Shown: one piece after another, positions 1-32,000 of the stretch
Layout of the letters: each line of letters starts with the position of its first letter
Position numbering within the stretch: position 1 is the stretch's first letter
Source: Hyphomicrobiales bacterium
Lineage (GTDB): Bacteria > Pseudomonadota > Alphaproteobacteria > Rhizobiales > Rhodomicrobiaceae
Assembly (NCBI GenBank): GCA_033764775.1
Contig: JANRIQ010000030.1
Location: forward strand, 109,701-141,700
Direction: 5' to 3'
Length of the DNA stretch: 32,000 nucleotides
Notes under the pieces: generated by a model
What the model saw: the letters and a program-made list of their open reading frames with translations, nothing else
What the model was told of the DNA's origin: nothing
Database searches by the model: none
Made by a program: the position numbers and the translations under genes

Positions 1-1
1 C

Positions 2-1486
2 TTCGAGCTGGCGGTCGAGGATTTCGCCCTGCCCGCGCCGTCCTCCCGCGATGCGCTGCGCTTCGGCCCGGGCGGCGCCGGCCAATCCCGTTGCGACATC
101 CTCATCGACGTCTCAGGCGGCCCGGCGCTGTTCGCCGCGCCCGATCTGCGTCAGGGCTATCTGCGCGCCGACCCCGGCGACCGCGCCGCCGTGGAGCGCG
201 TGGCGTTCGACGCGTCCCAGCTCGTGGGCGAGTTCGAGAAGCCGCGCTTCATCAAGTTCAGCGAAAGCCTGTGCGCGCATTCGCGTTCGCGCAAGACCGG
301 CTGCACGCGGTGCCTGGAGCTGTGCCCGGCGGGGGCGATCACGCCTGCGGGCAATACGGTCGCGATCAGCGCGGAGCTGTGCATGGGCTGCGGCGCCTGC
401 GCTTCGGTGTGCCCGACCGGCGCGGCCGCCTACGATCACCCACCGGCGAACGTGCTGTTGACGCGGCTTCGCGCCCTGCTTCTCGCCTATTGTGAGGCGG
501 GGGGCGGCGAGGCGGCGCTTCTCGCGCACGGGGAGGAGCACGGCGGCGCGATCATCGACGCTCTCGCCCGCCATGGCGACGGCCTGCCAGCCCGCGTCAT
601 CCCATTCGCTTTGAACGAGATAACCCAGCTAGGCCTTGAGTTTTTCGCCGCCGCCTTCGCGTATGGCGCGGCGTCCGTCACGCTGCTGGCCCCCGCCAAA
701 CCGAAGCACGACATGTCCGGCCTCGCGCGCAACATCGGATACGCCAACACGGCGCTCGCCGCGCTCGGCTATGGCGCGGAGCTGTGCCGCCTGATCGAGA
801 CCGACGACCCAGACGCCCTCAACGACGCGCTCGCCGCCCGGCCACGCGCCAACGCCTCGCCGGCAAGGGCGCGGTTCGCCCCTCTCGGGAGCGGCCGCAA
901 CCTGCTCAAAACCGCGATGCTGGAGCTGCGCGCCGCCGCGCCGCAGAAAATCTCGCGCGTGGCAATGCCTGAACGCGCACCCTTCGGCGCCGTGGTCGTC
1001 AACACCGACGGCTGCACCCTTTGCCACGCCTGCGTCACCGCCTGCCCGACCGGCGCGCTCGCCGACAATCCGGACAAGCCGATGCTGCGCTTTTCCGAGG
1101 ATTTGTGCGTGCAGTGCGGCCTCTGCCAATCCACATGCCCCGAGCGCGTCATCCGCCTCGAGCCGCGCATCGACTTCGACGCCTGGGCGGCGCCTGCCGT
1201 GGTGCTGAAGGAGGAGGAGCCCTTCCCCTGCATTTCCTGCGGCAAGCCGTTTGGCTCGAAAAGCGCGATCGAGCGCATCGCGGGGAAGCTCGAAGGGAAA
1301 CATTGGATGTTCTCGGGCGGCAACGAGAAGCGCATCGCCGTCATCAAGATGTGCGACACATGCCGCGTCGAGGCGGTGATGAACGAGAGTTTTGACCCGC
1401 ACGGCGCGCCGGCCCGCCCGGCCCCGCGCACCACCGACGATTACCTGCGCGAGCGCGAGCGCGGCGGCGGCGATCCGCTCGGCTAG
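2..1486 (+). CDS. 4Fe-4S polyferredoxin-like iron-sulfur protein (5' end outside window)
   Basis: The frame of the listed 191..1486 ORF stays open back to nt 2, so the gene enters from the left edge. It has four CxxCxxCxxxCP motifs (CTRCLELCP, CMGCGACASVCP, CTLCHACVTACP, CVQCGLCQSTCP) plus C-terminal CxxC pairs. Confidence 0.8.
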   Translation, partial: FELAVEDFALPAPSSRDALRFGPGGAGQSRCDILIDVSGGPALFAAPDLRQGYLRADPGDRAAVERVAFDASQLVGEFEKPRFIKFSESLCAHSRSRKTGCTRCLELCPAGAITPAGNTVAISAELCMGCGACASVCPTGAAAYDHPPANVLLTRLRALLLAYCEAGGGEAALLAHGEEHGGAIIDALARHGDGLPARVIPFALNEITQLGLEFFAAAFAYGAASVTLLAPAKPKHDMSGLARNIGYANTALAALGYGAELCRLIETDDPDALNDALAARPRANASPARARFAPLGSGRNLLKTAMLELRAAAPQKISRVAMPERAPFGAVVVNTDGCTLCHACVTACPTGALADNPDKPMLRFSEDLCVQCGLCQSTCPERVIRLEPRIDFDAWAAPAVVLKEEEPFPCISCGKPFGSKSAIERIAGKLEGKHWMFSGGNEKRIAVIKMCDTCRVEAVMNESFDPHGAPARPAPRTTDDYLRERERGGGDPLG

Positions 1487-1496
1487 ACAGCGCTGT

Positions 1497-2771
1497 TCAG
1501 CGGGTCGCCTTTTCGAGAAAAGCGATGAGCGCGGCGAGGTCGTCCGGCTTCACGATCTGCTCCGGCATTTTGGTGCCCGGCGTGTAGACGCTCGGGCCTT
1601 GCCGGAAAAGTTCGGCGATGGTCTCCGAGCTCCACACGATGTCCAGCCTCTTCAAGGCCTCCGAGTATTTGTATCCGCGCGCGGTCGCGATGCGGCGGCC
1701 GAACACGCCGTGCAGCGTCGGCCCGGCCCGGGCGCCGTCGTCGGGCGTCAGGGTGTGACAGGCGGCGCAGGCGCGGAAGACCTCGGCGCCGCGTTCGCCT
1801 TTGTAGGGCGCGAGAGGATCGGCGTCGGCCGCCGCGATGACGGGCGAGGACGGCGCTCCCGTCACGGCGTCCCAGCGGCGGATGACACGATCCGCGCCGC
1901 CCGAGAGCACCGACGCGCCGTCCGGAGTGAACGCGAGCGACCACACCGGCAGGCCTGGGCCGGTCAACCGCGCTGTGATGGTTTTCGTCCGCGCGTCGAT
2001 GACGGCCGCGGCGCCGCGCACGCCCCCTGCCGCAAGGCGCCAGCCGTCCGCCGACTGGGCGAACGCGATGAGCGTCGTCGACCCGAGCGAGACAGACCCA
2101 GCGGGCGCCAGATCAGCGGTGAAGAAACGCACCGCGCCGTCCGCCCCGGACACCGCGATCTCGCCGTTCGGCGCGACCCTCACGGCGTTCGGGGGCGCAT
2201 CCAGCACGACTACACGCGCCTGGCCGCCGGACGCATCCCACACCTTCAGCGTGCGATCCTGACCGCCCGCGCTGACCACTGCGCCGCTCGGGGCGAAGGC
2301 GACGCTGGTGGCCGGGCCTTGATGGGCCTCAATCACCGCCGGCTCGCCGCCGTCGAGCGGCCAAACCCGCACGGCGCCGTCCCACCCGGCCGAGGCGAAC
2401 GACCGCTTGTCCGGCGCGAGCGCCAGCCCAGCCACGGCGTTTTGGTGGCCCGTGAACACGCGCTCCGGCTCGCCGCGCCCCACGCTCCACAGGGCGACGA
2501 CGCCGTCGTCGCCGCCTGTGAGAAAACGCTCGTCGGTGATGAAGATCGCCGCTTTGACCGGGCCGTTGTGAAAGCGTAGGACGCTCTCCGCGGCGCCCCC
2601 CGGCAGCGTCCACACTATCGCCGCGTTATCGAACCCGCCGGACAGCGTGCGCTCGCCGCCCGGCGAAACATCAAGCGCATGCACCGGGCCGCCATGGCCC
2701 CGCAGCTCGAGCGCCTGACCCGGCGCCGACAACAAGGCCAAGGCCGCGAAGGCGGTCAAAGCACGCCGCAA
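1497..2771 (-). CDS. periplasmic WD40-repeat / c-type cytochrome fusion protein
   Basis: ORF 1497..2978 has repeated WD40-like blocks and a C-terminal class I cytochrome c domain (CAACH haem motif, distal GTKMP). The first ~69 codons are Arg-rich and non-protein-like. TTG at 2771 gives a clean signal peptide (M)RRALTAFAALALLSAPGQA. The start is uncertain (2771-2978). Confidence 0.8.
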   Translation of the reverse strand: MRRALTAFAALALLSAPGQALELRGHGGPVHALDVSPGGERTLSGGFDNAAIVWTLPGGAAESVLRFHNGPVKAAIFITDERFLTGGDDGVVALWSVGRGEPERVFTGHQNAVAGLALAPDKRSFASAGWDGAVRVWPLDGGEPAVIEAHQGPATSVAFAPSGAVVSAGGQDRTLKVWDASGGQARVVVLDAPPNAVRVAPNGEIAVSGADGAVRFFTADLAPAGSVSLGSTTLIAFAQSADGWRLAAGGVRGAAAVIDARTKTITARLTGPGLPVWSLAFTPDGASVLSGGADRVIRRWDAVTGAPSSPVIAAADADPLAPYKGERGAEVFRACAACHTLTPDDGARAGPTLHGVFGRRIATARGYKYSEALKRLDIVWSSETIAELFRQGPSVYTPGTKMPEQIVKPDDLAALIAFLEKATR

Positions 2772-3065
2772 CGCCAGCCGCGTCAGTTGGGCACGCGCGC
2801 GCCTGTGGTGGCGAAGGCGGCGTCCGTCGTTTTCTGCACGTAGGCTTCGAGCGCGACGGCCATGCCCACGGCGAGCGCCCCGGCGACGACTATGGAGAGC
2901 AAAAACGGTTTCATTGCGCGATCTCCCATTGGCGAATGTGCTTGCATAAGTCTTACCAAGCCGAGGCCGAGATGTCATCCTTCACGGCGCCTGCGCGCCC
3001 GCTTGATCGCTCTTGCGGGGCGCGGCGTGCGCCACTATGGTGCGGGGATGCGCCAAGCGCGGTCA

Positions 3066-3157
3066 GGAGTGGTGGCTGAGAGGCCGAAGGCACTCGTTTG
3101 CTAAATGAGCGGGCTCAGAAATGGGTCCCGGGGGTTCGAATCCCCCCCACTCCGCCA
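3066..3157 (+). tRNA. tRNA-Ser (anticodon GCU)
   Basis: Hand-folded cloverleaf. Acceptor GGAGTGG/CCACTCC. D arm GCT-GAGAGGCCGAA-GGC. Anticodon stem CTCGT/ATGAG with loop TTGCTAA (anticodon GCT at 3100-3102). 20-nt long variable arm. T arm GGGGG-TTCGAAT-CCCCC. Discriminator G and encoded CCA. Confidence 0.9.
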
Positions 3158-4774
3158 CTTCGGTATAAAACCGGGAACGCCGATTCCCGCCGTTTTCCCT
3201 CCCTTAGTAGCTACCAGCGTCCTCAACAGGACGCTTTTGCTGCCTTTGAGATAGATCGCGTCATCCGCGACCTCGACGTGCTGGGCGAAGGCCCGGACGT
3301 GTTCCCGCCGATAGCCGCCCTTTCCGAGCCGGAGCCGGGTGCGGGCTTCGCTCGCCAGTTCCCGCACGGCCGCGCCTGTGAGGCCCTGATGAGCCGCGCT
3401 TTTCAGCATGGCCTCGGTCCTTTCGGCGTCGGCCCGCGCCTGATCCCGAAGCGCCGTGAGGCCCGCGATGCGCTCGCCAAGGGCGGACTCGGCTGGGTCG
3501 AGCGAACCGGCTTCAATGGCGTCATAGAGACGCTTTAGGCGCATGTCGGCCTCGGCCGCTCGCTGGTTCAATTCTGCGATGTGCTGGCTGCGCCGCTCGA
3601 CGCTCTCCTGCCGGCGGTCCAGCAGCGAGGCGAGCACGTCTTCGATCCGCTCGGGGTCCAGTAGCCTTTCCTCGATATGGCTGACCACGATGCGGTCGAG
3701 CTTGTCCATGGGGATCGCACGGCCCTTGCAGCCGGTGTCACCCTGCCGCGCCCGGATCGAGCAGGCATAATAGCGATAGCGGCCGTTCTTGCCGGTGCGC
3801 AGCGTCATCGCGCCTCCGCAATTGCCGCAATGGCAAATGCCGGTCAGCAGGTTCGGGCCGCTGACGACGCGCGGCGGCGTCACCTTCGGATTGTTCACCT
3901 GCAAGCGCCTCTGCACGGCCTCGAATATCTCAAGGTCGATCAGCGGCGGCACGGGGACGGTGACGATTTCTTCCTCGGGCTTCACCTCGCCCTTTTTGGA
4001 GCGGCGATTGAAACGATGCTCACCGATATAGGTGCGGCGGGTCAGGATGCGGTGAAGCTGGCCGATGCCCCAACGTCCGCCGCTGCGGGTGAACATGCGG
4101 TTCCTGTTCAAGTAGCTGACGATGTTCTTGACGCCCATGGGGCCGGACGTGCCGTCGCCTTCCGTTGCAAGGCGGAAGATCAGCCGCACGGTGTCGGCGT
4201 GCAGCGGGTCGATTTCCAGCTTCTTCTTCATCTTCGCGCCGCGCTGCTCGGCATCGACGACACGGTAGCCGATGGGCGGCAGGGAGCCGTTCCAGAAGCC
4301 TTGCCGCGCGTTTTCCTTCAACGCCCGAATGACGTGCTTGCCGTTCTCCTTGGACTGGTATTCGTCGAACAGCGCCATGATCTGCCGCATCATGACGTGC
4401 ATGGGATCGTCGCCCATTTCCTGCGTGATGGAGACCAGCTTGACGCCGTTTTTGGCGAGCTTCCTGACGTTGAACTCCAGCTCGAAGTGATCGCGGAAAA
4501 AGCGGCTGAACGAATGGACCACAACCACATCGAAGGGCGCGGGCTTGGACGTGCCTGCCTCGATCATGCGTTGAAACTCGGGGCGGCGGTCATTGGTGGC
4601 GGACGCGCCGGCTTCCACGAAGGTTTCGACAAGCTGGTAGCCGCGCGACTGGCAATAGGCTTCGCCCTGCTTGCGCTGGTCGGGGATCGACACGTCATGC
4701 TCGGCCTGCCGCGTCGTGGAGACGCGCAGGTAGAGCGCGGCGCGCAAGGCGACATGAGGACTTTGCATATTCAC
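3101..4774 (-). CDS. large serine recombinase (ICE integrase candidate)
   Basis: It has an N-terminal resolvase catalytic domain (ALYLRVSTTRQ, VVVHSFSRFFRD), a recombinase domain, a Cys-rich zinc ribbon (CHCGNCGG...YYACSIRARQGDTGCKG) and a long coiled-coil tail. GTG 4774 lies 6 nt after AGGAGG (alternative ATG 4768). The TAG stop at 3103-3101 sits in the tRNA-Ser anticodon loop. Confidence 0.9.
   Translation of the reverse strand: MNMQSPHVALRAALYLRVSTTRQAEHDVSIPDQRKQGEAYCQSRGYQLVETFVEAGASATNDRRPEFQRMIEAGTSKPAPFDVVVVHSFSRFFRDHFELEFNVRKLAKNGVKLVSITQEMGDDPMHVMMRQIMALFDEYQSKENGKHVIRALKENARQGFWNGSLPPIGYRVVDAEQRGAKMKKKLEIDPLHADTVRLIFRLATEGDGTSGPMGVKNIVSYLNRNRMFTRSGGRWGIGQLHRILTRRTYIGEHRFNRRSKKGEVKPEEEIVTVPVPPLIDLEIFEAVQRRLQVNNPKVTPPRVVSGPNLLTGICHCGNCGGAMTLRTGKNGRYRYYACSIRARQGDTGCKGRAIPMDKLDRIVVSHIEERLLDPERIEDVLASLLDRRQESVERRSQHIAELNQRAAEADMRLKRLYDAIEAGSLDPAESALGERIAGLTALRDQARADAERTEAMLKSAAHQGLTGAAVRELASEARTRLRLGKGGYRREHVRAFAQHVEVADDAIYLKGSKSVLLRTLVATKGGKTAGIGVPGFIPKWRSGGDSNPRDPFLSPLI
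3172..3196 (+). terminator. weak terminator-like hairpin just 3' of tRNA-Ser
   Basis: CGGGAA-CGCCGA-TTCCCG (6-bp stem) is followed by CCGTTTT. It lies inside the 3' end of the recombinase ORF on the other strand. Confidence 0.3.
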
Positions 4775-5160
4775 GACCGGCCTCCTTTCGCCGTGCGGCG
4801 TTCTATCAGCGGCAATTCCAGCTCCACGCGGTCATGCAGCACTTTGGGAACGACCTTCTGGCCCTCGCCGGGGTCCATGCGGATCAGGCCGTAGCTCGCC
4901 ATCTTTTTGAGGGTTCGGGACAGGCTGGGCTTTGCCCGCCCCGTGATCCGCGACAGTTCCTCCAGCGAACCGGGCGACTGCTCGTCGATGACGCGCAGCA
5001 GCTCGCGGTTCCCGCTCGAAAGGAGCTGCGCGAAGGATTCCATGGATGTGAACCACACCTTCGGATCGTCGGCCGCCGGCTTTTCCTCGCCGCGCGCGAT
5101 CCGCATGGTGCGGGCCTTCATCTCGTCATAGCCGGCAATCCCGACTTTCAATGTGGTCAT
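4771..5160 (-). CDS. winged-HTH DNA-binding protein (antitoxin-like / MarR-like)
   Basis: 129 aa. The stretch WFTSMESFAQLLSSGNRELLRVI...LEELSRITGRAKPSLSRTLKKMASYGLI reads as a wHTH. ATGA-type overlaps occur with both neighbours. Confidence 0.6.
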   Translation of the reverse strand: MTTLKVGIAGYDEMKARTMRIARGEEKPAADDPKVWFTSMESFAQLLSSGNRELLRVIDEQSPGSLEELSRITGRAKPSLSRTLKKMASYGLIRMDPGEGQKVVPKVLHDRVELELPLIERRTAKGGRS

Positions 5161-5510
5161 GTTACGCCTCGCTCCTTCAACACCGCATCCACCGCCTGCC
5201 AGAAGTCGGCCAGCAGCGTGGCCGCATCCTCGTAGGCGTAGGGCTTCACGGTCTGGAAGCGATGCCGATGGTCCATCGGCTCGCCCCTCCTGCCTCGGCC
5301 GACCGGATGGGCGTTATCGAAGCCGACCAGCCGTTCGCCCGAAGGCCCGTGAAGCGTGAGCGAGTAATCGAGGCCGTGCGGCTTCTCCGGCGATGCCGGA
5401 ACGCGGGTGACAATGAACTTCACCCAATGGCCGCCCTCGGGATCGACAACGAGCACCTGTCCGTCGAGGTCCAGAAGCGTGTCGAGGCTCGGGTCACGAT
5501 CCTCGCTCAT
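5157..5510 (-). CDS. small protein resembling DUF6516/TumE-like toxin family (tentative)
   Basis: 117 aa, with protein-like composition (HWVKFIVTRV...YSLTLHGPSGERLVGFDNAH). The family call is from recollection only. ATGA overlaps occur on both sides. Confidence 0.45.
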   Translation of the reverse strand: MSEDRDPSLDTLLDLDGQVLVVDPEGGHWVKFIVTRVPASPEKPHGLDYSLTLHGPSGERLVGFDNAHPVGRGRRGEPMDHRHRFQTVKPYAYEDAATLLADFWQAVDAVLKERGVT

Positions 5511-5827
5511 GACTTACTGTTACCATGCGGTGTTAACGGTGGCAAGTCCTGAGCGTCAGGATCGTCGATTGGGCCGAACAGCCGGTCGAGCACGTCGCCG
5601 AAATACCGCTCGAAGATTTGCAGTTCTTCCTCAGTGATCGGCACCTTCTCGGGCCAGTCGTCGAAGACAGGCAACGACTCCACATCGACGATGCGAAGCG
5701 GCGAACTGCGGCGCTCCCGGCCGTCCGGCGTGGGTTCGTCGGCATAGTCGAAAAGATCGTCGGGAAGTGTCTCGGGGACCGGCTGTCGCGGTCGCCCTTT
5801 GCGGGCACGGCGGCGCTCTGCGCACAT
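5507..5827 (-). CDS. hypothetical acidic protein, first gene of the recombinase operon
   Basis: 106 aa. AAGGAGG lies 5 nt upstream of ATG 5827. The protein is acidic (DDWPEKVPITEEELQIFERYFGDVLDRLFG) with no domain recognised. Confidence 0.6.
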   Translation of the reverse strand: MCAERRRARKGRPRQPVPETLPDDLFDYADEPTPDGRERRSSPLRIVDVESLPVFDDWPEKVPITEEELQIFERYFGDVLDRLFGPIDDPDAQDLPPLTPHGNSKS

Positions 5828-5880
5828 GGAATCCTCCTTGGTTCGGTGTGGATTCCGGGGCGCTCAAGGCCCCGGAATTA

Positions 5881-5950
5881 GGCGAACCATGGAGGGCAGT
5901 CGGCGGCGTGTAGCGTGCCGCATTTGCGCCTATGCGCTGGCGGCACCCCT
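5881..5950 (-). promoter_or_regulatory. copy A of conserved nested-hairpin leader/operator element
   Basis: Copy A is about 90% identical by hand alignment to 25748-25817, and the 40-nt block 5910-5949 is identical to 25777-25816. It contains GTGCCGC-ATTT-GCGC-CTAT-GCGC-TG-GCGGCAC. It is followed toward the gene by hairpin 5852-5878, then SD and ATG. Confidence 0.5.
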
Positions 5951-5963
5951 GCCGGGATGGGAC

Positions 5964-6185
5964 TTAGCTTGCGGCGCGTCGTGCCTTGGCGAAACCGCGA
6001 TCCGTAGCGATAAACCGCTCCAGCATGGGCACGATCAGCCTGACGGGATCGGCGGCGGGCTGGCCGCTCTCGCGGGCCAGCACCTCGGCATAGGCGACCA
6101 GATCGCGGTGAAGCGGTGCGGGCAGTTCTACCGTCACCTTGACGGGCTTGTCGTCGGGCAACGGGCCGAGTTTGAGCTTGGTCAT
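5964..6185 (-). CDS. DUF2274-like small protein downstream of trbI
   Basis: The internal ATG at 6185, 2 nt after the trbI stop, gives 73 aa (MTKLKLGPLPDDKPVKVTVELPAPLHRDLVAYAE...), typical of the small gene following trbI. The longer 156-aa ORF overlaps trbI and is Arg-rich. Confidence 0.75.
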   Translation of the reverse strand: MTKLKLGPLPDDKPVKVTVELPAPLHRDLVAYAEVLARESGQPAADPVRLIVPMLERFIATDRGFAKARRAAS

Positions 6186-6187
6186 GG

Positions 6188-7324
6188 TCAACCTCCTGCC
6201 GGCTCGAACACAAGGTCGCGGGTGACGATGATCCTGACCGGGAAGCCGGGCCGGATGGTGAGCGTCGGCGCGACCTGCAACTGGCGCTGAACGATCTGCT
6301 GGCCGGCCTGATTGACGGTATCCTGCGCACCGTCGCGGATGGCCCGGATAAGCCGGTCCTCGTCGCTGGTCGCCAGCTCCGTCCCGACCGCGAGCAGCGT
6401 GGACAGCCCGGCCGCCTTCATCAGATCCCACCAATGATAATCGACGCCATCCTCAAGGCCGGCGTAGCCGCTGGCGTCCGCGCCCGGCAGGCGCTCCAGA
6501 ACGATGGAACGACCGCCCGGCAGGATCAGGCGATTCCACACCAGCAACACGCGGCGCTGGCCGAAGGTCACACCATTATCGTATTGGCCGATGATGCGCG
6601 TTCCCTGCGGGATCAGGAGCAGCGAGCCGGTTGGGCTGTCATAGACGTTCTCCGTCACTTGCGCTGTGATCTGGCCGGGCAAGTCGGAACGGATGCCGGT
6701 GATGAGCGCGGCCGGGATCACGGCCCCGGCCTGAAGGATGTAGGGTGAAGCCGGCGGCGCGACACGATCCGGCGCGACGGTCTGCCGGTCCACCGGCCCG
6801 TTGAGAAACGCTGTATGCCGGTCCTGCGTCGCAGGCTGTCCGCCGAGGCCGAGACCGGCAAGGCCGGGCATGGCCGACCCTGCCGGCGCTCCCGTGCGCG
6901 GGCCGGACTGGAAGAAGACGTTGCTCAGGCGCGCGGCTTCTTCCTCGGCGCGGCGGCGTTCCTCTGCGGGATCGACGGCGGGCGTCGCCATGACGGGCGG
7001 CGCGACGGGCTGTCCCCTGTTCTGCGCATCAAGGATCGGGCGGCCGAGATCGCCGGGCAACGCGGGGCCGAGCACCGGGCCGGTATAGTCGCGCGGGAGG
7101 CCGGACAATCCGTCCGCCGTGGGCCGGTTCTCGGTCGAATAGAGTTCTTCGGCTCCCGGCCCTGCATCGCGGGTCTGGAGCGCGTAGATTAGTGCGCCCC
7201 CTATGCCGAGAAGCGCGGCAGCGCCAACGCCTGCCAGCATCTTGCGGGACAGGCGGGTGACGCGGGGCGGCTCGGCGCGCAGCCGCATGGGCGCAGTGGT
7301 ATCGGTGATTGTATTGTCTGTCAT
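6188..7324 (-). CDS. trbI: conjugal transfer protein TrbI (VirB10-like)
   Basis: 378 aa with an N-terminal TM segment, a Pro-rich linker and a C-terminal VirB10-type beta-barrel region (...LLIPQGTRIIGQYDNGVTFGQRRVLLVWNRLILPGG...). Confidence 0.9.
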   Translation of the reverse strand: MTDNTITDTTAPMRLRAEPPRVTRLSRKMLAGVGAAALLGIGGALIYALQTRDAGPGAEELYSTENRPTADGLSGLPRDYTGPVLGPALPGDLGRPILDAQNRGQPVAPPVMATPAVDPAEERRRAEEEAARLSNVFFQSGPRTGAPAGSAMPGLAGLGLGGQPATQDRHTAFLNGPVDRQTVAPDRVAPPASPYILQAGAVIPAALITGIRSDLPGQITAQVTENVYDSPTGSLLLIPQGTRIIGQYDNGVTFGQRRVLLVWNRLILPGGRSIVLERLPGADASGYAGLEDGVDYHWWDLMKAAGLSTLLAVGTELATSDEDRLIRAIRDGAQDTVNQAGQQIVQRQLQVAPTLTIRPGFPVRIIVTRDLVFEPAGG

Positions 7325-8313
7325 GACGGGGATTCTCCGGTCGCGCTGGCGGGCTGCGCGGCGGCAGCCTGCGTCGGATTGATGCGGACGATCCTGACGA
7401 CCTGCTGGCGGTTGCCGCTGCCAAGGCGCAGCTCGGCCGCGCCGAACAGGCGGTCCACGATAAGGACGTTCTGGTGGACTCGGCTGTTGACGATCTGCGG
7501 TTCGCCATTCGTGCCGAGCACGAAAATCGGCGGCATTTCGCCCTGCACGATCCCGGCCGGGAAGACGACATAGACGCGCCGGCCGTCATCGAAGACGGAA
7601 ACCGGCCGCCACGGCGGGCTGTCGCCTGTCAGGCCGTAGCGATAGTTCCGCGCGGCCTCGGCCGGGATAATCGGGGCTGCCGGGACTGTCTGGCGCTGGC
7701 CGGGCGTCGCGGGATAGGCCCATGCCACGGCCGGCATGTAGAGCGATTCCCGCGCGCGCAGCTCGATCATGTAGGTGCGCCGGTCGGTGGTGACGACAAG
7801 GTTGGTGGAAATGTCCGGGCGCGTGGGCTTCACGAGGATATGGACGCGGCGGTTTGCACCGCTGCCGCTCTCGGTGTCACCGATGATCCAGCGGGCGGTG
7901 TCGCCGGCCGCGATCGGCCCCGCGCCGGTCAGGCTTTCGCCCGGCTCCAGCGCAATGGTGGTGATCTGCCCGACTGCGGCATAGACCTGATAGAGCGCGC
8001 CTTCACTCCATGGGAAAACCTGTATGGCATTGTAATAGCCTTCACGGCGCGGCTCGACGCGGGCGGCTGCATTGGCGTTTTCGACGCGGCCGGTCGGTGT
8101 GCTCGCTACGGTGCCGCCCCGCGCCACGGTCCATGCCGGCGGGACATGCAGCGGCCGGGGCGTGTCGTTGGTGACGGTCGCCTGCACGATGGGCAGTGGC
8201 GGCACCTCGGCGTCGTAGCTCCATTGCTGGGTGCGATTGGTTGCGCAGCCCGCAAGCATGGTGGCCGAAAGCAGCATGGCGGCAACGGCCGGGGTGCGGG
8301 TGATCGTCCTCAT
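7321..8313 (-). CDS. trbG: conjugal transfer protein TrbG (VirB9-like)
   Basis: ATG 8313 overlaps the trbF stop (ATGA). It gives the lipoprotein-type signal MRTITRTPAVAAMLLSATMLAGC. The upstream extension to 8475 is Arg-rich and overlaps trbF. Confidence 0.9.
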   Translation of the reverse strand: MRTITRTPAVAAMLLSATMLAGCATNRTQQWSYDAEVPPLPIVQATVTNDTPRPLHVPPAWTVARGGTVASTPTGRVENANAAARVEPRREGYYNAIQVFPWSEGALYQVYAAVGQITTIALEPGESLTGAGPIAAGDTARWIIGDTESGSGANRRVHILVKPTRPDISTNLVVTTDRRTYMIELRARESLYMPAVAWAYPATPGQRQTVPAAPIIPAEAARNYRYGLTGDSPPWRPVSVFDDGRRVYVVFPAGIVQGEMPPIFVLGTNGEPQIVNSRVHQNVLIVDRLFGAAELRLGSGNRQQVVRIVRINPTQAAAAQPASATGESPS

Positions 8314-8999
8314 TGGCTCATCTCCCGCGACCATGAAATTGCGTTGACGTAGATTCCGAGCGGATTGGCGCGCAGGCGCTCGGCATTGCGCGGTGGCTGG
8401 ATCACGATGGTTAGGATCGCGGTCCAGCGTTCGGTCGTGGCGAGCTGGCCGTTCTCGAAATGGCGTTCGGTCCACGCTACCCGGAAGCTGTTGGGGGATG
8501 CGCGGATGACGCTCGAGACCTCGACGGCGACTTGCTGACGGCCGACGCGGGCGAATGGATCGTTGGCGCGGGCGTAGTCGTTGAGTGCCGACGCGCCGCG
8601 ATCCGTGGTGAACTCATAGGCCCGAAGCCAATTCTGGCGGACAATGATGGCGTCGGCCGGGATCGCACGGACCTGCTCGATGAAGCGGCCGAGGTGAAAC
8701 GCGATCTGCGGATCGGTCGGCCGATAGTCGGCGTTCGCGGGCGCGACGGTCTGCGCCTGCCCGAGATTATCGACCTGAACAACCCATGGCACCACGGTCC
8801 CGCGTGCGGACTGCCACACTAGCGCCGAGGCAAAGCCGGCCGAAAGGATCAGGGAGCCGAAGGCCATGAGCCTCCAGTTCCTCGCCTGCACACGGGCCGA
8901 GCCGATGCGCTCGTCCCATACCTGCGCGGCCTTCTGATAGGGCGTCTCGGGTTCCGGCGATTTGCCGTAATGGGTTGCTGGTCGTTTGAAGATGCTCAT
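8310..8999 (-). CDS. trbF: conjugal transfer protein TrbF (VirB8-like)
   Basis: 229 aa with a single TM segment (WRLMAFGSLILSAGFASALVW). Position and sequence are typical of TrbF. Confidence 0.9.
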   Translation of the reverse strand: MSIFKRPATHYGKSPEPETPYQKAAQVWDERIGSARVQARNWRLMAFGSLILSAGFASALVWQSARGTVVPWVVQVDNLGQAQTVAPANADYRPTDPQIAFHLGRFIEQVRAIPADAIIVRQNWLRAYEFTTDRGASALNDYARANDPFARVGRQQVAVEVSSVIRASPNSFRVAWTERHFENGQLATTERWTAILTIVIQPPRNAERLRANPLGIYVNAISWSREMSQ

Positions 9000-10381
9000 G
9001 AGCGGTCACTTTCGGAAAGGTTGACGGAGGAACCGGAGCCGTGGCTGTCGCCGGAGCGGACGGCATGGGCTGTCATGGTGGTGCCGTGGTTGAGGGCCTG
9101 CCGGCGCTGCATCCGCTGCGCCCAAGCCGGGGGACCATCGGGGGAAGTTGGCGACGCGGCGGCCGGGGCGGCGCTCGCGCTGCCGACCGTGCCCATGGTC
9201 GAGCTGCCGCCAGTCGCGCCGAAGCCGGCCTTTGCGCCAGCGGAGAAGCTGGATTTGACACTTTCGCTTGCTTGCGATGTTGCGCTGGAGGCCGCGCGCT
9301 TGAGCGGCGAGATAGCGGCCGAGCCTGCGGCGCGTGCAACACCGCCGAGGCCGGAAGCGACGCCCGCCGCCCCGGTCTGGCCGAGCGAGCCAAGGCTATA
9401 GGCAGCGGTCGCCGCTCCCGCGGCTGTCGCGCCGCCGCGAACGGCCGCGGCTCCACCGGACAGGGCAGCAGCGCCGCCCTTTGCGGCAAGCATGGCACCG
9501 CCACCAGCCGCCGCACCGCCCGCAAGCACCATGCCGCCGGCAGCGAGGCCGGTTCCTACGGCCGCGCCTGCGCCGAGCTGCGGGCCACCCGAAACAATGC
9601 CGTTGGCGATACCGGGGCCGAAGATGCCGAGGCCGAGCAGCGACAGCGCAGCGAGCACAATTGCCATGGCGTCGTCGATGCTCGGGGTCTGGCCGCCGAA
9701 ACCGGCCGTGAATTGCGAAAACAAGGTGCTGCCGATGCCGATGATGACGGCGAGCACCAAAACCTTGATGCCGGAGGACACCACGTTGCCAAGCACGCGC
9801 TCGGCCATGAAGGCGGTCTTCCCGAACAGGCCGAAGGGGATCAGCACGAAGCCGGCGAGCGTGGTCAGCTTGAACTCGATCAGCGTCACGAAAAGCTGGA
9901 TGGCGAGGATGAAGAAGGCCAGCACCACCAGCGCCCATGCGAACAGCAGGCACGCGATCTGGATGAAGTTCTCGAAGAAGGCGATCCAGCCCATCAGGTC
10001 GGAAATGGAATCGAGCAGCGGGCGGCCGGCGTCGAGGCCGGTCTGCGCCACGCGGCCGGGCCGCATCAGGTCTTCGACGGAAAAGCCGGTCCCCGACGCC
10101 ATCAGGCCGAGACCGGCGAAACTCTCGAAAACGATCCGGGCGAGGTTGTTCCAGTTGGAGATGATGTAGGCGAACACCCCAACGAACAGGGTCTTCTTCA
10201 CCAGCCGGGCGATAATGTCGTCATCTGCGCCCCACGCCCAAAACAGCGCGGCAAGCGTCACGTCGATAACGATCAGGGTGGTGGCGATGAAGGCCACCTC
10301 GCCGCCGAGCAGGCCGAACCCGCTGTCGATGTAGGAGGTGAAAACCCCGAGGAAATTGTCGATGACGCCCGTATTGCCCAT
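8996..10381 (-). CDS. trbL: conjugal transfer protein TrbL (VirB6-like)
   Basis: 461 aa, polytopic membrane protein with a long Ala/Gly-rich C-terminal tail. There is an ATGA overlap with trbF. Confidence 0.9.
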   Translation of the reverse strand: MGNTGVIDNFLGVFTSYIDSGFGLLGGEVAFIATTLIVIDVTLAALFWAWGADDDIIARLVKKTLFVGVFAYIISNWNNLARIVFESFAGLGLMASGTGFSVEDLMRPGRVAQTGLDAGRPLLDSISDLMGWIAFFENFIQIACLLFAWALVVLAFFILAIQLFVTLIEFKLTTLAGFVLIPFGLFGKTAFMAERVLGNVVSSGIKVLVLAVIIGIGSTLFSQFTAGFGGQTPSIDDAMAIVLAALSLLGLGIFGPGIANGIVSGGPQLGAGAAVGTGLAAGGMVLAGGAAAGGGAMLAAKGGAAALSGGAAAVRGGATAAGAATAAYSLGSLGQTGAAGVASGLGGVARAAGSAAISPLKRAASSATSQASESVKSSFSAGAKAGFGATGGSSTMGTVGSASAAPAAASPTSPDGPPAWAQRMQRRQALNHGTTMTAHAVRSGDSHGSGSSVNLSESDRS

Positions 10382-10383
10382 GG

Positions 10384-10650
10384 TCAGCGCGCCTCGCTGC
10401 GGTCACGGCCGAGGAAGCGGTCGCGGGATTCTGCCCATGCGGCGAGGCAGTCGGTGTCACTCGCCGCCGCCTCGCCGAGCTGCTGGCAACGGCGCAGGGT
10501 TTCGCGCAGGGGATCGGTCGGCGGCTGGAAGGCCGGCGCTGGGGGTGGCGCGGAAGGTTCGTCCTTCCGCGCCATGTCGATTGCGGTCGCCGTGACGGCG
10601 ATGGCGACGAACACCACGGCCCCGAGCCGGGCCAGCATCTTGCCGTCCAT
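10384..10650 (-). CDS. TrbK-alt-like putative entry-exclusion protein
   Basis: 88 aa with an N-terminal TM/signal segment (LARLGAVVFVAIAVTATAI) and two Cys. It sits between trbJ and trbL, as in related elements. Confidence 0.65.
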   Translation of the reverse strand: MDGKMLARLGAVVFVAIAVTATAIDMARKDEPSAPPPAPAFQPPTDPLRETLRRCQQLGEAAASDTDCLAAWAESRDRFLGRDRSEAR

Positions 10651-10664
10651 GGCGAGCCTCCCGG

Positions 10665-11438
10665 TCAGTTGTTGCCGTTGTTGAACATTTGCGCGTTGCC
10701 GGGCTGGTAGCCGCTACCGGGCGTGAGGAAGCGGCGGCGCTGCTCGCGGCCCTGTTCGGCGGCGGTGGCGCGTTCCGCTTCGGTCAGCGCGTCGGCGCGG
10801 CCGTTCGCCGAGATGACCGCGATCAGGTCGGAAAGCTGCTGCGACTGGAGTGCGAGAAGCTGGTTGCCGGCCTGCGTCGCCTGCAATGCCCCGGTCGCGC
10901 CTTGACTCTGGCCGACAAGCGCGGCCATCTCGGCGCGGTTGCTGTCGATATTGCCGACCGCCCCCGCCTGCACGCGCATCGCGTCCTGCAAGCCGCCGAC
11001 CGTGTTCTCCCAGCGCGAACGCGCATCGGCGACAAGCTGGGCGTCGGTCGCCGAAAGCGAAACATTGCCGTATCGCTGCTGGAACGCTTGGTCGATCTGC
11101 CCGACCTCGAAGGCGATGTTCTGAGCTTGGCCTAATAGCTGCTGCGTGCGCTGGACGTTCTGCTGGAGCTGCTGGAGCGAGGAATGCGGCAGGCTTGCAA
11201 GATTGCGGGCCTGATTGATGAGCATCTGCGCCTCGTTCTGGAGCGAGGTGATCTGGTTGTTGATCTGCTCCAGAGTGCGGGCGGCCGTCAGGACGTTTTG
11301 CGCGTAGTTGGACGGGTCATAGACGATCCGGCCGAAAAGCTGGGCATGGGCCGGGCTTGCCAGCATGGGCGAAAGCGCGACGGGCACGCCGAGCGACAGT
11401 GCGAGGGCCGAAGCCCCGACGATCTTGGAAAAGGTCAT
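10665..11438 (-). CDS. trbJ: conjugal transfer protein TrbJ (VirB5-like)
   Basis: ATG 11438 overlaps the trbE stop (ATGA) and gives the signal peptide MTFSKIVGASALALSLGVPVALSPMLASPAHA. The body is Gln/Ala-rich and helical. Confidence 0.85.
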   Translation of the reverse strand: MTFSKIVGASALALSLGVPVALSPMLASPAHAQLFGRIVYDPSNYAQNVLTAARTLEQINNQITSLQNEAQMLINQARNLASLPHSSLQQLQQNVQRTQQLLGQAQNIAFEVGQIDQAFQQRYGNVSLSATDAQLVADARSRWENTVGGLQDAMRVQAGAVGNIDSNRAEMAALVGQSQGATGALQATQAGNQLLALQSQQLSDLIAVISANGRADALTEAERATAAEQGREQRRRFLTPGSGYQPGNAQMFNNGNN

Positions 11439-13933
11439 GGAAGAATCTCCTGTCTGGGGTGGGTATCGAGCCGAGCCGGCGCGGCGGATTCCGGCCGGTC
11501 GGCAAGATTGGTGAGGTTCGGGATCAGGTCGGCCGCCCAATCGACGCCGCGCTCGCGCAGCCATGCGGCTAGGAAACCGTCGCGGCCGTGTTGGGCGACG
11601 ATCTGCGCAATGAGCGTCTGGTCGGATTTGGCGGATGCGGCGCAGAGCGCGAGGCCGACTTCGGACAGGCCAAGCTCGAACAGGCGATTGCCCCTGCGGC
11701 TTTGGCAGTAATAATCCCGCTTGGGCGTAGCCCGTGCGAGGATTTCGATCTGCCGGTCATTGAGGCCGAAGCGGCGATAGATGGTCGTAATCTGCGGTTC
11801 GATGGCGCGCTCGTTCGGCAGCAAGAGCCGCGTCGGGCAGCTCTCGATGATGGCCGGCGCGATGTTGCTGCCGTCAATGTCGGACAGGCTTTGCGTGGCG
11901 AAGATGACGCTGGCGTTCTTCTTGCGGAGCGTTTTCAGCCATTCGCGGAGCTGGCCGGCGAAACCCTCGTCGTCCAGCGCAAGCCAGCCCTCGTCGATGA
12001 TGAGCAGCGTCGGCCGCCCGTCGAGCCGGTCGCCGATGCGATGGAACAGATAGGCGAGCACGGCGGGAGCCGCGCCGGTCCCGACAAGGCCCTCGATCTC
12101 GAACGCCTGCACGTCCGCCGATCCCAAATGCTCCGTCTCGGCGTCGAGCAGCCGGCCATAGGCACCGCCGACGCAGAACGGCCGGAGCGCCTGTTTCAGA
12201 TCGTTGGATTGCAACAGCACCGCAAGGCCGGTGATGGTGCGTTCCTCGACCGGCGCGGAGGCGAGCGAAGTCAGCGCCGTCCAAAGATGCTCTTTGACCT
12301 CGGGGGTGATGGCGATCCCCTCACGCATGAGGATGGCCGCAATCCAGTCCGCCGCCCATGCGCGTTCATAGGTGTCATGGATGCGGGAAAGCGGCTGGAG
12401 CGAGACGGACGCCTCGGCCCCTTCTGTCAGCCCGCCGCCAAGGTCGTGCCAGTCGCCGCCCATGGCGAGCGAGGCGGCGCGGATCGAACCGCCGAAGTCG
12501 AAGGCGAAGACTTGGCTAGCCTCATAGCGGCGGAACTGGAGCGCCATGAGCGCCAGCAGCACGGATTTGCCTGCGCCCGTGGGGCCGACGACAAGGCTGT
12601 GGCCTACGTCGCCGACATGGAGGGAAAACCGGAACGGGGTAGAGCCTTCGGTCTTGGCATAGAGCAAAGGGGGCGCACCGAAATGCTCGTCCCGTTCCGG
12701 CCCCGCCCACACCGCCGATAGCGGGATCATGTGGGCGAGATTCAAAGTGCTGATGGGCGGTTGCCGCACGTTCGCGTAGGCATGGCCCGGCAGCGAGCCG
12801 AGCCATGCGTCAACTGCGTTGACGGTCTCGGCCATGGCGGTGAAGTCACGGCCCTGAACGATCTTCTCGACCAGGCGCAGCTTCTCGTCGGCAAGGCGCG
12901 GGTCTGCATCCCATACGGTGACGGTCGCCGTGACGTAGGCCATGCCCGCCACGTCCGCCCCGAGTTCCTGCAACGCCATGTCGGCGTCGAGCGCCTTGTT
13001 GGCGGCGTCGGTGTCCACGAGGGCGGACGCCTCGTTGGTCATCACCTCTTTCAGAATCGCGGCGATGCTCTTGCGCTTGGCGAACCATTGCCGCCTGATC
13101 TTGGTGAGCAGCCGGGTCGCATCTGTCTTGTCGAGCAGGATCGCCCGTGTGCTCCACCTGTAGGGGAACGGCAGCCGGTTCATGTCGTCCAGCAGGCCGG
13201 GCGTCGTCGCGGTCGGGAATCCCACGATGGTCAGCACGCGCAGATGCGCGTCGCCAAGGCGCGGCTCCAGCCCGCCGGTCAACGGCTGGTCGGCGAGCAG
13301 CGCGTCGAGGTGCATCGGCACCTCGGGCACGCGGACGCGATGCCGGCTGGTCGAGATGGTGGAATGGAGATAGGTGAGCGTCGCGCCGTCATCCAACCAA
13401 CGGCACTCGGGCATGAAGCCGTCGAGCAAGGCCAGCACGCGGTCGGTGCGGTCGATGAAACCGCGCAGCAGCTCCCACGGGTCAACGCCCGTCTTCTCGC
13501 GGCCCTCGTAGAGCCATGTTTCGGCGCGGGCGGCTTCCTCGGCCGGGGGCAGATAGAGGAAGGTGAGGAAGTAGCCGGACACGAAATGCGTGCCCGCTTC
13601 CTCGAAACCGGCTTTCCGTTCTGCATCGACCAGCGCCGACGCGGGATCGGGAAAGGTGCTGTCGGGATAGGTCGCGGCCTCGCTGCGCTGCGCCTCGACA
13701 AAGACGCTCCAGCCGGAGCCGAGGCGGCGCACGGCGTTGTTGATGCGGGCGGCGACGGCGACCAGCTCGGCGGCGACGGCGGAATCCAGATCGGGACCGC
13801 GAAACTTCGCGGTGCGCTGGAACGAACCGTCCTTGTTCAAGACAACGCCCGAGCCGACCAATGCCGCCCATGGCAAATAGTCGGCAAGCCGGGTGGCGGT
13901 GCGGCGGTATTCGGCAAGGTTCATCATGGCCAC
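11435..13933 (-). CDS. trbE: conjugal transfer ATPase TrbE (VirB4-like)
   Basis: 832 aa with N-terminus MMNLAEYR, Walker A GPTGAGKS and Walker B LLIIDEGW. Confidence 0.95.
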   Translation of the reverse strand: MAMMNLAEYRRTATRLADYLPWAALVGSGVVLNKDGSFQRTAKFRGPDLDSAVAAELVAVAARINNAVRRLGSGWSVFVEAQRSEAATYPDSTFPDPASALVDAERKAGFEEAGTHFVSGYFLTFLYLPPAEEAARAETWLYEGREKTGVDPWELLRGFIDRTDRVLALLDGFMPECRWLDDGATLTYLHSTISTSRHRVRVPEVPMHLDALLADQPLTGGLEPRLGDAHLRVLTIVGFPTATTPGLLDDMNRLPFPYRWSTRAILLDKTDATRLLTKIRRQWFAKRKSIAAILKEVMTNEASALVDTDAANKALDADMALQELGADVAGMAYVTATVTVWDADPRLADEKLRLVEKIVQGRDFTAMAETVNAVDAWLGSLPGHAYANVRQPPISTLNLAHMIPLSAVWAGPERDEHFGAPPLLYAKTEGSTPFRFSLHVGDVGHSLVVGPTGAGKSVLLALMALQFRRYEASQVFAFDFGGSIRAASLAMGGDWHDLGGGLTEGAEASVSLQPLSRIHDTYERAWAADWIAAILMREGIAITPEVKEHLWTALTSLASAPVEERTITGLAVLLQSNDLKQALRPFCVGGAYGRLLDAETEHLGSADVQAFEIEGLVGTGAAPAVLAYLFHRIGDRLDGRPTLLIIDEGWLALDDEGFAGQLREWLKTLRKKNASVIFATQSLSDIDGSNIAPAIIESCPTRLLLPNERAIEPQITTIYRRFGLNDRQIEILARATPKRDYYCQSRRGNRLFELGLSEVGLALCAASAKSDQTLIAQIVAQHGRDGFLAAWLRERGVDWAADLIPNLTNLADRPESAAPARLDTHPRQEILP

Positions 13934-13937
13934 GCCC

Positions 13938-14222
13938 TCACACCGCCAGATGGCCGGGGATGCGGATATGCCGCCGCCCGACCTCGACGAATTGGGGATC
14001 GCGCTTGGCCGCCCATACGGCCGCGAAATGGCCGATGGCCCATATGGCTAGGCCGACAAGCCAGAGGCGCAGGCCGAGGCCCACGGCCCCGGCTAGCGTG
14101 CCGTTCATGATGGCGATGGCGCGCGGTGCGCCGCCGAGCAAAATATGCTCGGTCAGCGCCCGGTGGACCGGGATTGAAAATCCCGGCACCGCGTCGAGTT
14201 GTTCGAGGCCGGCCCCCATCAA
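13938..14222 (-). CDS. trbD: conjugal transfer protein TrbD (VirB3-like)
   Basis: 94 aa, a two-TM small protein between trbC and trbE. Its start overlaps the trbC stop. Confidence 0.85.
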   Translation of the reverse strand: MMGAGLEQLDAVPGFSIPVHRALTEHILLGGAPRAIAIMNGTLAGAVGLGLRLWLVGLAIWAIGHFAAVWAAKRDPQFVEVGRRHIRIPGHLAV

Positions 14223-14551
14223 ACGAGCGCCCCGCCGCCGAACGAGAAGAACGACAGGAAGAAGCTCGACGCGGCGAAGGCAATAGACAGGCCGAATACG
14301 ATCTGGATCAGTCGGCGGAAGCCGCCGGACGTATCGCCGAAGGCGAGCGTCAGGCCGGTCACGATGATGATGATGACGGCGATGATCTTGGCGACCGGCC
14401 CCTCAATGGACTGGAGGATTTGCTGCAAGGGCTGTTCCCATGGCATCGACGAACCGGACGCATGGGCTGCCGGGGCGAGCATGAGGCTGATGGCAAGGGT
14501 GGATGCGGCGGTCGCGGCGAAGCGATAGCCGCGCGAAAGGGTGCGGATCAT
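14219..14551 (-). CDS. trbC: TrbC pilin precursor (VirB2-like)
   Basis: 110 aa with a signal peptide ending AHASG, followed by two hydrophobic helices typical of T-pilin. Confidence 0.85.
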   Translation of the reverse strand: MIRTLSRGYRFAATAASTLAISLMLAPAAHASGSSMPWEQPLQQILQSIEGPVAKIIAVIIIIVTGLTLAFGDTSGGFRRLIQIVFGLSIAFAASSFFLSFFSFGGGALV

Positions 14552-15531
14552 GAAGGTTCTCCTGTGCTGGTGGGGATTGCGGGGGTGATGCGGTAATCGC
14601 CGCCCGGCCCTAGCCCCTCGACGCGGGCAAGCTCGGCCAGCCGGCGCGCGGAGCCGCGCCCGGAAAGGACCGCAACAAGGTCGATGGTCTCGGCGATCAG
14701 GGCGCGCGGGACGGTGACGACAGCCTCTTGGATGAGTTGCTCAAGGCGACGTAGCGCGCCGATGCCGGTGCCGGCATGGATAGTGCCGATGCCGCCGGGG
14801 TGTCCCGTGCCCCATGCTTTCAAAAGGTCGAGGGCTTCCGAGCCGCGCACTTCGCCGATGGGGATGCGATCCGGGCGCAGGCGCAGCGAGGATCGGACCA
14901 GATCGGAAAGCGTCGCCACGCCGTCTTTCGTCCGCATGGCGACAAGGTTGGGCGCGGCGCATTGCAGCTCGCGCGTGTCCTCGATGATGACGACGCGATC
15001 CGCCGTCTTCGCCACCTCGGCGAGTAGAGCGTTGGTCAGGGTGGTCTTGCCGGTGCTGGTGCCGCCAGCGACAAGGATGTTCGCGCGGGAGGAAACGGCT
15101 GCGCATAGCGTCGCGGCCTGATCGGCGGACATGATGCCGGCGGCCACGTAATCGTCGAGCGTGAACACCGCGACGGCCGGCTTACGGATGGCAAAAGTCG
15201 GGGCGGCGACCACGGGCGGCAGCAATCCCTCGAACCGTTCGCCGGACTCCGGCAGCTCGGCCGAGACACGGGGGCTGCGTGGATGCACCTCCGCGCCGAC
15301 ATGGTGCGCGACCAGCCGCACGATGCGTTCGCCATCGGCGGCGGACAGGCGCTCGCCTGTATCGGACAGCCCTTCGGAGAGTCGGTCGATCCACAACCGC
15401 CCGTCCGGGTTCAACATCACCTCGACTACGGCCGGGTCTTCGAGCAGCCGGGCAATCGCGGGACCGAGCGCGGTGCGCAACATGCGTGCGCCGCGTGCAA
15501 TGGCTTCCGGTCTTTGGTGGTTGGTGGTCAT
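14548..15531 (-). CDS. trbB: conjugal transfer ATPase TrbB (VirB11-like)
   Basis: Walker [10 protein letters not shown] and a VirB11-type N-terminus (MLRTALGP...[16 protein letters not shown]). ATG 15531 is preferred. A TTG at 15567 is an alternative start. Confidence 0.9.
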
Positions 15532-15637
15532 GTCGGCCCCGGCTTCTGGTGGGGACGCGACAGGCAATCCCCGGATCGGGGTCGATTAAGAGAGGCCGAA
15601 ATCCGGTCGGTTCAACAAGTATCTAAGTGCGTGCGGT

Positions 15638-15668
15638 GATCGGCGGCTATCGGCGGTAAATAGGATGG
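15638..15668 (-). promoter_or_regulatory. conserved box upstream of trbB (tandem TCGGCGG half-sites plus a 22-nt box shared with traG upstream)
   Basis: 15647-15668 (CTATCGGCGGTAAATAGGATGG) matches 18236-18257 (CTATCGGCGGCAAATAGGACGG) at 20/22 positions. A second TCGGCGG lies 10 nt away, at 15640-15646. Confidence 0.35.
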
Positions 15669-15678
15669 TTCTGAATAC

Positions 15679-16140
15679 TTACTCTTGATCGTCTCTAGTC
15701 TGCGTCTCGTCTGGTGACGGCTCGTCGTGGAGCGAGTCGAGGTCGCGTGACAGCTCTTTGAGGAACCTGTCGCCCGTCGCCAGTCGCTTGCCGAGGGTCT
15801 GCATGAAGCCCTCGAAGCGTTCCGCGCCTTTCGCGCGGGCAGCGGATTGCGCGGCTCCTGAAAGCGGCGGCGTGAGGGTCATCCAGAAATGGATGAACTG
15901 CGCTACCGTCTCGCCGAGAACGGAAAGGTCCATGTCGAGCGTGTCGAACTGGCGACCGAGCTTGTCCAGTCGGCGCGACATGGCGGCTTCAAGCTGATCG
16001 GCGGAATCGCCGGACAGGTAGGACATGACGGCCGCCTCCACGATGGCGGATTTCGAGACCTTGCGGCGCAGCGCCAGCGACTCGATCTGCGGCATGAGTG
16101 CGGGGTCGAAATAGAGATTCAGGCGGGTTCTGGTTGCCAT
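15679..16140 (-). CDS. ribbon-helix-helix (CopG-like) protein between traG and trbB
   Basis: ATG 16140, with GAGGA 8 nt upstream, gives MATRTRLNLYFDPALMPQIESLALRRKVSKSAIVEAAVMSYL. This is an RHH beta-strand/helix pattern. Confidence 0.75.
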   Translation of the reverse strand: MATRTRLNLYFDPALMPQIESLALRRKVSKSAIVEAAVMSYLSGDSADQLEAAMSRRLDKLGRQFDTLDMDLSVLGETVAQFIHFWMTLTPPLSGAAQSAARAKGAERFEGFMQTLGKRLATGDRFLKELSRDLDSLHDEPSPDETQTRDDQE

Positions 16141-16150
16141 GGACGTGTCC

Positions 16151-18139
16151 TCAAAGGTCGATTCCGTCATCGGGGTTCATGGAAACCTGCCGCGCCACCA
16201 TCCTCATGCGCTGGCGCATGGCGCGGGCCTTGGCCGCGTCAACGTCCGGCTCGTCGTCCAGAAGCTCGAACTCCTGTTCGGGCGATGGCGGCGGGGCGAT
16301 AATTTCCTCGTGCTCGGGCAATTCCGGCTCGCGGCGGATGCCGGCATTGGCCGGATCGCCCTCGGCCCCGTTTCCGGCGTCTGTCGCGGAACGGCCATTC
16401 GCCGCAACCACACGGCCGGACCAGTCATCGGTCGATGGGCCGGGCGCCAACGGAGCGGCGACAGGGTTGGGCGGGGTCAGGATGCGTTCCTGAAACCGGC
16501 CGTCCTCATAGTAGCGGGCCTTGGTCGCCCGGATCGGCGGTGTGCCCGCGACCATGACGATTTCATCGGTCGGCGGAAGCTGCATGATTTCGCCGGGCGT
16601 CATCAGCGGGCGCGCGGTCTCTTGGCGCGACACCATGAGATGCCCAAGCCACGGCGCGAGGCGATGACCGGCATAGTTCGTGGAATCGCGCAGCTCGGTC
16701 GCGGTGCCGAGCGCGTCGCTCACTCGCTTGGCGGTGCGCTCGTCGTTCGTGGCGAAGCTTACGCGGACATGGCAATTGTCGAGGATCGCGTTGTTCGGCC
16801 CATAGGCCCGCTCGATCTGGTTGAGGCTCTGCGCGATCAGGAAGCCCTTGAGGCCGTAGCCCGCCATAAAGGCCAAGGCGGACTCGAAAAAATCCAACCG
16901 GCCGAGCGCGGGAAACTCGTCCAGCATCAACAGCAAGCGATGGCGCTTGCCGGAGGTGGTCAATTCCTCGGTCAACCGTCTGCCGATCTGGTTGAGAATC
17001 AGGCGGATCAGCGGCTTGGTGCGGTTTATGTCGGATGGTGGCACGACCAGATAGAGCGTGGCGGGCTGGCGGCTGCCGACCAGATCGGCAATGCGCCAGT
17101 CGCATCGTGCCGTCACCCGCGCCACCACTGGATCGCGGTAGAGGCCAAGGAACGACATGGCGGTGGAGAGCACCCCGCTTCGTTCGTTCTCGGACTTGTT
17201 CAATAGCTCTCGGGCCGAAGACGCGATGACGGGATGAACGCCCGCTTCGCCGAGATGCGGTGTGTCCATCATCGCGCGCAAGGTCGCTTCCACCGGGCGG
17301 CGGGGGTCGGACAGGAAGTTGGCGACGCCCGCCAGCGTCTTGTCCTTTTCCGCGTAGAGGACATGCAGGATCGCGCCGACAAGCAGGCTATGGCTGGTCT
17401 TTTCCCAATGATTGCGCTTGTCGAGGCTGCCTTCGGGATCGACCAGAATATCCGCGATATTCTGCACGTCGCGGACTTCCCATTCGCCTTGGCGGACCTC
17501 CAGCAGCGGATTGTAGGCGGACGACTTTGCGTTGGTCGGATCAAACAGCAGGACACGGCCATGCTTCGCGCGAAAGCCCGCTGTTAGAGTCCAGTTCTCG
17601 CCTTTTATGTCGTGGACAATGGCGGATGCGGGCCATGTCAGCAGCGTCGGCACTACCAGCCCGACGCCCTTGCCGCTGCGGGTCGGGGCGAAGCACAGGA
17701 CATGCTCGGGGCCGTCATGGCGCAGATAGTCCCGGTCGTATCGGCCGAGCACGACGCCATCGGGGCCGAGCAATCCGGCGGCGCGGATTTCCCGGTCCTC
17801 GGCCCATCGCGCCGATCCGTAGGTGGCGACGTTGCGCGCCTCCCGCGCCCGGATGATCGACATGAAGATCGCGGCAGCGATAGCGATGAAACCGCCGGAC
17901 GTTGCGATGATCGCGCCCTCGACGAAGATCGCAGGCGCATAGGCGTCGAACGAAAACCACCACCAGAAGAAGGCCGGCGGATAATAGACCGGCAAGCCGG
18001 CCGGCTCGAACCACGGGTTGCCGAGTTGGGGCTGAAAGCCGAGACGGAAGGCAACCCATTGCGTTGCCGCCCACGTCATCACCAGAACGATGGTGAAGAC
18101 GACGACGATCTGACCCCAAAGGATTCGGCCTCCGCGCAA
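16151..18139 (-). CDS. traG: type IV coupling protein TraG (VirD4-like)
   Basis: 662 aa with N-terminal TM helices (ILWGQIVVVFTIVLV...), Walker A-like PTRSGKGVGLVVP and Walker B LLLMLDEF. TTG start at 18139 with GGAG 6 nt upstream. Confidence 0.95.
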   Translation of the reverse strand: MRGGRILWGQIVVVFTIVLVMTWAATQWVAFRLGFQPQLGNPWFEPAGLPVYYPPAFFWWWFSFDAYAPAIFVEGAIIATSGGFIAIAAAIFMSIIRAREARNVATYGSARWAEDREIRAAGLLGPDGVVLGRYDRDYLRHDGPEHVLCFAPTRSGKGVGLVVPTLLTWPASAIVHDIKGENWTLTAGFRAKHGRVLLFDPTNAKSSAYNPLLEVRQGEWEVRDVQNIADILVDPEGSLDKRNHWEKTSHSLLVGAILHVLYAEKDKTLAGVANFLSDPRRPVEATLRAMMDTPHLGEAGVHPVIASSARELLNKSENERSGVLSTAMSFLGLYRDPVVARVTARCDWRIADLVGSRQPATLYLVVPPSDINRTKPLIRLILNQIGRRLTEELTTSGKRHRLLLMLDEFPALGRLDFFESALAFMAGYGLKGFLIAQSLNQIERAYGPNNAILDNCHVRVSFATNDERTAKRVSDALGTATELRDSTNYAGHRLAPWLGHLMVSRQETARPLMTPGEIMQLPPTDEIVMVAGTPPIRATKARYYEDGRFQERILTPPNPVAAPLAPGPSTDDWSGRVVAANGRSATDAGNGAEGDPANAGIRREPELPEHEEIIAPPPSPEQEFELLDDEPDVDAAKARAMRQRMRMVARQVSMNPDDGIDL

Positions 18140-18235
18140 TGCAGGCTCCAGTCGGCAAAAGAGACGGAGCCGATCAGAGAGTGGGCAAAATCAGGATGGG
18201 CAATAGGAAAGAGGGTGCCGGAGTGCTGCCGGATA

Positions 18236-18257
18236 CTATCGGCGGCAAATAGGACGG
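18236..18257 (-). promoter_or_regulatory. 22-nt box upstream of traG (copy of the trbB-upstream box)
   Basis: See 15647-15668. The box lies ~100 nt upstream of the traG start, immediately after the LysR stop. Confidence 0.35.
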
Positions 18258-18263
18258 GTTGCC

Positions 18264-19214
18264 TTACCGCCGTCCAATCGGGCGGTTGCTTCCCCGCAAC
18301 TGGCCGGGCGAATCGTCAAAGCGGCTCATCTTGCGTGCAAGGTTGAGCAGATTTTTCAGCGTGGCGCTGCGATTGAACGGCGACCAGACTGCGGTAAAGG
18401 CAACCGGCTCTGGCTCGTCGGCGATGGGCACGAAGACGATGCCGGTCGTCGGCAGCAGCGCCGTGGCCGCCCCGACAATAGTGATGCCAAAGCCCTGTCC
18501 GACCATAGACAACAGCGTGCCGCGCCCCACGTCGAAACGCAGGATCGACGGCGCAGGCCAGCGCCCGGCAAGGCGCAGCACGATATGGTCATGCACCTGC
18601 GGGCCAGTGCCTCCGTGGCGGACAAGGAAAGTCTCGCCGGCCAGATCGGCCCAAGTGATTGCCGACTTCCCGGCGAGGGGATGCTGTTCCGGCAACACGG
18701 CCATCAACGGTTCGGTCCAGATCAGGCGGGTGTGGCAGTCGGGAAGCTCGGGCTTTCCGGCCACGAACACCACGTCCAGACGGTCGGCGCGAAGCTGCAT
18801 GACTGCATCGCGGGCGGTGCCTTCGGTAATCTCGACCTCGATACCAGGATGGTCATCCCGATACTGTCCGATCAACTCGGCAAGGAAGCTGCCGGGAATC
18901 AGGGCATGGATACCGATGCGCAAACGTCCATGCTCGCCTGCCGCCGTCATGCCGGCGGTCTTTACGGCATGGTCAAGCTGATCGACGCCGGCAGCGACGC
19001 GCTCGACGAAGTGCCGTCCGGCCTCGGTCAGTCTGACGCCGCGCGCGTGTCGCTCGAACAGGAGGATGCCAAGGTCTTCCTCCAGCGCCTTCACGCGGGC
19101 GCTAACGCTGGATTGCGCCACACCGAGCGACTTCGCTGCGTGACGGAAATTCAGATGTTCGGCGACCGCGAGCGTCTGGATCAGAGAGGCCATGGGAATA
19201 CGCGAACCAAGCAT
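18264..19214 (-). CDS. LysR-family transcriptional regulator (cargo)
   Basis: N-terminal HTH (LAVAEHLNFRHAAKSLGVAQSSVSARVKALEEDLGILLFER) plus a LysR substrate-binding domain. The start is ambiguous (ATG 19214 or 19193). The track start at 19265 is a GTG. Confidence 0.85.
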   Translation of the reverse strand: MLGSRIPMASLIQTLAVAEHLNFRHAAKSLGVAQSSVSARVKALEEDLGILLFERHARGVRLTEAGRHFVERVAAGVDQLDHAVKTAGMTAAGEHGRLRIGIHALIPGSFLAELIGQYRDDHPGIEVEITEGTARDAVMQLRADRLDVVFVAGKPELPDCHTRLIWTEPLMAVLPEQHPLAGKSAITWADLAGETFLVRHGGTGPQVHDHIVLRLAGRWPAPSILRFDVGRGTLLSMVGQGFGITIVGAATALLPTTGIVFVPIADEPEPVAFTAVWSPFNRSATLKNLLNLARKMSRFDDSPGQLRGSNRPIGRR

Positions 19215-19283
19215 CTGTCGGTTCAAGGGTCCATCTATATCCTTCGGCCTGCGCCTCCTTCGCACCAGCTACACCCCACGACG

Positions 19284-20237
19284 CTACGCGCGGCTCTCGG
19301 CCGGAGCCTCGCCGTGACGACCGGATGCCAGCAGCTTTGCGGCAATGGGCGATGTAATCATTTGGATCACTGCGAAGAATGCGGCTGGAACCGCAATCTC
19401 GCTTGGCAGCCCGGAAGCGACGACAAAGGCCGCTGCGATGCTGAACTCCTTCTTGCTCACGGTGAACAGGTAAGCGATCAGCTCTTGCCGGTCGGTCACG
19501 AAGACCTTTGAGATAAACCCAACTGCGTAGCCGATCAGGTTCAGAGTGAGCGCGGCGAGCGCGATGACGATGGCATACCAGCCATATCCGATGATGGTTT
19601 CGGCGTTCGGCCCGATCACTGCCAGCAGTAGGAGCAGATAGAAGATGGAGCCGATGGAGGGATAAAGGCTATCGTGACGGCCTACGGCGGTCGGGTATCG
19701 CGTGCGTAGATAAACCCCGATGACGGTGGGCACCACGACGATCAGAACAAGTTCGAGAATGATGGCTCCAACGGGAACTTGCAGCTCGATCCCGGTCAGA
19801 GTCAGGAATAGCAAGGGCACGATAAACGGCGATAGAACCGTGTTGACCGCATTTAGGACCGCCGCGAGGGCCACGTTGCCACGGGCCAGCAGAACAAGCA
19901 GCGGGGCGGAAACGTCCGTAGGCAGTGTCCCTACGAGAGTTTGTCCCGCCGCTAGCGGGCCAGAGCCGAAGAATAGGCGTCCGGTAAGCCATCCGGCGAT
20001 GGACATGGGACCATAGACAAGGCCGAGCGCCCAAAGCTGACGGCTAGGCTTCTGGAAAACCAGTCTCACGGCATGAGCATCGAAGGTCAGGCTGATGACC
20101 AGCATCAACGCCGCCAACAGCGGGCTAATCCCGCTTTCCAAGAATTTGCCCAACGAAGGCACGAGCAGGCCGAGGCCGGCGACCGCGATAGCTAACAGCA
20201 GAAGATTGTTCTCAATGAACGCGAGGGCTTTCCGCAT
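19284..20237 (-). CDS. BASS/SBF-like (bile acid:sodium symporter family) transporter (cargo)
   Basis: ATG 20237, with GAGGTG upstream, overlaps the arsR-like stop by 1 nt. The protein is polytopic and carries the SBF-type motif TLPTDVSAPLLVLLARGNVALAAVLNAVNTVLSPFIVPLL. Confidence 0.8.
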   Translation of the reverse strand: MRKALAFIENNLLLLAIAVAGLGLLVPSLGKFLESGISPLLAALMLVISLTFDAHAVRLVFQKPSRQLWALGLVYGPMSIAGWLTGRLFFGSGPLAAGQTLVGTLPTDVSAPLLVLLARGNVALAAVLNAVNTVLSPFIVPLLFLTLTGIELQVPVGAIILELVLIVVVPTVIGVYLRTRYPTAVGRHDSLYPSIGSIFYLLLLLAVIGPNAETIIGYGWYAIVIALAALTLNLIGYAVGFISKVFVTDRQELIAYLFTVSKKEFSIAAAFVVASGLPSEIAVPAAFFAVIQMITSPIAAKLLASGRHGEAPAESRA

Positions 20238-20623
20238 TAGGACACCTCGGGCGCGACAGGTTCGCAACGTATCGGCCCGGTCGGACGACCCTCGCATTTG
20301 GCGAGAAGCGCAATCGCCTTATCGCAATACTTGCAGTGACCTTGACAGCAGTCGTGAACGAGGAAGGCAGAGAGCGCAGTTAGTATCGGCCAGTTGACGC
20401 TATAGATGATCGACTTTCCGTCGCGTCGGCTTTCGATGAGTTGCGCATGTTCCAGTTCCTTAAGGTGGAACGAGACGCGTGAAGGCTGCGCGCCGTCCAG
20501 TGCCGACGCTATCGCCCCCGCCGCCATGCCGTCCGCGCCTGCCACGACCAGCATACGAACGATGCGCAAGCGCGCTTCATGTGAGATTGCCGAGAAGCCG
20601 GCTAGTGCGTCATGTTCATCCAT
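20237..20623 (-). CDS. ArsR/SmtB-family metalloregulator with Cys-rich C-terminus (cargo)
   Basis: wHTH region (HEARLRIVRMLV...AIASALDGAQPSRVSFHLKELEHAQLIESRRDGKSIIY). The C-terminal Cys cluster is HDCCQGHCKYCDKAIALLAKCEG...IRC. Confidence 0.85.
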   Translation of the reverse strand: MDEHDALAGFSAISHEARLRIVRMLVVAGADGMAAGAIASALDGAQPSRVSFHLKELEHAQLIESRRDGKSIIYSVNWPILTALSAFLVHDCCQGHCKYCDKAIALLAKCEGRPTGPIRCEPVAPEVS

Positions 20624-20629
20624 ATTCGA

Positions 20630-20685
20630 TTCAACATTTCATGTATCGTTGAAATCATATACGGCTATCTGAGATTTCCTGTCAA
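20630..20685 (-). promoter_or_regulatory. candidate promoter and ArsR operator
   Basis: On the minus strand: TTGACA (20685-20680), an 18-nt spacer, then TATATG (20661-20656). This is followed by the inverted repeat TTCAAC-N12-GTTGAA (20630-20653) between the -10 and ATG 20623, in an AT-rich intergenic stretch. Confidence 0.45.
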
Positions 20686-20722
20686 CGCCGCCTGACCAAT
20701 GCCGCGTTTCGCCAACACAAGA

Positions 20723-22777
20723 TCAGAGTGAAAGGCCGCGCGACCGCCCCAACTGCCACGACACCGATCCGCCCTGCACGACCCCCGTAACCTCGCGGCC
20801 GAGCTGGCGGTCGATGACCGGCCGCCACGGGACAAGGGTGAACTCATGGGATTGCTCGACCAAGGCGAACTTGCCGCTCGATAGCTGCACGGTGCCGGTG
20901 AACTTGCCGCTGACGTTCTCGCCGTCCGTGGCGGCGCGGAACGGCAGGCCCTTGTTCTCGGCCATCTCCGCACCGACGCGGGCAACCTCGCGCTCGCGCA
21001 AGGTGGCGAGAAGGTTGCGGCGGTAGAATATGCGGCCGTTCCGCGCTCGGGTGGCGTCGCCCTGTTCGATATGGTGTTCGCGGCGCTGGTCCATCGCCTC
21101 GCGCACCTGCTGGCCGAAGCCGGCCGGCGCAAGGTCGGCCGTTTCGCCATGGACCAATCGCCGGTCCAGCCATGTCGCGCCGTCCGATCCGATCTGCCTT
21201 TGCAGATCGACCGGGGAAAGCACGCGAACGCTGGCCTGCCGGTCACGGCCGGCGTCATAGGCGGCTGCACGGCTGACCAGATCATCGGGGATGCGCCATT
21301 GGTCAGCGTCGATCCGCTCGACGATCCCGGCGCGGCGCAATGCCTCCAGCCGGCGCACATGAGCATCGACATAGCCCTCATAATCGCCGCCGGGAACGCG
21401 GCCCTCGAATTTCGCCTGCTCCAGATGACGGCTCGGCCGATAGATGCCGTCCTCGGCGATGGCCGATATGCTGCGGTCGGACGGTCGGGCCGTCGCCTCG
21501 GCCGGACCGATCTGGACGACGCTGCCGATGCGGGCATCCTCCAGCCGCTCGGGCGCGATGCCGGCGATGTGGTGCGTCCTGCCGTCTATCCCGTCCACCA
21601 CGATTGTCAGGTTCTCCCCTAACTCGTCGGACAGGTGCTTGTCCAAGACGCGGCCGACGATGGGCGTCTCGGGCGCTCCGTCATGGATTTGGAAGCTCAT
21701 GGGATCACGTTCGCCACCCTGCGGGCCGAGCGCCTTCTGCATGGTGCGGATAATGTCGCCCCGCTCGCCAAGCTCGCGCAGGGCCGGCTCCATGTCCTTG
21801 CTCAATTCCCAAACGGCGGGCGCGTGCTCGGTCGCCAGCCCCATCTTCTCCAGCTTGCCGAGACGGCGCAGGCGCAGCGTCCGCTCGAACTGCCGCCTCG
21901 GCTCTGCCGGTTCATGGCGCAGGTCGAGGAAACGGGCATCGGCTTCGTCGGCCATGGCGCGGTCGATGCGGGTGAAACGGTCTTGGTCGATTTCGGCCGA
22001 CAGCTTGCGGGTCTGCTCGATCTCGGTGACGGGGCCGAGTTCCAGACTGGCAAGCTCGCTGGCGCGCTCGCGCAGGCCGGCGGAAAGGTAGTCGCCGTTG
22101 ATGACTAGATCCCCGCCCGTGTCGTCGCGGCCGTTGACGACGATATGCACATGGGGATGGCCGGTGTTGTAGTGATTGACGGCAACCCAATCGAGTTTCG
22201 TGCCGAGGTCCGCTTCCACCTGTTGCATGAAATCGCGGGTGTAGGCCGTGAGGTCCGATAGCTCCGCGCCATCCTCGGGCGAGACGATGAATCTGAATTG
22301 GTGGCGGTCGTCCTTGCCGCGATCAAGGAAGGCGTCGCCATCCGCGCGATCCTCGGTCGCCGAATAGAGCCGGCCCCGCTCGCCGTCGCGCGAGGTTCCG
22401 TCGCGCTGGACATAGCGCAGATGCGCGCGGGCACGGCCGCCCTTCCATGCAGCCCGGACGCTGCGCTGCTTGACGATCACGCGGCGGCTGCCCGGCTGGC
22501 GATGATGCCATTGGCCGGAGATGTTCCGGGCGCGCACGAAGCTCGCGCCCCGGCCGCGCTTCACGCCCTTGCCGCTGGCGACCACGGCACGGGACCGGCC
22601 CGGCGATGACGGGCGGGCGGATGACGGCATGGAAGGATCGCGGGAGGCCGCTGCCTGATGCTGCCGGGTGATCTTCTTGACCTGCGTGAAAAAGCTCTTG
22701 GTCTTGCCAGCCTTCGGCGTGTCGGATCGGATGCGGCCGGGCTTCGGACGGAAGCGGTTTTCGTCGTCGGCGCTCAA
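20723..22777 (-). CDS. conjugative relaxase (MobA/VirD2-type N-domain plus DUF3363-like C-domain; RlxS/TraI-like)
   Basis: 684 aa with the histidine triad NHYNTGHPHVHIVVNG and N-terminus (M)SADDENRFRPKPGRIRSD typical of this relaxase type. TTG start at 22777 with GGAG 8 nt upstream. Confidence 0.9.
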   Translation of the reverse strand: MSADDENRFRPKPGRIRSDTPKAGKTKSFFTQVKKITRQHQAAASRDPSMPSSARPSSPGRSRAVVASGKGVKRGRGASFVRARNISGQWHHRQPGSRRVIVKQRSVRAAWKGGRARAHLRYVQRDGTSRDGERGRLYSATEDRADGDAFLDRGKDDRHQFRFIVSPEDGAELSDLTAYTRDFMQQVEADLGTKLDWVAVNHYNTGHPHVHIVVNGRDDTGGDLVINGDYLSAGLRERASELASLELGPVTEIEQTRKLSAEIDQDRFTRIDRAMADEADARFLDLRHEPAEPRRQFERTLRLRRLGKLEKMGLATEHAPAVWELSKDMEPALRELGERGDIIRTMQKALGPQGGERDPMSFQIHDGAPETPIVGRVLDKHLSDELGENLTIVVDGIDGRTHHIAGIAPERLEDARIGSVVQIGPAEATARPSDRSISAIAEDGIYRPSRHLEQAKFEGRVPGGDYEGYVDAHVRRLEALRRAGIVERIDADQWRIPDDLVSRAAAYDAGRDRQASVRVLSPVDLQRQIGSDGATWLDRRLVHGETADLAPAGFGQQVREAMDQRREHHIEQGDATRARNGRIFYRRNLLATLREREVARVGAEMAENKGLPFRAATDGENVSGKFTGTVQLSSGKFALVEQSHEFTLVPWRPVIDRQLGREVTGVVQGGSVSWQLGRSRGLSL

Positions 22778-23090
22778 GGGCGCGACTCCAGCCCAAACTG
22801 CCGGAAAACGGCCGATCTGCGCCTATGGTGCCGCTCGAAACCCAGCAAAGCCAAGGCTTTGCGCAAAATCGCGGCACGCGGCCCCTCAAAACCATGGTGC
22901 CGGAATCGGTCGCCTAACCAGTGTGCAGACAACAACAATTTCCAGAAGCGGCCCGATATGGTGCCGTCTTCTTTAATCTTGCCCTCCGCCCTTTCTGCCT
23001 TTTCTGCCCTTCCTGCCGGGAATCCAGACGGGCGCAAACCTGCCCGACTGGATGCTGAAACCGGCGTCGCTGAGCGCGGGAACGTCGCCC
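22778..23090. other. candidate oriT / relaxase promoter region
   Basis: This 313-bp non-coding gap is directly upstream of the relaxase. It has a nested inverted repeat at 22828-22877, four tandem 9-mers at 22982-23017, and a 12-bp inverted repeat with one mismatch (23022-23033 / 23042-23053). Confidence 0.4.
22982..23017. repeat. four tandem 9-nt repeats (CCCTCCGCC CTTTCTGCC TTTTCTGCC CTTCCTGCC)
   Basis: Read directly from the sequence. The consensus is YTTYCTGCC. Confidence 0.8.
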
Positions 23091-24023
23091 TCATGGCGTT
23101 CCTCCGTCGCTGGCGCTCGCCACGAAAATGCTGCCGTCCTGCGGCTCCGCACGGGCGGGATCACGCGCCGGAACGGCAGCGCGGCCGTCGCCTGATTGCG
23201 CCTCGGACGGCGGCGCGGCGGCAGCCCGCGTGTCGGCCGGGCGCATGACGAACAGCGGTGCCTCGCGCCAATCGGGCGGCGGTGCCGGCTGTGGGGACCG
23301 CGTATCCGATGGAACCGCGCCGCCAAGGATCGGCGCGAGCGCGGCGACATATGCGCGCGTCTCGGCGGGAAGCGGTCGGCCCGTCGCGCGGTGCTCGTCG
23401 TAGCGGCCGGGACCGGCATTGTAGGCCGCCAGCATCGCCGCGACATTGCCGTAACGGTCGAACATTTCGCGCAGGTAGGCGGTGCCGGCGAGGATGTTAT
23501 CGCGTGGGTCATAGGGATCACGGCCGAGGCCATAGCTGACACGCAGGCCCGCCCATGTGTCGGGCATCACCTGCATCAATCCCATCGCTCCGGCTGACGA
23601 AACCGCGCGCACGTCGCCCGCGCTCTCGGCGCGCAGCACGGCGCGAATCCAGTGCTCGGGGATGCCGAAACGCTGCGACGCCTCGGCGATGTGGGCCGCA
23701 TAGGGATGGGCGGCGGCCGGGCGCTCGACTGACACGGATTGCGCGACGGCGATGCCCGATCCGGCGCAGATGGAGAGCGCGCCGGCCAGCAGCAGGACGG
23801 CATAATGCCATGCCGGCCTGTCTCCGCTTCGCCGCCAGCCTGCCAGCGTGCTCGCTGCGGTCAAGGGCAAGGCGCAAGCGCCGGCCGATGGCCGCCCCTG
23901 ACCTTCGCTGCGCGCGCCGGCCGTCTGGTCGCCGAGCGGGACGAAGGGATGAGACGGCTTTTCCGCGAACAGAGGGATGCCGGTATTGGACCCGATGACG
24001 GCTCGGGCACGCGCGGCCTTCAT
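23091..24023 (-). CDS. lytic transglycosylase (SLT domain)
   Basis: ATG 24023 overlaps the DUF736 stop (ATGA). There is a TM/signal segment (HYAVLLLAGALSICAGSGIAVAQS). SLT motifs are ESAGD...GAMGLMQVMPDTW...AYNAGPGRY. The longer 448-aa ORF overlaps DUF736 and is Arg-rich. Confidence 0.85.
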   Translation of the reverse strand: MKAARARAVIGSNTGIPLFAEKPSHPFVPLGDQTAGARSEGQGRPSAGACALPLTAASTLAGWRRSGDRPAWHYAVLLLAGALSICAGSGIAVAQSVSVERPAAAHPYAAHIAEASQRFGIPEHWIRAVLRAESAGDVRAVSSAGAMGLMQVMPDTWAGLRVSYGLGRDPYDPRDNILAGTAYLREMFDRYGNVAAMLAAYNAGPGRYDEHRATGRPLPAETRAYVAALAPILGGAVPSDTRSPQPAPPPDWREAPLFVMRPADTRAAAAPPSEAQSGDGRAAVPARDPARAEPQDGSIFVASASDGGTP

Positions 24024-24355
24024 TCCTCGTCCTCGCGTTTGCGGGGACGCTTCCAATGTAGGCCCCAAGACGAAGGGTCGTCGTTGGACTGGAACAATCT
24101 GGCGCGGATCGGAAACGGGAAGATTGGTCCGTCCAGTTTCAGGGACAGAAACTCGCCAGCGTTCTCGCTGGAGTCTTTCCATGCGGGGCCAACGTCCGGG
24201 CCGTCTTCGCTGTCGAGATGCACGCGATAGTCGGGCGCGTTCTTCACGGCGTTCGGCTCGGCGGGAACGATGACAAGCTGCTCGTCGAGGCCGAACGAAC
24301 GAATCTGCCCGGAATAGCCGGTTTTGGTGCGGGTGAATTGGCCGATCTGTGCCAT
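24020..24355 (-). CDS. DUF736-like protein
   Basis: ATG 24355 follows AGGAG and gives MAQIGQFTRTKTGYSGQIRSFGL..., the characteristic DUF736 N-terminus. Confidence 0.85.
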   Translation of the reverse strand: MAQIGQFTRTKTGYSGQIRSFGLDEQLVIVPAEPNAVKNAPDYRVHLDSEDGPDVGPAWKDSSENAGEFLSLKLDGPIFPFPIRARLFQSNDDPSSWGLHWKRPRKREDEE

Positions 24356-24390
24356 GGAAAATCTCCTGCGTGTGTTTTCGGGGGGTGGTT

Positions 24391-24936
24391 TCAGTGCGTC
24401 GGCGCGCGCCACTCGTAGCGGCCGACGCCTTCCTCATCGGTCCAGAGCGGGACCGCTCGGCCGATGACGGAAGCTGCGGGGATGGGTCCGAAGTAGCGGC
24501 CGTCGAGGCTGTCGCGGACTTCCAAATTCATGAGGAAAAGCTGGTCGTCGCCGATGACGCGGCAGCCCTGCCAGACGGGCAGATCGCGGCCGAGGCTGTC
24601 GCGCTCCAGCGCCTCGCCCATCTCAATCCCGTTCACCGTGATCGTGCGGCCGGCGCGGCAAACCCGCTGTCCGGGCAGGCCCAAGACGCGCTTCAAGAGC
24701 GGAACGCCTCGCGCGATATAGCCGCGCTCGATCATGAAGGCGGCGAGCGGTTCGGGCGGCATGATGGCGACCAACTCGGGCACGTCGATCCGGTCAGTCG
24801 GCTCGACGGTGTAGAACCCGACCGGCGCGCTGGCGGTGGCGTTCCAGATGAGTTTCGTCGGCGTCTCGACCGCGCTAGCGGCGGCGATACCGATGACGGA
24901 AAGCGCCGTCACCATGAGGGTGCGGCGGCGTGTCAT
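24391..24936 (-). CDS. traF: S26-family conjugative signal peptidase TraF
   Basis: ATG 24936 overlaps the preceding stop (ATGA). It has an N-terminal TM segment and NATASAPVGFY (Ser nucleophile region), typical of TraF-type peptidases. Confidence 0.85.
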   Translation of the reverse strand: MTRRRTLMVTALSVIGIAAASAVETPTKLIWNATASAPVGFYTVEPTDRIDVPELVAIMPPEPLAAFMIERGYIARGVPLLKRVLGLPGQRVCRAGRTITVNGIEMGEALERDSLGRDLPVWQGCRVIGDDQLFLMNLEVRDSLDGRYFGPIPAASVIGRAVPLWTDEEGVGRYEWRAPTH

Positions 24937-25433
24937 GGGTCGATCCTGCGGCGATGAAGCCAAGCGGCATGTCGCTCGGGCGTGTAGGCGTGCGGCTCCA
25001 GATTGGCGGTCAAACGGTTGTGGACGTGCCGCCAGTGGTCCGGCGAGGCGTCGGCCGGATCGAGGCCGAGCGATTCCACGGCGTCGATAGCGGCAAGCGC
25101 GCGCTGCACCTTGGGCCAGCTATCGAGGCGCAACAGGATTTCGCCGCCGGGGCGCACGAACGGCAATGTCTGGAACGGCTCGCCGCGACCGATGGCGCGC
25201 ACAATGTCGATGCGCGAAATGACAGTGCCGTGCTCGCCGCTCGCCCATCGCACGAAGGCAAAGACGCCGCCCGGCGCGAAGCCGACGACGCTGCGGCGTC
25301 GGTCGATGATCTGCTCGTAGCTCTTGCGGCCGAAGCGTATCCAGTGCTCGACCTTGCGTTTCTCGAACGTCAATTCGACCAATGTGGTGAAGGGCGCGGG
25401 TCCATGCGCGCCGCGATGCGCGCGCCGGCTCAT
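24933..25433 (-). CDS. DUF2840-like protein
   Basis: 166 aa (LVELTFEKRKVEHWIRFG...). Position and sequence are typical of the DUF2840 gene in this ICE class. There is an ATGA overlap with the upstream HTH gene. Confidence 0.75.
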   Translation of the reverse strand: MSRRAHRGAHGPAPFTTLVELTFEKRKVEHWIRFGRKSYEQIIDRRRSVVGFAPGGVFAFVRWASGEHGTVISRIDIVRAIGRGEPFQTLPFVRPGGEILLRLDSWPKVQRALAAIDAVESLGLDPADASPDHWRHVHNRLTANLEPHAYTPERHAAWLHRRRIDP

Positions 25434-25699
25434 TGTTCGTTCCGTTCTTCGGGGGTGAGCGGACGCGCGGGAAAGACGGTGCCAGCGGTCTTGTCGCGGG
25501 TGGATTTGCGCTCGCCGGTCGCGCTCCAGTCTTCCAGATCGCGGACGGTGTAGAGGACGCGACCGCCGACCTTGCGATAGGTCGGGCCGGTCCCGTAGGT
25601 GCGATGCTTCTCAAGGGTGCGGATGGATATGCCGAGGAAGCGCGCGGCTTCCTTGGTGCGCAACAGGCGCGGCGGCAGGCCCGCAAGCGGGTTGGGCAT
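25430..25699 (-). CDS. excisionase-family HTH protein (RdfS-like recombination directionality factor / AlpA-like)
   Basis: 89 aa. The stretch LLRTKEAARFLGISIRTLEKHRTYGTGPTYRKVGGRVLYTVRDLEDW is a MerR/excisionase-type wHTH. GGAGGTG lies 4 nt upstream of ATG 25699. It is the first gene of a translationally coupled operon. Confidence 0.75.
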   Translation of the reverse strand: MPNPLAGLPPRLLRTKEAARFLGISIRTLEKHRTYGTGPTYRKVGGRVLYTVRDLEDWSATGERKSTRDKTAGTVFPARPLTPEERNEQ

Positions 25700-25747
25700 G
25701 GATCACCTCCAGTCGGGATTGGGCTGCCGGGGGCGGCAGCGGACTGT

Positions 25748-25817
25748 GGCGAACCATGGCGAGGGATCGGCGGCGCGTAGCGTGCCGCATTTGCGCCTAT
25801 GCGCTGGCGGCACCCCC
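25748..25817 (-). promoter_or_regulatory. copy B of conserved nested-hairpin leader/operator element
   Basis: See copy A. The nested inverted repeat is at 25782-25813. The downstream hairpin is at 25723-25740 (GCTGCCG-GGGG-CGGCAGC), followed by SD and ATG. Confidence 0.5.
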
Positions 25818-26158
25818 CTCGGGCGCGGCGTGGCGAATAGTGAGGGATACCACCGGCTCGATGCCTGCCGCGCCGAATAGGCAAAGACAATCGCACGCCG
25901 TTCGGCTAAGAGTGGCAGCGGAGCAGACGCGCTGCTCTGGGGCGTCGAAACCCCTGACTAGTGGTTGTTGCCGGCCGAAACGGCAACGCACTCCTTGACC
26001 TATGGTCGGGGAGCCTGTGGCGTATACAACAGGCTTTCCGAGCTAAAGGCCATGGGGCCGTCTAGTCACGGTTTCGAACTCCCCGATCACCAAGAGTCAG
26101 AGAGAATCGTTTGCGGGGGCGCACCGCAAGCAAACTTTCTCGGATGTGGGGAAAGACT

Positions 26159-26446
26159 ATGCGGGTTCCCGTCGAACTCGATCCCGATGTGGACGACGAA
26201 GCGCCAACCGGCGACGGCATCACTGTCTATGACGAACGGCATTTCGTGACCTATCTGCGTTTGCTGGATGCAAAGGCCGAGGGCGCGGACTGGAAGGAAG
26301 TCGCGCAGATCGTGCTGCACCGTGATCCGGCCGCCGAGGAAATGCGGACCTATCGTTGCTGGCAAAGCCATCTCGAACGCGCGCAATGGCTTTCGCGCAA
26401 GGGTTATCGAAAGATTCTGGAGCAGACCGCCGCCAATAAGGCGTGA
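26159..26446 (+). CDS. single-domain DUF2285 protein (QseM-like antiactivator candidate)
   Basis: 95 aa from ATG 26159, with GGGGA upstream (alternative ATG 26144). It is internally homologous to the C-terminus of the adjacent FseA-like protein: YLRLLDAKAEGADWKEVAQIVL vs SMRALDARLRGESYRTIAEVLL, and RKGYRKIL vs RGGYRLLL. Confidence 0.65.
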   Translation: MRVPVELDPDVDDEAPTGDGITVYDERHFVTYLRLLDAKAEGADWKEVAQIVLHRDPAAEEMRTYRCWQSHLERAQWLSRKGYRKILEQTAANKA

Positions 26447-26462
26447 GACAATCGCCCCTCGG

Positions 26463-27092
26463 TCAACGCTTGTCGGGCTTGATCGGATAGTGGAGCAACA
26501 GGCGATAGCCTCCGCGCATCATCTTGATACCGTGCGCGACCAGGCGGCGGGCCTTGTTCTTACGCGGGTCGCCCTCAAAGTCCTCTTTGGTGCCGCGAAA
26601 GCCTAGTAGGACTTCGGCGATGGTGCGGTAACTTTCGCCGCGCAGCCGAGCGTCGAGCGCGCGCATGGACAGGATAAGCCATTGCCGGAGCTGGGCGGGA
26701 ACGGCTCGGAAGTCGGGGCCGGGCACGCGGCCGTTGAGAGACCGCCATAAACGGCGGGCGGCATGGGCGCGTAGCTCCAGAAAGGAATCCATCGGCAGGG
26801 TGACGGCATAGAACGTGGCTGCGTCGGGCACCGCCTCGGGCAGCCAGAATTGGTGCGCAACGCCATCCACCTGCCAGATGCCGTGCCAACCATCGGACGC
26901 GCGGCGCATGTCGAGGCCGTCAAGATGCGCAAGCGTCAATGTCGGTTCGGTGTCGTCGTCCTTATGATCGACCGGCGACAGCATCACGGCTTGCGGTTGA
27001 AGGCTCGGACTCCAGATCGGCGATTCCCGGTCATGCGGCGCGTCGGGATCGCACGGGAAATCGTAAACCCCAACGATCCGCGAACGCTTCAA
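26463..27092 (-). CDS. FseA-like activator, DUF2285 portion (+1 frame, no own ATG/SD)
   Basis: The frame is open from 27116 to the stop at 26463. The DUF2285-like C-terminus is ...RTIAEVLLGFRGTKEDFEGDPRKNKARRLVAHGIKMMRGGYRLLL. The track start at 27092 is a TTG inside the upstream ORF. Confidence 0.7.
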   Translation of the reverse strand: MKRSRIVGVYDFPCDPDAPHDRESPIWSPSLQPQAVMLSPVDHKDDDTEPTLTLAHLDGLDMRRASDGWHGIWQVDGVAHQFWLPEAVPDAATFYAVTLPMDSFLELRAHAARRLWRSLNGRVPGPDFRAVPAQLRQWLILSMRALDARLRGESYRTIAEVLLGFRGTKEDFEGDPRKNKARRLVAHGIKMMRGGYRLLLHYPIKPDKR

Positions 27093-27246
27093 GCGCGCGG
27101 CCGGTCGGCTGTCGATTCAGCGCCATGGTCTGGAAATCCTGACGATAATCGTCATTCCGACGCAGGTATTCCCATGCGAAGCCGGCGGCCGGAATGTTCT
27201 TCGCGTGCCTGTATGCCGCCGGCAAACGCCAGTCGATGCTAAGCAT
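27031..27246 (-). CDS. FseA-like activator, N-terminal DUF6499-like portion (0 frame)
   Basis: ATG 27246 lies 7 nt after GGAGG. The sequence MLSIDWRLPAAYRHAKNIPAAGFAWEYLRRNDDYRQDF matches the DUF6499-type N-terminus. The TGA stop is at 27033-27031. Confidence 0.7.
   Translation of the reverse strand: MLSIDWRLPAAYRHAKNIPAAGFAWEYLRRNDDYRQDFQTMALNRQPTGRALEAFADRWGLRFPVRSRRAA
27054..27060 (-). other. candidate +1 frameshift heptamer T-TTC-CCG
   Basis: The 0-frame reads CGA TTT CCC GTG. The +1 frame reads TTC CCG TGC. Either a Phe or a Pro slip gives ...WGLRF-PCDPD... Confidence 0.4.
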
Positions 27247-27263
27247 GGCGTCACCTCCCAAAG

Positions 27264-27289
27264 CCGGGGCGTGTAAGGCAACGCCCCGG
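27264..27289 (-). other. GC-rich hairpin abutting the fseA-like ribosome-binding site
   Basis: On the minus strand, CCGGGGCG-N10-CGCCCCGG is followed by CTTTGGGAGGTGACGCC-ATG. Confidence 0.4.
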
Positions 27290-27444
27290 ACAAGAGAGAT
27301 TCAAAGATTGCTGGAAATATAGAAGCCGCCCAAAGCAGATACGTTGAGCGGCTAACCCGATCATTTTTGGTTTTTTTATTCTTAACACTGTCGTTCAGGT
27401 CTGACTAGTCGTTCGCCCGCGTGTGCGGGCAAACCGACCTAGCT

Positions 27445-27974
27445 TCATCTGCTAGAAAACACATGAACCTCATCATGTGCGGTCTCGATGGTGAAAAGGT
27501 CGCCGCCCATCTCGGCGTCGCGCGCCATCGCTTGCCAATCGACATAGTAGCGCAGCGCCTCGGGGATCGTGATGCTTTCGGCGGTCAGCTCCTCCATGTA
27601 ATCGGCAAGGCTGGCGAACTGACCATGGTAGCAGTCCTGCAAAGCAGACTCTGCTTGGTCCATGTCGCCGACAAACTGCTCCAGCAAGCCCGCGCCTAGC
27701 GCACCATGCTCGACGATGAAAACACACCCATCTGCGCCACGCTCTCAACGCTGTCATACTCCCCGATGGTGACGCCCTCGAAGCCCTCATAGTCATGGAT
27801 GGCGTATTCCTCAGCGTTCTCGATGGGGGACCGTGCGAGCATAGCCGCGATCTCGTTCCTGATCTCGTAGGCGTCCTGATCTGCGTCGATCCAAGCCCCA
27901 TGCAGATAGCCGTTATTGTAGGCGGCAAGGCAGGCAACATAGATACGGGGATTGCTGTCGGCTGCGCTGGTCAT
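27445..27974 (-). pseudogene. ardA: ardA antirestriction gene interrupted by a frameshift
   Basis: The N-terminal part is 27974-27696 (RIYVACLAAYNNGYLHGAWIDA...AIHDYEGF). The C-terminal part is 27687-27445 (...YYVDWQAMARDAEMGGDLFTIETAHDEVHVF). The downstream frame read upstream gives VFIVEHGALGAGLLEQF, continuous with the N-terminal part. The frames change at the T4 run (plus-strand A4 at 27719-27722). Confidence 0.7.
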
Positions 27975-28344
27975 GTCTCTGTTCCTTCGGGTTTGGGGGT
28001 CAGAGCAGCGAAGCGCCGCTCCTGAACCCTTGCCCGTCGGCGAGACCGGGGTAGTAAGGTGCCAGACAACTCTTTGGCACCGTGGAATAAATGGAGGGGA
28101 CCCGCTTGCGGGGAGCGGGCCGTTTATGCCGCGAAAGGCCGGAGAGTTTTCTTGCGCCGCGCGAGGGCAGCGCCCTTAGCAATTCCTCGAACAAGAAAAT
28201 CAGCAGGCCGGGCTGCCGTGCATCCAATTCTCAATGTTTCCGGACGGTAAGGGTCGCGCTACGCGGCGACAGCCGCGCCGGCCCGGAGGCGAACGCGCTT
28301 CCAAATTGCGCCGTAGAGAGCCGGAGGGCCGCTATGAGAAAAGT

Positions 28345-28363
28345 CCCGGCGCGTTGCGCCGGG
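28345..28363 (-). terminator. rho-independent terminator after the 141-aa membrane protein gene
   Basis: CCCGGCGC-GTT-GCGCCGGG forms an 8-bp GC stem starting 13 nt past the stop. On the minus strand it is followed by ACTTTTCTC. Confidence 0.6.
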
Positions 28364-28376
28364 TCCGTCTTTCATA

Positions 28377-28802
28377 TCAACGAGCGGGCGCGGGACTGGC
28401 GGGCAATGGTGCGGCCAGTCGCATCAAAGCCGACACGCCAACGAAGCCGCCGCCGACCAAACAGAAGATTTGCCGCCAGATTTCAGAGGGCACCGCTTCT
28501 TTGGTGATGCCATAGACCAGCGCATAGCCTGCCACGGCGGCAGGTGCGGCAAAGACCAGCGCCACGACCAAGCGCAGGATGGGAATGCGCAAAGTCTCGA
28601 ACAGCAGAGCGAGGATGCCAAACGCCACGCCAGCGGCAACGAGGCCGACCAGCCCGGCACCTATCAGGCCGGAGCCGGTCTGGTAGGCAAATTGCGCAGC
28701 AGTCAATCCAAGCATGAAGGGCAGAGCATAGACTGCGAGCTTGTAAGCCGCGACGCAAAGGACGGCGATCAGCACCACGCTCATCAACATCACGGCTACC
28801 AT
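28377..28802 (-). CDS. hypothetical membrane protein (about 4 TM helices)
   Basis: 141 aa and uniformly hydrophobic (MVAVMLMSVVLIAVLCVAAYKLAVYALPFMLGL...). It has its own terminator. No family was recognised. Confidence 0.6.
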   Translation of the reverse strand: MVAVMLMSVVLIAVLCVAAYKLAVYALPFMLGLTAAQFAYQTGSGLIGAGLVGLVAAGVAFGILALLFETLRIPILRLVVALVFAAPAAVAGYALVYGITKEAVPSEIWRQIFCLVGGGFVGVSALMRLAAPLPASPAPAR

Positions 28803-29058
28803 GCTTCTGCTCCTTCACGCTGCGCGCGGATTGTCGTTGCATCGCTCCTGCGGTTGGGCACGGACAACATAATGCCAATCCGTGCCCCTTCTGTCGACCA
28901 TCGGCGGCTTTCAGTTCTCATTTTGGAGGGCTATAGCGTAGGTGTAGTTCTCTGTTTCTTCGGCTTCGGCCCGCCAACCATAACGCCGCCCGCCACCCCG
29001 CAAACGCAGCCTTAGCGGAGCTATTGGCCATTCGTGTTTTGAGTGATAGCGTAAGGTC

Positions 29059-29637
29059 ATGAAAACCGCGAACCTGCGCCACATGACCGTCGATGAGTTT
29101 CTTGAGTGGAGCGAACGCCAGCAAAGCGGACGCTACGAGCTTGAGCACGGCCAAGTTGTGACGATGCAGGCCGAGCGCATCGAGCATACGGAGGCGAAGC
29201 TTGAAACGGTGATCGCGCTTCGCGAAGCGATCAAAAAAGCCGGCCTGCCGTGCAGCGCCGTGACGGACGGCGCGACCGTGCGCATATCCAAAACCACGGC
29301 TTACGAGCCTGACGCCTTGGTCTATTGCGGCGAAAAAGCGCCGCGCGGCTCGCTGGAAATTCCGAACCCGGTCGTTGTTGTTGAGGTGCTGTCGCCGGGC
29401 ACCGCCATGCGCGACGCGCAAGCCAAGCTGCAGGGCTACTTCAGCGTCGCGAGCGTGGAGCATTACCTCATCTTGAACCCGGAGACGCGGATGGTGACCC
29501 ATCACGCCCGCGCGGAGGGCGACGCCGTGCGCACGCGCATCGTGTCCGACGGCGCGCTGATGCTCAATCCGCCCGGCCTTGACGTGTCGGTGGAAGCGAT
29601 GTTCCCCGTCGAAGTTAGCGTGGAACAGACAATTTAA
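29059..29637 (+). CDS. Uma2-family (DUF820) endonuclease
   Basis: 192 aa with MTVDEFLEW...YELEHGQVV...EPDALVY...PVVVVEVLSPGT...KLQGYFSVASVEHYLILNPE, the typical Uma2 motif order. Confidence 0.85.
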   Translation: MKTANLRHMTVDEFLEWSERQQSGRYELEHGQVVTMQAERIEHTEAKLETVIALREAIKKAGLPCSAVTDGATVRISKTTAYEPDALVYCGEKAPRGSLEIPNPVVVVEVLSPGTAMRDAQAKLQGYFSVASVEHYLILNPETRMVTHHARAEGDAVRTRIVSDGALMLNPPGLDVSVEAMFPVEVSVEQTI

Positions 29638-29843
29638 TTTATTAAAAAACAGATCTCGTTCTTATGTGGCCAACACTCAAAAACAGATCGTCCCTTTTGT
29701 AACACATACCTCACTTCACCGCTGAAAATGTAAGCAGCTTTAATTTCATATCCTTCCGCTAAAAGAGAGGATAACTTCCTGTCGGTGGCGAAACTTGGCG
29801 TACTGGCCAGCAACGCAGCAATAGCTATAGATAAGCGTATCAC
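29634..29843 (-). CDS. small low-GC secreted ORF translationally coupled to the nuoD stop (hypothetical)
   Basis: GTG 29843 overlaps the nuoD TGA (GTGA). The 69-aa product has the signal peptide (M)[18 protein letters not shown] and two Cys. GC is far below its neighbours by eye. This is the 3' end of an otherwise spurious 362-aa track ORF. Confidence 0.4.
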
Positions 29844-31084
29844 CTGTCGATCTCGCCGAACACGATGTCGAGCGAGCCGAGCACGGCCGACACGTCCGCC
29901 AGCATGTGGCCCTTGCACAGGAAGTCCATGGCGGCGAGATGCGGGAAGCCGGGCGCGCGCACCTTGCACCGATACGGCTTGTTGGTGCCGTCGGCGATGA
30001 GATCCACGCCGAACTCCCCCTTCGGCGCCCCGACCGCCGCATAGACCTCGCCGGCCTCCACCCGGAAACCTTCCGTGTAAAGCTTGAAGTGGTGGATGAC
30101 CGCCTCCATCGAGCGCTTCATGGCGTCCCGGCGCGGCGGCGCGATCTTGTTGTCGGTGGTCAGGACTGGCCCGCCGCCGTTCGGCCCCATGAGCTTGTCG
30201 ATGCACTGCTCCATGATGCTGACGGATTGGCGCATCTCCTCCATGCGGATGAGGTAGCGGTCGAAACAGTCGCCGTTCTTGCCGATGGGGATGTCGAACT
30301 CCATCTCGTCGTAGCACTCGTAGGGCTGGCTCTTGCGCAAGTCCCACGCCGCGCCCGACCCGCGCAGCATCACGCCGGTGAAGCCGTATGCCAGCGCGTC
30401 CTCCAAGCTGACCACGGCGATGTCGACATTGCGCTGCTTGAAGATGCGGTTGTCGGTCAAGAGGCTGTCGATGTCGGCCAGCGTTTTGCGGAACGGGTCG
30501 CACCAGGCGGAGATGTCCTCGATGAGCTGCGGCGGCAAATCCTGGTGCACGCCGCCGGGGCGGAAATAGTTGGCGTGCAGGCGCGAACCGGACGCGCGCT
30601 CGTAAAACACCATCAGCTTTTCGCGCTCCTCGAAGCCCCACAGCGGGGGGGTTAGCGCGCCTACGTCCAGCGCCTGGGTGGTGACATTCAGGAGGTGCGA
30701 AAGGATGCGGCCGATCTCGCAATAGAGCACACGGATGAGCTGGCCGCGCCGCGGAACCTCAAGTCCGAGCAGCTTCTCGATGGCGAGGCAGAACGCGTGC
30801 TCCTGGTTCATCGGCGCGACATAATCGAGCCGGTCGAAATACGGGATCGCCTGCAGATAGGTCTTGTGCTCGATCAGCTTTTCCGTGCCGCGATGCAGCA
30901 GCCCGATATGCGGATCGACGCGCTCGACCACCTCGCCGTCCAGCTCCAGCACAAGGCGCAGCACGCCGTGGGCCGCCGGATGCTGCGGGCCGAAGTTGAT
31001 GGTGAAATTGCGCAACTCGGCTTCGGGCGTTTTGCCCTGCTCCGCCGCCGCTACAGTCTGCGCTGCCGCTCCGCCGTCCGCCAT
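29840..31084 (-). CDS. nuoD: NADH-quinone oxidoreductase subunit D
   Basis: 414 aa with [29 protein letters not shown] and C-terminal [11 protein letters not shown], unmistakably NuoD. Confidence 0.95.
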
Positions 31085-31105
31085 GCTTGTCCCGCCATAA
31101 AGTAA

Positions 31106-31127
31106 GCGCCGCCTTATAGAGCGGCGC
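31106..31127 (-). terminator. terminator-like hairpin between the upstream small ORF and nuoD
   Basis: GCGCCGC-N8-GCGGCGC, followed on the minus strand by TTACTTTAT. It may be an attenuator within the operon. Confidence 0.3.
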
Positions 31128-31135
31128 CGTTGGTT

Positions 31136-31576
31136 CTACAGATTGTCGCCGAGCCAGGTGCTCGCGTAATCGCTGTCGTTGGACGACTTGAAATCCACCT
31201 CGTAAACGAGAACGCCGTCCGCGCCGAGGGTGAGCTTGCGTTCGGCCCCCTGCTTGCACACGAAGCCTTTGATCTTTTCGGCGATGATTTTCTTCGCAGT
31301 CTCTTTTTCGCACAGATTGCGAATGGCCGCGAGGGGGGCGCCGCAAAAACCCTCGATCGAGAATTTCTCCGCCTCTTTCATGTTGAAGGTCGGCCAGTCG
31401 AATGTCGGCTTCAGGCCGAGGCCGCAGCGCTCGTTCACACTCCTTGTATGATCTGACTCAAATCGCTTTTCGACCTTTTCGTATGTCAGCTTGTCCTTCA
31501 GCGACTGAGCTTGGGCGACGCCAACGCAAAGCGCCGCATGGCAAACAATCAATAAAGCTTTGGCAAGGTTTCCCAT
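31136..31576 (-). CDS. hypothetical secreted Cys-containing protein
   Basis: ATG 31576, with GGAGA upstream, gives the signal peptide MGNLAKALLIVCHAALCVGVAQA. GC appears lower than nuoD by eye. No family was recognised. Confidence 0.55.
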   Translation of the reverse strand: MGNLAKALLIVCHAALCVGVAQAQSLKDKLTYEKVEKRFESDHTRSVNERCGLGLKPTFDWPTFNMKEAEKFSIEGFCGAPLAAIRNLCEKETAKKIIAEKIKGFVCKQGAERKLTLGADGVLVYEVDFKSSNDSDYASTWLGDNL

Positions 31577-31672
31577 AAAATTCTCCGCGCGGATCGTATT
31601 TACCGCGCTTGAGTAATTCGGATTTTTGACATGATCCACACAAGGTATCGCCGGCGAGGCGTCATATAACCA

Positions 31673-32000
31673 TTACATTTGCGGGGTTTTCTTCGCGACG
31701 CGCGCGTTGAAGCGATCCCACGCGACGACGAAGCGCTGATGCCGCCCCTCGCCGATCAGGTCGACGCCGTCATGCGCGCGCACCTTGAACCAGAGCTTCT
31801 GCCCCTCGACGCTTTCCAACTCCGCATCGACCGTCACCGTCAGACCGACGGGCGTCGCTGCGACGTGGCTCACATCCACATGCGTCCCCAAGCTGCCCTC
31901 GCCCTCGTCAAGGTGCGGCGCCATCAGCTGAACGCACGTCCACTCCATCAGCGCGACCATGAAGCCAGTGGCGAAGACGGCGGGCATTCCCGCCATCTCC
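31673..32000 (-). CDS. hotdog-fold thioesterase (5' end probably outside window)
   Basis: The stretch ...PAVFATGFMVALMEWTCVQLM...GTHVDVSHVAATPVGLTVTV...GEGRHQRFVV matches the thioesterase superfamily pattern, which normally has ~25-30 further N-terminal residues. Confidence 0.7.
   Translation of the reverse strand, partial: EMAGMPAVFATGFMVALMEWTCVQLMAPHLDEGEGSLGTHVDVSHVAATPVGLTVTVDAELESVEGQKLWFKVRAHDGVDLIGEGRHQRFVVAWDRFNARVAKKTPQM

Follow-up and report, generated by a model that had tools for sequence, protein, structure and literature searches.

Toxin–antitoxin (TA) modules serve the maintenance of integrating conjugative elements (ICEs) and genomic islands, for example the SXT-type ICEs. 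Serine integrases, for their part, are prized tools for genome engineering, the reverse reaction of which is limited by cognate directionality factors that are hard to find and usually lack sequence conservation or synteny (PMC12286644). The recombination directionality factors (RDFs) of large serine recombinases (LSRs), such as SPbeta SprB, phiRv1 Xis, TP901-1 Orf7, Bxb1 gp47, and phiC31 gp3 (PMC12286644, PMC11795197), share neither sequence nor fold and dock on the LSR where DBD2 meets the coiled coil (PMC12286644). In ICEMlSymR7A, excision is controlled by RdfS/FseA, the integrase is a tyrosine integrase, and RdfS is a DNA-binding RDF (PMC11963761, PMC10359603). In the TumE–TumA superfamily (DUF6516/PF20126), the TumE toxins of six pairs, all gammaproteobacterial and from another subcluster, are reported to be toxic, arresting growth (translation), and to be neutralized by their cognate partners (Durairaj et al., 2023; PMC10584680).

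Here we describe an operon that can be compared with each of these systems. It lies within a window of 32,000 nt, the whole stretch of DNA analyzed, from a Hyphomicrobiales bacterium. The backbone is of the same type as that of ICEMlSymR7A (Trb T4SS, DUF2274, RdfS-like HTH_17, DUF2840, TraF, and DUF2285 activator). As a further likeness, the rdfS-like operon and the LSR operon lie behind a common promoter box. In contrast to the tyrosine integrase of ICEMlSymR7A, the enzyme here is a serine recombinase preceded by a small ORF, designated ORF1, and a TA cassette consisting of a TumE-family gene and an HVO_A0114-type winged-helix (wHTH) gene. We consider it rather likely that this operon serves the integration and excision of a Trb-type ICE and that, within it, the cofactor ORF1 and the TumE–wHTH cassette stand as two independent units ahead of the LSR.

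Organization of the recombinase operon

The element ends at a tRNA-Ser(GCT) gene (3066..3157, plus strand; ARAGORN), its integration target. This gene is overlapped by the 3' end of the gene for the LSR, the ICE integrase (3101..4774, minus strand; Resolvase, Recombinase, and Zn_ribbon_recom domains). Among the loci, this ORF varied in length between 541 and 1217 aa, in agreement with an ORF that crosses the attachment site into host DNA. Besides the Zn_ribbon_recom match, an AF2 model of a 76%-identical relative points to a coiled coil inserted in DBD2, the region where RDFs dock: a long helical hairpin lies inside DBD2, with helices at 454-501 and 510-537 (fusion numbering) after the zinc-ribbon strands and further DBD2 elements thereafter.

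The preliminary description of this DNA had reported three coupled small genes leading into the recombinase, the whole operon lying behind a duplicated rdfS-type leader, and both observations were confirmed. The three minus-strand ORFs encode ORF1 (106 aa, 5507..5827), the TumE-family protein (117 aa, 5157..5510), and the wHTH protein (129 aa, 4771..5160). The gene junctions are, in order, TCATGAGC, ACATGACC, and TCGTGAAT, all of which are 4-nt stop/start overlaps, the third placing the wHTH stop codon onto the GTG start codon of the recombinase at 4774. Nearly all of the 80 related loci retain these overlaps, the last of them mostly as ATGA, and their retention is far above chance expectation.

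An rdfS-type (FseA-box-like) promoter element ahead of the operon (5852..5950, minus strand) was located by alignment to the region upstream of the rdfS-like gene (25700-25835). A block of ~75 nt in the gap upstream of ORF1 is near-identical to the block before that gene, which itself encodes an HTH_17 protein of the excisionase type (25433-25699) and lies behind the same promoter box. In 70 of 78 related Trb-ICE loci, the box precedes the start of ORF1 by 80-84 nt; it was found at no locus of other elements that pair a short ORF1 form with an LSR. A sigma-70 promoter scan of 3000-6300 returned no sites, a result that is uninformative for a GC-rich alphaproteobacterium. Metatranscriptome contigs of relatives from four studies span the operon and bridge every junction; these are assembled contigs with possible DNA carry-over, from which a transcript is not demonstrable. 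The 'skips' from 5509 to 5717 probably reflect the divergent middle of ORF1 in relatives rather than a deletion. The same four-gene block is also present on KPC-carrying plasmids of clinical Enterobacter and Klebsiella.

A TumE–wHTH cassette in a variable slot

The middle pair had been taken for a toxin/antitoxin-type cassette, and on sequence grounds this assignment appears sound. The 117-aa protein matched PF20126 (TumE; 33.3 bits against a cut-off of 23.4, E 4.8e-8, residues 27-107), and the 129-aa protein matched PF25212 (HVO_A0114; 64.7 bits against a cut-off of 27.6, E 6.7e-18). Residues H45, Y49, D65, N66, D80, H81, and H83 of TumE were invariant in 11 sequences, namely that of the window, three closer relatives, and seven canonical alphaproteobacterial TumE. 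Thus the pair resembles the TumE–TumA superfamily in its domain, its conserved residues, its bicistronic unit with a small DNA-binding partner, and its occurrence as autonomous cassettes. It differs in that the toxin gene comes first, whereas the partner is mostly upstream in TumE–TumA, and in that the partner is a winged-helix protein of the HVO_A0114 type, unlike the partners in the six tested pairs (PMC10584680); it probably serves as the TumA-type antitoxin and regulates the operon. In addition, the TumE of the window is a divergent subtype with an insert of 8-13 residues between the DN and DHxH motifs, and within the integrase operon the pair adjoins its neighbors on both sides without any spacer.

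TumE was present in 58 and absent in 22 of the 80 related loci, with both gain and loss of the gene. L056 and L057 retain an 87-nt deletion scar of TumE, and the dS of TumE is 0.1-0.4 compared with 0.5-1.4 for the flanking genes. Stand-alone TumE–HVO_A0114 pairs in the same gene order were found in L085-L097 and L099, with 73%/60% and 62%/55% identity to the pair of the window. The whole-genome search with PF20126 served as a source of such pairs alone; it missed the window's own TumE, and its counts are underestimates. The preliminary description had asked whether the trio always accompanies the recombinase and had counted free occurrence of the genes against its reading; such occurrence was found for TumE and wHTH, which stand as a pair without ORF1 or any recombinase. 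In the wHTH tree rooted with the stand-alone pairs, the operons lacking TumE group in a single nested clade (100/98 support), apart from one recent deletion, and wHTH was retained after TumE loss. Residues 11, 34, and 38 of wHTH differ systematically between operons with and without TumE. The wHTH protein may autoregulate the operon and, by way of the 4-nt overlap, pass ribosomes on to the LSR gene; these two activities would explain why wHTH survives where TumE was lost.

In sister elements, the slot between ORF1 and the LSR holds Phd-VapC, HigBA, or nothing. As in other ICEs and genomic islands with TA modules, an addiction cassette is carried on an integrating conjugative element. Unlike in those, the cassette has a set place within the integrase operon, sister elements carry unrelated TA families at that place, and translational coupling links the last TA gene to the integrase in both the TumE–wHTH and the Phd-VapC versions. 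If TumE and wHTH act as a type II cassette of the TumE/TumA kind, with a toxic TumE that wHTH neutralizes, they would stabilize the element by post-segregational killing, and we predict the pair to be a facultative stabilizer. The locus is a clear natural example of unrelated TA cassettes being swapped in one fixed integrase-operon slot, with a deletion scar and a recombination tract still visible, and such swapping bears on the spread of addiction genes and on the stabilization of mobile elements.

The unbroken chain of 4-nt overlaps from ORF1 through TumE to wHTH in 58 of the 80 loci could be read as a sign that all three small genes form an obligate unit, either a tripartite TA system with ORF1 as its third part or a three-protein recombination module. 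This is very improbable: ORF1 was found next to the LSR with neither TumE nor wHTH, the TumE–wHTH pair stands without ORF1 or an LSR elsewhere, wHTH occurs without TumE, which is missing from 22 of the 80 operons that are alike in other respects, and in L127 a TA pair lies upstream, not downstream, of the ORF1-like gene. A tripartite module is contradicted by this gene-neighborhood survey. The proposal of a single module therefore stands as far as the coupling to an ICE serine integrase and the predicted co-transcription are concerned, but not as an obligate three-gene unit, because the genes are separable across loci.

ORF1 and its linkage to the recombinase

ORF1 is acidic, as had been described (pI 4.5; residues 1-16 are basic and the rest acidic), and belongs to no family in Pfam, NCBIfam, PADLOC, or PHROGs. 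The best match among PDB sequences had an E value of 0.45, and in the ESM Atlas unnamed clusters alone were matched. AF2 modeling of ORF1 alone gave a low-confidence structure (pLDDT 64), disordered except for one helix. The sequence comprises a basic N-terminus with a GRP (AT-hook-like) motif, followed by the core LPDDLFDY ... DDWPExVP(I/V)T ... and an amphipathic helix (66-84). We found 322 homologues of ~105-108 aa, all of them unnamed; a profile search extended the family to 469 representative clusters, including short forms of 65-90 aa. Species-representative genomes contain at least 501 matches. ORF1 is the long form of a broad unnamed family of small, largely disordered acidic proteins.

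Standing first behind the promoter, with its translation coupled to that of the following gene, ORF1 might be a mere leader ORF that delivers ribosomes downstream and has a functionless product. This is hardly credible in view of its conservation at the protein level. Some residues are invariant across 20 diverse members, dN/dS is ~0.3-0.7 against diverged loci, and the motif persists in the 469 clusters, down to 37% LSR identity.

At nearly every locus studied, LSRs of this clade are preceded by a member of the ORF1 family, down to the same LSR identity of 37% and in several types of element; the short forms stand beside unrelated backbones (MobA/TraA relaxase, HipA, Fic, and IS110). Among the 80 loci with ORF1, all 76 with enough downstream sequence have wHTH and a same-strand LSR match, which in L054 is only a fragment. 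A sample of 401 Alphaproteobacteria contained the ORF1 family in 17 genomes and the LSR clade in 19, and 14 of the 15 ORF1-family loci that were retrieved together with their flanks have the LSR directly downstream. For three intact LSRs (37-46% identity) the profile detected no ORF1; the start of each adjoins an ORF of 80-89 aa, which overlaps it by 4 nt in two cases, and these ORFs carry the same motif at their C-terminus. The arrangement was found again in eight of ten further loci. ORF1 is encoded in the same mobile element as the LSR, immediately upstream or one TA cassette away, in nearly all loci. A few ORF1-like genes, in L101, L102, L133, L144, and L152, have no LSR within the available sequence. 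L133 and L090 (both G240) and L144 (G756) come from unpublished genomes, and none of the conclusions rests on them.

Evolutionary distances of ORF1 correlate with those of the LSR (r 0.86) more closely than those of wHTH do (r 0.56), though wHTH lies between the two. Within the LSR, co-variation with the ORF1 core is closest for the coiled-coil segment (r 0.84) and weakest for the catalytic domain (r 0.49). These values bear on whether wHTH, rather than ORF1, is the partner of the recombinase, as a directionality factor or a dedicated regulator, with TumE hitch-hiking. Winged-helix RDFs are well known for tyrosine recombinases (PMC11963761), and wHTH and its 4-nt overlap with the LSR are kept in the clade of TumE-less operons. 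Nevertheless, we regard this as improbable, given that many ORF1–LSR loci have no wHTH, or VapC or HigA in its place, that the nearest wHTH relatives pair with TumE in stand-alone cassettes, and that wHTH distances track the LSR poorly and the two trees disagree. More specifically, the 129-aa protein was rejected as an RDF of the Xis/RdfS type: it matches HVO_A0114/MarR-type models and not HTH_17, the HTH_17 protein of the ICE is the RdfS-like one, and wHTH is dispensed with at those many loci.

A candidate directionality factor

The preliminary description had raised a role in recombination directionality as an alternative for the small genes. Judged from the sequences, this role fits the 106-aa protein only, as the constant partner of the recombinase, and makes it a candidate. 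ORF1 is probably an LSR-dedicated cofactor, presumably a directionality factor, and may decide whether the mobile element excises. Like the known LSR RDFs, it is small and is encoded in the same element as an LSR with DBD2 and a coiled coil, and it shares no sequence family with other RDFs, as is usual among them (PMC12286644, PMC11795197). Whereas known LSR RDFs are generally without integrase synteny or conservation, ORF1 lies immediately upstream, is often co-translated, and is conserved over the whole LSR clade. It further differs from them in being predicted to be mostly disordered, and its directionality function is that of a candidate.

In our proposal, the DDWP-VPVT-helix core of ORF1 would dock on the LSR, most likely at its zinc-ribbon/coiled-coil part, and ORF1 would act as an RDF. 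Firing of the rdfS-type promoter would then lead to joint production of the LSR and its cofactor, and excision would be favored. As counterpoints, the RdfS-like HTH_17 protein could be the directionality factor instead of ORF1, production of RDF and integrase from one promoter leaves integration in the recipient cell to be explained, and synteny and mirror-tree correlation can come from linkage alone.

Alternatively, ORF1 may be an LSR-linked accessory other than an RDF, that is, a DNA-architectural or target-selection protein (GRP/AT-hook-like), an integrase inhibitor, or an operon regulator, with the RdfS-like HTH_17 protein setting the direction. Long and short forms alike retain the GRP motif, at different positions, the RdfS-like gene is retained behind the same promoter box, and some transposon and cassette LSRs are thought to be independent of any RDF (PMC12286644). 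On the other hand, the highest conservation in ORF1 is in the acidic DDWP-helix core and not in the basic motif, and ORF1–LSR pairs occur in elements in which the promoter box was not found. We hold such an accessory role to be rather unlikely, though deserving of serious consideration.

Returning to ORF1 as the directionality factor, a wider reading is possible, and we offer it tentatively and with some doubt. ORF1 would be the founding member of a conserved family of directionality factors that are strictly syntenic with the LSRs of a large alphaproteobacterial clade, and the gap between ORF1 and the LSR would be a recurrent landing slot for TA cassettes (TumE–wHTH, Phd-VapC, and HigBA). Autoregulation and coupling would set a cofactor-independent supply of integrase, wiring the addiction module into the decision to integrate or excise. 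A conserved candidate that always adjoins its integrase would be directly testable and could supply many orthogonal integrase–cofactor pairs.

In L129, the ORF1-like gene and the LSR share a common frame with one TGA between them. Programmed read-through to an ORF1–LSR fusion was considered but is doubtful: the frame is shared in eight of ten directly adjacent loci, but the stop codon varies (TGA/TAA) and the loci are related. Modeled by AF2 as a read-through fusion with a mixed paired/unpaired alignment (pTM 0.40), the ORF1-like part of L129 gains a strand at 43-46 (pLDDT ~85) and keeps its helix, a modest signal from a run that returned no contacts or PAE. Natural ORF1::LSR fusions were also found, as four singletons from metagenomes.

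Layout and conservation of the genes ahead of the recombinase

The large serine recombinase (LSR; 557 aa, 3101-4774, minus strand), with Resolvase, Recombinase and Zn_ribbon_recom domains, is preceded on the same strand by genes for a 106-aa protein (ORF1, 5507-5827), a 117-aa TumE protein (5157-5510) and a 129-aa winged-helix protein (wHTH, 4771-5160). All three junctions (ORF1/TumE, TumE/wHTH and wHTH/LSR) are 4-nt stop/start overlaps, which bears out the preliminary description of three small ORFs chained into the recombinase. A gap of 136 nt separates ORF1 from a small DUF2274-like gene (5964-6186, minus strand), next to which lies TrbI (6188-7324, minus strand), the end of the Trb-type conjugation cluster. 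The 3' end of the LSR ORF extends into the tRNA-Ser(GCT) gene (3066-3157, plus strand) over positions 3101-3157. The LSR ORF varies from 541 to 1217 aa across loci (L005-L084 and the window), as though host DNA past the attachment site determined its C-terminus.

In profile searches, the 117-aa protein matched Pfam TumE (PF20126) with 33.3 bits against a cut-off of 23.4, and the 129-aa protein matched HVO_A0114 (PF25212) with 64.7 bits as well as general winged-helix models. The ORF1 protein (pI 4.5), basic with KGRPR in residues 1-16 and acidic in the rest, had no match in Pfam, NCBIfam, PADLOC, PHROGs or PDB sequences. The wHTH protein also matched phrog_11214, a family of unknown function, over its full length (E 5e-22); phages therefore carry the same protein type.

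The 322 homologues of ORF1 are nearly constant in length and none is named. A scan with one genome per species gave at least 501 matches, and 80 of these loci were analyzed. wHTH and LSR matches lay 3' of ORF1 on the same strand in 76 of the 76 loci with enough downstream sequence (the LSR match of L054 being a fragment only), and the 4-nt overlaps were kept in almost all of the 80 loci. Of these loci, 58 have TumE and 22 lack it, and 19 of the 22 TumE-less operons had a spacing of just 17-28 nt between ORF1 and wHTH. An 87-nt remnant in L056 and L057, made of the first and last codons of tumE, is a deletion scar. The trio is conserved but composite, comprising two separate units, the TumE-wHTH pair and ORF1. 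The single three-gene module first proposed does not hold, because TumE is absent at these 22 loci, the pair is also found standing alone and the gene content between ORF1 and LSR varies.

The block TrbI-DUF2274-ORF1-TumE-wHTH-LSR was found with ~82% DNA identity in Enterobacter hormaechei plasmid pKPC_CAV1176 (L001; NZ_CP011661.1). IncR KPC plasmids of clinical Enterobacterales carry this TrbI-to-LSR block, similar matches occur in Klebsiella oxytoca and Brevundimonas plasmids, and in Brevundimonas pBH3a only the four-gene block is present, lacking trb genes and set among resistance genes. Chromosome 1 of Allorhizobium sp. Av2 carries two ORF1-TumE-wHTH-LSR copies with identical proteins 2.26 Mb apart (L058, L059), and one contig of Kaistia adipata carries two different operon lineages ~30 kb apart (L020, L076). 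A Nitrospira MAG contig, possibly mis-binned (L014), and Modicisalibacter (Gammaproteobacteria, Halomonadaceae; L040) carry operons that match alphaproteobacterial ones exactly or nearly so, which points to a wide host range or binning artefacts.

The TumE-wHTH pair and its slot

DUF6516 toxins stop E. coli growth, inhibit translation and are neutralised by neighbour-encoded partners, which are diverse and mostly encoded upstream of the toxin (PMC10584680). A PF20126 search of 401 Alphaproteobacteria gave stand-alone cassettes, for which 1.5 kb of flank was fetched on each side; no ORF1 or LSR match lay within these flanks. Canonical TumE is ~95 aa, each followed by a ~115-aa partner, and the only partner scanned (L087) matched HVO_A0114. 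Three closer stand-alone relatives showed TumE/wHTH identities to the pair of the window of 73%/60%, 62%/55% and 41%/35%. In the TumE of the window an insert separates the DN and DHxH motifs, and H45, Y49, D65, N66, D80, H81 and H83, invariant across the stand-alone TumE sequences compared, are all kept; we infer that this subtype is toxic. The domain matches, the kept residues and the stand-alone relatives identify the pair, at the sequence level, as a putative TumE/TumA-type toxin-antitoxin (TA) unit, which would make it an addiction-type cassette from an established superfamily, in agreement with what had been suspected of the middle pair. Its likely role is stabilisation of the element. 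The wHTH protein probably has two further tasks, regulating the operon and coupling LSR translation, and these would account for its retention where the toxin has been lost.

TumE protein identity to the window was 85-98% in diverged lineages, where that of ORF1 was 51-67% and that of LSR ~70-75%; dS was 0.1-0.4 for TumE and 0.5-1.4 for neighbouring genes. The high-identity tract comprises tumE and approximately 120 nt at the 5' end of the wHTH gene, and identity falls steeply where ORF1 ends. These comparisons indicate that the tract has been exchanged between ICE lineages and that TumE behaves as a mobile cassette. The presence or absence of TumE needs at least four changes on the LSR tree. 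When a wHTH tree is rooted on the stand-alone pairs, two changes suffice, namely a nested clade of 20 TumE-less proteins (support 100/98) and the L056/57 deletion; therefore, the pair was probably ancestral in the operon and TumE was lost afterwards. wHTH positions 11, 34 and 38 differ systematically between operons with and without TumE, and L056, a recent deletion, keeps the residues of TumE-containing operons; a role as toxin contacts would fit.

The slot between the ORF1-like gene and LSR holds Phd then VapC in Methylosinus plasmid pOB3b3 (L100), where the VapC stop and LSR start overlap by 4 nt, the same Phd-VapC pair in L126 and L132, and HigB-HigA in L128. It is empty, with LSR directly after the ORF1-like gene, in L124, L129-L131 and L134-L138, and also empty in L127, where a TumE-wHTH pair lies 5' of the ORF1-like gene. 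MazE-MazF stands ahead of a different LSR in a Paracoccus plasmid. The slot is generic, as unrelated TA families also use it. The inserts of L126, L132 and L128 bring their own ~60-90 nt intergenic region after the ORF1-like gene, with palindromic, operator-like sequence (e.g. TACATGTAGTCACATATGTCTACATATG), whereas the TumE insert has zero spacer.

Association of ORF1 with the recombinase clade

An ORF1-family profile search of 1.8 billion representatives (E <= 1e-3) gave 469 clusters, none with a Pfam family. They are mostly 65-90-aa proteins ending just past a shared core of LPDDLYDY, a GRP motif, DDWPExVPVTEAE and then the helix FEAWFGDxLDELFG. Among the 401 Alphaproteobacteria, the ORF1 family occurred in 17 genomes and the LSR clade in 19, and LSR lay immediately 3' in 14 of the 15 ORF1-family loci fetched with flanks. 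Two weak profile matches (E ~1e-3) directly precede LSRs of 39-40% identity. Three intact LSRs without a profile match (37-46% identity) each have an abutting 80-89-aa ORF with the same acidic strand-plus-helix motif, two of them with a 4-nt overlap; a fourth (G251) was broken and left out. A second sample had the ORF1-like gene and LSR arrangement in 8 of 10 loci. Short ORF1 forms adjoin quite different genes (MobA/TraA relaxase, HipA, Fic, IS110), and no LSR lay within the available sequence around the ORF1-like genes of L101, L102, L133, L144 and L152. In this neighbourhood survey the ORF1-LSR pairing was nearly constant, and the TumE-wHTH pair also occurred free of both. ORF1 represents a new family, its sole consistent property being to precede this LSR clade.

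Across 51 distinct operons (1275 non-independent pairs), the distance correlation with LSR was r 0.86 for ORF1 and r 0.56 for wHTH, although the wHTH gene stands between. For the ORF1 core (residues 46-88), the correlation was highest against the LSR coiled-coil segment (r 0.84) and lowest against the catalytic domain (r 0.49), which is also the least variable segment. This co-variation fits co-evolution; linkage could give the same. Four singleton metagenomic proteins (P0276, P0277, P0281, P0284) are in-frame ORF1::LSR fusions, a weak Rosetta-stone-type support for the link. In metatranscriptome assemblies from four studies, relatives with 90-99% identity cover the whole operon and bridge each junction, though contigs cannot prove a transcript.

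At eight of the ten directly adjacent loci (L127, L129, L130, L131, L134, L135, L136, L138), the short ORF1-like gene and LSR read in one frame, interrupted by just one stop codon (TGA or TAA), and 7-20 open codons separate the two. An AF2 model of ORF1 with 20 homologues (pLDDT 64) has one helix (66-84) and leaves the rest of the chain unstructured. We also modeled the natural L129 read-through, whose LSR is 76% identical to that of the window and which has one TGA between the genes, using an alignment of four such read-throughs and unpaired homologues. In the model (pTM 0.40; no contacts reported) the LSR is predicted to be of the standard kind, and its DBD2, the domain carrying the inserted coiled coil, contains a long helical hairpin; the ORF1-like part has a short strand at 43-46 (block pLDDT 85) and a helix at 56-74.

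ORF1 as a candidate directionality factor

The recombination directionality factors (RDFs) of serine integrases are small, structurally unrelated proteins docking at the DBD2/coiled-coil junction (PMC12286644). ORF1, which consistently precedes this LSR clade, is the obvious candidate RDF. The directionality module considered earlier would accordingly be narrowed to ORF1 as the constant LSR partner; the whole trio does not qualify, as the pair is a separate, putative TA unit. Two points count against ORF1 as an RDF: an RdfS-like gene is retained in the ICE, and, with RDF and integrase made together, integration in recipient cells needs further explanation. Possible explanations are faster decay of a disordered ORF1 cofactor and expression of LSR from within the TA cassette.

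Other products of the window are an HTH_17 excisionase-type (RdfS-like) protein, DUF2840, an S26 peptidase (TraF-like), DUF736 and a DUF2285/RovC-type activator. ICEMlSymR7A has the same backbone but pairs a tyrosine integrase with RdfS as its directionality factor (PMC11963761); the integrase of the window is a serine recombinase. Directionality, transfer control or both were considered as roles for the RdfS-like protein (25433-25699) retained beside the serine recombinase. A block of ~75 nt in the gap 5' of ORF1 is almost identical to the block 5' of this rdfS-like gene, confirming the duplicated rdfS-type leader noted before. The promoter box was not found ahead of short ORF1 forms; it occurs solely with the long form of Trb-type ICEs, lying 80-84 nt before the ORF1 start in 70 of 78 loci.

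Follow-up and report, generated by a model that had tools for sequence, protein, structure and literature searches.

In ICEMlSymR7A, the promoter of rdfS (PrdfS) carries an FseA box, GGCGAA-N16-TTCGCC, whose half-sites lie at -67 to -62 and at -45 to -40, immediately upstream of the -35 element (PMC10359603). The box is defined as a pair of inverted hexamers that are 15 to 16 bp apart and about 22 bp, or two helical turns, from center to center, and only its central two bases (CG) are highly conserved across 439 PrdfS sequences (PMC10359603). In R7A, RdfS binds to its own promoter at a site 3' of the FseA box, and it is also an activator of the integrase promoter (PMC11963761). In addition, a +1 slip site composed of a G-rich tract and UUUC has been described in msi172/msi171 of R7A (PMC4755241). 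Recombination genes are coupled to the FseA-triggered transfer state both in R7A (PintS) and in the tripartite ICEMcSym1271 (PrdfG/PrdfM), where the connection is a serial cascade that runs from FseA to RdfS and then to integrase or RDF promoters (PMC11963761, PMC5882170). PrdfS is the only FseA target in the literature searched, which took in subscription papers only in part, and no second FseA-box target is described there; the ICE papers on Sphingopyxis and Novosphingobium within that literature are not about this regulatory system. In SXT/R391 (SetCD boxes) and in ICEclc (BisDC), one element-encoded activator uses the same operator before the excision and transfer operons, and the activator families and operator sequences of these systems are unrelated to those considered here. 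We analyzed a stretch of 32,000 nucleotides from a Hyphomicrobiales bacterium (hereafter, the window) in which two copies of a putative promoter with FseA-box-like geometry precede an excision/transfer operon and the operon of a large serine recombinase.

A direct repeat upstream of two operons of a compact ICE

The initial annotation of the window had reported an identity of 40 nt between two sites in the same orientation, 19,867 bp apart, and the sequence confirmed all three points: positions 5910 to 5949 are identical to positions 25777 to 25816 in direct orientation. It had also proposed a comparison of the window with itself. BLAST recovered the repeat as a 77-nt match of 88.3% identity (5873 to 5949 versus 25740 to 25816; E = 2e-21), which was the sole non-self match in the window at E ≤ 0.01, and a repeat search of the window returned the same pair as its largest repeat family, a direct repeat of 89 nt with 84% identity (5868 to 5956 and 25735 to 25823). 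The 32-nt inverted-repeat box of the repeat occurs without mismatch at two sites in the window only, namely, copy 1 and copy 2; the other matches to the box at up to 3 mismatches look like chance occurrences, of which 1.6 are expected. The repeat is real and far beyond chance.

The genes concerned are all on the minus strand, and both copies therefore lie 5' of their genes (Table 1). The 40-nt core ends 82 nt from the ATG of orf106 (5827) and 77 nt from that of the rdfS homologue (25699), and the conserved TTCGCC end is 53 nt and 48 nt, respectively, from the same codons. As had been claimed, the copy at 5.9 kb (copy 1) precedes a four-gene operon that ends in a large serine recombinase, and the copy at 25.8 kb (copy 2) precedes an RdfS homologue, the protein of which matches the PDB entry "Recombination Directionality Factor RdfS" (8DGL; E = 6e-10).

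Table 1. Positions of the operators, promoter blocks, leader hairpins, and genes discussed in the text (coordinates of the window)
Feature	Position	Strand	Description
Large serine recombinase, 557 aa	3101..4774	-	PF00239 + PF07508 + PF13408, all above cutoffs
Winged-helix protein (HVO_A0114 family)	4771..5160	-	Pfam PF25212, 64.7 bits
TumE-like (DUF6516) toxin homologue	5157..5510	-	Pfam PF20126, 33.3 bits versus cutoff of 23.4
orf106	5507..5827	-	First gene of integrase operon; conserved family, no Pfam or NCBIfam match
Leader hairpin, copy 1	5852..5878	-	AATTCCGGGGC-N7-GCCCCGGAATT; fold and compensatory pair changes
Promoter block, copy 1	5881..5949	-	GGGG + box + GCTAC + CGCCGCCGA + CCCTCCATGGTTCGCC; self-BLAST, class consensus
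Operator, copy 1	5915..5946	-	GTGCCGC-N18-GCGGCAC = hexamers GCCGCC-N16-TGCGGC, 5' of orf106; exact match to box pattern
RdfS homologue, 89 aa	25430..25699	-	HTH_17 winged helix, PF12728; first gene of excision/transfer operon
Leader hairpin, copy 2	25723..25740	-	GCTGCCG-CCCC-CGGCAGC; fold z-score -4.5, compensatory changes
Promoter block, copy 2	25748..25816	-	Self-BLAST, class consensus
Operator, copy 2	25782..25813	-	5' of rdfS homologue; exact match to box pattern
QseM-like antiactivator	26159..26446	+	PDB 7UQT, E = 6e-18; PF10074 weak
FseA-like activator gene, split	26463..27246	-	DUF6499 ORF 27246->27031 + DUF2285 ORF 27092->26463

The operon behind copy 1, which begins 10 nt past the stop codon of a DUF2274 gene, consists of four minus-strand ORFs joined by 4-nt stop/start overlaps (5827->5507, 5510->5157, 5160->4771, and 4774->3101). 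A protein search returned 322 homologues of the first of these, orf106, and its AlphaFold model is mostly disordered, with a single helix at residues 66 to 84 and a mean pLDDT of 65. Its position makes orf106 a candidate for the directionality factor of the large serine recombinase. The second and third genes resemble TumE-TumA (PMC10584680) in that a TumE/DUF6516 homologue adjoins a DNA-binding winged-helix protein; in contrast to that system, the candidate pair of the window sits between orf106 and the serine recombinase, with overlapping stop and start codons and behind a predicted FseA-type promoter. The HVO_A0114 protein is a candidate TumA-type antitoxin or regulator. The recombinase contains the Resolvase, Recombinase, and Zn_ribbon_recom (zinc beta-ribbon) domains that define it as a serine recombinase, and NCBIfam indicates similarity to CcrB and XisF; NCBIfam holds no name for the orf106, TumE-like, RdfS-like, FseA-like, and QseM-like proteins. 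A gene for tRNA-Ser(GCT) lies at 3066 to 3157 on the plus strand, and the recombinase ORF runs 54 nt into it on the opposite strand (3101 to 3160), with the C-terminal tail ...WRSGGDSNPRDPFLSPLI encoded by the antisense of the 3' half of the tRNA gene. This overlap probably places the left junction of the element inside tRNA-Ser or at its 3' end, and the C terminus of the recombinase would change on excision.

On the 3' side of the rdfS homologue are genes for DUF2840, a TraF-type S26 peptidase, and a lytic transglycosylase (SLT), followed by ORFs that have the size and order expected of relaxase, TraG, and the trb type IV secretion system (T4SS), as judged from the ORF list and annotated relatives; DUF2274 at the end of this transfer block was confirmed by Pfam. 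On the 5' side of copy 2 are the QseM-like gene and the FseA-like gene, the two halves of which are overlapping ORFs in different frames and correspond to PF20109 (DUF6499) and PF10074 (DUF2285). A candidate +1 frameshift site, UGGGGU..UUUC, is located at about 27057 to 27075, where the codons cgu ugg ggu uua for RWGL are followed by cga uuu c. Beyond the FseA-like gene are nuoD and other housekeeping genes. Like ICEMlSymR7A, the element thus encodes a DUF6499 plus DUF2285 FseA with a UUUC frameshift site as well as QseM and RdfS homologues, and these homologues together with the trb block identify it as a compact ICE of about 24 kb (roughly 3.1 to 27.3 kb) that belongs to the ICEMlSymR7A/trb-T4SS family.

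Operator, core promoter, and 5' leader

Read on the minus strand, both copies have the order GGGG-TGCCGCC-AGCGCATAGGCGCAAA-TGCGGCAC-GCTAC-(R)CGCCGCCGA-...-CCATGGTTCGCC. The hexamers GCCGCC and TGCGGC have 16 bp between them, and their central CG dinucleotides are 22 bp apart; this spacing gives the operator the geometry of the FseA box, with different half-sites, and we predict that it is bound by FseA. Inverted hexamers 16 bp apart, a central CG, and a weak promoter before rdfS are all shared with PrdfS of ICEMlSymR7A (PMC10359603, PMC11963761). The window differs from R7A in its half-sites, which are GCCGCC/TGCGGC (arms GTGCCGC/GCGGCAC) instead of GGCGAA/TTCGCC, and in having a second copy before the recombinase module. 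Alignment of the window copies with the R7A PrdfS sequence, which we rebuilt from published oligonucleotides, was ambiguous, and the likeness is claimed for geometry and not as base-by-base homology. Since the published logo highly conserves the central CG only, we treat the half-site difference as a lineage variant; copy 2 is orthologous to the known PrdfS/FseA-box promoter and has half-sites specific to its lineage. The half-site variant GTGCCGTC is present in loci L128 and L144 and in pYP1.

Transcription is predicted to start at about 5877 to 5886 for copy 1 and at about 25744 to 25753 for copy 2. Three estimates were used, namely, the distance in R7A, homology to the R7A sequence GCCGATCCTCGC (also rebuilt from the published oligonucleotides), and the alphaproteobacterial -10-like CTCCAT, and all three fall 31 to 40 nt past the box. 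The similarity between the two copies, as well as that between the classes of related loci described below, stops 30 to 40 nt past the box, which fits the start distance in R7A, about 40 nt from the proximal hexamer. Because similarity fades in the predicted start zone, the common part is an operator plus core promoter, and the term "leader" that the initial annotation had applied to the repeat is incorrect. A promoter scan detected no consensus sigma-70 promoter at either copy, which is expected of an activator-dependent promoter yet is not positive evidence for one. No terminator or T-tract was found by scanning at either copy or between DUF2274 and copy 1, which means that the integrase operon might additionally be transcribed by read-through out of the trb operon.

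In relatives retrieved by protein similarity, the arms of the box are constant and the spacer is variable. The inner palindrome of the spacer (GCGC..GCGC) gave 221 paired cells versus a shuffle mean of 219, and 246 of 1,000 shuffles reached the observed value. Conserved arms around a spacer that varies without compensatory pairing are the signature of a protein-binding site. The repeat might instead act in a folded state, either as an RNA hairpin (a terminator, processing site, or leader) or as a single-strand promoter in transferred DNA, and some properties are in keeping with this: the 44-nt core as a single strand has a predicted fold of -23.4 kcal/mol (z-scores of -2.7 and -3.9), copy 1 is close to the DUF2274 stop codon, and a recombinase needed early in the recipient is a plausible client for a single-strand promoter (Frpo/ssi elements). 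We nonetheless regard action as a folded element as improbable, given that the inner palindrome is not maintained by compensatory changes, that no gene directly 5' of copy 2 runs in its direction and could be terminated by it (qseM is divergent), that T-tract and terminator are both lacking at the copies, and that known single-strand promoters are much longer than the element. Consistent with this, an Rfam scan of the window at gathering thresholds yielded tRNA-Ser only and no match at the repeat.

The leader sequences that follow the two copies are unalike, and the only feature common to them is a hairpin at an analogous 5' position (Table 1). RNAalifold found no structure in MAFFT-aligned leaders, the loop lengths of which vary, and an anchored stem count with a shuffle control was used instead. 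By this count, mean pairing was 7.1 of 8 in 62 distinct orf106 leaders (5.2 in shuffles) and 6.4 of 8 in 39 distinct rdfS leaders (4.9 in shuffles). Compensatory exchanges were TA<->CG, CG<->GC, and GC<->CG in the orf106 leaders and TA<->CG and CG<->TA in the rdfS leaders. A transcribed leader or cis-regulatory RNA was also considered as an identity for the repeat and was rejected, as the sequences near the start codons are unalike and the repeat itself has neither structural covariation nor an Rfam match.

Distribution and age of the promoter pair

To survey relatives, one genome per species was scanned with the pattern GGTGCCGCC-N15-17-TGCGGCACGCTAC. This yielded at least 119 matching stretches, and the spacer was 16 nt in all of those listed even though 15 to 17 nt was allowed. 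Among the matches listed, the first gene after the box was RdfS-like in 57, all of which share the box of operator copy 2, orf106-like in 50, and neither in the remaining 12, most of which have an AlpA-family gene (PF05930) that follows DUF2274 and sits beside a convergent P4-type tyrosine integrase at guaA. The AlpA class (loci L021, 1482 to 3128; L064, 1996 to 3643; L014; L031; L042; L054; L080; and L092) is a third target of the box, and its hairpin leader is similar to those of the other classes. A pooled set of all fetched loci, including a metagenome set and the window, with an AlpA query added, comprised 58 rdfS, 86 orf106, 8 AlpA, and 4 other loci.

Conservation of the arms in the genome scan is forced by the search pattern, and only the sets retrieved by protein are unbiased in this respect. 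The metagenome set was retrieved by orf106 peptide motifs only, with no DNA pattern. Among metagenomic orf106 homologues of at least 52% identity with enough upstream sequence, 30 of 32 had the box (at most 2 mismatches), and the distance from box to start codon in this set was 79 to 86 nt, with one at 64 nt. Over all classes, the corresponding distance was 77 to 87 nt for rdfS, 79 to 84 nt for nearly all orf106 loci, and 84 to 85 nt for seven of eight AlpA loci. The upstream regions of metagenomic orf106 homologues below about 52% identity were without this version of the box. Several of the distant loci L180, L184, L192, L170, and L166 have other upstream motifs ending in GCGCTACGC, such as CCCTATCTGCGCTACGC, which may be operators of other FseA lineages.

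The surroundings of the box differ by class. Upstream of rdfS-type boxes are fseA and a divergent qseM in 46 to 54 of 58 loci; orf106-type boxes have TrbI and DUF2274 on their 5' side at 70 of 86 loci and fseA at 0 of 86. On the 3' side, orf106 is followed by HVO_A0114 and the large serine recombinase in 78 of 86 loci; TumE is recognizable in 58 of those and not recognizable in 20 of the 86 related operons. The four-gene module was identified by protein identity alone in Aureimonas, Paracoccus aerodenitrificans, and Agrobacterium vitis, and in the upstream region of these three genomes the arms, GCTAC, and CCATGnTTCG do not change, in contrast to the spacer. The A. vitis element has 7.4 kb of cargo on the opposite strand between DUF2274 and the orf106 module, and the box is retained; the box therefore belongs to a promoter in its own right and cannot be a mere extension of the trb operon.

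Locus L209, which is the Enterobacter hormaechei plasmid pCAV1668-85 (NZ_CP011583.1, 6255 to 22706), a clinical IncR plasmid, carries a traG/trb cluster of alphaproteobacterial type with DUF2274, the box, orf106, DUF6516, an HTH protein, and the serine recombinase. The cluster adjoins floR, tet(G), sul1, qacEdelta1, and aadA1, and the protein of this locus is also present on four more E. hormaechei plasmids and one Klebsiella oxytoca plasmid. In locus L040, from a Pseudolabrys MAG (1132 to 2400), the box is directly followed by the gene for the winged-helix protein and by a recombinase with an internal deletion, and orf106 and TumE are missing; the recombinase still overlaps a tRNA-like tail, and the locus is a decayed derivative. 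The region on plasmid p2 of Paracoccus sp. TOH is a rearranged mosaic and is unusable for studying half-site co-variation between the promoters.

Two boxes were present on nine contigs among the matches listed, and eight of these were rdfS plus orf106 pairs. All eight pairs have the layout of the window, with both boxes in the same orientation, rdfS upstream, and a separation of 21.0 to 28.7 kb. Kaistia adipata (NZ_AUHO01000007.1; loci L038 and L051) has two orf106-type boxes at positions 20,901 and 51,725, convergent and 30.8 kb apart, which points to a tail-to-tail insertion of two elements or remnants.

Across eight paired elements, the copies are 77 to 85% identical over 78 nt. Their longest exact run ranges from 19 to 40 nt, being 19 to 30 nt in most relatives and 40 nt in the window and in Mesorhizobium sp. 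Z1-4. Within pairs, the arms are always the same; the spacers differ at several bases in six of the eight, differ at one base in one, and are identical in one. Moreover, certain bases are specific to the class across genera (rdfS-type GATCCCTCGCCATGG..CCACAG versus orf106-type CCCTCCATG..CCTAAT). The spacer differences within pairs and the class-specific bases indicate that the copies are old paralogues under separate purifying selection. A recent segmental duplication was rejected as their origin, since 8 of 8 same-contig cases, which come from different genera, contain the pair with the identity and the class-specific bases given above.

These data also bear on two suggestions of the initial annotation. 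It had allowed that the repeat might be a functionless local duplication absent from syntenic relatives, and the repeat is instead found in relatives across many genera. It had further suggested that the two copies could mediate loss of the T4SS-relaxase block by homologous recombination. With 40 nt of identity this is possible in principle, but a deletion derivative, in which fseA or qseM would be directly upstream of orf106, was found at 0 of 86 orf106-type loci. That the pair is nothing more than a recent duplication or recombination scar without a regulatory role, with homologous deletion of this block as its main effect, would account for the perfect direct identity on either side of a 19.9-kb block in the window. 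Such an origin is very improbable in light of the fixed gene distances at which both copies are kept across dozens of genera, the class-specific differences, the unlike spacers of most elements, and the lack of a deletion derivative at any of these loci.

Predicted wiring of the two operons

We consider it likely that the two copies are paralogous activator-dependent promoters of one ICE, through which an FseA-like activator fires both operons in parallel. The initial annotation had proposed a shared regulator and a coordinated regulon; the comparative data make a common regulator very likely, and we infer, with good support, that FseA control is common to both operons, its binding to the operators being predicted. 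The copy before the recombinase operon is a further operator/promoter of the known FseA-box type, which implies parallel and not serial wiring. According to this model, the FseA-like activator would be produced only after a +1 ribosomal frameshift, which would limit its amount, and would be restrained by the QseM-like antiactivator. An FseA dimer would then bind both operators and switch on the rdfS-DUF2840-traF-SLT-...-relaxase operon and, in parallel, the orf106-TumE-wHTH-large serine recombinase operon, so that cells committed to transfer would make the recombination module alongside excision and transfer functions. At each copy, a poor -35/-10 region directly follows the operator, and the transcript would begin with a stable 5' hairpin, with the start codon about 80 nt past the operator.

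The coupling of recombination genes to the FseA-triggered transfer state would thus be shared with R7A and ICEMcSym1271, but in the window the operator itself is duplicated, which implies direct and parallel control in place of a serial cascade. The recombinase of the window is a large serine recombinase, and a sister class has an AlpA-like gene next to a tyrosine integrase. Direct control of a recombinase operon by FseA is without experimental precedent, given that the integrase of R7A is activated indirectly, via RdfS (PMC11963761).

Another backbone protein, for which RdfS is the best candidate, might bind both copies instead of or besides FseA, in which case the integrase operon would be subject to an RdfS cascade or feedback. 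In R7A, RdfS binds PrdfS_4, an oligonucleotide with GTTCGCC that overlaps the core promoter, and the block common to the window copies reaches about 35 nt past the box and includes the invariant CCATGGTTCGCC. Furthermore, RdfS homologues in the clade share about 97% identity across genera, as would fit conserved DNA targets. The strongest conservation, however, is in the two inverted arms, which have exactly the spacing of an FseA box, and the RdfS sites of R7A are not described as inverted hexamers spaced by 22 bp; binding by such a protein is therefore an unlikely explanation of the repeat. The two readings are compatible, in that FseA could act on the box and RdfS on the downstream block. 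RdfS may also act on CCATGGTTCGCC in the window, given that the R7A protein binds the core promoter of its own gene; this would provide feedback at both promoters, on top of parallel activation by FseA.

In the AlpA sister class, the box precedes an excisionase-type gene by a tyrosine integrase. This strengthens the idea that recombination is coupled to transfer and makes orf106 a candidate directionality factor. More tentatively, it is possible that the box, the weak promoter, and the hairpin form a portable "excision-switch cassette" that is placed about 80 nt from the start codon before rdfS, orf106, or an AlpA-like gene, that orf106 is an unrecognized directionality factor of the serine recombinase, and that FseA sets the direction of recombination directly and not via RdfS.

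If parallel activation is correct, the cascade described for FseA would give way to a regulon with two promoters in a widespread ICE clade of Alphaproteobacteria, and a clinical Enterobacter resistance plasmid has acquired one member of this clade. The second promoter adds to an established system and does not overturn it, and the arrangement is clear, widespread, and directly testable: both promoters are predicted to respond to fused FseA and to be blocked by QseM. The orf106 protein and the TumE/winged-helix pair are candidates for control of excision direction in serine-recombinase ICEs.

A separate feature, a highly structured noncoding element of about 220 nt (25906 to 26128, plus strand), separates the PrdfS box from the qseM-like gene. 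About 270 plasmid records (Rhizobium, Agrobacterium, Bradyrhizobium, Bosea, Afipia, and others) match this element alone, at 78 to 89% identity, with no annotated feature beneath the matches. Its core has a sub-threshold match to sRNA-Xcc1 (RF02221; 37.9 bits versus a gathering threshold of 53; E = 5e-5), and an alignment of five sequences has a predicted fold of several hairpins with a few compensatory pairs. The element is present in 46 of 57 rdfS-type loci, where it lies about 55 to 95 nt upstream of the box and is oriented toward qseM, and it is absent at all orf106 or AlpA boxes examined. On plasmids, the element is found upstream of other genes, such as a hypothetical protein and RES toxin pair or an HTH regulator. 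The element may be a qseM leader or sRNA, or it may be a leading-region element resembling a single-strand promoter.

What the first reader, a model, noticed from the sequence alone, without database searches (positions are those of the whole stretch)
25723..25817. Conserved ~70-nt nested-hairpin element plus second hairpin in the leader of the rdfS-like operon
The stretch 25748-25817 reads GGCGAACCATGG..TCGGCGGCGCGTAGC-GTGCCGC-ATTT-GCGC-CTAT-GCGC-TG-GCGGCAC-CCC. This is a 7-bp outer inverted repeat enclosing a 4-bp stem with a tetraloop. Toward the gene it is followed by a separate hairpin (25723-25740), then GGAGGTG and ATG 25699. An almost identical element occurs at 5881-5950, where the second hairpin (5852-5878) has a completely different sequence but the same position. 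Conservation of structure but not sequence in the second hairpin argues for a functional RNA leader or a structured operator. In ICEMlSymR7A the rdfS promoter is the target of FseA, so this is the obvious candidate FseA-responsive region.
Basis: partly seen in the sequence, partly recalled or inferred. Interest (0 to 1): 0.7.

Follow-up and report, generated by a model that had tools for sequence, protein, structure and literature searches.

The report
Duplicated FseA-box promoter with leader hairpins
The repeated ~70-base element is the binding site and core promoter for FseA, the activator that switches on transfer of this mobile element. It occurs twice, once before the excision/transfer operon and once before the integrase operon, and each copy is followed by a small hairpin at the predicted start of the messenger RNA.

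Summary
A 69-bp block occurs twice in the window, at 25748-25816 and 5881-5949, both on the minus strand, and nowhere else. Each copy is followed by a different hairpin.

The block is best read as DNA, not as a folded RNA leader. Its 5' half has the exact geometry of the published FseA box of ICEMlSymR7A: hexamer, 16 bp, hexamer, with a central CG in each hexamer. A frameshifted fseA gene and a qseM-like gene lie next to copy A. By homology with the start site mapped in Mesorhizobium, transcription should begin at the last base of the block.

The inner 4-bp "nested" stem is not conserved. Across about 160 related loci the block precedes only two genes: an rdfS-like gene, or the first gene of a serine-recombinase operon. 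The second context does not appear in the papers I read.

The downstream hairpin keeps its position and its pairing through compensatory changes, so it is a real leader structure. Its function is unknown.

One unexpected feature: the 3' third of the block is complementary to the ribosome-binding site. This is strongest at copy B (13 nt, 92%). It could silence read-through transcripts.

Verdict: known kind, new member, with two untested extra layers.

The parts
25748..25816 (-). Copy A of the 69-bp conserved module (FseA box plus core promoter), upstream of the rdfS-like operon
   Evidence: nhmmer E 4.5e-22. Conservation begins and ends sharply at these edges in 52 and 34 unique relatives. Median identity to relatives is 94%, against 84% for the downstream CDS.
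25784..25811 (.). FseA-box copy A: hexamers GCCGCC (25806-25811) and TGCGGC (25784-25789) separated by 16 bp. The exact repeat extends to GTGCCGC/GCGGCAC (25782-25813).
   Evidence: The geometry matches the published box: 28 bp, hexamer centres 22 bp apart, central CG in each hexamer. It also matches the R7A sequence rebuilt from the published oligonucleotides. The outer pairs are invariant in 132 relatives.
25747..25748 (-). Predicted transcription start of the rdfS-like operon (inferred, not mapped)
   Evidence: [quoted passage not shown] That puts the start 36-37 nt after the hexamer. The same offset here falls on the last base of the conserved block.
25723..25740 (-). Leader hairpin A (GCUGCCG-CCCC-CGGCAGC). 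In this lineage it is extended by the stem CAGUC (25742-25746) / GACUG (25710-25714), which abuts the Shine-Dalgarno sequence.
   Evidence: Covariation across 79 distinct relatives: 88.6% of cells paired against 22-64% with slid partners, and 39 compensatory cells.
25430..25710 (-). Shine-Dalgarno GGAGGTG (25704-25710), ATG at 25699, and the rdfS-like HTH_17 gene. It is the first gene of an operon of overlapping ORFs running through DUF2840, S26 TraF, SLT and a 106-aa ORF to the relaxase (down to 20723).
5881..5949 (-). Copy B of the 69-bp module. It lies 14 nt after the stop codon of the DUF2274 gene that ends the trb operon, and upstream of the recombinase operon.
   Evidence: nhmmer E 1e-21. 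No terminator-like site was found in 5700-6100.
5917..5944 (.). FseA-box copy B, identical in sequence to copy A (the exact repeat spans 5915-5946)
5852..5878 (-). Leader hairpin B (AUUCCGGGGC-7 nt-GCCCCGGAAU), starting 2-3 nt after the predicted start at about 5880-5881
   Evidence: Across 42 relatives 86.8% of cells are paired against 13-62% with slid partners, and 5 pairs show changes on both sides.
5833..5895 (-). 13-nt inverted repeat. CCUCCAUGGUUCG (5883-5895) lies inside the -10-like end of the module. CGAACCAAGGAGG (5833-5845) contains the Shine-Dalgarno sequence of the first gene.
   Evidence: 92% complementary. It is part of the minimum-energy fold of the 131-nt region, z -4.6. The helix is 80.8% paired across 42 relatives. 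The predicted probability that the Shine-Dalgarno is unpaired is 0.23 in the short RNA and 0.002 in the long RNA.
3101..5827 (-). Recombinase operon of four overlapping ORFs: 106-aa protein with no family (5507-5827), TumE/DUF6516-like (5157-5510), winged-HTH (4771-5160), large serine recombinase (3101-4774)
   Evidence: The same gene order follows the element in Enterobacter, Brevundimonas and Paracoccus plasmids.
26463..27261 (-). fseA as two ORFs: DUF6499 (27031-27261) and DUF2285 (26463-27092). A +1 frameshift site UGGGGUUUACGAUUUCCC lies at 27055-27072.
   Evidence: Pfam PF20109 E 2.7e-24 and PF10074 E 2.4e-29. Sequence read. The UUUC slippery site and G-rich stretch match those described for msi172-msi171.
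26159..26446 (+). qseM-like gene: a 95-aa protein with only a DUF2285 domain, divergent from rdfS
   Evidence: PF10074 E 1.1e-06. The same arrangement is annotated in Ketogulonicigenium pYP1.

Best explanation
The conserved 69 bp form a portable, activator-dependent promoter cassette that works as double-stranded DNA.

**Proposed mechanism.**
1. The 5' 28 bp are an FseA box. A dimer of the ICE-encoded activator FseA binds here. FseA needs a +1 ribosomal frameshift to be made, and the neighbouring QseM-like protein probably holds it in check.
2. The next ~36 bp are the core promoter: a -35-like region directly after the box and a -10-like CATGGT. Transcription starts at or next to the last base of the block.
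3. The cassette is present twice in this integrative conjugative element. Copy A drives the operon that runs from the rdfS-like gene to the relaxase. Copy B drives the operon that ends in the large serine recombinase. One activator would therefore switch on DNA processing/transfer and recombination in parallel.
4. Each transcript begins with a hairpin specific to its promoter type. The hairpin is under selection for pairing. Its most likely role is to stabilise the mRNA or tune its translation.

**Shown here.**
- The duplication of the block.
- Box geometry identical to the published one.
- The restriction of the block to two gene contexts.
- Conservation of the block above that of the neighbouring coding sequence.
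- Covariation in the leader hairpins.

**Inferred.**
- FseA binding.
- The position of the transcription start.
- The function of the hairpins.
For: - **Box geometry.** GCCGCC-N16-TGCGGC has its central CG dinucleotides at the same positions as R7A GCCGAC-N16-GGCGAA. I rebuilt the R7A sequence from published oligonucleotides. The published description is a 28-bp box with hexamer centres 22 bp apart, directly upstream of the -35; FseA binds the 71-bp R7A PrdfS probe containing it with Kd ~30 nM.
- **Regulators present.** fseA with its frameshift site and a qseM-like gene lie directly upstream of copy A. The same synteny is annotated in pYP1.
- **Two contexts only.** A pattern scan of genomes gave 101 true elements: 59 before rdfS homologues, 39 before homologues of the 106-aa first gene of the recombinase operon, and 3 before other sequence. 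An independent metagenome scan gave 45 and 16.
- **Both types in one genome.** Both occur on the same contig in Hyphomicrobium GJ21 and Paracoccus aurantiacus.
- **Sharp conservation edges.** Conservation ends exactly where the Mesorhizobium-based offset places the transcription start.
- **Strong conservation.** The block is 93-94% conserved, against 77-84% for the downstream CDS.
- **Hairpin.** It is present in nearly all leaders, with 22 and 16 distinct stems in the two types, and shows compensatory changes.
Against: - No transcription start or protein binding has been measured for this ICE family. The start site rests on a conserved distance from a system whose -35 and -10 sequences do not resemble these.
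- No consensus sigma-70 promoter is detected at either site.
- 18 of the 69 positions were fixed by the first search pattern. The second scan left them free and they remained conserved.
- The 3' third of the block is complementary to the ribosome-binding site. That is not expected of a plain promoter and would fit a start site further upstream.
- The test for sense-strand RNA pairing (G.U against A.C mismatches) was uninformative, 6 against 8. The hairpins could in principle act as DNA palindromes.
Confidence: 0.75

Rival explanations
1. Fold-back protection, as an addition to the promoter reading. The last ~25 bp of the cassette lie upstream of the native start. Only transcripts that read through from upstream genes contain them. 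In those transcripts they pair with the ribosome-binding site and block translation. FseA-initiated transcripts lack this arm and are translated. This would shield the recombinase and rdfS operons from leaky read-through, for example from the trb operon that ends 14 nt before copy B.
For: - A 13-nt, 92% inverted repeat joins 5883-5895 and 5833-5845.
- The duplex between the block and the 25 nt before the start codon averages -18.7 kcal/mol (recombinase type) and -18.0 kcal/mol (rdfS type), against -9 to -12 for shuffles.
- The helix is 80.8% paired in 42 relatives, against 31-49% with slid partners.
- For the recombinase type, the predicted probability that the Shine-Dalgarno is unpaired falls from 0.27 in the short RNA to 0.02 in the long RNA. 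The shuffled-block control gives 0.22. The drop occurs in 32 of 32 sequences.
- For rdfS leaders other than the window's own lineage it falls from 0.33 to 0.14, with a control of 0.25.
- Cognate block-tail pairs are more stable than non-cognate pairs within each type: 0/2000 and 13/2000 permutations were as low.
- No terminator lies between the trb operon and copy B.
Against: - The helix shows no true covariation, because both arms are nearly invariant.
- The permutation test does not control for relatedness.
- Copy A of this window shows no predicted effect (0.29 to 0.40).
- The idea depends on an unmapped transcription start.
- Each arm may be conserved for its own reason, one as a -10 region and the other as a ribosome-binding site.
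Confidence: 0.35
2. The hairpins just after the start site are DNA operators for element-encoded repressors. Candidates are the RdfS-like protein at copy A and the winged-helix protein of the recombinase operon at copy B. Each would give negative autoregulation.
For: - In ICEMlSymR7A, RdfS binds its own promoter over the -10/+1 region and lowers FseA-activated expression by ~54%.
- Both hairpins are good palindromes.
- The recombinase-type stem is largely conserved in sequence.
Against: - Loop length varies from 3 to 8 nt and stem length from 4 to 12 bp. A dimer operator would not tolerate that.
- The rdfS-type stems change sequence by compensatory substitution, while the helix-turn-helix region of the RdfS-like proteins is almost invariant across stem classes.
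- R7A RdfS has no consensus binding motif.
Confidence: 0.12
3. The whole ~70-nt element is transcribed and acts as a structured cis-regulatory RNA, the nested-hairpin leader proposed by the first reader. Alternatively, the start lies upstream of the -10-like block, and the helix that sequesters the ribosome-binding site belongs to the native mRNA.
For: - The outer repeat can form a -23.5 kcal/mol hairpin, z -3.0.
- The 131-nt region at copy B folds with z -4.6 on the sense strand.
- The block is complementary to the ribosome-binding site.
Against: - The inner stem is intact in only 59 of 132 relatives, without compensation.
- Unpaired stretches such as CACGCTAC and CCGCCGA are as conserved as the paired ones.
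- The antisense strand folds equally well, with z -4.95 at copy B, as expected of DNA palindromes.
- Copy A folds no better than shuffles, z -0.97.
- No Rfam family matches.
- In R7A the repeat works as an orientation-dependent DNA site bound by FseA, upstream of a mapped start.
Confidence: 0.07
4. The repeat is a transcription terminator for the upstream operon, or a passive repeated or mobile sequence with no regulatory role.
For: - Copy B lies 14 nt after the end of the trb operon.
- The sequence is GC-rich and palindromic.
Against: - No U-tract is present, and no terminator-like site is called at either copy.
- Copy A has no upstream gene on the same strand ending nearby.
- The element keeps a fixed orientation and distance to just two kinds of downstream gene in about 160 loci.
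- It is better conserved than the coding sequence next to it.
Confidence: 0.03

Closest known systems
FseA box / PrdfS promoter of ICEMlSymR7A (Ramsay et al. 2015; Jowsey et al. 2023, PMC10359603)
   Same: - Two inverted hexamers 16 bp apart, with a conserved central CG and a 28-bp span.
- Position upstream of an rdfS-like gene that heads the operon from rdfS through traF to the relaxase.
- An activator with DUF6499 and DUF2285 domains, made through a +1 frameshift at UUUC.
- A small antiactivator-like protein with only a DUF2285 domain.
- The published logo came from 439 alphaproteobacterial PrdfS sequences, so copy A is probably already inside that set.
   Different: - The repeat is longer and exact here (7-bp arms).
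- The -35/-10 region has no resemblance to R7A.
- A second, nearly identical cassette drives a serine-recombinase operon. In R7A, intS encodes a tyrosine recombinase that is activated indirectly through RdfS.
- fseA and the qseM-like gene sit directly next to rdfS.
- The leader is ~47 nt and carries a conserved hairpin, against ~25 nt in Mesorhizobium.
IS10/Tn10 'fold-back inhibition', the protection of the transposase gene from external promoters (Davis, Simons and Kleckner 1985; cited from my own knowledge, not checked here)
   Same: - It belongs to a mobile element.
- Sequence upstream of the native start is complementary to the ribosome-binding site of a recombinase gene. Only read-through transcripts can form the occluding helix.
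   Different: - Here this is only predicted.
- The upstream arm coincides with the -10-like part of an activator-dependent promoter.
- It is found at two promoters of an integrative conjugative element.
- It is strong at copy B and absent by prediction at copy A of this window.
5'-terminal stabilising stem-loops such as the ompA 5' UTR (Emory, Bouvet and Belasco 1992; cited from my own knowledge)
   Same: - A stable hairpin lies within a few nucleotides of the (predicted) 5' end.
- The sequence is free to vary as long as pairing is kept.
   Different: - No half-life data exist, and the 5' end is not mapped.
- In the rdfS type 3-7 unpaired nucleotides would precede the stem, which may be too many for protection.

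Membership tests
FseA box (operator of PrdfS-type promoters) | Two inverted hexamers separated by 15-16 bp (28-bp box, centres ~22 bp apart), with two conserved central bases in each hexamer | tested here: met
   GCCGCC-N16-TGCGGC occurs at 25784-25811 and 5917-5944. The central CG dinucleotides align with R7A GCCGAC-N16-GGCGAA (definition). The core pairs are invariant in 132 relatives.
FseA box (operator of PrdfS-type promoters) | Lies directly upstream of the -35, about 36-37 nt before the transcription start | tested here: inconclusive
   No start site is mapped here. The conserved block ends exactly 36 nt after the proximal hexamer, which matches the Mesorhizobium offset. No consensus promoter is called.
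FseA box (operator of PrdfS-type promoters) | Precedes an rdfS-like gene that heads the transfer operon | tested here: met
   Copy A precedes HTH_17, DUF2840, S26 TraF, SLT and the relaxase. 59 of 101 and 45 of 61 related elements precede rdfS homologues. Copy B does not meet this feature: it precedes a recombinase operon.
FseA box (operator of PrdfS-type promoters) | An FseA activator (DUF6499 + DUF2285) is encoded by the same element | tested here: met
   PF20109 and PF10074 on two overlapping ORFs, with a UUUC +1 frameshift site.
FseA box (operator of PrdfS-type promoters) | FseA binds the box and activates transcription | not testable with these tools
   Needs a gel-shift assay and reporter assays. 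This has been shown only for R7A.
Structured cis-regulatory RNA leader (nested hairpin) | Stems maintained by compensatory change across relatives | tested here: not met
   The inner stem is intact in 59 of 132 relatives, and its changes are one-sided. The outer arms are almost invariant, so they say nothing either way. There is no Rfam match.
Conserved 5' leader hairpin | Pairing kept while the sequence changes, at a fixed position | tested here: met
   rdfS type: 88.6% of cells paired against 22-64% with slid partners, 39 compensatory cells, 0/500 shuffles as high (uncorrected MAFFT alignment). Recombinase type: 86.8% against 13-62%, with 5 pairs changed on both sides.
5'-terminal stabilising stem-loop | The stem begins within about 2-4 nt of the RNA 5' end and lengthens mRNA half-life | not testable with these tools
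   The offset from the inferred start is 2-3 nt at copy B and 7 nt at copy A, or 1 nt if the outer stem is counted. The 5' end and the half-life are unmeasured.
Fold-back inhibition (protection from external promoters) | Sequence upstream of the native start is complementary to the ribosome-binding site | tested here: met
   Copy B has a 13-nt repeat, 92% complementary. Family-wide duplexes average -18 to -19 kcal/mol against -9 to -12 for shuffles. At copy A the complementarity is only partial, and there is no predicted occlusion.
Fold-back inhibition (protection from external promoters) | Read-through transcripts are untranslated and native transcripts are translated | not testable with these tools
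   Only thermodynamic predictions are available.
Intrinsic terminator | GC-rich hairpin followed by a U-tract | tested here: not met
   No terminator-like sites in 25600-26200 or 5700-6100.
Sigma-54 promoter | GG at -24 and an invariant GC at -12, plus an AAA+ activator | tested here: not met
   CGGCACG-N4-nnGC resembles the consensus. However, the -12 GC is replaced by AC, AT or GT in members that look functional, such as L002 and L004. FseA has no AAA+ domain.

The most novel reading that the evidence does not exclude
In this widespread family of serine-recombinase ICEs, the FseA-box cassette may be a dual-purpose module.

- As DNA it is an activator-dependent promoter, placed in front of both the transfer operon and the recombinase operon.
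- As RNA, its last ~25 nt appear only in read-through transcripts. There they fold back on the ribosome-binding site and silence translation.

Excision and transfer genes would then be expressed only from FseA-initiated transcripts. The covarying 5' hairpin would be a third layer, acting on mRNA stability or translation.
Probability: 0.3. Interest if true: 0.6.

Novelty: new member of a known kind. Interest (0 to 1): 0.42.

Why it matters
FseA is the master switch for transfer of ICEMlSymR7A-type elements, and so far it has one characterised target, PrdfS.

- **A second target.** A nearly identical cassette in front of a serine-recombinase operon is conserved from alphaproteobacterial chromosomes to Enterobacter/Klebsiella KPC plasmids. 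That gives a second, directly testable FseA target. It suggests that in this family recombinase expression is wired in parallel with the transfer operon, not downstream of RdfS.
- **Further control layers.** The conserved leader hairpins, and the match between promoter and ribosome-binding site, point to post-transcriptional safeguards against accidental excision. Simple reporter constructs could test them.
- **Practical use.** The 69-bp block is specific: in the genome scan, 94 of the 120 loci matching an 18-base pattern from the block were true elements. It could serve as a marker for finding these elements in genomes.

Tried and rejected
- **RNAalifold on MAFFT-aligned rdfS leaders.** It found no hairpin because the stems were out of register. 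I named the structure explicitly and realigned with a covariance model.
- **blastn of the rebuilt R7A PrdfS against plasmids.** No match. R7A could therefore be compared only through the published oligonucleotides.
- **The 2015 PNAS paper.** The start-site position comes from PMC5882170.
- **Strand test for the hairpins.** G.U against A.C mismatches gave 6 against 8, which is uninformative.
- **RdfS operator idea for hairpin A.** Weakened, because the helix-turn-helix region is invariant while the stems differ.
- **Alternative pairing GGAAUCC/GGAUUCC in the copy-B leader.** It is not kept in variants.
- **Sigma-54 promoter reading.** Rejected (see the membership test).
- **A third copy in the window.** None was found by profile or degenerate-repeat scans.
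- **Rfam.** Nothing matches the element itself.
- **Metagenome pattern scan.** About half of its hits were chance matches. I filtered them by the identity of the downstream gene.
Full report
**Setting**

The window holds an integrative conjugative element (ICE) whose genes are almost all on the minus strand.
- A tRNA-Ser gene lies at 3066-3157.
- A large serine recombinase is encoded at 3101-4774.
- A complete trb type IV secretion cluster ends with trbI and a DUF2274 gene. The DUF2274 stop codon is at 5964.
- traG follows, then a cargo pair (a LysR regulator and an SBF transporter).
- An operon of overlapping ORFs runs from an 89-aa HTH_17 rdfS-like gene (25430-25699) through DUF2840, an S26 TraF peptidase, an SLT transglycosylase and a 106-aa ORF to a DUF3363 relaxase.
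- Upstream of the rdfS-like gene lie a divergent 95-aa gene with only a DUF2285 domain (qseM-like, 26159-26446) and two overlapping ORFs carrying DUF6499 and DUF2285.
- These two ORFs are joined by the motif UGGGGUUUACGAUUUCCC. This matches the UUUC +1 frameshift site with an upstream G-rich stretch described for msi172-msi171 (fseA) of ICEMlSymR7A.

**Checking the observation**

- The two regions share 84% identity over 89 nt.
- A profile built from relatives finds exactly two copies, at 25749-25816 and 5882-5949, with E-values of about 1e-21. Nothing else in the window scores below E = 1.
- The 7-bp arms GTGCCGC/GCGGCAC, 18 nt apart, and the two different downstream hairpins are exact.
- Copy B lies 14 nt after the DUF2274 stop codon. 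It sits in front of four overlapping ORFs: a 106-aa protein with no family match, a TumE/DUF6516-like protein, a winged-helix protein and the serine recombinase.

**What the element is**

Jowsey et al. (PMC10359603) define the FseA box of the rdfS promoter as follows.
- Two inverted hexamers lie 16 bp apart (15 bp in some relatives), each with two conserved central bases.
- The box is 28 bp long, with hexamer centres 22 bp apart.
- It lies directly upstream of the -35 and is required in the correct orientation.
- The FseA dimer binds the 71-bp PrdfS probe that contains it with a Kd of about 30 nM.

I rebuilt the R7A promoter from the tiled oligonucleotides in the supplement of PMC11963761. It reads TTCCC-GCCGAC-N16-GGCGAA-AACTCC. 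Read on the minus strand, the window element is GGGGT-GCCGCC-N16-TGCGGC-ACGCTA. The hexamers have the same length and the same spacing, and the central CG falls at the same positions.

[quoted passage not shown] The start is therefore 36-37 nt after the hexamer. Applied here, that offset falls on 25747/25748 and 5880/5881. These are the last base of the conserved block and the base after it.

**Relatives**

- **Plasmids.** A blastn search of plasmids found the element at 83-87% identity in Ketogulonicigenium pYP1. There it sits in front of an rdfS-like gene, downstream of annotated DUF6499, DUF2285 and small DUF2285 genes. It was also found in Enterobacter/Klebsiella, Brevundimonas and Paracoccus plasmids, in front of the same recombinase operon.
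- **Genomes.** A degenerate 18-base pattern returned 120 loci from the genome collection, of which 94 were true elements. Adding the two window copies and five plasmid loci gives 101. Of these, 59 precede rdfS homologues, 39 precede homologues of the 106-aa gene, and 3 precede something else.
- **Same-contig pairs.** Both types occur on one contig in Hyphomicrobium sp. GJ21 and in Paracoccus aurantiacus.
- **Edges and level of conservation.** Conservation starts abruptly at GGGGTGCCG and stops abruptly at GTTCGCC. The block is 93-94% identical to the window copies, against 77-84% for the first 240 nt of the downstream gene and 62-70% for the 69 nt upstream.
- **Control for search bias.** The first pattern fixed 18 of the 69 positions. 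I therefore ran a second scan on metagenomes with a pattern that left the middle free. I kept only hits followed by an rdfS or 106-aa homologue (61 loci). CACGCTnC, CCGCCG and CCA[T/C]GGTTCGCC remained highly conserved.
- **A subfamily.** One subfamily has an extended perfect repeat, GTGCCGGAATC-N8-GATTCCGGCAC.

**The 'nested hairpin'**

- The inner GCGC..GCGC stem is fully paired in only 59 of 132 unique elements, and its changes are almost all on one side. It is not a selected structure. This agrees with the published finding that single substitutions in the spacer have no effect.
- The outer arms are almost invariant. The few informative changes keep the symmetry: T-A to G-C in 3 sequences, and C-G to G-C or T-A in 7.
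- At copy B the antisense strand folds as well as the sense strand. At copy A neither strand folds better than shuffled sequence.
- No Rfam family matches the element.

Together with the position of the inferred start, this makes the 69-bp block a DNA operator plus promoter, not an RNA leader.

**The second hairpin**

- A hairpin begins 0-7 nt after the end of the block in nearly every relative. There are 22 distinct stems in the rdfS type and 16 in the recombinase type. Loops are 3-8 nt. Mean z-scores against shuffles are -2.6 and -4.1.
- On an uncorrected MAFFT alignment of 44 rdfS leaders, the 7-bp stem is 82% paired, against 19-65% with slid partners.
- After realignment with a covariance model over 79 distinct sequences, it is 88.6% paired against 22-64%. 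Three of the seven pairs carry 39 compensatory cells (U-A to C-G, and C-G to U-A). None of 500 shuffles reaches the covariation score.
- The recombinase-type stem is more conserved in sequence. It still shows five pairs changed on both sides and is 86.8% paired against 13-62%.
- The hairpin lacks a U-tract.
- The helix-turn-helix region of the RdfS-like proteins is almost invariant across stem classes. With the variable loop length, this argues against a sequence-specific RdfS operator.
- A strand test (G.U against A.C mismatches) was uninformative. RNA function is therefore the most natural reading but is not proven.
- At the inferred start, the hairpin would sit at the very 5' end of the mRNA: 2-3 nt in at copy B, and 1 nt in at copy A if the CAGUC/GACUG outer stem is counted.

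**An unexpected feature**

The 3' third of the block, including the -10-like CCATGGTTCG, is complementary to the ribosome-binding region.
- **Copy B.** CCUCCAUGGUUCG (5883-5895) matches CGAACCAAGGAGG (5833-5845) at 12 of 13 positions, and the pair encloses the hairpin. It forms in the minimum-energy fold of the 131-nt region, z -4.6.
- **Across relatives.** The duplex between the block and the 25 nt before the start codon averages -18.7 kcal/mol (recombinase type) and -18.0 kcal/mol (rdfS type). Shuffled controls give -9 to -12.
- **No covariation.** The helix is 80.8% paired in 42 sequences, but both arms are nearly invariant.
- **Cognate pairs.** Cognate arm pairs are slightly more stable than non-cognate ones. 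That test ignores relatedness.
- **Predicted accessibility of the Shine-Dalgarno sequence.** Values are the probability that it is unpaired. 'Short RNA' starts at the inferred start. 'Long RNA' includes the block. The control shuffles the 3' part of the block.

| Leader type | Short RNA | Long RNA | Control |
|---|---|---|---|
| Recombinase type (drop seen in 32 of 32) | 0.27 | 0.02 | 0.22 |
| rdfS type, lineages other than the window's | 0.33 | 0.14 | 0.25 |
| rdfS type, the window's own lineage (mean of 14 sequences) | 0.30 | 0.40 | 0.26 |

If the start is where I infer it, only read-through transcripts carry the upstream arm. An example is read-through from the trb operon, which ends 14 nt before copy B with no terminator. 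This would resemble the fold-back protection of the IS10 transposase (my own knowledge). If the start is further upstream, the helix would be a built-in translational block. I rate the read-through reading at about one in three.

**Comparison with what is known, and novelty**

- Copy A is a member of the known PrdfS/FseA-box class. The published logo already draws on 439 alphaproteobacterial sequences.
- I found no mention of a second FseA-box promoter, of serine recombinases in this context, or of leader hairpins in the papers I read. This is absence from a limited library, not proof of novelty.
- In R7A the tyrosine integrase gene is activated indirectly, by RdfS binding at attP. Here the recombinase operon carries its own copy of the activator site.
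- An inference follows. The rdfS-like gene heads the operon even on a plasmid with no recombinase in the 6-kb stretch shown (pYP1). In this family it may therefore act mainly as a regulator or transfer factor. The directionality factor for the serine recombinase may lie in the recombinase operon itself.

**Verdict**

- The RNA-leader idea for the 70-nt element is wrong.
- The second hairpin is a real, covarying leader structure of unknown function.
- The finding is a new member of a known kind, with a moderately interesting and testable extension.

Noticed in passing
window 26004-26096 (+): Sub-threshold match to Rfam sRNA-Xcc1 (RF02221): 37.9 bits against a gathering score of 53, E 2e-05 for the stretch searched. 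It lies just upstream of the qseM-like gene, on that gene's strand. The same match, in the same place and orientation, occurs in 6 of 8 related loci (33-40 bits). It is probably a divergent relative of this sRNA or a qseM leader.
   Followed up: partly
window 27246-27300 (-): The fseA leader forms a strong stem-loop (CCGGGGCGU/ACGCCCCGG). An outer stem, AUCUCUC/GGGAGGU, pairs with the fseA Shine-Dalgarno sequence. dG is -27.7 kcal/mol, z -3.2. This may be another translational brake on the activator.
   Followed up: partly
window 3066-3157 (+) and 3101-4774 (-): The 3' end of the serine-recombinase ORF overlaps the tRNA-Ser(GCT) gene by 57 nt. The ICE end, or attachment site, appears to lie inside the recombinase coding sequence. 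The other ICE end was not located.
   Followed up: no
window 27445-27974 (-): The ArdA antirestriction gene is split into two ORFs (27696-27974 and 27445-27687) that match the N- and C-terminal halves of the Pfam model. It is either a frameshifted pseudogene or a sequencing error.
   Followed up: no
window 5828-5834 / 5850-5856: GGAAUCC, which includes the 3' arm of leader hairpin B, can alternatively pair with GGAUUCC just before the AUG (7 nt, 100% complementary). The full-leader minimum-energy fold uses this pairing in many relatives. It is not kept in variant sequences.
   Followed up: partly
leaders of related loci (e.g. L002, L007, L022) and window 5840-5846: A block (A)CGAACC just before the Shine-Dalgarno sequence is conserved in most leaders of both promoter types. 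In the window's own rdfS lineage it is replaced by CGACUGG, which pairs with CAGUC at the 5' end of the leader instead.
   Followed up: partly
metagenome loci: A subfamily of the element has an extended perfect repeat, GTGCCGGAATC-N8-GATTCCGGCAC. Here both hexamers are exact complements (GCCGGA/TCCGGC).
   Followed up: no
L001 (Enterobacter hormaechei pKPC_CAV1176) and the related Enterobacter and Klebsiella plasmid hits: The recombinase-type cassette, together with trbF-trbI, DUF2274 and the recombinase operon, is present on KPC plasmids of Enterobacterales at 87% identity. No rdfS-type copy was detected on those records.
   Followed up: no
window 18264-20297 (-) and 29840-31084 (-): A LysR regulator and an SBF-family transporter are inserted between traG and the relaxase, apparently as cargo. 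An isolated ORF whose translation looks NuoD-like by eye (not checked against any family) lies near the right end of the window, beside a Uma2 endonuclease gene.
   Followed up: no

Follow-up and report, generated by a model that had tools for sequence, protein, structure and literature searches.

Two overlapping reading frames in a 32,000-nucleotide stretch of Hyphomicrobiales DNA (hereafter the window) constitute, with a probability of about 90%, a single gene that encodes an FseA-family transcriptional activator of a conjugative element and is translated through a +1 programmed frameshift. Such a frameshift was described for FseA by Ramsay et al. (2015, PNAS; PMC4755241), and in ICEMlSymR7A of Mesorhizobium japonicum R7A it occurs by re-pairing of tRNA-Phe on UUU-C with an efficiency of 4-13% (PMC4755241; PMC10359603). 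The split was reported in about 61% of 4,709 homologues (Jowsey, 2023; PMC10359603). The gene in the window comprises the following features:

27254 to 27258, minus strand: Shine-Dalgarno sequence GGAGG of fseA ORF1, from the sequence and kept in relatives
27031 to 27246, minus strand: fseA ORF1 (msi172-like), with the DUF6499 domain and the AWEYLRRN motif, giving a 71-residue product if no frameshift occurs; from sequence, frames and Pfam
26463 to 27116, minus strand: fseA ORF2 (msi171-like), the open +1 frame, with a middle domain and the DUF2285 helix-turn-helix domain; from Pfam and constraint
27067 to 27072, minus strand: Shine-Dalgarno-like UGGGGU, placed 6 nt 5' of UUU and coding for the first two residues (W-G) of the conserved WGL motif
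27057 to 27063, minus strand: putative shift site CGA-UUU-C

ORF1 starts at ATG 27246-27244 and ends at TGA 27033-27031. The frame of ORF2 (coordinate mod 3 = 2, as against 0 for ORF1, i.e., +1 on the minus strand) is open from 27116, immediately behind a TGA at 27119-27117, to its stop at 26465-26463. The two frames overlap around UGG-GGU-UUA-CGA-UUU-C (27072-27057), with CGA-TTT-CCC-GTG at 27063-27052. These ends, phases and motif positions agree in every coordinate with those given in an earlier note made from the sequence alone. Pfam searches also bore out its description of an FseA-like DUF6499/DUF2285 pair, with a full-length match of ORF1 to PF20109 (DUF6499; E = 2e-24) and a match of ORF2 to PF10074 (DUF2285; E = 2e-29). 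The AWEYLRRN motif occupies residues 24-31 of the ORF1 product, and the DUF2285 part of ORF2 carries a net charge of +13. The TGGGGNYTNCGATTTY motif occurs once in the window, against 0.02 occurrences expected by chance. Scans of 25600-27500 yielded no fseA promoter and terminators at chance level only, and none of the models in NCBIfam covered FseA, QseM, RdfS or any of the small ORFs.

As in ICEMlSymR7A, frame 0 encodes DUF6499 and frame +1 encodes DUF2285, and towards the 3' end of ORF1 a UUU-C slip site follows closely on a WGL motif encoded by UGGGGN. The likeness to msi172/msi171 claimed in the earlier note thus extends to the published type of site, the UUU-C slip and the G-rich, WGL-coding sequence (PMC4755241; PMC10359603), the latter being the UGGGGG 5' of the slip site discussed in PMC10359603; the comparison was made with published descriptions.

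We compared the locus with close relatives, using a set of 80 full-length sequences including the window, an alignment of 79 sequences, and 64 distinct sequences for the analysis of constraint. The same two-frame +1 layout was present at the same position in 78 of the 80 (about 80 species), these relatives being about 75-90% identical in DNA, such that their conservation partly reflects the recent spread of one element family. The frame-0 stop had an identical position in 75 of the 79 aligned sequences, and the +1 frame was likewise open up to its normal stop (about 590 nt) in 75 of the 79. A sequencing or assembly error that added or removed one base could artificially split a single ORF, and ardA, only 400 bp away, is also broken, which indicates that errors or recent mutations do occur in this sequence. 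The break in ardA is confined to the window, however, which is the opposite pattern to that of the fseA split; the latter recurs, always in the identical place, in assemblies made independently from different species, as well as in finished plasmids down to 27% identity. An assembly error is thereby effectively refuted.

Both halves of the gene proved to be under purifying selection, each in its own frame. Upstream of the site, the synonymous share of variant codons was 0.56 and 0.43 in frame 0 and at most 0.29 in the other frames, whereas downstream it was 0.57 and 0.58 in frame +1 and at most 0.36 in the others. At the codon level, synonymous variation was seen at GGN and Leu codons in frame 0, followed by CCN, GAY, CCN and GAY in frame +1. 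Because codon-level synonymous variation changes frame there, the switch could be bracketed to UUR-CGA-UUU-C, that is, to 10 bases containing CGA-UUU-C, with ORF2 being coding from CCG at 27056 onward. Within this region, CGA and UUU were invariant in 79/79 sequences, as was the GGGG of the Shine-Dalgarno-like sequence, and the nucleotides of the shift site varied less than synonymous sites did elsewhere. In the genes of the window both codons are rare, CGA making up 8% of Arg and UUU 16% of Phe codons.

This constraint also bears on whether the locus is a pseudogene, i.e., a former single-ORF activator that was inactivated by a frameshift mutation and is now decaying. Single-ORF homologues do exist, and in one relative (L034) the +1 frame is interrupted by a stop codon directly behind the site, showing that individual copies do decay. 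Selection on both halves, the long open ORF2, the conservation of the site itself and the maintenance of the split across lineages of 27-40% identity nevertheless make decay very unlikely as an explanation for the arrangement.

Among more distant relatives, nine plasmid homologues (27-65% identity), including copies of 27-40% identity, displayed UGGGG and then UUU-Y in the same register, as the slippery UUU-Y behind UGGGGN was also present in 78 close relatives, and an Azospirillum homologue was split but had no UUU at the site. The base after the slip site varied, the 0-frame codon following UUU being CCC, CGC or CAC. Conservation of the overlap and its TTTCCCG heptamer, a check suggested in the earlier note, was thus seen for a core of UGGGG and CGA-UUU-Y, but not for the heptamer as a whole. 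A slip on the proline codon (CCC-G) was rejected as a general mechanism, since two relatives have UUU-UCC-G and distant ones UUU-CGC or UUU-CAC; by sequence, UUU-Y rather than CCC-G appears to be the common slip codon. CGA, as an invariant though rare codon in the E site, may itself contribute to the shift signal.

Transcriptional slippage at the same site was also considered, by which RNA polymerase would skip a single base at either T3 or C3 and so give mRNAs for the fused protein. Short T and C runs are indeed found here; to our knowledge, however, established slippage sites are far longer than three-base runs. The C run is also not conserved, distant homologues having TTTCGC or TTTCAC, and the conserved E-site CGA, UUU-Y and upstream GGGG suit a ribosomal event. 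Although other mobile elements use transcriptional slippage (reviewed in PMC5009743), the R7A shift has been ascribed to re-pairing of tRNA-Phe (PMC4755241), and we regard slippage by the polymerase as exceedingly unlikely in the window.

Joining the two frames at the site gives the coding sequence complement(join(26463..27056, 27058..27246)), with a product of 260 residues. As had been supposed, the RF/PC junction reads as one continuous protein: the fused product aligned without gaps to single-ORF homologues across RWGLRF|PCDP, examples being P0008 and P0084 (RWGLRFPCDP) as well as those of Polaromonas and Citrobacter (RWGLR[L/M]LEDP). The last two belong to Tn4371-like elements of beta- and gammaproteobacteria (Polaromonas pPNAP01 and a Citrobacter freundii plasmid). 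They share the domain pair, the collinear RWGLR and a position upstream of an HTH gene and RepA, but lack the frameshift and have CGC-CTG-CTG or CGC-ATG-CTG at the site. In contrast, two-ORF homologues on alphaproteobacterial plasmids and ICEs are annotated as a 'DUF6499 domain-containing protein' and a 'DUF2285 domain-containing protein'. The AWE-LRRN and DUF2285 architecture is also common to RovC of Yersinia (PDB 6XZ5), an activator of type VI secretion that is structurally related to FseA (Jowsey, 2023; PMC10359603); RovC differs in its marginal sequence similarity (E = 0.15) and in having neither a conjugative element nor a frameshift.

Annotation pipelines call two genes here and let ORF2 begin at a TTG or other alternative codon, and in FseA models DUF6499 contacts DUF2285 (PMC10359603), such that association in trans of a small DUF6499 protein with a separately started DUF2285 protein, as a two-subunit activator, is conceivable. 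Independent initiation of this kind, whether from a start such as TTG 27092 or through reinitiation, is decidedly improbable for several reasons. The TTG at 27092, which ORF callers take as the start, lacks a Shine-Dalgarno sequence; only 52 of 79 relatives have a start codon there, and it was rejected on account of this poor conservation. Coding constraint in the +1 frame is absent 5' of the shift site. Natural fusions (L001, L002 and P0001) have arisen via single-base indels next to the site with collinearity kept, and in R7A the unfused msi172-msi171 pair gave only 0.8% of the activation obtained with the fused gene (PMC4755241). In substance, the earlier note was thus right to deny ORF2 a start of its own, if not to the letter given the TTG.

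On the reading of one frameshifted gene, the most likely course of events is as follows. Ribosomes would initiate at ATG 27246 and synthesize the DUF6499 domain first, and the majority would stay in frame 0 up to TGA 27033 and release the 71-residue DUF6499 peptide. A minority would instead slip, the peptidyl-tRNA-Phe on UUU (27060-27058) re-pairing +1 on UUC (27059-27057). With CCG (27056-27054) as the next codon, this would yield the 260-residue DUF6499-DUF2285 protein with the junction ...DRWGLRF-PCDPDAPHD.... Here the occurrence and efficiency of the slip, like the DNA binding and antiactivation considered below, are inferred from the literature on R7A.

Re-pairing of a P-site tRNA by +1 downstream of a Shine-Dalgarno-like sequence, as proposed for fseA, is known from prfB, the gene for RF2. 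The fseA site differs in that its A site holds neither an in-frame stop nor a known slow codon, in the 6 nt that separate the Shine-Dalgarno-like sequence from the shift codon (3 nt in prfB), and in the absence of the autoregulatory logic of prfB through the level of release factor. Two of these features count against a frameshift, namely that the 0-frame codon after UUU (CCC, and elsewhere CGC or CAC) is neither rare nor a stop, and that the Shine-Dalgarno-like sequence is farther from the P-site codon than in prfB. Folding of 27110-27020 likewise detected no stimulatory RNA structure at the shift site, the energy being equal to that of shuffled sequences (z = -0.04).

Apart from quorum-sensing input and a QseC-type regulator, the rest of the published FseA circuit is present beside the gene, the box being a candidate by sequence:

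26159 to 26446, plus strand: QseM-like antiactivator gene with a DUF2285 domain only, convergent with fseA (PF10074, 29.4 bits; PDB 7UQT, QseM, E = 6.4e-18)
25430 to 25699, minus strand: rdfS-like gene for an excisionase-type winged-HTH protein (HTH_17; PDB 8DGL, RdfS, E = 6e-10)
25782 to 25813, minus strand: FseA-box-like inverted repeat GTGCCGC-N18-GCGGCAC, 83-114 nt 5' of the rdfS-like start codon

For comparison with R7A, the PDB entries of QseM and RdfS served alongside a homologue on a Mesorhizobium ciceri plasmid, the latter standing in for Msi172/Msi171. The QseM-like protein has a net charge of -4, and the rdfS-like gene heads a run of genes for DUF2840, TraF (S26 peptidase), an SLT transglycosylase and a relaxase (DUF3363). 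The box has its core TGCCGC-N18-GCGGCA at -84 to -113 from the rdfS-like start, and most of the distant homologous loci that we checked have a TGnCGn...nCGnCA repeat in the equivalent place. Likewise, ICEMlSymR7A has a convergent QseM-like antiactivator and an RdfS-like gene followed by traF, transglycosylase and relaxase genes behind an inverted-repeat box, but with hexamers 15-16 nt apart rather than 18 and a box at about -62 to -95 rather than at -83 to -114.

Further differences lie in the inputs to the circuit. In place of TraR/TraI genes and the traI2 leader, which were not recognized upstream in the window, the neighbour of fseA is ardA; no LuxR or LuxI Pfam match, the sign sought of TraR/TraI quorum sensing with its tra box, was obtained among the larger ORFs scanned. 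TraR/TraI quorum sensing is a feature of R7A and not of the wider FseA family. The window also lacks a QseC-like regulator beside the qseM-like gene: no HTH ORF for a divergent QseC-type Xre regulator was present between 25700 and 26159, whereas distant relatives do carry an HTH ORF there. The neighbouring ardA, intact in 55 relatives, is itself split in the window, where a GTGTGTTTT run has gained a net 2 nt. A pair on Ketogulonicigenium vulgare pKvSKV1 (65% identity) has the CGA-UUU-C site, a convergent short DUF2285 gene and a box upstream of an HTH gene; there, RepA and ParA follow the HTH gene, while in the window DUF2840 and traF follow directly.

By analogy with ICEMlSymR7A, full-length FseA would dimerize and bind the inverted repeat 5' of the rdfS-like operon, thereby activating excision and transfer. 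The QseM-like product of the convergent gene would bind the DUF6499 domain and block activation, and a low frameshift efficiency would keep activator output low. Two further elements in the window may extend this circuit:

5915 to 5946, minus strand: second, identical FseA-box-like inverted repeat, again followed by this promoter-like sequence as at the first box
27253 to 27300, minus strand: predicted 5'-UTR structure, a GC-rich hairpin inside a helix in which A(U/C)CUCUC pairs to the Shine-Dalgarno region of fseA

The second box stands upstream of ORF 5827-5507 (ORF106), a DUF6516/TumE gene, an HTH gene and a large serine recombinase gene (4774-3101), and is conserved in Enterobacter hormaechei pKPC_CAV1176. 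The recombinase module near this box was also found on Enterobacter and Klebsiella plasmids. FseA probably binds the second repeat as well. In ICEMlSymR7A, RdfS instead activates the tyrosine integrase IntS (PMC11963761). A search from the tRNA-Ser region to the right end found no direct repeats of at least 10 nt that would mark the ends of the element, as expected because the integrase is a serine recombinase. For the 5'-UTR helix, RNAalifold on 13 variants gave 15 pairs, three of them with compensatory changes, and the predicted helix would sequester the fseA ribosome-binding site. As a tentative proposal, to which we give rather less than even odds, the FseA regulon is wired differently from that of ICEMlSymR7A, with FseA switching the recombination module itself and not via RdfS, and fseA translation is gated twice; the double gating may consist of the conserved, Shine-Dalgarno-sequestering helix plus the +1 shift.

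The frameshift itself adds nothing biologically new to the FseA story, being a known phenomenon, and the window's fseA is a further member of a very widespread clade, with near-identical copies in about 80 species. For annotation, the DUF6499 and DUF2285 calls should be merged into one frameshifted coding sequence, as the master switch of the conjugative element is otherwise missed. The added value is comparative and lies in the switch of constraint between frames within about 10 nt, the invariant rare CGA-UUU pair, the case for UUU-Y over CCC-G as slip codon and, in front of the serine-recombinase operon, a further candidate target of FseA.

Re-examination of the sequence and reading frames of fseA showed that every coordinate given in the earlier note was correct. 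The elements of the gene are as follows.

Parts of fseA in the window
27258-27254, minus strand: Shine-Dalgarno sequence GGAGG of ORF1
27246, minus strand: ATG start codon of ORF1
27033-27031, minus strand: TGA stop codon of ORF1
27116 to 26463, minus strand: ORF2 frame, open from 27116 with its stop at 26465-26463, one base forward of ORF1 (coordinate mod 3 moves from 0 to 2)

Pfam searches identified ORF1 as a complete match to PF20109 (formerly DUF6499; E = 2e-24) and ORF2 as PF10074 (formerly DUF2285; E = 2e-29). The two ORFs overlap by 86 nt, including the sequence CGU-UGG-GGU-UUA-CGA-UUU-CCC-GUG, such that R-W-G-L-R-F is read and then, one base forward, P-C-D-P-D-A-P-H-D. The proposal that this represents an FseA-type +1 frameshift was supported, with the window gene displaying all sequence-level characteristics of the FseA family. 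The one imprecision of the earlier note concerns TTG 27092, which ORF finders take as a start for ORF2. This TTG lacks a Shine-Dalgarno sequence, and just 52 of 79 relatives have a start codon there.

To determine how the split is distributed, we scanned one genome per species, which yielded 80 loci, most of them alphaproteobacterial, at 83-93% protein identity. Identically split fseA genes were present in 78 of the 80 full-length copies, counting the window. When scored by motif frames, the AWE..RR and HAARR motifs lay one frame apart in 75/81 sequences, the window included; of the five loci overlooked by the strict motif, three have the canonical junction and one other is truncated. The junction is near-identical across relatives (CGC-TGG-GGN-TTG-CGA-TTT-CCC-GTG-CGA-TCC-CGA-CGC-GCC-GCA-TGA), the frame-0 (ORF1-frame) stop falls at one common alignment position in 75/79 sequences, and frame +1 (the ORF2 frame) is open through to the normal end in 75/79. 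An assembly error in the window is therefore excluded as the origin of the split, the same arrangement being conserved across independent assemblies. The neighboring antirestriction gene ardA (27974-27445, minus strand) illustrates how an error or recent mutation looks: a net insertion of 2 nt near 27700 breaks it across two frames (ATGGGTGTGTTTTCATCG in the window vs. ATGGGCGCTTTCATCG in relatives), but it is whole in all 55 related loci having a comparable ardA, and is thus either a pseudogene peculiar to the window or the product of a sequencing error. The fseA split looks to be the opposite pattern.

A single ORF was found only in L001 and L002, two of the related loci. L001 (4174-4200) has lost one base (T) 7 nt upstream of the shift site CGA-UUU-C (27063-27057), giving TGGGGGTGCGATTTC, while L002 (near 4230) has an indel farther upstream. 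The homologous protein P0001 continues for eight codons in frame 0 and then rejoins. Single-ORF proteins of the close clade align without gaps over the join. Because these single-ORF copies arose by secondary one-base indels at differing places around the site, the split form looks ancestral within the close clade. In a separate locus from Pseudogemmobacter humi (L034), a TGA lies in the +1 frame directly after the shift site (CCCGTGAGAC) and the frame-0 stop is absent; this copy is probably inactivated.

In order to locate the frame switch, the synonymous share of variant codons was counted per codon position and frame in 64 distinct sequences.

Synonymous fraction of variant codons by region and frame
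ATG to overlap start: frame 0, 0.56; +1, 0.18; +2, 0.24
Overlap upstream of site: frame 0, 0.43; +1, 0.29; +2, 0.27
Site to frame-0 stop: frame 0, 0.36; +1, 0.57; +2, 0.15
Frame-0 stop to end: frame 0, 0.21; +1, 0.58; +2, 0.23

Before the site, frame-0 variation is solely synonymous (GGN as GGG/GGT/GGC/GGA; Leu as TTG/TTA/CTG), and the same bases read in frame +1 would encode G, V, A or D. Directly past the site, frame-0 codons alter the amino acid (GTG/ATG/CTG/TTG/GAA/AAA; TCC/CCC), with frame +1 varying only synonymously (CCG/CCA/CCC/CCT, GAT/GAC, Pro CCC/CCA/CCG/CCT, Asp GAC/GAT). This codon-by-codon reversal confines the frame switch to UUR-CGA-UUU-C. Each half is under purifying selection in its own frame, which excludes a pseudogene. 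That the halves are instead two independently translated proteins is unlikely: ORF2 has no conserved start, the +1 frame upstream of the site is not constrained, natural fusions come from single-base indels, and in Mesorhizobium japonicum R7A the unfused pair is nearly inactive, with 0.8% of the promoter activation of the fused gene (PMC4755241). Transcriptional slippage, which would shift the frame in the mRNA, is also unlikely, since the homopolymer runs span just three bases and the C run is not conserved.

Within UUR-CGA-UUU-C, UUU-C is the sole codon that permits the P-site tRNA to re-pair one base forward. The earlier note had placed the slip in TTTCCCG; the bases after UUU were found to vary. 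A slip on the proline codon CCC-G as the common mechanism was excluded by two close relatives that have UUU-UCC-G in place of UUU-CCC-G, and by UUU-CGC or UUU-CAC in distant homologues. CGA (27063-27061) and UUU (27060-27058) are unvarying in 79/79 close relatives, although they are uncommon among the codons of 18 genes in the 65% G+C window (8% of Arg and 16% of Phe codons, respectively); their invariance is thus a nucleotide-level constraint, not a codon preference. A Shine-Dalgarno-like sequence lies 6 nt from the site, the A-site codon after UUU is not rare, and no RNA structure was found at the shift site. CGA is retained in 6/9 distant split homologues, and this E-site codon may contribute to the frameshift signal.

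A tblastn search against annotated plasmids returned 57 records, twelve of which were inspected.

Junctions of plasmid homologues (identity)
Ketogulonicigenium (65%): TGG-GGG-GTG-CGA-TTT-C
Bradyrhizobium (40%): TGG-GGC-ATC-TGC-TTT-C
Methylocystis (34%): TGG-GGG-TTG-CGA-TTT-C
Sinorhizobium (33%): TGG-GGG-CTT-CGA-TTT-C
Mesorhizobium ciceri pMc1192 (33%): TGG-GGC-GCG-CGA-TTT-C
Sphingopyxis (32%): TGG-GGG-TTG-CGA-TTT-C
Novosphingobium (32%): TGG-GGC-CTG-AGC-TTT-T
Rhodopseudomonas (31%): TGG-GGG-TTG-CAT-TTT-C
Agrobacterium (27%): TGG-GGG-TTG-CGA-TTT-C

In all nine, the DUF2285 part is reached through the +1 frame. Homologues from Polaromonas and Citrobacter are single ORFs whose RWGLR-L/M-L-E-DP is exactly collinear with the fused RWGLR-F-P-C-DP of the window. 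One outlier, on Azospirillum lipoferum 4B plasmid AZO_p2 (L089, ~1650-1690), has a +1 split at UGG-GGG-UUG-UCC-UGU, without UUU, and either uses another shift codon or is a decayed copy.

The FseA of R7A, carried by ICEMlSymR7A, is encoded by msi172 and msi171. A programmed +1 frameshift joins the two: tRNA-Phe shifts its pairing from UUU to UUC, with an efficiency of 4-13%, downstream of a conserved G-rich region (PMC4755241). Jowsey et al. found a conserved +1 site in about 61% of 4,709 curated homologues, adjacent to a WGL motif encoded by the RBS-like UGGGGG, and reported that annotation pipelines split or miss such genes (PMC10359603). Judged by its sequence, the window fseA is one further copy of a documented phenomenon.

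In the fseA leader, RNAalifold analysis of 13 variants predicted a GC-rich hairpin inside a helix formed between A(U/C)CUCUC and the Shine-Dalgarno GGGAGGU (27300-27253, minus strand). This structure is conserved in the 13 variants, and three pairs with compensatory changes provide weak covariation. The predicted helix could act as an additional translational brake on fseA.

The window holds a conjugative element on the minus strand.

Genes of the conjugative element
15567-6188, minus strand: trbB to trbI
18139-16151, minus strand: traG
22777-20723, minus strand: DUF3363 relaxase
24437-23091, minus strand: SLT transglycosylase
24963-24391, minus strand: S26 peptidase (traF type)
25433-24933, minus strand: DUF2840
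25699-25430, minus strand: HTH_17 gene (rdfS-like)

The product of the HTH_17 gene matches RdfS from M. japonicum R7A, a protein of solved structure (8DGL; E = 6e-10). A short DUF2285-only ORF (26159-26446, plus strand), convergent with fseA, encodes a product that matches the solved antiactivator QseM (7UQT; E = 6.4e-18); its net charge of -4, vs. +13 for the DUF2285 part of FseA, agrees with the published acidic-vs-basic contrast (PMC10359603). No LuxR/LuxI genes were seen among the larger ORFs of the window scanned against Pfam, nor was a QseC-like regulator, and the upstream input therefore differs from that in R7A. At one end of the element, a tRNA-Ser(GCU) gene (3066-3157) and the 3' end of the serine recombinase gene overlap; past the opposite end comes nuoD (31084-29840), a housekeeping gene. 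These positions place the element at roughly 3.1-28.9 kb; no direct repeats of at least 10 nt marking its ends were found. Between the relaxase gene and traG (18264-20623, minus strand) are cargo genes for an ArsR-type HTH protein, an SBF/ACR3-like transporter and a LysR regulator, which may together make up a small module for resistance or transport.

Upstream of the rdfS-like start, at a distance of 83-114 nt, sits the inverted repeat GTGCCGC-N18-GCGGCAC (25813-25782), and a comparable TGnCGn...nCGnCA repeat was present at equal distance in about 8 of 11 distant loci checked. It has the place and form expected of an FseA box and is a candidate for one, with a hexamer spacing of 18 nt as opposed to the published 15-16 nt. 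An identical second copy of the 32-nt inverted repeat, together with the downstream promoter-like sequence, occurs at 5946-5915, within an 89-nt repeat (5868-5956 matching 25735-25823). Behind it lies an operon comprising an ORF (5827-5507), a DUF6516/TumE-like gene, an HTH gene and a large serine recombinase gene (4774-3101); this arrangement, with an identical box, is also found in a relative within Enterobacter hormaechei pKPC_CAV1176 (L093, 3556-3585). Control of the R7A integrase runs through RdfS (PMC11963761), and no paper linking FseA to a serine recombinase was found in the literature searched. The second copy of the box before the recombinase operon suggests direct control by FseA, which, in the element of the window, may act on this operon itself.
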